Shown piece after piece: positions 1-64,000 of a DNA stretch of 64,000 nt. How positions within the stretch are numbered: position 1 is the first letter of the stretch; every line of letters begins with the position of its first letter. The DNA comes from Macrostomum hystrix (taxonomy: Eukaryota; Animalia; Platyhelminthes). The stretch covers positions 124,001 to 188,000 of the forward strand of contig CATNEN010000034.1 in NCBI GenBank assembly GCA_950097015.1, written 5' to 3'. The notes below the pieces were generated by a model, which ran no database searches, had not been told where the DNA came from, and was given only the letters and a program-made list of their open reading frames with translations. Position numbers and translations under genes: made by a program.

Positions 1-103
1 CAAAAAGGTCTTCAGCGCGCCCACACAAGCTTTCATTCATTAAAACAGATCACCTTTCCTTAAGTGTTTCTGCTGCAGCTGAACAAAGAAAGCCTACAAT
101 ACC
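1..103 (+). promoter_or_regulatory. Core promoter/5' UTR of alpha-tubulin copy 1, duplicated upstream of copy 2
   Basis: The stretch TCAGCGCGCCCAC..AGCTTTCATTCAT..AGATCA.CTTTCCT.AAGTGTTTCTGCTGCAGCTG is conserved at about 6675-6755. It contains an Inr-like TCATTC. Confidence 0.5.
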
Positions 104-1468
104 ATGCGCGAGTGCATCTCCATTCACATCGGCCAAGCCGGTGTTCAGATCGGCAACGCCTGCTGGGAGCTCTACTGCCTAGAGCACGGTATCCAGCCAG
201 ACGGAATGATGCTAGCGGGCAGAGAGAAGTGCGACGACTCAGCTGAAACCCTGTTCTCTGAGACAAGCTCTGGTCTGCACGTTCCTAGAGCATTGTTAGT
301 CGACTTAGAGCCGACTGTGGTTGACGAGGTCCGCACGGGTACCTACCGACAACTGTTCCACCCGGAGCAACTCATCTCTGGCAAGGAGGATGCAGCTAAC
401 AACTACGCACGCGGACACTACACTGCTGGCAAGGAAATCATTGGCAACGTGCGCGAGGTAGTGTCACGAGTGGCGGAGAACTGCAGCAGTCTGCAAGGTT
501 TCTTCGTGTTCCACTCCTTTGGCGGTGGCACTGGTGCCGGCTTCACTTCACTGCTGATGGAAAAACTGGGTACCGAGTATGGCAAAAAGGCCAAGCTGCA
601 GGGTTCCATCTATCCCGCTCCTCAGATCTGTAGTGCAGTGGTGGAGCCTTTCAACTCCATTCTCTGTACAAACGGCACGCAACGGCACTCGGACTGTTCG
701 TTCATTATGGACAACGAGGCTATCTATGATATCTGCAAAAAGAACTTGGACATTGATAGGCCAACGTACACCAATCTAAACAGGCTGATCGCTCAAGTCA
801 TCTCTTCAATTACTGTCTCTTTGCGGTTCGAAGGTTCATTGAACGTAGACATCACTGAGTTCCAGACGAACCTCGTGCCTTACCCGAAGATCCACTTCCC
901 TCTTGCAACGTACGCACCGATTATCTCTACCGAGAAAGCCAATCACGAGATGCTCAAAGTCCGAGACATCACCAACGAATGCTTCGAGTCGAAAAGTCAA
1001 CTGGTGAAGTGTGACCCGCGACACGGAAAATACATGGCCTGCTGTCTGCTGTACCGTGGAGATGTCTCTTCAAAGGATGTCAACGATTCCATTCAAAAGA
1101 TTAAGAGCAAACGCGATATCCAGTTTGTGGACTGGTGTCCTACAGGCTTTAAGGTAGGCCTAAACTTCCAGCCTCCTACCGTCGTACCTGGAGGCGATCT
1201 GGCGAAGGTGCCCCGAGCGCTCTGCATGCTAAGCAACACCACTGCAATCGCAGAGGCCTGGGATCGACTGGCATACAAGTTCGACCTAATGTACTCCAAA
1301 CGAGCATTTGTTCACTGGTACGTCGGAGAAGGTATGGAGGAAGGAGAGTTCGCCGAGGCACGCGAAGAGCTGGGCTCCATGCAAAAGGACTACGAAGAGG
1401 TCGGTGTGGACACTGTTGAAGGCGAGGAGGAAGAGGTCGAAGAGATGGATAAGGAAGGTTCGCAGTGA
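104..1468 (+). CDS. TUBA: Divergent alpha-tubulin, intronless, 454 aa
   Basis: MREC start, GGGTGAG tubulin signature, [11 protein letters not shown] (catalytic Glu), [20 protein letters not shown], acidic tail ending EGSQ. Confidence 0.97.
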
Positions 1469-2689
1469 ACGAAAATGTCAAATGCGATATGTCTGGACTC
1501 TTCAAAGGACATCATTGAAAAGTAGTAAAAAAGTTGTAAATACTCGTACATTATGTCTGACTTCTACCGGAAAACTTTGAGATAGCTATTTTGGCACATC
1601 AATTACGTGCTGCTTTAGGAAGCTCTTTTATTTATTTTTATTATTACTGTGACTACATGAATGCGTCGCTACAAGTTGCCAGTATGGCATCTATTTTATG
1701 TCTACTTTTCGTTTTCTGTTTTTTTACTCAAAGAAGCACTTTTGCTTTTCAATCTTGCGTCACCTTTACTTTAGCCTATTTTGCAATATGAATTGAATCC
1801 GGTTATCCCCTCAACAGGTGCATAGTTTTATCACTTGTGCCAAATAGAAATACTTGTCATAACACCTGCACTTTATGTAAAATATGCTTAGAATGCAAAG
1901 CATAGTTCGCCTATACGTAAATTAGAACAACGGGTTGAGCTTTTCATGCTTAGTTTAAAAATATCTGAGTGTTGAATTCTATAAAAAAATCGATATCAAG
2001 GAGTCTAAGTTATACAGCAAGGGATGCACATAATAGTCTTGGCTCCTCGCTGGGGGACATTGGTCTTTATTGCTATAATTGGAGAACAATGTTATCTGCT
2101 AAAGGGGGACACTTTTTCGCAGCTAAAAGGAGATATTGTGCTGAATCCCTGCCCAATAAATAAGGAACTCCTGTCCAAAAATGCAGGATCACAGAAGAGT
2201 GGGCTACACTGTTGTTTTGAACTTCGATTTTTCGCGTACCTATCTGGTGACTCATGATCTCACTGAGACATTCTCATTATGTAGCCCACTTCTATGTAAG
2301 CGGGTACAAATCCCTATTAGGAGATGATTGAGTTTGCATCATTTGCTATGGAAGCCCAGTACTGTATGCTTCCCTTAAGTTATTTGAAATGTAGAGGCAG
2401 CTTGCCAAGTTCTGATAGGGCACCATTACTGTCTGTGTTCTGACTACACTAGCCTATTAATAGCCTAGCAGTTCTTAAAGTTGATCCACTCAAAAAGGCT
2501 TCAATCCATGGTTTCAGGCTCTACCGCCTCACGATTCCACGTACGCCTCAAGATCACTTCAGAGTAAGCTTGCCGCGCACTAAACGTGAGGCTTCTTTTT
2601 CTTTGTCCGGCGAACGTGCGCCGCTGGTCAAGAGTGGTCTAGATAGGCGACTGTTGTCAAAGTCAGTTATTAGTGCGATTCGAAGCCCT

Positions 2690-4520
2690 AAAGGTGGATA
2701 CCCGGGGCACAAGGGGTTAGACCGCCACCGCGTTCTCCTCACCCTCGTCAGGCAAGGGCTTGACCACGAGGTGGTCGACGGGCCTTGGGAGAGTCCCATA
2801 GGCCGCCACTCTGGAGCACCTCACGATCCTGCTCTTCGGGAATAAGATGCGTCATCTCAACAACAGCTACGCCTACTGACCACCGGTCCGGTCCGCACAT
2901 CAGCCAGAGACAGCAGGCTGCATACTGATAGGTGGCGGGACCCGCTCACCGATTCTGATGCAACAGGTGAGGAGCTTGAAGACTGGATGATCAACCACAG
3001 CTAGACGACCTTGAACAACGGAAGCCCAACACGTTTGAGCCCAGGAGGAGCTGAATCGACACGGACATCTCTCTGCCACGCAAAGTTGTCCAGCCGTGTC
3101 AGCTGGTGCGTCAAAGGCCACGGGGTCGGATCACCTACCTGTACTGCTTATTTTTGCGTTCACGCAACCGAAAGGCAGCCGCCAACCAGCGTGCGGTTAT
3201 GTCCAGCGGACATAAACAGCTCCGTGACTGGTCGGCCGATGCTTTCGGGTCGATAGAGGCAGCCAACATCGACTTCTGCAGCCGCCTCACTCCGCTGCCA
3301 GCTGCATTCCACGTGCGAGCGTCAAAAAGACCAAGAGCTGGTGGAATGACAACTGCTGTACAGCACAACGGGCCACGCGTGAGACGCTCGCAGTCTTGCG
3401 GGCTGCCCAGGGCGACGAGGACGCGGCAGCGGCCTGCCGCACAGCTCCTGAGACTACTGAACGACTCTTCAGCCAGGCAGCCTGGCAGCAGTTTGTCTCC
3501 GGCTTGTCGGCTCGCCCGCCAGAATCCAAAGTGCTCCTGGACACGCCGCTTCAGCGGGGCGAAACGACAGCAACTTGGGGCAGGGAGAAAGCGCACCTGG
3601 CGAAAAGAACCCACACGTCCGGCTGCCGCCCCCTTCCCCGCTTGGCTTGCTGCTGTGTGTGAGGTGCCCGTGTCCAGGGGTCTAGATGGCGCGATGGGCG
3701 ACTCCCGCCTAGTTCGCCGGCCTGGGGGCATGCCGTTCCTGCGCTTGTGCGTCAATTAGTGCCCCAGGCCCCCTACAATTAAGTAAAGTAAGAGCTGAGA
3801 GTCTCCTCAGCGTGGCGCACGGCCATTATTTGTCCCATTGCCAAGAAAGACAAGCGACCCACAAGCCTACTACCGTCCAGTCTTGCGGCTGAAATGTGTA
3901 GGCAGGACCTCGAGTCCATGGTCAACAGTCGCATGAAAGCCTCGGCCGAGGAGAACGTCTTGATCGCCGAGGAGCAAGCAGGCTTCCGAGCGGGTCGCTG
4001 CACCATCGATGCCGTGGCCTAGCTAGCTCAACCTGCGTTCGACTCTCTACAGACACGGCCAATGACCAGGAGCTTGCTAGCCAACTTCGACTTTCTGGCA
4101 GCATTCGATCGCACTATGCGCCTTTGGTTTCGCACGAACTCGCTTGGGTAAGTGCAACGACCGGCTGCGGTGGCATCAATCGTTTCTGGCTGACAGCCGC
4201 GCCTGGGGGACACAATTCAGTTGGCTTTAAGTCTTGAAAGAAGGCGTGCCGCAATGCAGTCCGCTCTCACCTCTGCTCTTCTACATCGCCACTTGAACCC
4301 TGCCGAGAGCCATTTAAGTGTCGGCCCACCCAGTACGCGGACGACCTCACTTGGAAGCTACTGATTTGGCAGCGGGGCCCAGGAAGCCTGGACATCAGAG
4401 GCAGCATCCCGACGGGACGCCTAAGCTGCTCAACGACAGCGGAGGCCGCTGCGGCCGCGGCTGGTCTCGAGCCGACCCTCGCCAATCTTCAAAGACGCCC
4501 CAGCATGCCTGTCTGGCTCT
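2690..4520 (+). pseudogene. Degraded non-LTR retrotransposon ORF2 (AP endonuclease + RT)
   Basis: Broken frames spell LTLVRQGL, GEELEDWMI, LNNGSPTR, GSDHLPVL (APE), then EEQAGFRAGRCTIDAV, DFLAAFDR, GVPQCSPLSPLLFYI, YADDL (RT). Multiple stops and frameshifts. Confidence 0.85.
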
Positions 4521-4544
4521 TGTTTGTCTCCAAGACCACGCAAC

Positions 4545-5480
4545 GGCTCAGGCGTCTATGTTACTGGAGCAGCTCGCCACCGACCACCGGTTCACTGTCA
4601 TCTGGGTGCTGCGGAGGCTAAGCCACGCTTTTTCAAGGCCAGGCCGGTCCCCTACGCGCTCCGAGAACGCGTAGACGACGAGCTCCGGCGGATGGAGGCG
4701 GACGGCATCATCACGCCAGTCAAGTACTCGGACTGGGCGGCGCCCATCGTGCCCGTGGTTAAGAAGAACGGTGCAGTGCGGATCTGTGGAGACTATAAGC
4801 TGACCTACAATGCGGAGGCCACGCCAGAGCTGTACCCGCTGCCGCGCATCGAGGACCTGTTCGCCAAGTTGGGCGGCGGCGGCAAGTGGTCCAAGCTGGA
4901 CATGTCAAACGCCTTTCTGCAGCTGCCCCTGTCTAAGGACAGTAAGATCTTTTCGACCATCAACACGCAGCGAGGTCTGTTCCAGCTGAGCCGCATGCCA
5001 TTTGGCATCAACTGCGCCAGCGCCGTGTTCCAGCGCACGCTCGACTCTCTGCTCGGTGACCTGGAGTCGGTACAAGTCTTCGTTGACGATATCCTGGTGA
5101 CAGGCAGGACTCTGCAGCATCATCGCGAGAATCTCACCAAGGTCCTTCAACGCCTCCAGGTGAACAGAGGGCAGAGGGCACTGTCGTGTCCGCCGGGTCC
5201 CGCAACTGCGCCGTCGACGTTCGCGGAACCATCCACCGGCGGCACACCAACCAGCTGCTGTCGGCCGCCCTCCCACCGCCGACAACTCCCGTGACCCCGC
5301 CAGTAGTCACAGCCAAGGCACCGTCAACCTTGGCGGAGCCTGGCGGTCACGACATTGAGGCAACGACAGTCGGGGCAGCCGCCGACGCTACCGACGCCGC
5401 CAACGCTAACGCATCCCCGATGGGCACACCAGCTCGACGCTACCCGCTACGGCAAAGGCGACCACCCGAGCGTAACAGAA
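4545..5480 (+). mobile_element. Internally deleted Ty3/Gypsy pol relic (Mag/K02A2.6-like)
   Basis: PRFFKARPVPYA, WAAPIVPVVKKNGAVRICGDYK, LDMSNAFLQ, FVDD. Near 5160-5180 it joins directly to the post-integrase tail (GPRNCAV, HRRHTNQL, RYPLRQRRPPER). No LTRs seen. Confidence 0.85.
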
Positions 5481-5717
5481 GTAAAAATATTTTTTCCTTT
5501 TTCTTAAAGTAGCTCTATGATTTCACAACGCAAGCACATAAGTTCACACACCCTCCTTCGCATTGTCAATATTTGCAGGTGATAAAACATTTGACTGGCT
5601 TTACTTTTATAGAAAGTTTTTTAGCAATGCCTGAATTATTGAACTGGAACAGAAACGTCAGGAACTGCGGGCTGGTCAGAGTCTGACATCATGGACGATG
5701 AGTTGGAGGTCAAACTA

Positions 5718-5975
5718 ACTAAACGCAGCCTCAACGGCCACGAGTAGCCCAGAGGACAGGGGGGAGCGTCAGATCGCGCGCCTGAGGGCCAGCGACCGAA
5801 ACCGCGTCACGGTGTCCGCTTGGTCGGGGGCGTCCATCAGCAGCCGGTCGATGTAGCGAGCCATGCGACCCTGCCTACGCCTGCGCGGTCCCTGCAGCGT
5901 CAGCAGCAGAACGTCCTGCAGCGGCTCCGGGCAGTAGGCTTCCGCCCGAATCACGTGCCCGGCCAGCCGCATGTA
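5718..5975 (-). mobile_element. 3' end fragment of an RTE-like LINE
   Basis: RLAGHVIR...LLLTLQGPRRRRQGR..YIDRLLMD resembles an RTE ORF C-terminus. A (TTAG)-type tail is on the minus strand at about 5720-5733. Confidence 0.65.
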
Positions 5976-6779
5976 ACAAGACTTAACATTCTCTGCTGAA
6001 GCACCGCCTTGCTTCAGGTGAAGTCAAACCTGCTTCAGGAACTCGGATAAATCTTGTAAACTGTGTCAGCCACATGCGTAATGCTGCTCATCTGGTGATC
6101 TTGATGAGCGGTGGACCCAAATCATCGGCATAAAAACCCTCTCTAGCACCAGAACTGTGGTACCTTCTATTAGTATCCTTTAGTTGTTTATTGACTTATT
6201 GAGCAGCGTTCCGCCTGCTCTGCCGCCATGTGCTGCTGAATTTGCTAATCGGAGGTACATAATACCTTGTGCTTTGCCAACCAACTCGATTAATCAACTC
6301 GATTTAACTTGCAATTCGCTCTAACATATTTATTTTCCCTCCTCACTATAAAATGACTTTTCCATGACCATCGTTTTATCACGATGACCCCTAAATTATT
6401 GGGTCTTTAAACTGAATTTATAGTACTCGTGATTTTGCGCAAAGTCAAAAGTGCAAACCAGATTTCAAAATGATAACCTTTAATTTTCGACTTTTATGTA
6501 AGAATCACATAGCTCTTATTCACTGCTGCATATTTGAATTGAAAGTCCACAAAAGTCACATCATTAGTCTAGGGTCAAGGCTGAAAAACCCGCGAGGTCT
6601 AGCCCCCGAGGGCCGTTATATGCCATAGACACATTTCTAGCCCTGTAACCGACGGACAGCCAAGGGTCCTAAAGAACTCGTCAGCGGGCCCACTCGAGCT
6701 TTCATTCATCAGAGCAGATCAACTTTCCTCAAGTGTTTCTGCTGCAGCTGCACAAGCTCGATTTGCCCCCGATCAGATC

Positions 6780-8150
6780 ATGCGCGAGTGCATCTCCATT
6801 CACGTCGGCCAAGCCGGTGTTCAGATCGGCAACGCCTGCTGGGAGCTCTACTGCCTGGAGCATGGTATCCAGCCCAATGGCGAGTTGATGCCCGGCTTAG
6901 AGAATTGCAAAAGTTCCGCTGATACTTTCTTCTTAGAGGCCGGCAATAGTCTCTACGTTCCGAGGGCACTTTTTATTGACCTGGAGCCGACAGTGATTGA
7001 CGAGATCCGTGTTGGGGCCTACCGACAACTGTTCCACCCGGAGCAACTCATCTCTGGCAAGGAGGATGCAGCTAACAACTACGCACGCGGACACTACACA
7101 ATCGGCAAGGAGATCATTAACAACGTGCGCGACGTCATTAATCGAGTGGTGGAGAACTGCAGCAGTCTGCAAGGTTTCTTCGTGTTCCACTCCTTTGGCG
7201 GTGGCACTGGTGCCGGCTTCACTTCACTGCTGATGGAAAAACTGGCTACCGAGTATGGCAAAAAGACTAAGATTCAGAGCTCCGTCTATCCCGCTCCTCA
7301 GATCTGCACTGCAGTGGTGGAGCCTCTTAACTCTATTCTGTGCACGTATAGTACGATCCGGCACTCCGAATGCTCATTCATTATCGACAACGAGGCTATC
7401 TATGACGTCTGTTTAAAAAACTTGGACATCGATAAGCCATCCTACACCAATCTAAACAGGCTGATCGCTCAAGTCATCTCTTCAATTACTGTCTCTTTGC
7501 GGTTCGAAGGTTCATTGAACGTAGACATCACTGAGTTCCAGACGAACCTCGTGCCTTACCCGAAGATCCACTTCCCTCTTGCAACGTACGCTCCATTTAT
7601 TTCGGCCGAGAAAGCTAACCGCGAGCAGCTCAAAGTCCGCGAAATCACAGATGCCTGCTTTACGCCATCAAATCAACTGGTGAAGTGTGACCCGCGACAC
7701 GGAAAATACATGGCCTGCTGCCTGCTGTACCGTGGAGATGTCTCTTCAAAGGACGTCAACGATTCCATTCAAAAGATTAAGAGCAAACGCGATATCCAGT
7801 TTGTGGACTGGTGTCCTACAGGCTTTAAGGTAGGCCTAAACTTCCAGCCTCCTACCGTCGTACCTGGAGGCGATCTGGCGAAGGTGCCCCGAGCGCTCTG
7901 CATGCTAAGCAACACTACTGCAATCGCAGAGGCCTGGGATCGACTGGCATACAAGTTCGACCTAATGTACTCCAAACGAGCATTTGTTCACTGGTACGTC
8001 GGAGAAGGTATGGAGGAAGGAGAGTTCGCCGAGGCACGCGAAGAGCTGGGCTCCATGCAAAAGGACTACGAAGAGGTCGGTGTGGACACTGTTGAAGGCG
8101 AGGAGGAAGAGGTCGAAGAGATGGATAAGGATGGTGCTGATGGTGAATAA
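6780..8150 (+). CDS. TUBA: Divergent alpha-tubulin, intronless tandem paralogue, 456 aa
   Basis: Same alpha-tubulin motifs as copy 1, offset 6676 bp; tail ends DGADGE. Confidence 0.97.
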
Positions 8151-8769
8151 ACTACATCAATAAAGTTTTGAGACATTATGCGTAAACAATTCTTTTTGCA
8201 GATCAGACAAAGTTCGATGCACTGTCGCCTTCACTTCAATATAGATTTTTTATGTGCAATGGCTTTCCTTTTTTTAACTGGTCTGAAGTTAAAGACCTTT
8301 TTTCGTTTTTTTGTTAAAAGTTGCTGACATCTTTGAAATATAAAAAGCATGTTGTCTCAAATACAAAGAATATTTGTTTCGATTCAACCACTATAAGATT
8401 TATCTAAAACTTTCGTTGTCTTTCCGAATCATTTACTAAACGCTTAAATTCTCATAACTGCCGCAGTGCGTTGGGAGCCATTGGAGAGAATATCGTCAAG
8501 CCGTCAGTATAGACGGCTCTGATGTTTTTATGAAGAATCTGGACCAATTTATCTGCAGCATCTGAAGAATTATCCAGGCATCTTAATTGCCTGCAGCCCT
8601 GCGCTGCGAAGCAGTTTAGCCGGAGCTGTTATCGCGGTTGTAGCCCGTGCTGGATGCGTACCTGTTGCCCGATTAGAACAGGCTCTAGCCCTATCGCGGC
8701 ACCGTGGCGCAGATGATCCTAGCTCTTCATCGAGTCACCGAGGCAGCACGCATCCGTCAGTTACCCTCA

Positions 8770-9700
8770 TCCTGATCTTAATTTCTTTTAACGACTCGGT
8801 GTTAAATGGTCACGCCCATCAGTGCTTCGCGCTTACAACCAGAGCAGCTGGTTTCTGCGTTATGGCGACGTACTACGACACGAAGGCTGCTATAATGACT
8901 CCGGACGGACTATTGAATCCATTTGAAAAATCCTTCGGAGTGCTCCAAGGAAACACACTGGCGCCGTTCCTGTTCTTTGGACTTCGACTGGGTATAATTG
9001 CGTAGACTAACGACGACGGTTTTCTGCTACGGCGACGCGTGGGACGCGCTCAGCGTGGGCGCGCTCAGCGTGCTTGGTTTCGCCGACAATTTCGAGATGC
9101 TGTCCTCGACTGTCGAAGGTGCCCACCGGCAGGTGGACAAGCCTGATGCGAGCATGCCCTGTTGGTCAACACGCAGACGACCGTCTCGCTCTGCGTGAAG
9201 GGCGACACCGAGTGCGCAATCTTCTGCCGATGCGCTTACGGGCAAGGTGAAGAAACTCACGCGCTATCAGCGATTCGCCTAACCTCGGTCGTCTGGTGCC
9301 GGACGTCCGCCGACGATCTGTCGGCGCCACCGCGGGCTTGCCTAGGCAGCATTCCACTCTGTCAGGGCCATCCTGCAGTTTGTGTAGCCCTACCGACAGA
9401 GGGCGGCGCTGTTCCTGGCTGTAGTCGGGACTGTCCTGCTTGTCGACAAGCAGGACAACACCGAGAGGTAGAACCTGACAGAGGCGCTGGAGTGTCAAGT
9501 CGATGAAGCACACGCTTGAAGCGCCTGCTGCGTGTTGTCTTTAGAATAAACTCTGACGAGTACACCACCACGCCGTACTTTATTGCCGCGCCGGCCTTGC
9601 CCGCCCAAGCGACCTACTGCGCCGTCAGCGACAACAGCTGGAAGGACACCTGATCCATGCCGAGGAGTACTGCCCCTAGCCTGTGCTGGAGGTGCTGCTG
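8770..9700 (+). pseudogene. Degraded RTE-like LINE reverse transcriptase
   Basis: Broken frames: TPDG...GVLQGNTLAPFLF, LSVLGFADNFEMLS, LFLAVVGTVLL, LKRLLRVVFRI. Confidence 0.75.
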
Positions 9701-10930
9701 CTCACGCCGCAGGCCCCCTTTTTGCGGGGGCATGAGCGAACACGGTCGTACATCTGCCCAGGTGTTAGCCAAATCTACGGCTTTGTAAATTTGTACATTT
9801 TCATTTTAGGCCAATATAACATTCCCTTACTTTTCTATTTCCAAACGTCGTTGTGATTGAGTAGTTAAGAGTTTTAAGATATTCAATTTACTATAAGAGC
9901 ACTATGAAGTCGGTTTAATTTTGTCAGCTTTCATTTATCGATATACTTATCTACATAGTAAGAATGGCATTAATATATATATAAATGCAAATATATTTAT
10001 TTAAAAGCTTTTTATATTTGCACTTAGAAATAGGTGCGTCGACTTTGTTAGTATGGCATGCTCTAGTGAAGCTTTAAATATCTAGAATTTAAATGAAGTT
10101 TTATCGTTGATTTATATATATATTAACCTTCAATTAATTCTCACTTCATCATTCATGTAATATCACCGTTGATTCCTAAATTAGTATAGCTATAGAGTAC
10201 AAATGCATGTAAAATTTATAACGAAACATGAAAGTTTAGTACTAGGCTTTTGAATTGGTTTATCTAAACTTTAATAATAATAACAATTTATTAACTTGCT
10301 AAATCTTTTGTTCTGCAAGATAATTGATAGTTCACCGATGTTAAAACAGACAAGACGGAGCATTATTAGTTAGTTCATTTGCAATACTATATGTTAGACA
10401 ATTTAATAAATTCTCTTTCTTTAATGGAGAAAGTATCTTTATAGTGATACCTAGGCAGCATTAAAATCTTCGTCAAGTCAAATCCTGAGTTAGAATACTT
10501 TATAATTTTTTCCAGAACTGTTTATTGTAAGTTATTCATAGGCCTAGTCTATTTTGTAATTTTATGTATAGATTAGAAAGTATATTACGTAGGTATATAT
10601 AAAGATATTTTAACAATATATTAGATGTATATAAATATATGCAGTTTTTGATTGCTTTCCTTAATTCTTAAAAATCTTTCTGCACTACTTAGAAATAAAT
10701 TAACTATGCCAATGCTAGATAGTCATTTCAGTTTTTATATTTTTCTATAACTTGTCTTTAATGACAACCGAAAAATATTATAGTTTTAATGGTAGCATTT
10801 TTTGTCTTATCAGTTTTGTAAAATGCAAATTTAGCTCAAAGGAAGTTCATTTAAAATATTAAACTCATCAAGCAAGCACTATCTATATACCATTTTGCGT
10901 AAATATTTCAGTATATTATATTGCTTTACA

Positions 10931-13900
10931 ATGCTAGATGACTATCAGCTACTTAAGGCAATTGGAAAAGGCAGCTATGGTGAGGTTTGGCTGGCCAAGC
11001 ATATTCGTGATCGGCGCCAGTATGTGCTGAAAAAAATCAGCTTGCTGAATGCCAATCAAAAGGAGCGAAAAAGTGCAGAGCAAGAATGCAAACTGCTGTC
11101 CCAGCTGAAGCACCCTAATATTGTCGGCTACAAGGTATTTAACTGACTTTGTTGTACTGATTAATCATATACTATTGGTCTTTGTTTGAAATCGACCCAT
11201 TTTTGTTGACAACAGTAGTAACAGTAATCATAGTATATTGATGACCACATGTACATTACTGAGCCACACGAGTTTTCATGATCAGCCAGATGTACACTCT
11301 CCATGGGGCTTGGCGCTCATTGGTGTAAATTTAGACAGGACGCCGAACCCTTCAATCCTCCGCCACACTTGAAATTGAAGGCCAACTTGAAGGTTTTGGC
11401 GCGCATTGTGACATCTCAAACTCACAGTGACCCTTTATAAAACTTTTACTAACTTTACCCAATATGACTGTGTATCTATTTCTTAGTAGTCAGATACTTT
11501 TCGCTACTAAAAAGAATAATTAAACTTGGTTAACACAATTGTGGCAACGAGTCATTCGAAACCAATCCTTAAAACAGGACTCCTTCGAGGCCAAGGGTAT
11601 TCTATACATTGTGATGGCCTTCTGCGAAGGAGGCGATCTCTATAGCCGCCTGAAGGAACAGCGTGGAACGGCGCTGCCCGAGCGTCAAATTGTTGAATGG
11701 TTCGTCCAAATCACGATGGCCCTGCAGTACATGCACGAGCGGAACATTCTGCACCGTGACTTGAAGACGCAAAACATCTTCCTGACTCGATCCAGGATCA
11801 TTAAGGTTGGCGATCTGGGCATCGCTCGCGTGTTGGACTCGTCCACGGACATGGCCAAGACTCTCATTGGCACGCCTTATTACATGAGCCCAGAGCTTTT
11901 CTCGAATAGGCCCTACAATCACAAGGTACTAGAGGCTGTTCTATACGAGCGTAACTCGTCATTGTCTGCCTTTGATTAGCTATCAGTTGTATTGCCAGAT
12001 TTGCCAGATTGTGCTATATAATTTACGAATAGAGTACCGCACCTACCCCACTCCATCGTGTGACAGTCGGACGTGTGGGCCCTCGGCTGCTGCGTGTACG
12101 AGATGGCAACGCTGAAGCACGCCTTTAACGCGCGCGACTTCAACTCGCTGTCCTCCAAGATCCTGCAGGGTCGCATGCCTGACATGCCCATGCAGTACAG
12201 TGCCGAGCTCGTGGCCCTTATCCGGGCGATGCTCAGCCAGGATCCGGACAAGAGGCCCTCCGTCAACCGCATCCTACGCGATCGTTTCATTCGAAAGAAC
12301 ATTCAAATGTTCCTGGATGCCACAGCAAACAGGCCTTCAACCGCTCCGGCTGGCGGCGGCCGCAGCTCTGAGGCACGTCGGCAGGCTCCGCCATCGCCGC
12401 CGCGAGCTCGAGAAGATCCTCCGCTGCCGTCGGAGGCGGCCGCCCGAGCTAGGCGTCGCGAACAGCGCGAAAGAGAACTGGAGCAAGAGCGCGAGAAGGA
12501 ACGACAGCGTGAACGTGAACGCGAAAGAGAGCGTGATCGTCAAAGAGAAAGGGAGCGTGAACGAGAGCGTGAACGAGAGCGTGAACGAGAGCGTGAACGA
12601 GAGCGTGAACGAGAGCGTGAATCGGCTTCGAAGGCGTCTGGTTCGGTGGATGACTCACGCAGCGACACAGCGGCGAGAAGACGCCGACGCGAGCAGATGA
12701 GCGCCGGCGGCGGTAGCGGCGGCCTGAATGCGCTGCGTGAGTGGCTTCTACTATTCGATGCGAATTCGCTAATGTTACAAATGCTAAATGGTTCAAGAAA
12801 TGAATACAATCCTTTTCTTAACCGCAAACATCCACACAGCAGCTGTCATGAATGAAACATACGACGTCGCCCTTACACCACGCTCGGTATATTTAATAGC
12901 ATTCAACAATTGACAATTCATATCTTTCTCAGCTGGGTGTTCTCGCATCTTTGAGTTGGTATTTGTGTATGCTTTCCTACTTTATGTTGTTCCTTACAAT
13001 TGTTTAGCACTTTCGCTCAGGCGTTTTTACTCATCGTTCCTACATATTTGATCAGTGTTGTCTCTCTAATGAAAACTAATGTCAGCGCAGAAGACATTGA
13101 AACATAATTTATTTACTTTTCCTCATCAGCTGGGCAGAGGTCGGCCCCGCCACCGCCCGCCATGGAGTCGCTTGTGCTGCTGCCAAGGCCGCTGCAGCCA
13201 CCAGTGGCCAAGCCGCGCCGTCAGCCCCAGGACAGAATCTCCGATGCTGTAAACACTTTATATCACCACTCAAGCTCTTGTAGCTACTATTGTACTTGGT
13301 TAATCATTAAAATTACGAGCGTAAATTAGATTAATTAAGTTTTAATGTACTGATATATTGTTAATTATAATAAATCATAATAAATCATAAGAGACTTTTT
13401 GTGTGAAAATTTGAGAGTCGATTATGGAGTTTAGGGAGGGTTTGGGGCAGAGAATGCGTACATTTGAGGGTCAATGATGGAGGTTAGAGAGGGTTTGGGG
13501 CAGAGAATGCGTACATTTGAGGGTCAATGATGGAGGTTAGAGAGGGTTTGGGGCAGAGAATGCGTACATTTGAGGGTCAATGATGGAGGTTAGAGAGGGT
13601 TTGGGGCAGAGAATGCGTACATTTGAGGGTCAATGATGGAGGTTAGAGAGGGTTTGGGGCAGAGAATGCGTACATTTGAGGGTCAATGATGGAGGTTAGA
13701 GAGGGTTTGGGGCAGAGAATGCGTACATTTGAGGGTCGATGATGGAGGTTAGAGAGGGTTTGGTGCAGAGAATGCGTACATTTGAGGGTCAATGATGGAG
13801 GTTAGAGAGGGTTTGGGGCAGAGAATGCGTACATTTGAGGGTCAATGATGGAGGTTAGAGAGGGTTTGGGGCAGAGAATGCGTACATTTGAGGGTCAATG

Positions 13901-15057
13901 ATGGAGGCTAGGGAGGGTTTGGGGCAGAGAATGCGTACATGTGAGGGTCGATGATGGATATTAGAGAGGGTTTGGTGCAGAGAATGCGTACATTTGAGGG
14001 TCAATGATGGAGGTTAGAGAGGGTTTGGGGCAGAGAATGCGTACATTTGAGGGTCAATGATGGAGGTTAGAGAGGGTTTGGGGCAGAGAATGCGTACATT
14101 TGAGGGTCAATGATGGAGGCTAGGGAGGGTTTGGGGCAGAGAATGCGTACATTTGAGGGTCGATGATGGATATTAGAGAGGGTTTGGGGCAGAGAATGCG
14201 TACATTTGAGGGTCGATGATGGAGGCTAGGGAGGGTTCGGTACTGTTTAAAATTTAGAAATTAAGGCTAAATTGGTTTTCTTACATTTCTCGCTCTAACT
14301 ACCTAATTAGTCTCGGCATTGCTGCTGTTGATTTTTTAACTGTCGTAACAAAAGCAGAATTATGCTTGCTGCTTTTACCGTTTATTTGAAGATTTTTCTA
14401 ACCATGAACGTGATATAGGCGAATTTCCTAATATGTTTAATAATATTTCCTTATCATTAAATCTTAACAACCAGGCTTAAAACACCAGCTATAGATCCTC
14501 AATCCGTCCCAATCCCCAAACAGCCGCGTCAGCCGCAGCAGTCGCCTCGCTCGCAAGTTGTCGCTGGCGATCAAAAAGACGAGGAGGAGCAACGCGACCG
14601 CGACAGTGAAGTGGTGGTGCAGCGCCAGTCATCGAAGGAGGCGGCCGAGGAGATGGACGACCTGGTTGAGCAGATGACCGCCACGCTGTCGTTTCATAAG
14701 GCTCAGAACCAGAAGAGACACCCAGCGGCTCATGCTGCTGCTGATGACGATGAGAGCGAAGAGGAAGAAGACACGGAAGACGAAGAAGAAGCGGAAGCAA
14801 ACGCTGGCCCGGTCGAGTCGCGTGAGGAGACAATGGGTCGCACAACTCGACTCCAGCAGCGGCTGGTTCAGCTGCGTAAGGACTGCCTGCAGCGGCTTGG
14901 TGTCGACATGCTTCGCAAGTGCTACGCCATCCTCGACGATCCGTCCAAGGATACCGAAGCTGCCCTGGTGCAGCTGCTAGGTAGGGAGACCTTCCAGGAG
15001 ATGGCCGGCAAAGTTTGGCAGCTCAAATTCGTTGAGGAGCGCCTCTTCCCAGGATAA
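10931..15057 (+). CDS. NEK4: NIMA-related kinase 4 (spliced)
   Basis: Exons 10931-11134, 11578-11925 and 12067-12736 have GT-AG boundaries with matching phases. A probable exon starts at 13130 (donor uncertain, about 13248), and the terminal exon runs from about 14475/14495 to 15057. Motifs: GKGSYG, VLKK, HRDLKTQN, GDLGIAR, GTPYYMSPE, SDVWALGC. The C-terminus LRKDCLQRLG...QLKFVEE is NEK4-like. Confidence 0.92.
12469..12620 (+). repeat. Coding (GAACGAGAGCGT)n repeat encoding a Glu-Arg dipeptide tract in NEK4 exon 3
   Basis: 12-bp period, in frame, gives ERERERER. Confidence 0.9.
13411..14240. repeat. 53-bp minisatellite, about 15 copies, in a NEK4 intron
   Basis: Unit GATGGAGGTTAGAGAGGGTTTGGGGCAGAGAATGCGTACATTTGAGGGTCAAT. 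Confidence 0.95.
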
Positions 15058-15145
15058 TGAGAGCCTAGTTTGATGATTATTTGAAAAAACTGCAGCTTCG
15101 GTTCGCACAATTCCGACTGGCTGGGGACTGAAATTTGATAATGGG

Positions 15146-15340
15146 TGATTCTGATTGGCTGGGAAATGTACTCGTAATTTTTCGCGGATGCTTCTGATTG
15201 GCTGGAAAATGGAATTCCTTAGGGAATGATTCTGATTGGCTGGAAAAAAGTTTTTCGTCGCGGATGATTCTGATTGGTTAAAAAATAGGATTATTTTATG
15301 TATGATTCTGGTTTTGTTTTTGTTTACGATTCTGACTGGC
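15146..15340 (-). promoter_or_regulatory. Cluster of CCAAT-box-like motifs downstream of NEK4
   Basis: TTCTGATTGG(C/T) with ATTGG at 15154, 15197, 15235 and 15273, plus degenerate copies. Confidence 0.35.
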
Positions 15341-16216
15341 AGAGGACTGCGATTTTACTGTCAGTTTTTTTAATTGGTTTAGAAAGCCACAAGTTCTAAA
15401 GCTGTGTGTAATTACAATAGGCTGTTTATCTTTTATTGGCTGATATTTATTCATTTACTTTTCTTCCCTTGTTCCTCGTTTCACAATGACAGCAGAAAAA
15501 GCTAGCATGAATGAAATCTAATATTAACTTATAAATTATTCTCGTTTCTTGGCCTGTGGATAATTCCCACTTTGCTGTTTATTTTATGCTAATGCAATTT
15601 GTATTCTTGTTTTAACTGTTCCGTCCATGTCTGGTTGGCAGAGCTTTATGCTGTGTTGGCCTTACGTTAAATAAATTAAAGCTTAAATTTGTTTTCATTG
15701 CTACTCACAATGGGATGGCTTGTATTCGATATAAAAAAATCGTCGATTCACAATGTGCTTTGGTAGAAGTATGATAAAAATGTCAAATGAGCCTTAATCA
15801 ACATTTACAATCCCATAATCAACCTTGTGTATTCCGATTGTGCAGCATAACTAGTCAAAAATGGATTCATCTGTCTTATTTGCACCTGTTTCATTTTGTC
15901 ACACCTGAATTTCAATTCTTTTTTTTCTGTTGGCTTCTTTAGTAGCAATTAAAAAGCACACAGCATTATCACAAATCATATATCTTATTAATTGTGCTTT
16001 ATTAACTATTGCTGATTTCATATTAAAATTCTGCGTAATTTTTAAGCAAATAGATTATCCAAATGAAACCCTACATTAAATGGGATAAATTGATATCAAG
16101 CTGGTCACCAAACTGGTCACTGCTTTGTGAGTCCCGTCTTGAATTAATATTATATTTAAAGTAATTAAAATAATTCACACAAACAATACTGATAGCAATG
16201 AAGGTCAATGAAGGCT

Positions 16217-16706
16217 TACACTAATGTCACATCCAAGCCACACTAATGTCACATCCAAGCCACACTGATGTCACATCCAAGCCACACTGATGTCACATCC
16301 AAGCCACACTGATGTCACATCCAAGCCACACTGATGTCACATCCAAGCCACACTGATGTCACATCCAAGCAACAGTGATGTCACACCTCCAAGCCACACT
16401 GATGTCACACCTTCAAGCCACACTGATGTCACATCCAAGCCACACTGATGTCACATCCAAGCAACAGTGATGTCACACCTCCAAGCCACACTGATGTCAC
16501 ACCTTCAAGCCACACTGATGTCACATCCAAGCCACACTGATGTCACATCCAAGCAACAGTGATGTCACACCTCCAAGCCACACTGATGTCACACCTTCAA
16601 GCCACACTGATGTCACATCCAAGCCACACTGATGTCACATCCAAGCCACACTGATGTCACATCCAAGCCACACTGATGTCACATCCAAGCCACACTGATG
16701 TCACAT
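16217..16706. repeat. 22-bp minisatellite with 24-bp variants, about 22 units
   Basis: Unit GCCACACTGATGTCACATCCAA; the variants recur in a higher-order pattern. Confidence 0.95.
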
Positions 16707-17109
16707 CTGTCCAAAATCTCGGTTTTGTTCAATTTCTGCCTTGAGTTGTGTCGCTCGCCAGTTTAGATTAGAGCACGAATGTTCAGCTACAGTTGGGTTT
16801 GCTATTTAACTGTGCGCCGGAAAATGAAATTCGATCTTAGCACTCCGTACATTGGATAGTCACAGAACAGTCAATGTGCTTTTGTAGCAAACTTGTGCCT
16901 TACCAAGCTAACAAAATAAATCCGCCTAGAAATATTCAAGTCTTATCAGTGTCTGAGACTGCTTCTAGTCTCTCCGTAATAGAATCGACCGGCAACTACG
17001 CTCGTAGCATTTTAAACAAACTTTGCTAACTCAACAGTTTGATCAGCTCTAAACATAAAATTTGCCGGCAATTATTAAACCATATGGTCAAACTCTGGTC
17101 AGCGACACA

Positions 17110-18879
17110 ATGACAGAAAGCATGGAGCCGACAACCCTTATGGCCACAGCTCTACCCGAGTTTGAGTCCATCTTCGAATGCCGTTAGTATCCAAATAATA
17201 TATATTAAACTTGTAGGACAGAGTTCAAAATCGTACCAGAAACGGAGCTAGAAATGGAGCTAGAATCGTACCAGAAACGGAGCTAGAAATGGAGCTAGAA
17301 TCGTACCAGAAACGGAGCTAGAAATGGAGCTAGAATCGTACCAGAAACGGAACTAGAAATGGAGCTAGAATCGTACCAGAAACGGAGCTAGAAATGGAGC
17401 TAGAATCGTACCAGAAACGTAGCTGGAAATGGAGCTAAAATCGTACCAGAAACGTAGCTGGAAATGGAGCTAGAATCGTACCAGAAACGGAGCAAGAATC
17501 GTACCAGAAACATAGCTAGAATCTTACCAGAAACGGAGCTAGAAATGGAGCTAGAATCGTACCAGAAACGGAGCTAGAAATGGAGCTAAAATCGTACCAG
17601 AAACGTAGCTGGAAATGGAGCTAGAATCGTACCAGAAACGTAGCTGGAAACGGAGCTAGAATCGTACCAGAAACGGAGCAAGAATCGTACCAGAAACATA
17701 GCTAGAATCTTACCAGAAACGGAGCTAGAAATGGAGCTAGAATCGTACCAGAATCGGAGCTAGAATCGTACCAGAAACGGAGCTAGAAATGAAGCTAGAA
17801 TCGTACCAGAAACGGGGCTAGAAATGAAGCTAGAATCGTACCAGAAACGGGGCTAGAATCGCACCAGAAACTGAGGTAGAAACGTAGCTAGAAATGAAGC
17901 TAGAATCGTACCAGAAACGGGGCTAGAATCGCACCAGAAACTGAGGTAGAAACGTAGCTAGAAATGGAGCTAGAATCGTACCAGAAACGGGGCTAGAATC
18001 GCACCAGAAACTGAGGTAGAAACGTAGCTAGAAATGGAGCTAGAATCGTACGAGAAACGTAGCTAGAAATGGAGCTAGAATCGTACGAGAAACGGGGCTA
18101 GAATCATACCAAAGGCGAGCTAGAATCGAAGAAAAAAACATATCTAGAACCGTAGCAGAAATGGAAGATAGAATCTCGTGTAGTGTAACTTTTAAGAAAT
18201 ATTTAAGGAAGAGTGTTAAAGCTATCTAACTTGACCATCTTTTTACTAAATTTCTTTTTTAACTGACAGACTACTTAGAGTATAGAGGACGAATGTGTAA
18301 CTTTCGGAATCAGAATCACAAAAGAGTCACGAGATATTCAACGATTCTCGTGGGGTGTCTGGTGGCAAGAACCACCAATATAGGCATATTTTTTCTGGTC
18401 ACAAAATTTCAACATGTGACCATGTCGGCAATTATGGTCACTTATGGTTGATTATTTAAAAAAGATAATTTTTTTACTTTTGAACCAATATGGATTCGCC
18501 ATAGAAGTTTATACAAAGCATTGTTTGTTGTTCTTGTCACCACGGTCTTCGGAAAGAATCGCATTTAAAATACCCCTTTCTAATGTATTTCTAATGTGAA
18601 TTAAAAGTTGTAACAAAAACCGTCTCAGAAAAGGAGCTTTTCGAAGGCAGCTGCATCACCTGGTTCCACCTGGGCGGCATCGTCTCAGTAGCCTACATCA
18701 TTATCCTGGTGCTGCTCCTGGTGGTGCTGGAGGCCGTGCTCAAACCGGAAAGCGGCGACGAACGGGAGCGAAAACTTGAAGCGGAGGCGGACGCGGCGGA
18801 GGCGGAGGAAGCAGCGGCTGCTGCGGCGGAAACTGCGTCTCATGAGGCGGCCTCCACAACTGTTACGGATCTCGCTTGA
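17110..18879 (+). CDS. Candidate 2-exon single-pass membrane microprotein (about 101-107 aa)
   Basis: Exon 1 is 17110-17182 (ATG; donor GTTAGT, phase 1). Exon 2 starts at phase-1 AG 18628 or 18646 and ends at TGA 18879, in a GC-rich island encoding CITWFHLGGIVSVAYIIILVLLLVVLEAVLK plus an Ala/Glu-rich tail. Confidence 0.5.
17229..18175. repeat. 35-bp composite minisatellite built from 11-12-bp subunits
   Basis: Unit AATCGTACCAGAAACGGAGCTAGAAATGGAGCTAG. Confidence 0.92.
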
Positions 18880-19168
18880 ACCGAGAACTGACCTGACATG
18901 ACCACGCCCGATTAACGTGACATTGTATTGAATACATCAGGACTCTAATCAAAGCTTAACCTTGACGTTTAATGACACTACTGCTTGCTACATTACGGCT
19001 CCTGTGCGCTTTCCTAGATATCGGTTGCTCTAAAATGTGAATTCTGTGCTCCACTTGTTAGATGTCAGAGGTATTTTTCTGCCCAATCTTTTTAATTAAA
19101 AACGGTAATATGCAGAGACAAAGATTTTATAAATTAATTTTTATGGTTCTGCATACAGCTGCTCTCAA

Positions 19169-20050
19169 CTTCTACCCTGTCTGGCTACCTCCATCCTTCT
19201 ATCCTGTCTGGCTACCTCCACCTTCTATCCTGTCTGCCTACCTCCACCTTCTATCCTGTCTGCCTACCTCCACCTTCTATCCTGTCTGGCTACCTCCACC
19301 TTCTATCCTGTCTGCCTACCTCCACATTCTATCCTGTCTGTCTACCCTCACTGTCTATCCTGTCTGCCTACCTCCACATTCTATCCTGTCTGCCTACCTC
19401 CACATTCTATCCTGTCTGCCTACCCCCACAGTCTATCCTGTCTGCCTACCTCCACATTCTATCCTGTCTGTCTACCCCCACAGTCTATCCTGTCTGCCTA
19501 CCCCCACAGTCTATCCTGTCTGCCTACCACCACATTCTATCCTGTCTGCCTACCTCCACCTTCTATCCTGTCTGCCTACCTCCACCTTCTATCCTGTCAG
19601 CCTACCTCCACCTTCTATCCTGTCTGGCTACCTCCACCTTCTATCCTGTCTGCCTACCTCCACATTCTATCCTGTCTGTCTACCCTCACTGTCTATCCTG
19701 TCTGGCTACCTCCACCTTCTATCCTGTCTGCCTACCCCCACAGTCTATCCTGTCTGCCTACCTCCACCTTCTATCCTGTCAGCCTACCTCCACATTCTAT
19801 CCTGTCTGTCTACCCTCACTGTCTATCCTGTCTGGCTACCTCCACCTTCTATCCTGTCTGCCTACCCCCACAGTCTATCCTGTCTGCCTACCTCCACCTT
19901 CTATCCTGTCAGCCTACCCCCACAGTCTATCCTGTCTGCCTACCTCCACCTTCTATCCTGTCAGCCTACCTCCACCTTCTATCCTGTCTGGCTACCACCA
20001 CCTTCTATCCTGTCAGCCTACCTCCACCTTCTATCCTGTCAGCCTACCTC
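19169..20050. repeat. 26-bp pyrimidine-rich minisatellite, about 34 copies
   Basis: Unit CTTCTATCCTGTCTGCCTACCTCCAC. Confidence 0.95.
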
Positions 20051-20495
20051 CTCCCTTCCGTTCTCTCTTTCTGGTCCCTCATCCTGCCATTTCAGCTTAG
20101 TCATTGTCCTGAGGTCTTGCTATTTCGGCAATGCCAAAGACGCATAAAAATATTTCGCTTCTCCGTTGCCAAATTTGGAGCTCTGCAAGGCACAGCTCTG
20201 CCTACAGTCATGTATCTTTATTTGCTTAGAACTAGTTCGCCTATTCCACTATTCCAACTTTTGACTTGCCGTTTCACCTGTCGCCAGCTCTGAGCACTTT
20301 TATTATAACTCTGAAGCCAGGTGGAGTGGAGATCATGGCAAACACTGCGTACAACAGGACTGTGCGTATTTGCACTTTTAGTGCCCGCACTGACTGAGAC
20401 AGTGTTGGCAAGTAATTTCAGTTCATATAGTGCCTCTCTGCGATCTGAAACTTGAACGGATATTCTAACCTCTGAATTCAAGAAGTCTTTCAGTT

Positions 20496-20595
20496 CCTTC
20501 AGGGACTGTCTGCCATTCTTCCTCTAGTCCTTCAGGGACTGTCTGCCATTCTTCCTCTTGTCCTTCAGGGACTGTCTGCCATTCTTCCGCTTGTC
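20496..20595. repeat. 33-bp triplicated unit inside a possible minus-strand exon
   Basis: CCTTCAGGGACTGTCTGCCATTCTTC at 20496, 20529 and 20562. The minus strand reads EEEWQTVPEG x3 after a TTTTTTCAG acceptor at 20613. Confidence 0.6.
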
Positions 20596-20924
20596 CATCA
20601 GAGTCTCTCTGCCTGAAAAAAGTATATTTATTGATAAGGAAATACACAGATAGAATAACCAGGAATGTGATATTATCAAGACAGTTTGGAATCCTTGTGC
20701 AAACATATGAAGAACAATGATGCGGGGCGGTGTATTTGGACAATCTGCAAGCTAAACTGCGAGCTAGACATTAGTTCTTCGACAAACAAGTTTAGATTTT
20801 GTGTACGGAACCGCCTCATTTGCAAATGAGATACAGGCCTTGTAAATAGCTCTCCATTGCCAGTGAGAAAAACGTGGTAATGGGTTGAACTGAGGAGGCG
20901 GCGGTTCTCTAAGCACCACAAATT

Positions 20925-22961
20925 GAGAGGACACAGTGATTCCCGGAGGGGAATCTAAGGAGAGGACACAGAGATTCTCGGAGGGGAATCTAAGGAGAGG
21001 ACACAGAGATTCTCGGAGGGGAATCTAAGGAGAGGACACAGAGATTCTCTGAGGGGAATCTAAGGAGAGGACACAGAGATTCTCTGAGGGGAATCTAAGG
21101 AGAGGACACAGTGATTCCCGGAGGGGAATCTAAGGAGAGGACACAGAGATTCTCTGAGGGAATCTAAGGAGAGGACACAGAGATTCTCTGAGGGGAATCT
21201 AAGGAGAGGACACAGTGATTCCCGGAGGGGAATCTAAGGAGAGGACACAGAGATTCTCTGAGGGAATCTAAGGAGAGGACACAGAGATTCTCTGAGGGGA
21301 ATCTAAGGAGAGGACACAGAGATTCTCGGAGGGGAATCTAAGGAGAGGACACAGAGATTCTCTGAGGGGAATCTAAGGAGAGGACACAGAGATTCTCTGA
21401 GGGAATCTAAGGAGAGGACACAGAGATTCTCTGAGGGGAATCTAAGGAGAGGACACAGAGATTCTCTGAGGGGAATCTAAGGAGAGGACACAGAGATTCT
21501 CTGAGGGGAATCTAAGGAGAGGACACAGAGATTCTCGGAGGGGAATCTAAGGAGAGGACACAGTGATTCCCGGAGGGGAATCTAAGGAGAGGTCACAGAG
21601 ATTCTCTGAGGGGAATCAAAGGAGAGGACACAGAGATTCTCGGAGGGGAATCTAAGGAGAGGACACAGAGATTCTCTGAGGGGAATCTAAGGAGAGGACA
21701 CAGAGATTCTCGGAGGGGAATCTAAGGAGAGGACACAGAGATTCTCTGAGGGGAATCTAAGGAGAGGACACAGTGATTCTCGGAGGGGAATCTAAGGAGA
21801 GGACACAGAGATTCTCGGAGGGGAATCTAAGGAGAGGACACAGTGATTCTCGGAGGGGAATCTAAGGAGAGGACACAGTGATTCTCGGAGGGGAATCTAA
21901 GGAGAGGACACAGAGATTCTCTGAGGGGAATCTAAGGAGAGGACACAGAGATTCTCGGAGGGGAATCTAAGGAGAGGACACAGAGATTCTCTGAGGGGAA
22001 TCTAAGGAGAGGACACAGAGATTCTCTGAGGGGAATCTAAGGAGAGGACACAGAGATTCTCGGAGGGGAATCTAAGGAGAGGACACAGAGATTCTCTGAG
22101 GGGAATCTAAGGAGAGGACACAGAGATTCTCTGAGGGGAATCTAAGGAGAGGACACAGAGATTCTCGGAGGGGAATCTAAGGAGAGGACACAGAGATTCT
22201 CGGAGGGGAATCTAAGGAGAGGACACAGAGATTCTCAGAGGGGAATCTAAGGAGAGGACACTGTGATTCTCTGAGGGAATCTAGTGAGAGGACACAGAGA
22301 TTCTCTGAGGGGAATCTAGTGAGAGGACACAGAGATTCTCTGAGGGGAATCTAGTGAGAGGACACAGTGGTTCTCTGAGGGGAATCTAGTGAGAGGACAC
22401 AGAGATTCTCTGAGGGGAATCTAAGGAGAGGACACAGAGATTCTCAGTGGGGAATCTAAGGAGAGGACACAGAGATTCTCTGAGGGGAATCTAAGGAGAG
22501 GACACAGAGATTCTCTGAGGGGAATCTAAGGAGAGGACACAGAGATTCTCAGTGGGGAATCTAAGGAGAGGACACAGAGATTCTCTGAGGGGAATCTAAG
22601 GAGAGGACACAGAGATTCTCAGTGGGGAATCTAAGGAGAGGACAAATAGATTCTCTGAGGGAATCTAGTGAGAGGACACTGTGATTCTCTGAGGGAATCT
22701 AGTGAGAGGACACAGAGATTCTCTGAGGGAATCTAGTGAGAGGACACAGTGGTTCTCTGAGGGAATCTAGTGAGAGGACACTGTGGTTCTCTGAGGGAAT
22801 CTAGTGAGAGGACACTGTGATTCTCTGAGGGAATCTAGTGAGAGGACACTGTGATTCTCTGAGGGAATCTAGTGAGAGGACACTGTGATTCTCTGAGGGA
22901 ATCTAGTGAGAGGACACTGTGATTCTCTGAGGGAATCTAGTGAGAGCTAGGACACAGATTC
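20925..22961. repeat. 35/34-bp minisatellite, about 58 copies
   Basis: Unit GGGGAATCTAAGGAGAGGACACAGAGATTCTCTGA; a 34-bp variant takes over at the right end. Confidence 0.96.
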
Positions 22962-23981
22962 TGAGGCCATGTGGACATAGGTGGCGGCGTTTAGACGCTC
23001 GCCTTTTGGACAATACTGACGTGGATGACATTCAGTCGTTCAAGTTCCATTCTCTGTGTCGCGTTTCCCTGCCCTCCTCATTATGGACACATAGGGCCCA
23101 GAGTACTTGCACGCGAGCCAGAAATTTCCAGCTGGCTCTGGTTTAGAAAAATCTCTATTCAAATCATGATTGTCGCCAGTACCCCATCACACCCAAGCAG
23201 TCTCTATGCATTGGATCTGAGAAAGGGACGCCATGTAGGCGGGGTTGGGGAACTCTTCTTTAGCGCAGTTTTGAGTTACAGAGCAGCAGAGACGGAGAGA
23301 CCTCCTCCTCCTCCTCATACTCTCAGGGGCCACACCCAGCCACCTCCCCCCCGCCCAGGACCAGACCTTGTCAAATTCAAGTACTTTGGCACGCTTGGCA
23401 TTTGGCTGGTTCTATTGTAGTTCCATGCGAGCATATGCATATAGTGCTATTGGCTGTTAGGCGACAGGCAGGTGGAGGGTAGGGTGGCTGTCAGAGGTTG
23501 GTGTGACCTACCCCACTTTCAGACGCGCCCAACCACCCACTCCGAGCTCGGGCAGCGAACCCAAAATAAATAATTGAAAACAATTATAAAGACGAAACAC
23601 GGAAAGAAACAAAAGTTGCATAGAATGGCAGACAGGGAAAGTTTCTTCCGCATTTTACTTGTAATTTCCAAGTCGACCAAAGCGAGCCAACAGAAATATA
23701 AATTCTTTCATTATATCAGGCGAGACAATTAATAGCAGTTTCCGAATTCTAGACAGTTTTTGTTTGCATTTGGCATAAACAAAGCCCATCTGGAGGCATC
23801 GAGCTTATAATCAACTAGCATCGAGCATCGAGCTAATTTACGCTGTCTGAACTCGGTAAAAAGAAAGATTTCGCACCATTTCCTCACTACAGAGTCAAGG
23901 CGTGTAATTTAGTCGTGTTCCGCTGCGATTCCAATACGACAGGCTGAATGACCTCTAACTCGGCTTCTGGGTAAGTGCCTT

Positions 23982-25255
23982 CTGACCCCCCGGCCGACTC
24001 TTGCTGACCCCCTGCTGACACTCTTGCTGACCCCCTGCTGACACTCTTGCTGACCCCCTGCTGACACTCTTGCTGACCCCCTGCTGTCACTCTGCTGACC
24101 CCCTGCTGACACTCTTGCTGACCCCCTGCTGACACTCTTGCTGACCCCCTGCTTACACTCTTGCTGATCCCCCTGCTGACACTCTGCTGACACTCTTGCT
24201 GACCCCCTGATGACACTCTTGCTGATCCCCTGCTGACACTCTTGCTGATCCCCCTGCTGACACTCTTGCTGATCCCCCTGCTGACACTCTTGCTGATCCC
24301 CCTGCTGACACTCTGCTGACACTCTTGCTGACCCCCTGATGACACTCTTGCTGATCCCCTGCTGACACTCTTGCTGACCCCCTGCTGACATATTTGCTGA
24401 CCCCCTGCTGATACTCTTGCTGACCCACTGCTGATACTCTTGCTGACCCCCTGCTGACACTCTTGCTGATCCCTGCTGTCACTCTGCTGACACTCTTGCT
24501 GATCCCCCTGCTGACACTCTTGCTGATCCCCCTGCTGACACTCTGCTGACACTCTTGCTGACCCCCTGATGACACTCTTGCTGATCCCCTGCTGACACTC
24601 TAGCTGATCCCCCTGCTGACACTCTTGCTGATCCCCCTGCTGACACTCTTGCTGATCCCCCTGCTGACACTCTGCTGACACTCTTGCTGACCCCCTGATG
24701 ACACTCTTGCTGATCCCCTGCTGACACTCTTGCTGACCCCCTGCTGACATATTTGCTGACCCCCTGCTGATACTCTTGCTGACCCACTGCTGATACTCTT
24801 GCTGACCCCCTGCTGACACTCTTGCTGATCCCTGCTGTCACTCTGCTGACACTCTTGCTGACCCCCTGATGACACTCTTGCTGATCCCCCTGCTGTCACT
24901 CTGCTGACACTCTTGCTGACCCCCTGATGACACTCTTGCTGATCCCCCTGCTGTCACTCTGCTGACACTCTTGCTGATCCCCCTGCTGTCACTCTGCTGA
25001 CACTCTTGCTGATCCCCCTGCTGTCACTCTGCTGACACTCTTGCTGACCCCCTGATGACACTCTTGCTGATCCCCTGCTGACACTCTTGCTGATCCCCTG
25101 CTGACACTCTTGCTGATCCCCTGCTGACACTCTTGCTGACCCCCTGCTGACACTCTTGCTGATCCCCCTGCTGACACTCTTGCTGACCCCCTGCTGACAC
25201 TCTTGCTGACCCCTGCTGACACTCTTGCTGACCCCCTGCTGTCACTCTTGCTGAC
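23982..25255. repeat. 23-24-bp minisatellite of 11-12-bp subunits
   Basis: Unit CTGCTGACACTCTTGCTGACCCC with variable C-runs. Confidence 0.95.
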
Positions 25256-25484
25256 GAGAATAATCGCAGGAATAAGTTTCCGCGAATAATCTAATTAATT
25301 TAAAGTGCAATATACTTTCTCTGTCCTGAATTAAGCGACGCAGTGGGGCCGGAACGTGACAGCAGAGCTGCTGGTTGTTGGCTTATGAACCAGTATCGGG
25401 GAATTGCGCAGATGCTACAATTATTTAAAGTCGGTCTGTCCGATTCACAAAAGGTTTCGTTGCTATTCAATTGCAGGGCATAAG

Positions 25485-25783
25485 GGGGCGAGTGGCAGGG
25501 CGATCTAATGCGTTTGCCTCCCGCACCAAGGCCCCTGAGCTCGATTCCGCGGTGAGGCCACATTTATTTGGGGCGCAGCCGCGGAGAGAAGGCTTAGGGG
25601 CTTATCGTGCAAACTACTACGCCCTTGAGGGACAACCTCGAAGGCACAGTGAAATGCACACTGCCTGACGATGAGAAAGTCAGGGCAGATGTACACGCGT
25701 GTGCCTGCGTACATTATCTGTGTGATTGTGTGGTCAGGAGTCAGCGAAATGGGCAGAATTGCCTCCTTGCTGGCTGCGGGTCT
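25485..25783 (+). mobile_element. tRNA-derived SINE, copy 1
   Basis: A-box-like TGGCAGGGCGA (25493) and B-box-like GCTCGATTC (25539). Colinear homology over about 300 bp with 34368-34659. Confidence 0.75.
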
Positions 25784-25818
25784 GATACTCTTGCTGACCC
25801 CCTGCTGATACTCTTGCA

Positions 25819-25871
25819 GGCCGCCGACAGAGCCGAAGCCGACTCCGACGTGACGCCAGACGATGACAAAT
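25819..25871 (+). repeat. 53-bp exact duplicate of NHL-gene coding sequence 27113-27165
   Basis: GGCCGCCGACAGAGCCGAAGCCGACTCCGACGTGACGCCAGACGATGACAAAT is present at both sites. Confidence 0.9.
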
Positions 25872-26319
25872 CTAGTGTCACGAAATGATTATTAATGGCA
25901 GGGCATGGTGATTAGAAAAGTTACGAAGCCTATTTTAAATTCATTTATCGTCAATGCTAGTTCAAATTGTGTAGAAGTTGAAAATGTTCTTTAGTAAATT
26001 CTCAATTACACGATAAGAAAAATCATGGATTTGACTAGGAAATTTCACTGAACTGCGAATATGCATCCAAGATCACTGCCATAATGCTAGAAAAGTACAA
26101 AACTACCTACAGTCTACTTAGTAACTGACCGAAAGTACGAAGATACTTAAAAATTTAGGACAAAAAATCGAAATTGACGTTTTTTTTCATAACAGAAAAT
26201 GACGTTTCACAATTGACGCAATCATATAAATACTCGTATAAGTGCGATACAGTCTACTCTCACAGGAAAGTAGTATGATTAACATTTTAGCTACGCTCGT
26301 AGGAAAAGGAATTATTAGG

Positions 26320-26660
26320 AATAGGAATCCCGATGCTGCCTTTGTCCGGGGAATCCCGATGCTGTCTTTATCCGGGGAATCCCGACGCTGTCTTTATCCG
26401 GGGAATCCCGATGCTGTCTTTATCCGGGGAATCCCGACGCTGTTATTATCTAGAGAATCCCGATGCTGTCAATATCCAGGAAATCCCGATGCTGTCTTTA
26501 TCCGGGGAATCCCGACGCTGTCATTATCCAGGGAATTATCCAGGGAATCCCGATGCTGTCATTATCTAGAGAAATCCCGACGCTGACATGAACAGGAGAG
26601 TCCTGAAGCAATTATAATCGGGGGAATCCCAAAGCTTTAATTATCCGGTTAATCCCGATG
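26320..26660. repeat. Degenerate about 27-bp minisatellite
   Basis: Recurrent ATCCGGGGAATCCCGATGCTGTCTTT. Confidence 0.85.
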
Positions 26661-26872
26661 CTATTTTTTGCAGGGTAAGCTGCTGTTACCCGGGTATCCT
26701 AATATTTTCGTTGCCTTGAAAAGCTAAGCCTAGTGCTTCAGTAATCATAATGCTAAAAAATTCATAAGATCCCATTGTTACAATAACTGGATATGGTTAT
26801 AACTACGCATAATTAAAACAAAACTTTAGCACAAATTTAAACTAGCTTCAAACACTCTTTGTGCACTGGCAG

Positions 26873-28427
26873 ACACAATGTGGACGCGGCGACCCGGCGC
26901 CTGTTCGCGCCGCTGCGGGCCACAGTCGATCAGTGGGAGCGTCGAGTCGCTCAAAAGCTGGCAGCGGATCCGACTTCAGCCGACGCTGACTACTCCGACA
27001 ACAACAACGGCTGCGCCCTGGCCGAGCTCAGCGTTGGCCTCCGGCAGCTTCGGCGCCTGATGGACCAGCACATGGCCCGACTGCTCCGCCCGAATTGCCT
27101 CGCCTGCCAGCGGGCCGCCGACAGAGCCGAAGCCGACTCCGACGTGACGCCAGACGATGACAAATTAATCGCCGATGCTACTAACAAAGAGCGGCCGTCG
27201 CCGTCGCACTCGACAGAGTCACCGGCGCCGACTGTACGCGCGGTAGGCAGCATAGCGAATCTGGGCGGCTCGGTCCGCTGGCTGACGGTGGCGACTGACA
27301 CGGCAGGATTCGCGGTCGATGACTCCGGGCGGCTGGTTGCGGACGATGGAGCAGGTGCGATTCCACAGTTCAATATGGAAATAGAATTTTTTTTTAATTC
27401 TTTCTGCGGCTCTTGCTTCGATTCTAGCTATGATTCGAGTCTTGTCTCACCTTCTCCAACGATTCAATCCTCGTCCAATTCTTGCAGCATCCTGTGTCCT
27501 CCAGTGCAGAGCATTTACCAGCCGACAGACCACCTCCCTCCCCATCCCACAGGGGACAGGGCCCGACTGTCGCCAGCCCCTCAGCTCTGCATAATCGCCA
27601 GCTTCGATCCGGCCGAAGATCGGCGACACCTCCTGGCGGCGCCGCTATCCGACGTCGCTGGCCGGCATCGGCGACGCCAGCAGATGCTTCGCTGCGAGGC
27701 AGACATCGACTGGGACGACTGGCTGGTTGGGCTGCACTGCGAAGGCTCCAGACTCTACGTGGCCCAAGAGTCGGCCTTGACCGCCATGGACCTGGCTGGC
27801 CGCCCGGCCTGGGTCCGGCGACCGACGCCGGGCAGCAGCTGGCGACTGGTCGGCCTGACCGGCGGCCAGAGTGACTCGCAGCTGCTCTTCACCTACGACA
27901 GGGTCGGCCGGCGCGTCCTCTCGATAGTTGCGTCAACCGGGGAGCTAGCCACGGCGGCTCAGCTGGACCACTTCGCCGAGTGGCTGGTGTCAGGGCTGGC
28001 GATCGGCCCGGCCGGCCAGCTGGCCCTGTCCGACTATTGCAACAGCCGGCTGCACTTCGTATCGCTGAGGCCTCCGCCGGCCTGTCTGACGGCCAGCTAT
28101 CCGGCCACGACGGCGGCAGCGGCGACTTCTGAATCGGAGTCCGTCGGGGTTCTGGAGGCGCCCGCCGGGGTCGCCATCGACGCCGCCGGCCGGGTGTTTG
28201 TCGCCGACAGCGCCGGTCACGTCGTGCGCGTCATCGACGCGGCCGGCCGACGAGTTCTGGCCACGCTGGGCGGCGTCGAATGCGGCGCCGGGGAGGACAG
28301 CGGTGACGAAGACGCCTTCCGCTGTCCCATCGGGGTGGCGCTGGCGCCGGTCCGGTCAGACCGACAGCTGCTGATGGTGGCAGACAGCGGCAACCGGCGG
28401 CTGCGCCTTTTTGAGGTCATCGGCTGA
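26873..28427 (+). CDS. NHL-repeat (beta-propeller) protein with N-terminal coiled coil, TRIM-NHL-like; 5' end not identified
   Basis: NHL repeats LEAPAGVAIDAAGRVFVADSAGHVVRVID, FRCPIGVAL...VADSGNRRLRLF, SGLAIGPAGQLALSDYCNSRL. Acceptor AG at 26871-72; probable 150-nt intron 27355-27504. No RING or B-box is visible. Confidence 0.8.
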
Positions 28428-28836
28428 CGTCAGAGACCGCCGTTAGGTTGCATGTTTTTAGGTAACTCTGCTGGATTGTCTGTGAGCCTGTTCCAGTGTC
28501 TGTAAGCATGTCTAGTGTCTGGAAGCCTGTTCCTGTGTCGAAGACTGTTCCATGGAGGTTAGTTCGGTTATATCGGCAAGAAGGTCTTCATTCTATCAAT
28601 GCTCAATTCAACTATTCGTGTTGAACCGCTTATGCTTGTAGCTGATGCAGCAAAAACAATTGCAGCAGTCTAATCTATATTTCTGGAATGTCACCTAAAT
28701 TGTATTTTTTATATCGTAAAACGCGAGCGATACGGTAAGTACGGTGCTGCATTGTTACTTATCTGGAATAGATTCTTCTTCATGCATTTTAGCTCGTATT
28801 TTCCTCTCAAGGTAAAGAATAGAAAAAATGATCCAA

Positions 28837-28863
28837 CTTCAGGCCAATCTGATTGGCCTGAAG
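28837..28863. repeat. Perfect 27-bp palindrome containing two opposed CCAAT motifs
   Basis: CTTCAGGCCAATC-T-GATTGGCCTGAAG (13-bp arms, 1-nt spacer). Confidence 0.9.
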
Positions 28864-29912
28864 GATTCTCGGGTAGCCGTAAGGATTGGGTAACACTAGT
28901 TTCTAGCGTACAGTATCGATTACGTAGGGAAGGAGGTTTGGGTGGGTGAGGGACTGCGCCAGCCAATAAGAGTTAAGCAACGGTATCGAATAAATTCTAC
29001 CTACGCTGGGATGGTTAGAGAGCGTAGCCAATCAGAGCAAAGCAATGCGCTGTAACTCTGAGCAACGTACGAGCGTATATTGGATTATATATGCGAAAAT
29101 ACAGTTAAGAATTGTGCCCACGAATCCATTTCCAACCTTAATAAGACATTTCCCCTCTATTTCATGTGTGCTAAAATACCCCAAGCGCTAACAATATATG
29201 CTTCCAATCTGATTGAGTGTTTGTAAGATTGTGAAGCCTTTTGATAATTTCATAGATAGCGCTTGATTTTATTTTAAAGAAATACAAAACAAACTTTTCT
29301 ACTTAGAAGCAAGAGGCTTAAAATATAATTCAAGACAGTTAGTTTTGTTATAAAAATTGCTATAAAAAGTGGGTATGTGTTTATCAATTTATTATCTTCT
29401 GTAACAAAGCGCAAGTAGCATTGCATATTCATGTCTACAAAAAACGAAAGGAAATAAAAAATGAAATAAAACTGGCAGGGTGCCAAAAATAATTATGGCA
29501 CAGTCGAAACGAGTTTTGCAATTGAAAAAAGGTATTTCTTTTACAAAAATATATGTATAAAACAGAATTTTGAGTACTAAAAATGTTAGCAAAAATGTGG
29601 ATAGCAAAGCTATAGCATTGAATTTTACTCGTATGTACTAGCACTCGATGTATTTGATAAAGAAAGAGCAGGTAAGCTACTATAAGTAGCTTATTGAGGC
29701 TTCTTTGCTCATTTAAGGCTTCTACTTAAATAGCAACTTAAATAGCACACAAAGCCTTCACTCGGAATGGGGAAGCAAACAAGGACTGCTTATTAGGAAA
29801 TATATGGAAATGTATGGGGAATGGGAAAGTTAGATGCCTAATTTACACCTTAATCTGGTTCTAGACAACTTAACTTAGTTTATTGAATTATATTTATGAT
29901 ACTCCAAATCCC

Positions 29913-30819
29913 ATTATCTGAGATCCCGAATTCTATTATCTGAGATCCCGAATTCTATTATCTGAGATCCCGAATTCTATTATCTGAGATCCCGAATTCT
30001 ATTATCTGAGATCCCGAATTCTATTATCAGAGATCCCGAATTCTATTATCAGAGATCCCGAATTTTAATATCTGAGATCCCGAATTCTATTATCAGAGAT
30101 CCCGAATTCTATTATCTGAGATCCCGAATTCTATTATCAGAGATCCCGAATTCTATTATCAGAGATCCCGAATTCTATTATCTGAGATCTCGAATTCTAT
30201 TATCAGAGATCCCGAATTCTATTATCAGAGATCCCGAATTCTATTATCTGAGATCCCGAATTCTATTATCAGAGATCCCGAATTCTATTATCTGAGATCC
30301 CGAATTCTATTATCAGAGATCCCGAATTTTATTATCAGAGATCCCGAATTCTATTATCAGAGATCCCGAATTCTATTATCTGAGATCCCGAATTCTATTA
30401 TCAGAGATCCCGAATTCTATTATCAGAGATCCCGAATTTTATTATCTGAGATCCCGAATTCTATTATCTGAGATCCCGAATTCTATAATCTGAGATACCG
30501 AATTCTATTATCTGAGATCCCGAATTCTATTATCTGAGATCCCGAATTCTATTATCTGAGATCCCGAATTCTATTATCAGAGATCCCGAATTCTATTATC
30601 TGAGATCCCGAATTCTATTATCAGAGATCCCGAATTCTATTATCAGAGATCCCGAATTCTACGAGTATTATCTGAGATCCCGAATTCTATTATCTGAGAT
30701 CCCGAATTATATTATCAGAGATCCCGAATTATATTATCTGAGATCCGGAATTCTATTATCAGAGATCCCGAATTCTATTATCAGAGTTCCCGAATTATAT
30801 TATCAGAGATCCCGAATTC
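29913..30819. repeat. 22-bp minisatellite, about 41 copies
   Basis: Unit TTCTATTATC(T/A)GAGATCCCGAA; GAATTC at the unit junctions. Confidence 0.96.
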
Positions 30820-31266
30820 CATAATAAGTAAACCGAATTTCCAGAATCCAAGTCAGCGTGTTACAAATTTTTTTTCTAAAGAACCCGCATAATGAAAATT
30901 TAAGAGAATCTGATAGTGCAATTGAAAGAATGAAATAAAAGATAATAACTGACCATTGGTTGGAGTAGAACACTGCGCAACAACATTTTGTGCTCAAGTG
31001 GATAGTAAATAAAATATTACTTTGAGTTACTCTTACTATAATACAGTTTATCTACACAGTAGAGTAAAGCTCTGACAACTGGAAGCACCAGCTGATCTGG
31101 GACTGCAGCTTTTTGATGACACTCAAATGGACGCATCTGGAAAATAAGGAATCCGTTTTAAGCTATCAATATTTTAAGCGAAAATAGCTAAGTCCCACCC
31201 AAACGCAGTCCTAAACCCCGACTCCGGTAGGACACCATCGGGGCTGCAGATATCAGTAATTAATCC

Positions 31267-33596
31267 CAAACCTGCCAATAAACAGACAAACCTGCCAATA
31301 AACAGACAAACCTGCCAATAAACAAATAAACCTGCCAATAAACAGACAAACATGACAATAAACACAAACCTGCTGCCAGTAAACACACAAACCTGCTTCA
31401 AATAAACACACAAACCTGCTGCCCGTAAACACACAAAACTGCTGTTAGTAAACACACAAACCTACAGTCAGTAAACATACAAACCTGCTGCCAGTAAACA
31501 GACAAACCTGACAATAAACACAAACCAGAAAATAAACAGACAAACCTGATAATAAACAGACAAACCTTACAATAAACACTAACCTGCTGCCAGTTAACAC
31601 ACAAACCTGCTGCGAGTAAACACACAAACCTGATGTCAGTAAACACACAAACTTGCTGCCAGTAAACACACAAACCTGATGTCAGTAAACACGCAAACCT
31701 GATGTCAGTAAACACACAAACCTGCTGCCAGTAAACACACAAACCTGCTGCCAGTAAACACACAAACCTGATGTCAGTAAACACACAAACCTGCTGCCAG
31801 TAAACACACAAACCTGATGTCAGTAAACACACAAACTTGCTGCCAGTAAACACACAAACCTGATGTCAGTAAACACACAAACCTGATGTCAGTAAACACA
31901 CAAACCTGCTGCCAGTAAACACACAAACCTGCTGCCAGTAAACACACAAACCTGATGTCAGTAAACACACAAACCTGCTGCCAGTAAACACACAAACCTG
32001 CTGCCAGTAAACACACAAACCTGATGTCAGTAAACACACAAACCTGATGTCAGTAAACACACAAACCTGATGTCAGTAAACACACAAACTTGCTGCCAGT
32101 AAACACACAAACCTGCTGCCAGTAAACACACAAACCTGATGTCAGTAAACACACAAACCTGATGTCAGTAAACACACAAACCTGATGTCAGTAAACACAC
32201 AAACCTGCTGCCAGTAAACACACAAACCTGATGTCAGTAAACACACAAACCTGCTGCCAGTAAACACACAAACCTGATGTCAGTAAACACGCAAACCTGC
32301 TGCCAGTAAACACACAAACCTGATGTCAGTAAACACACAAACCTGATGTCAGTAAACACGCAAACCTGCTGCCAGTAAACACACAAACCTGACAATAAAC
32401 ACTAACCTGGAAATAAACAGACAAACCTTACAATAAACACTAACCTGCTGCCAGTAAACACACAAACCTGATGTCAGTAAACACGCAAACCTGATGTCAG
32501 TAAACACACAAACCTGATGTCAGTAAACACGCAAACCTGATGTCAGTAAACACGCAAACCTGATGTCAGTAAACACACAAACCTGATGTCAGTAAACACA
32601 CAAACCTGATGTCAGTAAACACGCAAACCTGCTGCCAGTAAACACACAAACCTGATGTCAGTAAACACACAAACCTGATGTCAGTAAACAAGCAAAACCT
32701 GATGTCAGTAAACACGCAAACCTGATGTCAGTAAACACACAAACCTGATGTCAGTAAACACACAAACCTGATGTCAGTAAACACGCAAACCTGATGTCAG
32801 TAAACACGCAAACCTGATGTCAGTATACACACAAACCTGATGTCAGTAAACACACAAACCTGATGTCAGTAAACACGCAAACCTGATGTCAGTAAACACA
32901 CAAACCTGATGTCAGTAAACACGCAAACCTGATGTCAGTAAACACGCAAACCTACAGTCAGTAAACACACAAACCTGATGTCAGTAAACACACAAACCTG
33001 ATGTCAGTAAACACGCAAACCTGCTGCCAGTAAACACACAAACCTGATGTCAGTAAACACACAAACCTGATGTCAGTAAACACACAAACCTGATGTCAGT
33101 AAACACGCAAACCTGATGTCAGTAAACACACAAACCTGATGTCAGTATACACACAAACCTGATGTCAGTAAACACACAAACCTGATGTCAGTAAACACAC
33201 AAACCTGATGTCAGTAAACACACAAACCTGATGTCAGTAAACACGCAAACCTGATGTCAGTAAACACGCAAACCTGATGTCAGTAAACACACAAACCTGA
33301 TGTCAGTAAACACACAAACCTGATGTCAGTAAACACACAAACCTGCTGCCAGTAAACACACAAACCTGATGTCAGTAAACACACAAACCTGATGTCAGTA
33401 AACACACAAACCTGCTGCCAGTAAACACGCAAACCTGATGTCAGTAAACACGCAAACCTGATGTCAGTAAACACACAAACCTGATGTCAGTAAACACACA
33501 AACCTGATGTCAGTAAACACACAAACCTGATGTCAGTAAACACGCAAACCTGATGTCAGTAAACACGCAAACCTGATGTCAGTAAACACACAAACT
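31267..33596. repeat. 23-bp minisatellite, about 100 copies
   Basis: Unit CAGTAAACACACAAACCTG(ATGT/CTGC); degenerate at the left edge. Confidence 0.96.
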
Positions 33597-33617
33597 TCAG
33601 CGAGCAAAGACCCGAAA

Positions 33618-36600
33618 TCAAAGCCAGCAGCTACACGAACCTTTGCCGCCTTCAGCTGATCTCTGCTCCATCGCAGCCGTTGTCGTCGATGCTGATCGGC
33701 TGTCATTCGCAACGAGCCCGAACTGAACAAACCGATCGATGGCCGCCGCCTCGGCCGTGGGTCTCAGACTGGGCGCTTTGGTCAGCAGCTGGCGGACCAG
33801 AGACTCGGCAGGGTGACCGGCCAGGAGCGCCCAGTCGCAGGCGACGGTGGCTACGCGTGAGTACACCACCTCTTTGGGCTCGGAGACGCTGGGAGCAAAT
33901 GGTGATACACCGGTGGCAGTGAAGAATAGCACCGCGCCGGCTGACCACAGATCTGCGGCTGGTTAGAGGGGCCGGTTAGGGAAAGCATTAGACTTTACTA
34001 AGATAGAAGGTGGCATTAGGAAAGAAGCAGGATTGGAGATGGGTGGGATCTGCAGAGGGTGGGGTTTGGGAAGAAGCAGGATGGAAATCGGTGGGATTTG
34101 GGAAGAAGCAGGATTGGAGATCAGTGGGATCTGTAGAGGGTGGGGTTTGGGAAGAAGCAGGATTGGAGATCAGTGGGATCTGTAGAGGGTGGGGTTTGGG
34201 AAGAAGCAGGATTGGAGATCAGTGGGATCTGTAGAGGGTGGGGTTTGGGAAGAAGCAGGATTGGAGATCAGTGGGATCTGTAGAGGGTGGGGTTTGGGAA
34301 GAAGCAGGATCGGAGATCAGTGGGATCTGCAGAGGGTGGGATTTGGGAAGAAGCAGGATGGAAATCGGGGGTCGGTGGCAGAGCGGCTAACGCGTTTTCC
34401 TCCCGCACCAAGGTCCCTAAGTTCGATTCCGCGGCGAGGCCATATTTATTTGGCGCGGAGAGAAGGTTTGGGGGCTTGTCGTGCAATTTACGCCCTTTAG
34501 GGCCAACCTCCAAGCCACAGTGAAGAGTACCCTTTACAAATGTGAAGTGTACAAATGTTCACACTTGTGTGAGCGTATGCCTGTGTACGGTATTTGTGCG
34601 CGTGTGTGCTCAGGAGTCAGCGGAATGGGCAGAATTGCCACCTCGCTGGCTGCGGGTCTATTGTCACCAAATGATATACCATGGCCCGATCAGCAGACGG
34701 TGGGATTTGGGAAGAAGTAGGATTGGACTTTTTATCAAATCTCTTAACCTTTCAGGAATGAACACAGAATAATGTTTCTAAGAAGTTTCAGACTTATTTG
34801 TTTCGCACCCCAATTTGTTGGTTGTCCCTGTAGAAAAGCCAGTCATTTACCCGAAAAACTATTAACTGTAAAAGCATATAGGCAGCGGCTAGTGTAACCA
34901 ACTATGGATAGAGAGTGACCGTGTCAAAGTTGCAGTAATTTAAGCGCGTAGTCTACAACTGATACGTCCGCTGTCTATTAGAATGAAATACGAACCAAAG
35001 GTTTAGTTACTTAGCGCTAAGAACAGTGACTGAGACGGGCGGTTAAATATGCCCAGTGTGCTAGCGAGACTTTATAAAATTGTTCTGTGACGCTCAGAAA
35101 ATGCCATTTAATAAGAAACTCATTTTTTAAAGCGAGAAAGAGAGAAAGCTAGAGCAAGCGAGCAACAGATCACAGGAACAGAAGAAACAAGAACTTCTAT
35201 GGGTGGTCCCTAACAGCGATTTAACTCTCTCATAAGTAATAATTTTCACACGCTAGCACAAGGCCTTTGACCTCTTACCTAGCATATTTTCTTATCTAAT
35301 TCAGCTAAGGATGGAATGAACCATTTGTGAGAGTTTTTCGCCCAACCATCGAATTCTGCTTGCTTTGATAAGTTTACTCGAAATAATAAAGCAAAATGAG
35401 GTTGCTTAAGGACAACAGTAAAGCAGTGTAAATACTTTCACTTGAAAATCTAGCTGCTAATTCTGGTGCAGCTATTTCTGCTCTGGCACCAGGACTGGAA
35501 ACTAATTAAAATATTATTTCACAATATTCCTTCAATAGCAATAGCTAGTATGCCTAATGCAACTCTAGCCTCTAACGACCGGCAAAAAGACTTGTCTGTG
35601 CGACTGTACGCGCGAATAAAATCATTGGGGCAGAGAAAAAAGTATGTTGCTACGAAATTAATTTCGGATTTACAAGATTGTCTTAGTAGTCCTCTTATAA
35701 GTGTCAACTCAGTGTCTCATCTTACTCTAATCACGGTGACTATTCTCAGTGTCTCATCTTACTCTAATCACGGTGACTATTCTCAGTGTCTCATCTTACT
35801 CTAATCACGGTGACTATTCTCAGTGTCTCATCTTACTCTAATCACGGTGACTATTCACTGTCTCTAATCACAGTGTCTCATCTTACTCAAATCACAGTAT
35901 CTATTCACTGTCTCTAATCACAGTGTCTCATCTTACTCAAATCACAGTGTCTCATCTGTCTCTAATTATAGTGTCTCATCTTACTCTAATCACGGTGACT
36001 ATTCTCAGTGTCTCATCTTACTCTAATCACGGTGACTATTCTCAGTGTCTCATCTTACTCTAATGACGGTGACTATTCTCAGTGTCTCATCTTACTCTAA
36101 TCACGGTGACTATTCTCAGTGTCTCATCTTACTCTAATGACGGTGACTATTCTCAGTGTCTCATCTTACTCTAATCACGGTGACTATTCTCAGTGTCTCA
36201 TCTTACTCTAATCACGGTGACTATTCTCAGTGTCTCATCTTACTCTAATCACGGTGACTATTCTCAGTGTCTCATCTTACTCTAATCACAGTATCTATTC
36301 ACTGTCTCTAATCACAGTGTCTCATCTTACTCAAATCACAGTGTCTCATCTGTCTCTAATTATAGTGCCTATTCTTCGTGTCAACTCCAGTGTGTTATAT
36401 TTTAGTGTCAAATATCACCAACTAGACCATTAAAATGAAGCAAAACTCTAGTAGAAATAATAAATTAAGTTTGTTTTAGAGCGCAGAAAATTAAACACAC
36501 TATTTCTGAAATCCTAGTTTAGACTTTTCAAGCTCCAGCTAAACCCTGGCCGTTAGATGGTCGTTAAGATAAATGTGCCAGCAAATGCACACACACAAAT

Positions 36601-39600
36601 GTAAATATCACCTGAACAGACTGAAAACTTAATGAAATAGACAATCTGCCAAGTCTGCTTGCTATATACGGATAAATAATTAACTGCGACTTGTAAGCCA
36701 GCCTCAGAAAAGGGTGGCAATCAGGTATTGTGACAGATAAGCCTGTTGTCTAAGAATTGGCTGGCAATCAGGTATTGTGACAGATAAGCCTGTTGTCTAA
36801 GAATTGGCTGGCAATCAGGTATTGTGACAGATAAGCCTGTTGTCTAAGAATTGGCTGGCAATCAGGTATTGTGACAGATAAGCCTGTTGTCTAAGATTTG
36901 GCTGGCAATCAGGTATTGTGACAGATAAGCCTGTTGTCTAAGAATTGGGTGGCAATCAGGTATTGTGACAGATAAGCCTGTTGTCTAAGAATTGGGTGGC
37001 AACTGAGTCTCTAGTCTAACTGAATGTGATTGCAGTAGCAGGGATAACACACATGGCTAGCATGTACACTTACAGAAGCTAAACGGCTCGTAGGCCAGCA
37101 CCTCGGGCGCAGCGTAATCCGGCGTGCCGTCAAGCGTCCGATTGTCCTCGTCGGGGCCGCCGCTCAACCGTCTGGCCAGACCGAAGTCGCACAGACACAG
37201 ATCGGCGCCGTTGCCACCCTCGCTGACGGTGTAGGGCTGACGCAGCAGCAGGTTGCACGGCTTCACGTCCAGATGGCACAGCCGACGCTGGTGCAGGTAG
37301 GCTAGGCCAGAGAACAGACGGCTGGCAACACTGCGGCAGAAGGCCAGGTGAAAGGGCTGGGCCAGCTCGGATTCTGTTAGGAGACCGACTGCGTCCTAGC
37401 GGAGGTAGGGGGTTTATAGTTTCAGTTGTGGTGGAAGGAACCTGGGAACTGTGGATGGAAGGAAGCTGGTATCTGAGGATTGAAGGAAACTGAGAATTAA
37501 GGATGAAAGGAAGCTGGTATCTGAGGATGGAAGGAAACTGAGAATTAAGGATGAAAGGAAGCTGGTATCTGAGGATAGAATGATGCTGGTATCTGAGGAT
37601 GGAAGGAAGCTGGTATCTGAGGATGGAAGGAAGCTGGTATCTGAGGATAAAAGGAAGATGGAATTGAGGATGGAAGGAAGCTGGGGATTAAGGATGGAAG
37701 GAATCTGGGAATTGAGGATGGAAGGAAGCTGGTATCTGAGGATGGAAGCAAGCTGGTATCTGAGGATTGAAGGAAACTGAGAATTAAGGATGAAAGGAAG
37801 CTGGTATCTGAGGATGGAAGCAAGCTGGTATCTGAGGATTGAAGGAAACTGAGAATTAAGGATGAAAGGAAGCTGGTATCTGAGGATAGAAGGAAGCTGG
37901 TATCTGAGGATAAAAGGAAGATGGAATTGAGGATGGAAGGAAGCTGGGGATTAAGGATGGAAGGAATCTGGGAATTGAGGACGGAAGGAAGCTGGTATCT
38001 GAGGATGGAAGCAAGCTGGTATCTGAGGGTGGAAGGAAGCTGGGAACTGTGTTAAAAGAAAAAACAGCTTAACTGGAATCTGATTAACCACGTGAGTTGG
38101 TGACACATTCAAGAGTTTAGGCTGTCAGTTTACCTGCAGACTGCCACCAAGGCAGGCCTCCATTAGTATGACAGACTCCTGCGGTGTTGCTAGGCAGGCG
38201 CGAAGCTGCACAAATTCTGGCTGGCCCCGCACCAGCCGCAGAACGGCAGCCTCTGTGTCCACCAACATCTTCATGCTGCGCTCACCACACATTCGACGCC
38301 AGCGCTGTAGCTTGGCTGCACACTCCTCACCACTGGCTCGACTGCGCACATGAACCACCTTGGCAAATCGACCTCTGAGCAGGTGGACAAGGATATTGAT
38401 AGGCTATGCATGGCTTACATGCTGATTTGTTTGCAAACTTATTTGTGCCCCTCTCTGACATCTGACATTAATTATAAATTTGCCAGTTTCTATAACTAAT
38501 TGCAACCTAGTTGATGCCCTGTTTATCTATATGATATATAAGAAACAAGCTAAAATAGTTTTTAAAGAAATATAAGTATTTTTGTTTTATATTGATTGTG
38601 GACCATAATTTTTTTGTTTTTTTAGATTAACACATTTCAAAAGCAAATATTGGATTTGTGGATAAAAAATGCAACAATAAGAGTTAAAGCTTTTAAAAAA
38701 ATTTCAAGGAAATTTTTAAGCATTATATTACTGAATTTACTATCAACAAGAAATTATTTTACTATATATAAAACTGAATAAAGTTCTTTACTTCTTTCTG
38801 CAAAATTAAGTTTAGGATCTTGTACCCTTGTACTTGTCTCTGATATACCTTAAAAAAATAATATTAAAGTTATATATATTTCAGACTTAATATATTATTA
38901 AATAATAAATATTTGATTTAATTTTTATATACTATACTTTATTAGGATCAGTACTTAGGTCATTCCTTAGGACCTATATAGCTACATTTGCCTTGATTAT
39001 TAACTTCCAATATTTAGCTACCTTTTATTGAGTAAATTTATTTGTTCTTAGTGTTTAGCTATTATGATAATAATAAAATAATAGGGGCTTCTTGAACTTC
39101 AATACTATAAAATACTTTGTTTTCCAATCAACTTGAAACTTCACCCACTGTCTTCTAGTGGGTCATAATTGTTTACTGACTATCTTCTATAAGTTTGTAG
39201 CTTGCCTGTAGGCTTAGGACTAGATAACAAAACCCTAAAAAGTTTGCAAGCAATGATAATGTTACATAAAAAATAATTTTAGAGTAGAGAAACCTATTAG
39301 CTTTTCCATGCTTATTAAAAAATATAGGATATGCTAAAAGCCAAAAGGAAAAATCCAAGGTACTGGAACAGTGCCATTTGAACTAAAGCAAAACTGCTAC
39401 AAAATACATGAAACCATAAAGACAAGTAAAGAGTAAAGACTCAAGAGTAGCCAGCTAATGATGGATCAAGTAAGATACTTTTTAGATAAACTTAGAAATT
39501 AAGCTGCTAATGCGAATCATTTTTTTCGACGCATAAAAATTGATTATCTTGATTTCAAGTATAGCTAGAAAGCAAATTTACCTTCCAAGTTCCTTCAAAG

Positions 39601-39718
39601 TGTCATAGGAATCGTTTAGCGATACAATAATTTCAAAGGAGTTCTCTTTATCATCAGAAAGACTCAAGTCACCGGTCACGTCAGGAATGCGAGCTTCTTC
39701 AGTAGATGTTTGAGGCAT
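33618..39718 (-). CDS. DRAK/STK17-like (DAPK-family CAMK) Ser/Thr kinase, 4 exons, about 346 aa
   Basis: Exons 39718-39582, 38374-38134, 37395-37074 and 33958-33618 have GT-AG boundaries and consistent phases (2,0,1), total 1041 nt. Motifs: ELGR|GRFAKV, CAAK, HLDVKPCN, DFG, GTPDYAAPEVLAYEP, DLWSAG. Confidence 0.88.
34015..34367. repeat. 49-bp minisatellite, about 7 copies, intronic
   Basis: Unit GGAAGAAGCAGGATTGGAGATCAGTGGGATCTGTAGAGGGTGGGGTTTG; one more copy resumes at about 34700. Confidence 0.92.
34368..34659 (+). mobile_element. tRNA-derived SINE, copy 2
   Basis: A box TGGCAGAGCGG (34376) and B box GTTCGATTC (34421); homologous to 25485-25783. Confidence 0.8.
35710..36385. repeat. 37-bp minisatellite, intronic
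   Basis: Unit CAGTGTCTCATCTTACTCTAATCACGGTGACTATTCT. Confidence 0.93.
36712..37002. repeat. 47-bp minisatellite, 6 copies, intronic
   Basis: Unit GGCAATCAGGTATTGTGACAGATAAGCCTGTTGTCTAAGAATTGGCT. Confidence 0.95.
37428..38052. repeat. 24-bp purine-rich minisatellite with higher-order blocks, intronic
   Basis: Unit GGAAGGAAGCTGGTATCTGAGGAT. Confidence 0.92.
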
Positions 39719-40639
39719 TTTTAATTAATATCATTAATAATTATGTTTTATTTTATTAAATACTACGCCAGAAGCTCGCCACTTCATCAATATGCACGTG
39801 TCATCGACATACAGTCATCGTTTAAAATTATGTTTCGATAACACATTTAAACGAAAATGGTTGGCTATACTAAAAACATGTCATAAGTTTCAAACTTCAT
39901 GTAGCAGCTTAAGTGCCGCTAAATATATATTTGACGTATTTATGCAAGAAAGTTCTTCATTTTTTGAATTAAATTGAATAACAAGCGTCAAAAATGATAT
40001 TCCATGCATTGATATATTGATAATCATTTTCGTAGGCTACGATAGCATTAATTGATTCTGATTTTTATTACAAGCTAGAACCCCTGTTCAATGCCCTGTA
40101 AAGATCCTTGGCATCTTCTTCGATCCGATCTTCCCTTCCATGAGCACGTCAGATCCATCTCAAACAAGCTAAGGTTCGATCGCTAATACCTCGATTCTCC
40201 CCTGTGAAAAACGAGGTAGTAGCGTATCGCTGGCGAAACGCTGGTTTGGAGGCGCTGCAGTGTCAGCTTGTTTGTCCTTCCGTCTCCCCGTGTTATTTAT
40301 TATTCAGAGTTCTTTCTCAGTTGTCACGTAAGTTATTTTTAGACCTGTGTTTTTTTAGCTGAGTCACTCACGCCCAGCCGGGCCGGACCTACCGGGGGAG
40401 CGGACGCCCACCATCCCGCGAATGCTACCCCTGGGCTACAGTCTCGGCCAATCAGCGAGCGAACCGGCCTTATTACCTGTCTACGCTCGGCAAGAAGCCA
40501 CCCCTGGGCTCAGGACAGCGGCCGCTAGTCTACTAGCTACTGTGATTTGTCACCTTCGCTCAAGCTACAGCCGGGCATCCATCTCGCCGATCGATCTAAT
40601 TTTGGGTTAACATGACCCAATGTTTGGGTTAACTGTTTC

Positions 40640-40870
40640 CGGACCAGAACCGGACAAAACAGTGCATTTCTGACTCAGTTTGTCCGAATTACGTCCGGAT
40701 TTTTCTCCGCTTGCTTTCCGGGATAAAAAGCGGGCGAAGCATCGGATGAATTTACGGAGGAGCAGCCGGGCGAGATAACACTGTCGCCCGGAAAGTGATC
40801 CGCATTTTTATCCGGGCAGTCGTCCACCCCGGCACCGGACAAAGAGCGGATGTGCTTGCGGATGAAAGTG
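40640..40870. repeat. CCGG-rich imperfect inverted-repeat region upstream of the transposase
   Basis: CCGGGATAAAAAGCGG vs CCGCATTTTTATCCGG, and CCGGGCGA vs TCGCCCGG, are nested around about 40775. Confidence 0.45.
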
Positions 40871-41054
40871 GGTAGAGTATAAATGTAGGCTTATATTTGC
40901 GTGGTCCAATGGCACATTTCCATACCATTCGCACGACATGTTAATGTATAGTTACAAATAAACATATGCATTTAAAACCAATTCTAGCAATCGTCCACCT
41001 TGCACATCTTGTCAATTTTCTACTTTGCTTATCCTCACATTTCGTGACTGTGAG

Positions 41055-41130
41055 CCACTAAGATGCGCTTTAACTCCGCCAAAGCCGGTCCCAAATTAAG
41101 CCCGGTTGAAAAAGGAGGAGGGTTGGTGGA
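41055..41130 (+). ncRNA. Twister (type P1)-like self-cleaving ribozyme motif
   Basis: UAA (41071-73), P2 CUCC/GGAG, GCC, P4 GCCGG/CCGGU, loop UCCC...AAGC, GAGGG then UUGG. This matches the twister core; there is a 5-nt loop insertion and an imperfect P1. Confidence 0.75.
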
Positions 41131-41452
41131 CTTTTACGTATATTAGGACGTACGAGTATTAGGCAATACAATCAATAACAAGTTGCCAAACACTGCACCC
41201 ATTACTTATCAATGGAGTTATATGTACATACATTTATTAAAAGAGGACTTATTTAGGCAGGACAGATAATGAAATCCAATTATATAGCACTATATGTACG
41301 ACCAATGTATTTAGCTCTGAATAATACTGTCACTTTATATAGGTTAATTTCTGTGACCTGTAATGTCCACTTAACGCATCTGAACTCTTAAGAATAAATG
41401 TTGAAATTAACCAACTTTCAGTGCCGTACAGGCTAAACATCTTCGACAAGCA

Positions 41453-44170
41453 ATGGATGACGACTCCCGGCTAAAGCGTCGGCTGTACATGTGCCAGTAT
41501 ATGCAGAGGCGCAGAAGTGACAATCGTCCAGGGAACACCAGCAGAGGAGGCGGCTCGCGATCACCTATACGCCCTGTCGCCGGAGCGTCTGTTGTCGAAT
41601 CGGGTGCAGCCGTTGCAGGCGCAAGTATGACCACCGACGCCTTAAACACAGTCGACAGCCACCGCTCCGACTCCGACGATGATGACCTACCGGAGGATGT
41701 CGGCAATCAGGGCCCAGACGAGCAGTCCTGCACTAGTGGTGAGTCTCAGGTCGCGATTATCCAACTGCAGTAGCCCATTCTGAATGCTGATTAACTGCAC
41801 GATGCACATGCACTGTCTGTCCAAACTTCGCACTGCGCACCTTGCACGCAACCCCCTTACAGGCGACCAGTCAGACGACAGCTACAGCTCCGACAATGAT
41901 GATGAGGCCCCGCTCATGCCTGGAGCCCTCATGATGCGAATCCTCTGGCACGATGCTCTGCCCGGTACGCTCGCTGAGGCGTATTGTGAAGTCAACTCGT
42001 GCGCCCGGGACCTTAATTTGACAGTCTCCGGAACAACGCGCATATTGTTGATGCTCCACAGACTAGCACCAGGCAACCGCCTTCCTAGACACGGGCGCAC
42101 ATTACGTAACTCATTGAAGGCGCTTGGAACTATCTCGGGGTCGTCAAAATGCTACACTGTATGCAACGACTGCTATCAAAACTCGGAGCAGCGATGCGAT
42201 CCAGAGAATTCTACGAGCGCGACTTGTACCTCTGACAAGGTCGCCAACTTCTGGCTATTTGACATTCCTGCGCAAATCCGTACGTTGATCGAGTCGCGCG
42301 GTCTCCTTCAAAACGTTACGTTCCCCCTAGATCGTGCAGTCGATGAAAACAAGTTGCATTTCATTAACAGTGAACTGTACAAGACATTCGTAGACAATAT
42401 TGATCCCGCGGCTCGAAGTGACTTATCGTACACACTCTGTGCCGACGGATTCCCGCTATTTAGCACAAGTACCGCTGAGGCCTGTCCAGAATACTTAAGT
42501 ATAAATGAGGTGCATGAGAGGCTGAAGCTACGGTTCGTTGTTAAGTGCGGTTTGTGGGCTGGCAAGAAGAAGGTCCACGCCGCCGCTTTCCTGCCAGTCG
42601 TTGTTGACGCACTGAACCATCTGCGCTACGACGGTGTACAGTACCTCGACAGTGATGGTGTTCAGCGAAGACTGCGACTTCATGTGCTAGTGACAATTTT
42701 TGACGCTCCAGCGAGGGCGGACGCGCTCTGCATGAAGCGTTTTTCAGCAAAATATGGCTGCGACAAGTGCTACATACTGACGTCGTTACACCCATCCGGC
42801 GCCGGCCGCGTCTACGGCGTGAACATTACGCCTGGCATGCTTAATGAGGCCAGACGGCAAGGATGCGTGCAAACCGTAGTACGCTCGACTACCGACACGC
42901 TACGCAGAACAGGGTGGGAACAGACGAGACGACGTCCTAGGTGTCCGTGGTCTATCACCACTATCTGGCCTGTACGGGTTCGACTTCATCCGGGGAAGTC
43001 CGCCCTGTTACCTGCACCAGTTGTGCTCCGGCGTCGTGCGGAATATCCTGTTCCAGCTGTTCCTTGTTCGGCATAATAAACCGGACCGCGGAGCAACAAA
43101 CTGCCCGGATCTACACGCGGGGCTAACTGCAGTCAATCAGCGTTTGCGGCGCATTCGTGTTCCTCGAACTGTCCAGCGTCACACAGTCAGGTCGCTGAAA
43201 GACCTCCAACATATGCGCGGCCACGAGTACGCACTATGGTTGTTGGTGCTAGCACCTTTCATTCTGGATGACTTCATGGAGAACTACATGGACCACTACC
43301 ATCACATACTGCTATTGTCGTCTAGCATATTCTGGCTGTCATTGGAAGGAGCGCCGAGAGCTGAGTTGCCGCACGTAGAAATCACGCTTCGGCACTTTCA
43401 CGCAAACTTGGCGCGCCTGTACTCCCTTAGATTTCTCTCCTACAATGCGCACCAAGTGTGCGGCCACTTGCTGCCAGCAGCCATACTGGGTGGTCCTGTC
43501 AATCGTCTGTCTGCTGGCCTGTTTGAGACAATGCATACGAATTTGAGGAGAAAAATTCACGGATCGCGTCGCACGGACCTCGAGCTTGTTGGAGCCATAG
43601 AACGCGAACTAGCCGTCATGCAGGCTGAGGTGCTTCGGCGGGACAACGCTGCCACAGGCGCACCGGAGGACGGAATGCATGCGCACTGCATCAGGCATCA
43701 TTCTGCGGCGTCCTACGAGCATGGCTCATGGTTGGCATTCGGCGTCGCTACCGTCCGGGCTGTATTTGGAGAAATACCTCGCGGACACACCTGGTATTGA
43801 TGCGACCAATGCAATCCAGTCGTCATCAGCCTTCGTAGCCATTCCGGGAAGTCAGTCAACGACATTTCAGTTCTGCCGCGTGCAAGAAGTCGACTATGAC
43901 GACAATGAGGTCTACGTCATTGTTCGAATCCTACCAGTCGAGGACGTCGTTGTTGACCCTCTGGAGGCCCTGTGTGCCGTACCGGTCGACTCTGCGAACC
44001 GAGGTTGCAGGTTCGCACACATACGGTGTCTCCTAGTCGACCCATTCGGCGGTCTACCAGCTGAAGTCACCGACACACTTCGTGTTCATGTGAACGACAT
44101 CGTCGGCTCATGTGTTGTGTCTGACAGAAAAATTGGCATCATGCCACATCCCCAGATAGGCTTTCAGTGA
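41453..44170 (+). mobile_element. CMC/EnSpm (CACTA-type) DDE transposase gene, spliced, with two frameshifts
   Basis: Exon 41453-41738, then intron 41739-41862 (GTGAGT..TTACAG, phase 1). Motifs: ADGFPLF, GLWAGKKK, FDAPARA, YGCDKC, GVRGLSPL..FDFIRG..CYLH, FETMH. Frame breaks at about 42880-42925 and about 43675. Confidence 0.8.
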
Positions 44171-44449
44171 GTAAACCATGCGCCCTGTCAATCTGTGTTG
44201 TACTTTTTCGTATTGTTGGCAGTTCGCCAACGCGGTAGTGGGGGTTCGGGTACGGACCGCCCAAAGCTTGCCGGGGGTAGAGGGAGGGGAAGCAGCGACC
44301 CTCGAGGCGTCCAGACACTCCGAGGAGATACGGGATGGACTTGGAGCGTACCGACACTCGCTAAGCCCTGACTGAAGGTTTTGACTGCGAGCGGGTAGCC
44401 ACTCGACAGCCCAAGAGAGAGGTAGATGATGGTCTGGAAGCGTACCGAC

Positions 44450-44728
44450 ACTTCGGAGATCGCGCAGCTGAAGCAAGGAGGTGCGTCTGCGCATGCTGGG
44501 AGGCTTAGCCCACAGCCACAGTCAGCAGCAGCGCCTCAGTCGGCCAAGAGCTGTGGAAGGTGCCTTCAGGCTGGACATTCGACGGCGGAGTGCAGGAATC
44601 GGGTGGCATGCTACGCCTGTGGCCAGCCGGGTCACACCCGCGCCAGATGCCCGAATCAACAGGCTGCTCGGCAGCAGGGAAACGGGATGGGGGCCCGGCT
44701 AGGCCAGCGTCCCAGGCCCCGATTTTAG
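44450..44728 (+). CDS. gag: Gypsy gag C-terminal fragment (2 zinc knuckles)
   Basis: CGRCLQAGHSTAEC and CYACGQPGHTRARC (CX2CX4HX4C). Confidence 0.85.
   Translation, partial: TSEIAQLKQGGASAHAGRLSPQPQSAAAPQSAKSCGRCLQAGHSTAECRNRVACYACGQPGHTRARCPNQQAARQQGNGMGARLGQRPRPRF
44677..44720 (+). promoter_or_regulatory. -1 ribosomal frameshift signal at the gag/pol overlap
   Basis: G GGA AAC heptamer in the gag frame (44677-83); pol is in the -1 frame; GC-rich stem GGGGCC/GGCCCC starts 6 nt downstream. Confidence 0.75.
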
Positions 44729-46527
44729 TAACTGGAAAAGCGCCAGGGCCCTCGACCCAGACCCACGGTGTGCTTGGGAGAGCTGGGCTGGGCTACATCG
44801 ACGCGAAGTTTGAGTCGGGGCCTCTGGTAGCTTGCTTGCTGGACAGTGGGTCCAACGTATCTTTGCTTAGCAATCGTTTCTTAGAAGCTGAAAATATTAA
44901 AGGTCAATTGCAAAACAGTACATTAGATTTTTCTATTTTTACTGCTAATGGTGAGCCGATCGAAATTCAGGGCAACATTCAATTTCATTTTTCAATTGGG
45001 GAGACAAATTTCACACACGAGTTCCTGGTTGTCGACGGAATTTCACAGCCTTGCATTCTTGGAACAGATATTTTTCTAAAGCATTGCATGATTATTGATT
45101 TTGCCAAACACTGCCTGCAGACAGAAACCAGCGTGTATCCTTTTCGCCTGTGCGCTGAAACGCCGCTTCTTTGTCGTATTGTACTGTGCCAGAATATCCG
45201 TATGAGTATGGGAGAGGAGATGCTGATTCCGGTTCGCCTGCAGAGAAAAGGAGCGAAAGGTTTCCAGTTTCCAGGAATGGTAGAGCCCCGTCGGCAAGGT
45301 GAGCGTGAGCACCTCCTGGCCCGGTCCGTGCAGATGCCGAGTCAGGACGGGCATCTGTCAGTCAGGATCATGAACATTTCCGAGTCCAGCCTGTCAATGA
45401 GAAAGGGGGCGCGCATCGGCTGGTTCTCGCCGATCTCAGCGCAGCAGCCGGCAGAGCTGCAGCTGAACACTGTGCAGTCTGAGGAGGATTCGTGGAACCC
45501 CCTTAGCGAAGTGAAGGAGTGGGGGTCGTGTGGCCTAACTGAGGGTGAGTCGAGGGAGTTCGTGGAGCTTGTCGCCAGAAACCGCGATGTGTTTGCCAAA
45601 GACAGCTCTGAACTTGGCCTGACGGGCCTCTTGTCCGACGAGATTAACACGGGCAGCGCAAAGCCGGTAAGTGAGCCGCTGCGTCGGCTACCGCCCCACT
45701 GGCGAGAGGAAGTCAACAAACAGGTGGATCAGCTTCTGGCCGAAGGCCGCATATTCCCGTGCCAGTCACCCTGGTCGAGCCCGGTGGTGCCGGTCAAGAA
45801 ACCGGATGGCAGCCTCCGCATGTGTTTGGATTACAGGCGGCTGAACAGCGTGACTGTGCCGGATCCGCTACCTCCGCCCAGGATGGATGAGACGCTGGAT
45901 GCCTTGGGGGGAAACTGCATCTTCTCCACCATGGATCTGGCTTCCGGGTACCATCAGTGCCCGTTGGATCCAAAAGACCAGTTGAAGACGGCCTTCGTAG
46001 TGCCGAATCGGGGACAGTTCGCCTGGAATTGCATGAGCTTCGGGCTCAGGAACGCCCCGTCGACATTCACGAGACTCATGTCTATGGCGCTATCCGAGGT
46101 GAACTGGAAGGAGTGCTTCGTGTATTTCGACGATATTGTCGTCTTTTCTATAACAGTCCGGCAGCACTTTGAGCGCCTCTTGCACGTTTTTCAGTGTCTC
46201 CGGGCAGCTAACATTAGGCTAAAGCCCGCGAAATGTGTCTTCCTTGCCGACCGGATCAAGTTCCTAGGTCACGTGATCTCAAAGGATGGAATTGCCGCGA
46301 ACCCCGAGAAGTGTGCGGAGATTCAAAACTGGCCAAGGCCTTGCAGTGCTGCGAAGGTCCAATCGTTCTTGGGATTGTGCGTGTATTACAAAGCCTTTAT
46401 CCCAAATTTCTCCGAAATGGCCGCTCCGCTGTACAGGCTCACCGCGAGCGGAGCAGAGTTTAAATGGGGCCAAGATCAGGAAGAATCGTTCAACAACTTG
46501 AAGGCTGCTCTGTGTTCGCCTAGAGTG
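44677..46527 (+). CDS. pol: Gypsy pol, 5' part (protease, RT)
   Basis: LLDSGSNVSL (aspartic protease), WSSPVVPVKKPDGSLRMCLDYR, MDLASGYHQ, YFDD; truncated at LCSPRV by the insertion. Confidence 0.93.
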
Positions 46528-46955
46528 TATGCATACCTTTAACAGGGTATGCGGCCAGTCCGCAGTTTCGTGCACCTGTGCGTGATCAGGTACCTCTGGC
46601 TACGGCTCTGAGGAAAAGGTGCCACCCTCTGACCTTAACAGGGTATGCGGCCAGTCCGCAGCTTCGTGCACCTGTGCGTGATCAGGTACCTCTGGCTACG
46701 GCTCTGAGGAAAGGGTGCCACCCTTTGACCTTAACAGGGTATGCGGCCAGTCCGCAGTTTCTCGTGCACCTGTGCGTGATCAGGTACCTCTGGCTACGGC
46801 TCTGAGGAGAGGGTGTCACCCTTTGACCTTAACAGGGTATGCGGCCAGTCCGCAGCGTTTCGTGCACCTGTGCGTGATCAGGCACCTCTGGCTACGGCTC
46901 TGAGGGAAGGGTGTCACCCTTCGACCTTCACAGGGTATGCGGCCAGTCCGCAGGC
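46528..46955 (+). repeat. 96-98-bp tandem repeats (4 plus a partial) in the LINE 5' UTR
   Basis: AACAGGGTATGCGG starts at 46541, 46637, 46733 and 46831, with a variant at 46929. Confidence 0.93.
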
Positions 46956-47175
46956 CTCGGCGCTGGCTCAATGGCGCCCTCGAATGTCCCAGTGTTGACC
47001 GTGCTGATGGACGCTTGGCCAGGGAGTAGTCTGGTCTCCTACGGTTCCTCCCGGTGGTCCTGGCATCCCACCCCGGGTTGTAACTTGTCTTTTTTGGCTG
47101 CCCCCGCTCAGCTTTGGGATCGCAGCTGAGTGGGTTATCTCTGCCTGTGTCTACAGGAAGCCCCTCTTTTTTTCA

Positions 47176-48732
47176 TTGCAGCTGCAAATGGCTTCCAGCC
47201 AATCTTCAACCACGGCCGAGGACACCACGGTGCCCAAGGTCACAAACGCTGCGGCGCCCGGGCCTGCCCCTGCGACCGCCACAAATGCCGCGCTGCCCAT
47301 CTCGCACGGCGATCGGGGCGCAACGCGCTCCGCGACTTCTGGAGCGGCGAAACGCCGTAGGCGCCTGCTGGCCCAAGGCAAGCCAGCTTCGTCGACCGTG
47401 GACCGGTCCCAGGCCAAAGGGGCCGAAGGGGCTCTGCCTAGGGCGGGGGCTAGGGTGGGGGGCCCTGTGCCTCCTGCCCAGGCCCCTGCCCAGGGCGGGG
47501 CCCACGACGCCCCGAGACCAGGGTCGCGGGTCAAGGAGGTCCCAGCGCCCATCCGGCCGGCGGCTCGGCTCGAAGGAGGAGCGGAGGCGGAGGGCCTCGT
47601 GCCCACCGCCGACGCAAATCCCGAGAGTGGGGACGCCGCAGGAAAGGGCCCGGGACCACGGGCCACCTATGCCAACATCGCACGCAGACAACCTGCCATC
47701 GTGGTTACCGGCAAGGATGGCAAACGGCTGAGCGGCGAGCGGCTCAGCGACATCTGCCGCAGCATAGACGCTATGCTGTGGCAACTACAACTGAAAGGCG
47801 AGCCCTTGGCGGTCGGTGCGAGTGCTACCAGGGACTCGTGTTTTGTTGTCTGGCCCGGAGATGCGGAGTCAGGGCGGCGGCTCCTAGAGCTGTTGCCCAC
47901 GCAGAGCTGGGCGGCCGACCTCGCCTTCCTCCGGGAGAACGAGCCACCGCAGACCAAAAGACATCGCATTTTCGTCCCGGCGAAAAGCGTCGTCACTAGC
48001 GCTGAGGACCTCCGCATGGGCCTCATCGCGATGAACCGGGAGCTTCCGACAGCGGGCCTAATCGTGCACCGCACGATCCTGCGCCCCGACGGCACCGGCT
48101 TCACCGCCATTCTGGGCCTGTCCGACCAATGGACACGCCGTTACCCAGATGGCGCAAACGTCTGCATCGGTCTGTGGAAGACCAAAATCTTCGCCTACGA
48201 TGCCGACAAAACCCGGGGTCAGACCGGGCCCACCACTGTGTCGGCCAATGAAGGGTCCTCGGACCCCAAGGCTGGGACTGGGGGCAGGGCCCAGTCGTCC
48301 CGCCAAAAAAGGCCAGAGCGTGCCATCGCTGGCAGCTCTGAGCGTCGCCCCGCGCGTGTCACAAAGCGCCGGGGCCTTCTCCAGCGGGCCTCCGAGGTGG
48401 TGCGAACCGCCAAGATGGCCCAGCTGCGCGCTGAGATGCGCGGTGGCCCACCGGGGCAGGCGCCGCAACCAAGGGCTACGGGGGAGGCCTCAGAGGTGCC
48501 CAGCTCCATCGAGCGGGGCCCTTCGAGCGCCCCTCCCACGGCCCAGGGAGCGGTGTCGGCTCCAGTTGAGGGCGACCCTGGGCCTGGGCTCGGGGCCGGG
48601 GGTGGGGACTGGGCGGCTGACCCCGTCGAGTTCCCGTCTCCGGCTCGGGGCCTGGGCACGGAGGAGCCCATGGCTACCGACATCGACCCGGAGGAGGAGG
48701 ACCGCCTTCTGGCTGGGTCCCCCTCCAAGTAG
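47176..48732 (+). CDS. LINE ORF1 protein (518 aa; LOA-type, DUF4780-like central domain)
   Basis: Intact ORF just upstream of ORF2 with low-complexity termini. The domain call is from recalled pattern similarity only. Confidence 0.75.
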   Translation: MQLQMASSQSSTTAEDTTVPKVTNAAAPGPAPATATNAALPISHGDRGATRSATSGAAKRRRRLLAQGKPASSTVDRSQAKGAEGALPRAGARVGGPVPPAQAPAQGGAHDAPRPGSRVKEVPAPIRPAARLEGGAEAEGLVPTADANPESGDAAGKGPGPRATYANIARRQPAIVVTGKDGKRLSGERLSDICRSIDAMLWQLQLKGEPLAVGASATRDSCFVVWPGDAESGRRLLELLPTQSWAADLAFLRENEPPQTKRHRIFVPAKSVVTSAEDLRMGLIAMNRELPTAGLIVHRTILRPDGTGFTAILGLSDQWTRRYPDGANVCIGLWKTKIFAYDADKTRGQTGPTTVSANEGSSDPKAGTGGRAQSSRQKRPERAIAGSSERRPARVTKRRGLLQRASEVVRTAKMAQLRAEMRGGPPGQAPQPRATGEASEVPSSIERGPSSAPPTAQGAVSAPVEGDPGPGLGAGGGDWAADPVEFPSPARGLGTEEPMATDIDPEEEDRLLAGSPSK

Positions 48733-48744
48733 ACCTCTGCCTAC

Positions 48745-51700
48745 ATGATGATCCCCGGAATTTCATGTCTGCAAGTTAACACCCAGCACTGCGTGGCAGC
48801 ATCAGTCAATCTGATGCGCACGACAGAGCGCATGATGCCGGGCCTTGTACTTGTGCAGGAGCCCTGGTTATCAAAGAACAAGCCAAGCAACATTCCTGCT
48901 GGCTATGACTGCTTCTGCATGGCAGACTCTGTCCGCCCTAGATCACTGATCTATGCCGCAAAAGCCTTAAATGCGTGGATGAGACCCGATTTCTCTAACG
49001 GGGACATCTGCGTCATCCAATCTGCACACATTGTGCCTAACAAGTTGACCCTCGTGGCATCCGCCTACCTGGCAGGCGACGCCCCCGTGGTCGGCGATAC
49101 CCTCGTCGCCCTCTGTGAATTCGCCAGGGCACGAAACTTTGAGCTGCTCCTCGCGGGAGATGCTAACTCGCATCACACCCACTGGGGTAGCTCAAAAATC
49201 AATGACCGCGGCGAAGAGCTCCTGGCCTTCGTCAGCGGCACGCCTCTTAACTTCTGCAATGTGGGCAACACGCCCACTTTCGACAATGGGCGGTGGGCTG
49301 AGGTGCTTGACGTCACCCTGGCCTCACCCGGCATCCTCCCAAGGGTGCTGGGGTGGGACGTGTGGGAGACCGAAAGCTCGCTCTCGGACCACCGTTTCAT
49401 CCGCTTCAACATCGGCACCCCCGATAAGAAGCAAAAGCCTATTTGGAGGCGTAATGTCAGAAACACCTACTGGCCCGCGTTCAGCCAAAAGCTGCATGAG
49501 GGCCTTCGGGATTCTGACCCCTCCATGGCCATGGAAACCACGCAGGACCTGGATGGAGTGGCTGCCCTGCTGGGCGGCGCCATCACAGAGGCCTACGAAA
49601 TGGCTTGCCCGCTCAAAGCCTACAAAGGCAAAAAATCGGCCCCCTGGTGGAACCCCGAGCTCGGAGTCCTAAGACGCCGAGCTAAGGCTCTCCAGAGGAA
49701 GCTGAAAACCTCGCACGACCCTAATGACAAAGAGGCCTATACTCGCGCCATCCATGAGTTTAAGGGCCGGGTCAGAAGGGCAAAAGCGGACAAGTGGCGA
49801 CAATACTGCGAAGGGCTTGAGGGCTCGCGGCCCACGGCCCGCGTGGTAAAGGCGCTCACCAACGACCGCTTCTCCAAGCTTTCATCGATCAAAAAGCCGG
49901 ACGGCTCGATCACGGAGCGCCCGGAGGAAACGCTCGAGCTTATGCTAGAGCACTTCTTCCCGAGTGTACCGGCGCACTTCGGCCCAGACGACCACTCGCG
50001 TGGAGGTCAGGGCCTGGCTCAGTCACTCGTTACAAATGACCGCATCGTTCGCGCGGCTAAGTCATTCAATCCTTTTAAAGCACCTGGGCCAGATGGTATA
50101 TATCCGGCCTTTCTGCATGAAGCGGTAAAAAATGGCCGCTTCCTCCATCTCCTCTGCAGACTTCTACGGGCCTGCATCGTGTTGGGCTACGTACCAGCGC
50201 GGTGGCATGAAGCCCGGGTCGTCTTCATCCCGAAGCCCGCCAAAGGCGACTATCGCTCGGTCAAGTCTTATCGCCCGATAAGTTTGACTTCCACCTGCCT
50301 CAAGCTCATGGAAAGACTGGTGCTCTGGCGCCTTCTTACTGTAGAGCTAGGGCGGGCCCCGCTCTCACCAAACCAGCACGCCTTTCGGGCGGGCCGGTCC
50401 ACGGAGAGCGCCCTCCACTGCATTGTGGAGACTCTCGAGAAGGCAGTGCTGGGCATCGGTTTTGCCCTGGCTGTTTTCCTTGATATTGAGGGGGCCTTCG
50501 ATAACGTTATTTTCGAAGCCTTTGAGAAGGCCCTGGTTTCCAGGGCCACTCACCCCCACCTCGTCCGCTGGGTCATGTACATGATCCGGAATCGCCACGT
50601 GGTGGCCCACCTCGAAGGCAGGGTGCTCTCGGCACCTGTCCTAAAAGGAGGGCCCCAAGGCGGCGTCCTCACCCCACTGCTGTGGAATCTCGTCATGGAT
50701 GAGCTGCTAAAAAGCACTCGGCCTGACCCAGTCCTGAAGGTGGGATATGCAGACGATGTGACCGCCATCTGCGCGGGCCCCTCGGCGGAAACCACCAGGG
50801 ACCTCATTCAGGGCTTTATCAACAGGGCGGTGCGCTGGGCGGACCAATGCGGGCTCCGACTCTCTGAGTCCAAGACCGTTGCGGTTATGTTTACCAGCAG
50901 ACTGCGCTGGACCATTGAGCCTCTGACTCTCTATGGCAAGAATATTGCCATGGAAAAGCAGGTCCGGTGCCTTGGTCTCCTGCTAGACCATAGGCTTAAC
51001 TGGACCCCGCACATCACCACAAAGGCCAAGAGGGCCCTGGCCATTCTGGCGCAAGTCAGGCGAGCCGTGGGCACCACTTGGGGGCTAACCCCCAAAAACC
51101 TTTGGTGGATTTACACGGCGATCATCAGACCGTCAGTCGCTTACGCTGGCCTCATCTGGGCCAGTGCCATGAGCATCCAGAAAAACCTGGAGGCGCTATA
51201 TAGGGTACAGGGCAGAGCCTGTCGTATGACGCTGGGCGCCCCACCCTCCACTCCCTTTGAAGGCATGAACGCTTTCCTCAACGCTACACCCATTGACATT
51301 TTTGTTAAGGGGGAAGCGGCAAAGTCCACCCGTCGTCTCCTTGATGCGGGTGTATCCTTCCAGAATTCGCGAGCCTTCTCGAAGCGCTCCCTTCTGCCCC
51401 ACTCTGACCTCTGCCTGAAAACTCTAGGCGAGTGCGGAGGGCTCACCGTCCTTTCGGACGGGGCCCCGGCTACTTTACTCCGGAGCCACAGGTACAAAGT
51501 CAGCATCTTCCCTCGCAATGAGGTAAAGGACTGCTGGGATGACCCCGCAGTCCATTGTTACACTGACGGCTCCCTGATGAACGGTAAATCGGGATTCGGG
51601 GTGTGCGTCGCCTCGGGTGGCGAGGTACTCTGGACCCACTCCCAATACTGTGGCAAGAGCTCAAGCGTTTTCCAAAACGAAATGCTCGCCATCAGTTTCT

Positions 51701-52448
51701 GTGCGGCTGAGCTGCGCCAGAGGCAGCTGGCTGGTCGGAGGATCTTCTTTCACTCCGACAGTCAAGCAGCCCTCAAGGCCCTCAGTCGCTGCACCTCTCG
51801 CTCCAGAACCACCTTGGACTGCAACACCCAGTTAAACGGTTTGGCGCAGTCTAACAAGGTGGAGCTGATGTGGATCCCTGGGCACGCCGGGCTCACAGGG
51901 AATGAGATGGCGGACCAGCTTGCAAAGGCTGGAGCAGCCAGCTCCCTGATGGGCCCGGGCCCGGAATCCCCGATCCCCATCTCCGTTGTCAACTCCAGCA
52001 TCAACCACTGGATGGAGACCCAGCACCGGAGGAGGTGGTCTAGCACCCTGAACTGTCGCCAGTCCAGGGCTGCGGTGCCAACCCCCTCTAGCAACCTGCG
52101 TAAGGCCTACTCAGGCTAAACCGCAGAGACCTGAGAGCAGTCACCATGGCCCTTTCGGGACATGGCTGCTTCACCAGACACCGCTACCTCCAAGGCCACG
52201 TGCCTGAGGAAACGTGTCCCTTCTGCTGCTCCGGCCGTGAAAACGCCGAGCATTTCATCTGCCACTGCCCGGCTTTCACCCGGGCTAGGCTAAAGCACCT
52301 CGGGCCGGCACCGACTCTTGCCGAAGCCTGCTCGCCCGAGAACATCCCACAGCTCGCCCACTTCCTCCGGGATACCGGCCGAGCTGATTTCTTCCCAGCC
52401 TATGGCGAGGAAGATCGCGCGGCGGAACCGACCGACGGACCACCCTGA
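48745..52448 (+). CDS. LINE ORF2: AP endonuclease, RT, RNase H, CCHC finger; one 1-nt frameshift at about 52104-52107
   Basis: VQEPW, GDANSHH, SDHRFI; QGGVLTPLLW, YADD; YTDGS, NEMLAI, HSDSQAAL, WIPGHAG..GNEMADQLAK; CPFCCSGRENAEHFICHC. Confidence 0.93.
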
Positions 52449-52580
52449 GCGGCACCGCCTCGCTGGAGGCCGTCTGGCTGCCAGGGGTTAGCGATATGGG
52501 CGGCACCAGCCGCCTCCTCGCTGCGTCCGTCATGGAGGCTCCCTGCCGCTAAGTCAAGTAAGTCAAAGTCGCCTAGAGTG

Positions 52581-54631
52581 ATGGCATTCCCAGATTTCTC
52601 GCCCGACGCTGGCGACTTCATTCTTGACACGGATGCCAGCTCGAGGATCGGGATCGGCGCCGTGCTGTCACAGCGTCAGGCGGATGGATCTGAGAAGGTC
52701 ATCGCCTATGGGTCACGGATGATCCAGCCCAGTGAAAAGAACTACTGCACCACTCGCCTAGAGTTACTAGCAATCGTGCATTTTGTAAAAAAATACCGTT
52801 ACTACCTGCTTGGGAGAAAGTTCATAATCAGGTCTGACCACAAAGCGCTGCAGTGGCTCACGAATCTTCGTGATACAGAGGGCCAGTGTGCTCGCTGGCT
52901 GCAGATGCTGCAAAATTACGAGTTCACCATAGAACACCGAGCCGGGAAACTCCACGGCAACGCGGACTCTTTGTCTCGCAAATACAGGAAGCATTCCGGG
53001 CACGAAACCTGTCCGAGCTGTACGCTGGCGGACTCTCGTGGCGTTAATACCGTCCTTTGCAGTGGACTGGGCAGGGAGGAAATTCAAACAGCCCAGGAAA
53101 CTGAGTCCAAACTGGAGGTAATCCGCAGTTTTGTGCACAATGGTAACTCTGAGCTGATTGCGCCGCCTGTGATGTCATGGGAGAAAGATGTCTATGGTCT
53201 CAACGCCAGCTGATCAGGCTGGAGGCGCAGGTCTTGGTCGTCAAGGGACCTGACTCGGAGAAGCCAAAAATTGTCTTGCCGCCGAGTCTGTTCCAGAGGG
53301 TCTTCAGTGAATTACATGACGGGGTTGCTGGAGGTCATCTTGGAGTGAAGAAGACTCAGGCGAAAGTTAAGAGTAGATTCTGGTGGCCAGGGCTCTCGAG
53401 AAAGATCGAGGAGTATTGCCGGAGCTGCGTGCATTGCGCCAGAGCCAAGCCGGGGAAAGCTGGCAGAGCGCCGCTGCAGCCGATAGTATCGGAAGCTCCA
53501 TTCCAGCGCATCATGAGCGACATTGTGGGCCCGTTGCCTCGATCGAAGAATGGCTCCAGGTTTGTGCTGACCATTCAGGACTCATTCACGAAGTGGCCGG
53601 TCGCTGTGGCGCTCTCGAATCAGCGTGCGAGCACCGTGGCGAAGGCGATTTTTGACAACTGGATCGCCCAGTTCGGCTGCCCAGAATTCCTGATAACCGA
53701 CAAAGGCACCAACTTCGAATCACTTCTCGTGAAGCAGCTGTGTCAGCTGATGGCAGTGAAAAAGTGCCGAACTACGTCTTATCACCCCATGGCCGATGGC
53801 CAGGCGGAAAGCTTTAACAAAACGCTAAAAAACATGATTAAGTGCAGGCAGAGCGAGGCTGAGGCGGATTGGGAGGACTTGATTGGCCCCTCGCTTCTGG
53901 CCTATCGCAGCAGCGTCCATCGTGGCACGGGGTATACCCCATACTACATGCTGTATGCGAAAGAGATGCGCCTTCCGGTCGACATCGGGAACTTGCCTGA
54001 AACGCTGCCAGCTAATGCGCCTGAGTACCTGCTATCTCTGGGTGACAGGCTGGCAGACGCGCACTCGCACGTAAGGCAAAATCTGCAACAATATCAGCGC
54101 AAGCAGAAAGTCAACTATGACTCCAGGGTTCGAGGTCCGACCATAGATGTTGGGGATACTGTGCTTGAATACTCGCCGGCCCTGCAGCCCAGCGAAGTTG
54201 CCAAGTTCCACAAATATTGGAAAGGCCCGGCTGAGGTCACAGAGAAAATCTCAGATGTCAATTTCAAAATTCGCCACCAGAACAGTAAAAAAACCAGAAT
54301 AGTCCATTACAACAATCTTAGAAAAATTCCACAGCGGCCCCCTGAGCTGCAAGCTCCAAAACAGAGACGGCAAAGGCGGATGGCGCGCCAAGTACAGGGT
54401 GAAGTAGCTAGAGGGACACCTCAGCAGGATGAGTCCGAGTCAGATGACGCCGAGTCTGACTTCGTCTATGTGCCGCCGCCGCCGGGGCACGAAGCACCAG
54501 TGCCGCAGAACGAACCCATTCAAGTTGCAGAGCCGCCACTGCAGGAGATTCCTGCTCCGCCATCACCGCGCAGACTCCGGCCTGGAAGGGGTAATCCACC
54601 GGCGCGTTACGGCAACCCTACGCTGTACTAA
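52581..54631 (+). CDS. pol: Gypsy pol, 3' part (RNase H, integrase); 1-nt frameshift at about 53184-53186
   Basis: DTDAS..GIGAVLSQ, ELLAIV, SDHKAL; HHCC (H..GGH...C..C), D-D-E (SDIVGP, TDKGTNF, AESFNK), WKGPAEV. Confidence 0.92.
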
Positions 54632-55736
54632 CACTGCAATAAACTACACTAAAGAAAAAGGCAATAAAAGAATACAAAAAAACCATTAAAATCGTCAAAA
54701 CACAAAAAAAACTCCGAGTAAAGCATCTAAAATCAAAATAATCTTTCATATTTGGTATTTATTTACATGTAATTGCTTTTCCACTGACTCATTTTTACTG
54801 TATTACGCGTGCGCTAGTTTAGCTACAGTCCTGCGTCCAGTTCGTCTTAGCAGTTAGGGGTACCTGTCCGGGAAGCTGCACTCCCTGGGTTTCATGTTGG
54901 GTGTCGCTCGGCCCGTTTTCCATTGGGGTGGTGGAGGGGCCAAGTTTGGAGGACACCAGAAGACCCGGAAGCAGCAAGATACGGCAGGAGACACCGCTGC
55001 GCCACAGCAAAGCACCACCAACCAGTCAGCGTCAAGTCAGCGAACTGGAGCGACGGAGATGCTACAAAGGCGTCACCTGCAGTCGCTGTGAGCTGAAGAG
55101 CGCTTGATGACCGGTCAACGGCAGTGCGAGCGAGTTCGGCGGTAACCAAGGCAACATGCGAGAGCGACCATTGGCCTAGCCACGGGAGTCGGCGCGCACG
55201 AGTCAGCGAGCTGGCAGGCGAGTCAGCGGGTCTCGGGGTCGACGGGCTGCCCAGCAGCGAGCGACCCGAGTTCGGCATTCAGCTCGGCTGGGACACTGCT
55301 GTGTTTCGAGCCAGGACTGCGTGAGGCGAGCGACTTTGGCAGGACCGAGGTCGGAGCGAGCCGGTTGGATACCGCGACGTGACGAAGCTGCAGGAACTGT
55401 GCTAGCCGAGTATCGTGAATACATTACTAGCACTATTATCATTTGCTAAAAAAACTGACGTTTCAACCCTAAAATATTTTGCGCTCATGTGTCATCTACA
55501 TCTATCATGCGATTCTTGTTATTTCTCCTTTCCGTTAATCCTACATGATTGCGTCATCAACATGTTTTTTTGTCATCCGTTTGTGCGTCTTGTTTTTGTT
55601 CACTGCCCACTACATTTTTACCCAATTGCTAATCCGCTTATCATTTTTTCTTCATTTGTAATGCCGTTTTTCTTTTCTTCTAATACTCGTAGTCTTTGTT
55701 TTCGTACTTCCCACCGCTTTTTTAAGGAGGGGAGGA

Positions 55737-56183
55737 TGTTGTGACGCAGCCCTCACCTCTGCCCTATCATTTTCATCTCTTTCTCATTCCCTGCCCCGCC
55801 AGTCGGCTAGCGTGCCCCCACCCCAGTTCATATGTATCGTTCACCCAGCCTACCCCTAATTGTTGAATGTACATCTCACCCGCCTTGCGCGCTCTCGTAC
55901 CCCACCCCCTGTTTGCTTTGTCGCTAAAGCCCAGAGTTCTGTGGTGCCAACATAGCTATATAGTTGTGCCCAGTTAATTAGACCCTGCTAACCTCGTCTG
56001 CCCACCTGTTACGAGACTGTCTATATTAGTGCAAAATAAAACCGACCGGCTACTAACTGTTGCATCAGCCGAGATACTGTGAGTTCTTTTCTGCCATTCC
56101 TTGGGAGACGGACGGGTGGCACCCGACTGGGACCTGGGGCTGTCGCAGCTTCCCCAAAGGCTGTAGGACCGTGAGTCACAACA
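55737..56183 (+). repeat. 3' LTR, 447 bp
   Basis: TGTTGTGAC...GTCACAACA 9-bp terminal inverted repeat, preceded by PPT AAGGAGGGGAGGA; AATAAA at 56035. Confidence 0.85.
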
Positions 56184-56188
56184 CTACC

Positions 56189-57767
56189 ATGCTTACGTTA
56201 CGTTACGAGGGCTGTGACTCGTCTGGCAATGTACGGATTACGGGACTTCTCACTTTTTTGAGTCCATTGTTGGAATTTTTTCATTGATAACCGTCTCTAT
56301 CTTGCGATGGGTTGCATGTCTATATAAAGGGTCCATTCCAGAAGAAGAACGAGGCCACCGGAGCTGCCAGCTTAACAAACGTCCACCCGGCTCCCGTTGA
56401 GCTGCCACGGTTCTGCAGCTCCTGTTGTGGTCTGATGCTACATCTGCAAAGGGAGAAAAGTCTAACGGAAACGCTGCGTAAGTCTGTTAATGTTACATGA
56501 TGTATGCGCGGTACATACAGAAGTCCAACAATTGTCACCAAACAAAATGTTAGGACCCTGCGTTCCTTTCAGTTTCTGATTTACACTAGTGAAAAACCCT
56601 ATATGAAATCCACATGTTTTGATCATTCCGCATGCAGGTGGGGAGCTTCGCGACCTCGGCGCGACGGAGGCCCAGCTGCGGGAGCAGAACCGCTCACTCA
56701 TGCAGAAGGTCACTGCACAGGGCCGGATGGAGCAGAGGTTGCTGCAGCAGCTTCACAATACCGAAGCTAAATACAATGGCATAGTGCGCAACGTCAATAC
56801 GGCGAACGCACTGCTCTCCAGGGCGTCCCAGTGGCTGACGCCGGAACATTCGGCATCAACGTCGGCCAGTGCGGATGTGCGCCCTGATGACGCAGATCTG
56901 TCGGACAACGCAGAAGCGGTGGCTGTCGCTGCTGAAGATGAAAATACCGGGGAGCCGGCGCGTACCTTTTGCGCTGACCGTAGTCTATCAGTCGCGGAGA
57001 CGCGCGCTCTGATTCGTGCATGTGACACGCAGGATCCGTCAACCAGTTCCACTGCTGGGGGACTCGTCCCTCTGTCGGAGAGTCAGAACTTCTACACCGT
57101 TCCATTGCGATCCTGGTCGGATCTTGACGGGCGTCACAGAGAATACCTACAGGCGATGCAACCTCCCGTCGATTTGGACGCTGCAGACCAGCACGATCAG
57201 ATCGAGGCGAAGCGGCGCTTTGCTCGCCTTGCGCTACTGCGTGCCCTTTTCCGGGCCGTCTTCACAGCTGATGAGCTCGCCAATTCATCACTGTCAGGTC
57301 GGAAGATTCCAGGCTACGTCTCTGGCCCCGCAAACGCAGCCAAACTCGCTGTTGCTAGGCAGTGGCTCAAGACTGCTAATGTGCCTATTATTCACGCAGA
57401 GTTGCACCGAGCGTTCACGCGCTGTGGCGAAACGGCTCGGGACAAGCTGGGCTTGCCGAAGCGCATCCGACCCAAGCGCACCGGGACAACACCGGAACCT
57501 GCTGCCCGCAGGCCGAAAGCCGGCCACAATTCGAAGCGGCGTGGAAGCATGCCGCCTAAACAGCAAAGTGCTGCGCATCATGAGCTGCGCATCGTCGACG
57601 AGAATGAGCCGACTGTTGTCAGTTCCAAGTCCGTCTGTACCCTGCCGTTGCCGGCTTCGACTGCGTCGAATGAGTCGAAGTCGAATGAGGATGTCAACAT
57701 GTCGGACCTTGAGCGTGACGATCTGAAGCAGTCTGACATGCTGCTGAAGGTCCTGTCTGCTGATTAA
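56189..57767 (+). CDS. Coiled-coil + BEN-domain-like protein, spliced (likely accessory ORF of the CMC transposon)
   Basis: Exons 56342-56477 (donor GTAAGT) and 56638-57767 join in phase 1; possible first exon 56189-56230. LLRALFRAVFTADELANSSLSGR..ANAAKLAVARQW resembles the BEN core. Confidence 0.65.
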
Positions 57768-58596
57768 TAACTTGCACTGGGTCAGCGAGGGCGTTAAACT
57801 ACGTGGTGTGAGACAGCGCGTGCTGCGATGTGGTGTCTAAATGGGCAATGCTGTTGAAGTCTCAAAACCGTGCAATTCTTGTCTGCTTTAATTCGTTTGA
57901 ATTAAATTGGTACGTAGTGACTTCGTCTGCATAGCGCTTCAAGCTTTATGTCTCTTCTTCTTCACTTGTAGTTTTCCTATAATTTGTCTAGCGGTTTATT
58001 GCAGTCTAAAAGTCTTGAAGGCTATAACTCCTAACGACTATCGATACTCAGTATACTGGCTGGTCGTAGTGATCTCTCTAGATCGTTATCGCTGATTCTA
58101 CTTAAGAACGCAAACACTGATTTTCTAGTAAGTTTATCTAAACGGAGCTCAAAGTGAGTCTCTAACTAACTCGCGCGGTGGATCTTTTTCCGCGCTCCGC
58201 ACCGATATATATAGTATCTTTAAAACCCCTCGATCCGAGGGGAGGCAATACCGTAGCAACATTTGGCGAGAGAATTTATGCGGGTTGAGGTCGCAGCCTC
58301 TAGTCTATTACAGTCATTATCATTATACTAGTTGGTTGGCCGGCACACCAACCCCTCTCCTATGGAGGGTGGCTAAAAGTCTTAAAATGCCTTAGCTGAG
58401 TTAGGATGCGTTCCCCCTTCTACTGAGATCTCTTTCCTACTGTTCGTTATCCCCCTTCCTTTCATCGATCCCGTCTTCTTGTGCGATCCCGGGCTCCTCC
58501 AGATCTCGTTCCCGATCGGGTCCGGGCGGCTCCAGTTTCGGCTGGGTTGGGTCGATTCAGGCAGCTGTGGGTCGGGACAGGCCGGGTTGATACCAG

Positions 58597-58730
58597 CAGC
58601 TCCACGTCAGCGCAGCTGCAGGTCCGGTCTCGGGTTGTTCCACGTCAGCACAGCCGCGGGTCCGGTCTCAGGCAGCTCCACGTCAGCACAGCTGCGGATC
58701 CGGTCTCAGGCAGCTCCACTTCGGCACCGC
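58597..58730. repeat. 38-bp tandem repeat, 3-4 copies
   Basis: CAGCTCCACGTCAGCACAGC.GCGG.TCCGGTCTCAGG. Confidence 0.8.
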
Positions 58731-59082
58731 TGCTGCCCTGCCGCGCCGGGTTTGTGCTGAAATGATTAATTGATCTCAGGGCGGGTTTTGTCTAATCATT
58801 CTCCTTTCAGTTGCTCGCTCTTTCTGCTGTTGCTATTTTTAGTTTTAGTTTCCAACCAACGCCCACTTAAATTCCATTCAGATTTCTAAGTCGTATATCA
58901 TCCCCCTTTTGAAGAAATCCTTGACTGGTCAAGGGAGATGCAGCTTCTTGCCTTACTTCGTTGCTGATCGACCTACTTCTAGCAGACTTGTAAGCATATA
59001 AGACAGTGAAATCTGAAACTTGACGAATAAAGAAATCAATAGGTGTATTGAGCTTTCACCTCAAAGGAATGTGGAGTTCGAA

Positions 59083-59942
59083 TTATAAATTGTAAAATTG
59101 TGGGTAATAGCCTTCCAACGGTGGCACTTGGTATTTTTCCCGGTAGTAACGCCGGAGATGTTCGTTGGTGGGCCACGGCCTGTGCTTGGCAGGTGGGTCA
59201 GGCCGGTAGGTGCTTTTGGCCGGCCATGTGCCGTACACCTGCCTGGTAGGGTAATAATCCTCCAGGCCGGCCTCCCTCAGGTCCGTTGTTGATGTGGCAG
59301 ATGTTGTGCCACCGTCAATGTCCTCCGCGGTCACCTGAGTAATCGCGTCGGCCTTCAGGACCGGCCGCCCCCGGATGTCCACGTCAACAAACTTCTGGCC
59401 GGGGCGGCGGTCGTACTCTTGGTTGGCCATCGCGCTGGAAAGGTGGTCCAAGATAAGTGGCTTTCCTATGCGTTTTTCTTTATTCCTCAGGTTATTCTCC
59501 AGGTCTTCCTCGAGTTGCTAATCTGTCTACTGCTAGTTAATCTGTGAACATATAAAACGGTGAAATCTGAGATTGATCCCTTTATTTAATCCCTACTGAA
59601 TATAGTATATTGAGTCATTAGTAAATAATGATAATAATATGGCATGTTGGTTTTTTTATTTTTCATTATTTAATTGTTCTGAATGCTGCGCCAGGCTTCG
59701 ACCTGACATTCTAGTCGGTTGCGCCACCATGCCAGTCGCACCGACGCCCAAGTTCTGGCTTGGAGAGCTGCACTACGGATGACGCATTTAATCCAGTAGC
59801 CCCGACTTCTTGTGGCCGATGTTGTATCGTCGGGCCAGCTGTCATCTACGAACTTCTCCAGTTCCGTTAATAGTTTCACCAGTTGGACCCACTTGCGGTT
59901 GTTCAACTCTGTCTGATGGATGACAGATTGTTGGGCTCGCAT
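59083..59942 (-). CDS. Candidate orphan 2-exon gene of unknown function
   Basis: ORF 59942-59703 joins 59517-59083 in phase 0 through intron 59702-59518 (weak GTCGAA donor, TAG acceptor). GC-rich islands in AT-rich flanks. Confidence 0.35.
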
Positions 59943-60261
59943 GATCCCGACGAGTGGGATATTGGCGGAGTTTATTGCTAGAAATTTGAATTATGTTTCG
60001 GATTCCGGTTTGAATGTTATATTTTAGTCTTTTAATCCTAAGTTCTCTGTGGCATACTTGTTGCTACTGCCTATCTATTGTAGTTAATGTTTAAATTCAA
60101 TTGAAATTAAGTTGAACAGAAATAAGTTATGAGGTTATCAAGAAACCGAAACCAAAATACGTTGTATTGATAGTGAATATACGTTCCTTGAGGTCTCAAG
60201 TGAATAATAACATTTCTGGACCTCTCAGGGTAATAACATGGATTTAGTCATAGCGTTGTAA

Positions 60262-62406
60262 TGGTTATAGCAATGGTTAGGTAACGCACGGCTTTTGAGT
60301 GCACCAACGAGCAGAGACACGAGTGCGCGGTTAACAGCATTATCCAATGAGAGGCCGTTTCCGCATCGATCCGTCCTTACTCTTTCGACCATAGACAAGT
60401 GCGTTGGCGCACGCCCATGTTTTTGGGCGGTCAGGCTGGCTTAAGGCGCAAGCCCCAACGCAGTTGAGTAGATAAGATTTCGACATGATCAACCTAATGC
60501 ACTGGCCGAATGAGTGCATATCTGGCTTGACCGTGGACGAGATTCGACTCCAGAGGGAGCTCTTCCAGCTGAACGACGTGGTGGAGAAGGAAATGTATGA
60601 ATATTTTGAATGTCCCACCCTGGACGAACTCTGTGCGTTACTGCCAGACGACTCTACCGCGGATTTGGAGGCAATTGCAGCGCAGCAATACGAGGATACG
60701 AAGGTCGTGTCCACCGAGAGACAAGAGATCGCTGCAGTCGAACGATTCAAGCAGTTCCTGACGACAAACGCATTTTTGCCTTTCGACATCGATTTGTGCA
60801 GTGAGGATGAACTGGCCTGCAAGCTGCGACTGTTTTACGCCACACTAAGAAAGGAAGACGGTTCTCTGTACGCTCCGACATCTCTGATTTGTGCGAGAGC
60901 TGGACTTTTCCGCTACTTTCGGAGGGTTAGGTCTCTGAACATAATCGAGAATGACAAGTTCCACGCAGCCAATCTGGCTTTGAAGGCGGTGGCGCGAATG
61001 TTTCTAAAGGCTGGTGGACGGATCAACCATTACGAGGCCATCAGTGAGGAAGATGAGGGCAGATTGGCGCGGTACTTTGACCGTGCGTCGCCGACGACCC
61101 TGTTGCACGAGGTATACTTTGTCCTCATCTACTTTTTCGGCCAGCGTGGGAGAGAATGGTTCCGTGGATTGGATTCGGACAGTCTGGTGTTCGAGGACAA
61201 TGCCGACTGTGGCACTCTAGTCCGGCTTCGCACAGGGTTGCAGAAGAATCTGGGAACGGAACTCAATGCCGGAGCCATGAGTGACAACAGAGAGGCGGTG
61301 ATCAAGGCCACTGGGACGACGCAATGTCCAGTGCAGGCACTGCGGCTTTACCTCGAGAAGCGACGGGAGGCTCTGGGTGACGCTGAGACGGAAGGATCTC
61401 CGCTGCTTCTGACACCGAAGAAGTCCTCTGCAGCTGGGGGCCCATGGTACACGAAACAGCCAGTCGGGGTGAATACCGTTGGCGGAATGATGAAGACTAT
61501 CTCAACGAAAGCTGCCCTGTCAAAGATCTACACGCCGCACAATATTCGGCCAACTGTGATTGCGGACCTTCACCAGGCAGGATTCAGGCTGGAGCAAATT
61601 TGCAAAATTACTGGCCACAAGGAGGCAAAGACTGTGCAACGGTGAGTACCCATATATGACGGGCTTTGCACTAACAAAGTGAACATGTCAACGTCATGAG
61701 TAACTACTTTCAATCGCACTTTAGGTACCTCACGCATGGGAAGCGGAAGGCAACGGACATGGGGAAGATGTCAGACGCTCTATCCGGATCGCTGTACGGG
61801 CGTCAACAGACGGGCGTGGTAGCAATTCTAGGGCCGCCGCCGCAGGGATCAGCTGAGCCCACCCCCGACGGTGTCATCCGGCATGTCAACTGTCATCTGA
61901 CAGTTCCAGGGGTCACCGGCGCATCGACGCCGCATGCGCAGCAGTCCACGCTTCAGCTTCCCTCCAGTCAGGTGGTGCAGCAAGTTTGTGTGACAAGTTC
62001 GACCCCTGGCAACGCTGGAGCTCCAGCGCTGTCATTCCACTTTGGTGGACATTTTGAGAACTGCACATTCAACCTTAAGTGAGCTGCCTGAGTTCTAATA
62101 AGAGCACGAGTAAGTGACATTTCTACTTGACAATGCCACACACGGTCATCTGGAGTATGCCGTGCAAACTGCTATGAAAATGTTGTCGCCGTTAATATTT
62201 CGTAAACACCAACAACAATCCCCTTGTTGTACCGTTAATTCTTACTACGTTTTGAGCTCAAATAATTGCACTCTAAGTTTGCGTGCTGATAACGGTCATT
62301 GACGCACGCATTTTAGGCCGTTGATGCACGCTGTCTATGGTAAAATCTAGCATTGACGTGGCACGCTGAGACTGCCTATCGTTTGATAATGTGGCATGTG
62401 GTTATA
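60262..62406 (+). mobile_element. Crypton-type tyrosine-recombinase DNA transposon, about 2.1 kb
   Basis: An 8-bp direct repeat TGGTTATA at 60262-69 and 62399-406 brackets the YR gene. The boundaries are inferred. Confidence 0.65.
60485..62082 (+). CDS. Crypton tyrosine recombinase (DUF3504-like), 2 exons
   Basis: Exons 60485-61641 and 61725-62082; intron 61642-61724 (GTGAGT..TTTAG, phase 2). Motifs FGQRGRE, CPV, HNIR, TGH, QR|Y, terminal FENCTFN. Confidence 0.88.
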
Positions 62407-62785
62407 ATGTAGTGTGTTCTAATTTGGCTGTGTCTCGTTCGCTCTTGGCAAGCTGAATTCTTGACTCTAGTGTGTTTGTTGTCTGTGTCCTATCTTTGTT
62501 TACTGAGGCAATGGTTGGTCTAATCCCCTCTGGGCATGTGACTTCTGTAGGGTCTGCTGCCCTTCCTTTAGACTTGAACTCTCGAAGCGGGCCCGGGGCA
62601 CTGATGGCCTTATTTTCCATCTTTCTTGATGTACTCTATGGCCCATTCCCTGCGGCGGAGTGGTGGCTGTAATTGTCGCTCGCGAGGCCCCCGCGCTTTC
62701 TGAGGCTGGGCTATATCAATGCTTTCCCCGGGGTTCCCTGCTTATTTTAAAGTGGCTATCTTCATTCGATTTTCTCTACGCTATC

Positions 62786-63040
62786 ATGTCGCGTTTTGAA
62801 GTTGCCCGACTTACGGAGCTTATTGCCCATGTGGTGGCACGAATCAGTCGCCTAGAAGCCCGCCTAGCCGTTGAAATGTCGCGCACCACCTCTCTTGAGA
62901 ACGGCTTGTTGGCTCTGCGTGGGCTGTCTGGCGGTCTGGGGGCCGGAGGCCTGGTTCTGCTAATCCTGGGCCTCCTTGTACTATTATTTTGCTGCTGTCG
63001 GCGTCGGGGCCCCCTAACCGAGGCCACCATGGCACCATAA
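62786..63040 (+). CDS. 84-aa ORF: coiled coil, TM helix, CCCRRR tail
   Basis: MSRFEVARLTELIAHVVARISRLEARL...GGLVLLILGLLVLLFCCCRRRG. Confidence 0.45.
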   Translation: MSRFEVARLTELIAHVVARISRLEARLAVEMSRTTSLENGLLALRGLSGGLGAGGLVLLILGLLVLLFCCCRRRGPLTEATMAP

Positions 63041-63127
63041 CTATTTGATCGGCCTCCGATTTCTGCGTGCTCTTATTTGACTTCCTAAACTTCTTGCTGT
63101 ATGCTTGTTCTGTATTTTTTTTATATA

Positions 63128-64000
63128 CACTCAGCAACATTGAAAAGTTTCCACCCTCGCGCAAGTTGTATATTTAGAGTTTTTGTCGCCAGACTTGTGC
63201 CATAGACGATTGATGATTTCGTCAACACGCACTTGGGCCATAGAATTCAAAAACTTGGGTCATAGACGCCAGACAAGTCGAAGGAAAGTCACATGGAGCA
63301 GACAGCAGCATCTTACAGGAGTCTAAAATCCACTTTCGCAACCGAACGCAATGGTTCGCCAAATGACCGACCTGGAACGAGCGCGCGCCATTGGCATGCT
63401 GGACGCTGGGATGTCCATCCGAGCTGTTGCTCGCCAAATTGGGCGGTCACACAAAGCAATCCGCAAACTGCAGATCAAGTGCAGAGAAACGGGCAGCGTG
63501 GCGCACGCCACGCGCGGCCTGCGGCTCAATATGCGCAGTACAACTAGGAGGGCGGACCGGCGATTGCTGCGAATGGTAAAGGGAAGCCCCACATTGCCAG
63601 CCACCCTGCTACGGCTGATGTGGGCTGAAAGAAGCAGGCGAGGGAATGTCCTGAGCGCCCAAACCATCCGACGACGATTGCGGGAGTCGGGGCTGCGATC
63701 CCGTAAGATGCGCAAACGGTCACGCCTGACCCCAACCCATGTGGCCAGCCGGGAACAATGGGCAATGCAAAGGGTCCACTGGAGGCAGCAGCAGTGGCGG
63801 CGAGTGATTTTCACAGATGAGAGCCGCTTTCGATTGTTCCGTGCCGACGGCCGCATTCGCGTGTGGCGCCAGCCGCGCCAGGAGATGCTGCCGCAGCACG
63901 TGCAAAACTCTGAGAGCCAGTCAGCTTCTATTCACGTGTGGGCAGGCATCACAATGCACGCGAAGACGGAGCTCGTGTTACTGGATGCGACTGTGACTGC
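63128..64000 (+). mobile_element. Tc1/mariner element, left part (runs off the window)
   Basis: TA|CACTCAGCAAC left end; transposase ORF starts at 63351. Confidence 0.85.
63351..64000 (+). CDS. Tc1-family transposase, partial (open to the window end)
   Basis: HTH (RAIGMLDAGMSIRAVARQIG), QTIRRRLRESGL, VIFTDESRF, DGRIRVWR, HVWAGI; no stop codon to base 64000. Confidence 0.92.
   Translation, partial: MVRQMTDLERARAIGMLDAGMSIRAVARQIGRSHKAIRKLQIKCRETGSVAHATRGLRLNMRSTTRRADRRLLRMVKGSPTLPATLLRLMWAERSRRGNVLSAQTIRRRLRESGLRSRKMRKRSRLTPTHVASREQWAMQRVHWRQQQWRRVIFTDESRFRLFRADGRIRVWRQPRQEMLPQHVQNSESQSASIHVWAGITMHAKTELVLLDATVT

Follow-up and report, generated by a model that had tools for sequence, protein, structure and literature searches.

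Introduction

Type-P1 twister ribozymes (RF03160, clan CL00120), such as Osa-1-4 of rice, are built on a P2-P4 core with two pseudoknots, CCC/GGG and GC/GC. Cleavage occurs at a U-A step followed by a further A, a G stands directly after the 3' strand of P2, and P3 and P5 are absent. One role has been demonstrated for a eukaryotic twister, in the retrotransposition of Perere-3 (PMC8501958). Perere-3 is a flatworm LINE that needs a defined RNA 5' end. Its twister lies upstream of the gene and on the same strand, with a P1 whose 5' strand does not belong to the element as a constant component. Cleavage falls at the element end, where the target-site duplication also lies. Other small self-cleaving ribozymes also process the transcripts of the mobile elements that carry them. 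HDV-like ribozymes head R2, L1Tc and RTE, and hammerheads occur in retrozymes, SINE-like repeats and Penelope-like elements (review, PMC6765202). These carriers are class I elements with an RNA intermediate, and the same review treats the ribozymes of mobile elements under retrotransposons only. Twisters have also been engineered into 5' and 3' UTRs in order to silence genes (3'-UTR reporter work is cited in PMC6765202). In full-text searches of the literature on self-cleaving ribozymes and DNA transposons, no natural twister was encountered in a DNA transposon of a eukaryote.

The locus described here comes from the flatworm Macrostomum hystrix. The window is the whole stretch of DNA that was analysed, 64,000 nt of contig CATNEN010000034.1 (positions 124,001 to 188,000, forward strand). 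An earlier note on this stretch, made from the letters alone, pointed to a twister-like motif upstream of a DNA-transposon transposase. It offered two readings, a relic of a retroelement 5' end or a ribozyme recruited by a CMC transposon, and called the latter pairing unusual. The motif shares with type-P1 twisters all of the core features listed above, and we take it to be nearly identical in sequence to the rice Osa-1-4 twister. It differs from them in five extra L4 nucleotides, the lack of an in-register P1, a score of 35 against 67.2 bits, and an animal DNA transposon as host. Like the Perere-3 twister, it belongs to a flatworm mobile element, lies upstream of a gene on the same strand and has no P1 5' strand that is a fixed element part. 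Unlike Perere-3, its host is a cut-and-paste CMC element whose DNA continues for ~430 nt upstream of the cleavage site.

Results

Sequence, fold and score of the window motif

Base-by-base inspection places the predicted cleavage step at U41071/A41072, within the UAA loop on the plus strand of the window. P2 is formed by CUCC (41074-77) and GGAG (41114-17). P4 is formed by CCGG (41085-88) and CCGG (41102-05) and is capped by loop L4. Pseudoknot T2 joins GC 41078-79 of L2 to GC 41100-01 of L4, and pseudoknot T1 joins CCC 41090-92 of L4 to GGG 41120-22 of GAGGG. G41118, the guanine directly after the 3' strand of P2, is the first letter of that GAGGG. All of these elements had been named in the earlier note and each is found as described. 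The columns of A41072 and A41073 are invariant across an alignment of 17 genomic copies (A1). The coordinates of the motif, its host element and the related loci are collected in Table 1.

Table 1. Features of the window and of related twister loci. Positions without a contig name are those of the window. The four rows with counts refer to the first coordinate tally of neighbouring genes.
Feature	Location or count	Strand	Basis or remark
5' subterminal region of CMC element, CCGGA/TCCGG-rich	40635..40871	+	homology to L050:315-550
5' arm of bulged P1, CCACUAA	41055..41061	+	pairs with UUGGUGG 41123-41129; in minimum-energy fold
Twister core without P3	41067..41126	+	Rfam RF03160, full-length alignment
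AT-rich spacer (68% A+T), candidate 5'-UTR intron	41127..41421	+	read from sequence
First transposase coding part, ATG 41453 (MDDDSRLKRR...)	41453..41770	+	homology to relatives
Main transposase frame, CMC (Transposase_21-type), 430 aa	41784..43073	+	Pfam Transposase_21, homologues
Transposase continuation, two other frames (42880-43797, 43613-44167)	42880..44167	+	tblastn to L049
L058 twister	contig C12:293008-293074	-	upstream of transposase pieces 291265-292096 (-)
L059 twister	contig C1:16501505-16501571	+	upstream of transposase pieces 16502558-16503704 (+)
Ulp1/PHD ORF upstream of twister	20/62 twisters	same strand	230-700 nt after ~1000-aa MULE-like ORF
FLYWCH-MULE ORF upstream of twister	16/62 twisters	same strand	80-410 nt after ORF
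CMC gene downstream of twister	3/62 twisters	same strand	coordinate matching
No neighbour gene matched	23/62 twisters		

The Rfam twister-P1 model (RF03160) matches the motif from its first to its last position with 35.0 bits, which gives an E-value of 3.5e-6 in a search of 301 nt and of 6.2e-4 across the entire 220-Mb assembly. The covariance search that the earlier note had proposed is thus significant genome-wide but remains below the RF03160 gathering score of 67.2 bits. A scan of the whole window at Rfam gathering thresholds returns no match, and the motif appears only when an E-value threshold is used. The low score and the blank scan are attributed to the P3 hairpin, which RF03160 expects and which is absent here. 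A genome-specific model (R1) gives the window copy 64.8 bits and finds a single match in the window, the motif itself. The window copy belongs to the training set of R1, so its significance rests on the Rfam score instead. The minimum-energy fold of the motif region has an unremarkable energy (z-score -1.17). The core is 83-85% identical to covarying twister copies elsewhere in the genome.

Loop L4 reads UCCCAAAUUAAGC in the window and is 5 nt longer than in all 16 other aligned copies; the earlier note had named this insertion. The extra nucleotides lie within 41093-41099 and are absent from 38 of the 38 other copies that were read. The conserved letters of the canonical loop (UCCCAAGC) are all present and are split by the five extra nucleotides. 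When natural twisters were assayed at high throughput, those with L4 insertions cleaved less on average, but cleavage showed no dependence on L4 length (PMC11662667).

The in-register P1 of the window copy forms one of six pairs. The bulged P1 (CCACUAA/UUGGUGG) proposed in its place does exist, but it is no better than chance, as 14% of shuffled flanks pair equally well. Long-range P1 helices in the three CMC copies described below and in locus L033 are likewise indistinguishable from those of shuffled flanks. There is no credible P1 in the window copy. P1 is reported as not important for twister cleavage (PMC11662667), and for this reason the poor P1 is not treated as disqualifying; the earlier note was right to treat it as doubtful.

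Every core feature of the twister class that was tested is present in the motif. P1 is lacking, the score falls short of the Rfam threshold and L4 is interrupted. Judged by these features, the motif is a genuine twister-class self-cleaving ribozyme sequence, type-P1-like without P3 and slightly damaged.

The host element

The 5' subterminal region of the host is 76% identical to L050:315-550 over 237 nt (E 1.5e-44), a segment that precedes the transposase gene of L050, the closest relative with a complete 5' part. The twister lies 190 nt downstream of this block and 326 nt upstream of the transposase ATG. Counted from the cleavage site, the distance to the ATG is in agreement with the ~380 nt given in the earlier note. 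Coding homology downstream of the twister begins at 41411. By BLAST, the sequence that flanks the motif occurs nowhere else in the genome, and other twister copies match the motif only in its 55-60-nt core. Because CMC homology is present both upstream (40635-40871) and downstream (from 41411), the twister is placed by homology inside the 5' leader region of the CMC element.

A repeat of ~360 bp (window 40256-40620), with at least 40 genomic copies at 79-87% identity, abuts the left end of the CMC sequence. This high-copy repeat probably truncates or interrupts the element upstream of 40635. The motif was also considered as a part of the repeat; this was rejected, as the CMC block stands between the two. 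A general scan, a 13-mer search of the left region and a comparison of the left with the right region gave no convincing terminal inverted repeats or target-site duplication for the window element. Its ends may be lost, since the element is cut at 40635 by the repeat and split by ~12 kb of retroelements.

The AT-rich spacer has GT sites that resemble splice donors (41138, 41150 and 41156). It ends in an acceptor-like UUUCAG (41416-41421), 31 nt ahead of the ATG. The junction of UUUCAG and a following ATG is also found in L049 and L050. The spacer is probably a leader (5'-UTR) intron with predicted splicing at such sites.

At the amino acid level, the first coding part is 40% identical to the corresponding region of L049 and L050; L054 and L056 match it more weakly. 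Protein starts that resemble the window N-terminus (ATGGATGACGA-like) are found in L059 and in L049/L050. The main frame matches Pfam Transposase_21 (PF02992) below the cut-off (E 0.003), and a piece of L058 matches Pfam DUF1258 (E 0.002). The intact relative L049 has an Atlas score of 0.98, with 224 of 256 shared features, against clusters carrying PF02992 and PF06869 (DUF1258). A Pfam search of the intact CMC relatives gives no recognised domain. The transposase has few database relatives, one of which is a Macrostomum lignano protein. On the basis of the sub-threshold Transposase_21 match, the L049 Atlas score and the database relatives, including that of M. lignano, the host is accepted as a CMC/EnSpm-type (Transposase_21-type) DNA transposon. 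The main frame has 82 matching stretches in the genome, which group into ~61 loci.

By tblastn, both continuation pieces line up in order along the one 807-aa frame of L049, which implies at least two frameshifts in the window copy. The N-terminal part and the main frame also lie in different frames, both in the window (41411-41783) and in the intact L049 (L049:983-1413). Because the same frame change occurs in the dead window copy and in L049, a conserved intron is suggested at this place instead of a frameshift. Downstream of the transposase sequence, an ORF with a protease and a reverse transcriptase (44560-46542) marks a retroelement insertion. By its frameshifts and this insertion, the CMC element of the window reads as dead. 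Given the dead host and the L4 insertion, the window ribozyme may be weakened or inactive today.

A repeat of ~265 bp (window 44195-44459) with at least 35 copies at 85-99% identity is found where the transposase breaks off, before the 44560-46542 ORF. This repeat may be a retroelement terminus.

Twisters in other CMC copies

Within 5 kb of the 61 CMC loci there are only three twisters, with both strands checked. All three, those of the window, L058 and L059, are upstream of the transposase and on the same strand. The chance expectation of such pairs is 0.013 (P ~4e-7, or 2e-3 when 20-fold repeat clustering is allowed). Across the three copies the twister is 213-326 nt upstream of the transposase ATG. 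In L058 and L059 it is 213-238 nt before an ATG that opens an N-terminus similar to that of the window, and the order is the same as in the window: twister, GT-like site, AT-rich stretch, YCAG, ATG.

The three twister-bearing transposases are 43-58% identical to one another and their non-coding flanks are unalignable. The ribozyme cores are 83-94% identical. Between L058 and L059, the twisters are 94% identical and the transposases 43%. Between the window and L058, P4 shows a compensatory change of C-G to U-A. All three CMC copies are decayed, and their twisters are flawed at one point each. The window copy has the L4 insert, L058 reads GAGAG for GAGGG, and in L059 P4 contains a U.C mismatch.

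Nine other CMC loci contain no twister, and no remnant above 10 bits is found in their leaders by R1 with filters off. These loci include the nearest relatives L049 and L050 (77% amino acid identity to the window), and the leader of L050 is complete. A CMC homologue on a marine metagenome contig (L061, 46% identical) also has no twister. With nine loci lacking it, 77%-identical relatives among them, the twister is, as far as these copies tell, lineage-restricted and not general to the CMC family. The earlier suggestion that the ribozyme belongs to a CMC transposon stands as an association, with the motif at the same relative place in three diverged copies (in L058 and L059 besides the window), but it does not extend to the family as a whole. 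The transposase tree does not unite the three twister-bearing copies in a clade, so several losses or several gains are needed.

One further mobile-element frame was seen near the L058 twister. A Crypton-like tyrosine-recombinase frame (DUF3504 and Phage_integrase; L058:5135-6001, minus strand, contig C12) lies 1 kb upstream of it on the same strand, and is 27% identical to a Crypton at window 61088-61627.

Twisters across the genome

Across the assembly, RF03160 gives at least 51 matches. All are without P3 and score 25-51.5 bits, below the gathering score, and this holds for the young, covarying copies too. Alignment A1 draws its 17 twister copies from several families, and its pairs were counted with both pseudoknots included. 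Pairing is 86.9%, against 77.5% in shuffled alignments, and none of 500 shuffles reaches the observed value. In eleven pairs both partners are changed. Pairing is complete in P2 (100%), where compensatory changes occur; P4 is 93.8% paired with changes on both sides in three of its four pairs, and pseudoknots T1 and T2 are 91% and 97% paired. The sequence of P1 differs from family to family, yet P1 pairs in the MULE-borne families and covaries between MULE lineages. Model R1, which was built from A1, finds 72 genomic places, 62 of them at E<1e-5.

The genes next to these 62 twisters were tallied by coordinates (Table 1). For the MULE-type genes the tally counts same-strand neighbours only (all 36 are on the same strand); for the CMC loci it covers both strands. 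Three of four further copies fetched afterwards fall in the two MULE-type groups, and their new P1 sequences still pair. With most loci seen with 1.5-kb flanks only and 19 of 62 twisters left without an assigned gene, at least 39 of the ~62 twisters follow a MULE-type transposase gene of the same strand at a distance of 80-700 nt. By these gene assignments, most twisters in the genome sit in DNA transposons or adjoin DNA-transposon genes, and the pairing in the window is not the one-off that it had first seemed. The association of twister and MULE holds down to ~37-45% protein identity. Perfect twisters are retained in copies with 98-100% identity and open frames.

In family B, the twister is 80-170 nt downstream of a frame with FLYWCH and MULE transposase domains (Pfam MULE E 1.4e-13). 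Short direct repeats come before a sharp 3' terminus with the ending ...GACTAGGATCC, and the twister is 220 nt inside this terminus. The ...GACTAGGATCC terminus recurs in diverged copies, 130-440 nt after their twisters. Internal-deletion derivatives of family B retain the twister. In the young FLYWCH-MULE family L006-L015, copies are up to 100% identical and an AAUAAA is present at most 10 nt after the ribozyme. An example is L011, with the ORF at 2-1345, the twister at 1501-1557 and the terminus at 1776.

In families C and D, the twister is 230-700 nt downstream of a ~1000-aa ORF with C-terminal Ulp1-protease and PHD domains. The middle of this ORF has an Atlas score of 0.91 (MULE-like), and BLASTP matches it weakly to the family-B transposase along the DDE region. 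A homology search of the ORF gives low-complexity matches only. The ORF is provisionally called MULE-like. It is preceded by a tandem-repeat stretch that keeps the frame open, as in L060 and L027, which together make up contig C28:16900-23987. The relatives of this pair are L005, L016-L020, L023-L030 and L063. The twister is found 230-700 nt downstream in ~20 of 25 loci of the ORF, at protein identities between 100% and 37%.

The family A twisters (L001-L003 and L022; contigs C5 twice, C39 and C38) have a 5-bp P1. They are found 77 nt downstream of a 154-aa frame without a Pfam match, in a repeat of at least 2.7 kb. The L033 twister (1499-1553) has G for U at position -1 and is 237 nt downstream of a SET-domain frame (489-1262), with ~60-nt tandem repeats between the two. 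A second, damaged copy of the L033-type twister (L062:1526-1589) is found 7.7 kb upstream of the L059 twister.

Discussion

The window probably contains a genuine twister-class sequence in the 5' leader of a CMC/EnSpm element, which would cut read-in RNA and uncouple or damp transposase expression. This reading starts from what is observed: the features that make the motif a member of its class, its place inside the element, and the recurrence of twisters beside transposon genes. On the plus strand, the 5' subterminal repeats are followed by the twister, the AT-rich spacer with its putative intron, and the ATG. RNA read from the left end of the element, or from host DNA upstream of it, would fold into the core of P2, P4 and the double pseudoknot. 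The folded RNA would then cut itself between U41071 and A41072. This predicted cleavage would detach the capped upstream part and leave a 5'-OH RNA that begins 381 nt before the ATG. The expected regulatory effect is that transposase expression would be uncoupled from read-in transcription or dampened under it.

Because cut-and-paste elements move without an RNA intermediate, transcripts are all that the ribozyme can act on. Its most likely role is to cut them at the element border, which would insulate or tune the transposase mRNA. In the MULE families the twister follows the transposase gene and would cut outgoing transcripts; in the FLYWCH-MULE lineage it stands 130-440 nt from the 3' terminus. 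Such a cut in the trailer would remove the poly(A) tail or the read-out RNA. The predicted loss of cap or poly(A) and the lower expression are shared with twisters engineered into UTRs. Those are artificial, whereas the twisters described here are natural and conserved across diverged transposon lineages.

A different history for the CMC twisters is that a short twister fragment, for instance from a MULE 3' end or an L033-type unit, was captured separately by three CMC leaders and has no role in the transposon. DNA transposons of the CMC and MULE superfamilies pick up foreign fragments. The scatter of the bearers in the transposase tree, with sister copies that have no motif, fits such captures, as does the high identity of the L058 and L059 twisters (94%) beside that of their transposases (43%). 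But only the 55-60-nt core is common to the three copies, and no donor flank accompanies it. Three captures would each have had to land on the same strand and in an equivalent position, 213-326 nt ahead of the ATG and just upstream of a putative intron, which is improbable. The compensatory change in P4 also argues for selection after divergence. Separate capture is considered unlikely. From the sequence comparisons, the twister is concluded to be an inherited and selected part of the leader in one or more old CMC branches, which would have been lost from the intact lineages and would now be decaying with its hosts.

The ribozyme might instead set the processed 5' end of an RNA that is translated cap-free, so that read-through transcripts would yield transposase. 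In Schistosoma mansoni, cleavage by a T-variant twister at the Perere-3 5' end sufficed for translation of a downstream reporter (PMC8501958), and the window motif is likewise upstream and on the same strand. The three CMC copies have no fixed P1, which is comparable to elements whose 5' P1 strand is flanking DNA, and a similar role has been proposed for the HDV-like ribozymes of LINEs. Against this, cut-and-paste transposition does not depend on a defined RNA 5' end. The cleavage site and the ATG are separated by 381 nt that include a probable intron, homologous element DNA extends beyond the cleavage site on its upstream side, unlike at a LINE 5' end, and in the MULE families the ribozyme comes after the gene. 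A role in defining the RNA end for translation is quite improbable here.

The first reading of the earlier note, a relic of a non-LTR retrotransposon 5' end that came by chance to precede a transposase, draws on the fact that flatworm twisters were first tied to a LINE (PMC8501958). It is highly improbable and was rejected. The motif is not followed by an ORF for a reverse transcriptase or an endonuclease. Some 3 kb of transposase sequence separates it from the reverse transcriptase at 44560-46542, which is accompanied by an aspartic protease. CMC sequence is present on both flanks, with homologous element DNA upstream of the cleavage site, and no twister examined in the genome heads a LINE. 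A Perere-3-like element would have a reverse transcriptase gene directly downstream and copy homology that starts at the cleavage site; the motif shows neither. Chance resemblance without ribozyme ancestry, to which the score below the gathering threshold and the fold z-score could point, was also rejected and is excluded for practical purposes by the full-length match (genome-wide E 6e-4) and the identity of the core to covarying copies.

The genetic setting of the motif, a class II transposon, differs from all published cases found. The twister type itself is known. The carriers described for HDV-like ribozymes and hammerheads move through RNA; those found here (CMC, MULE) are class II. An element without an RNA intermediate has no obvious need of a self-cleaving ribozyme, so conserved twisters beside MULE and CMC genes point to mRNA processing or self-restraint. 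The window copy is a worn relic of modest interest, and its value is in leading to the genome-wide pattern of twisters and DNA transposons. It is tentatively proposed, as an idea that could well prove wrong, that in this flatworm twisters may be regular and selected parts of cut-and-paste DNA transposons, with two MULE-type lineages carrying them in the trailer and a CMC lineage in the leader, where they would act as RNA-level border guards or set the dosage of transposase. If true, this would be the first partnership of a natural ribozyme with a class II transposon in a eukaryote, and a second role for twisters.
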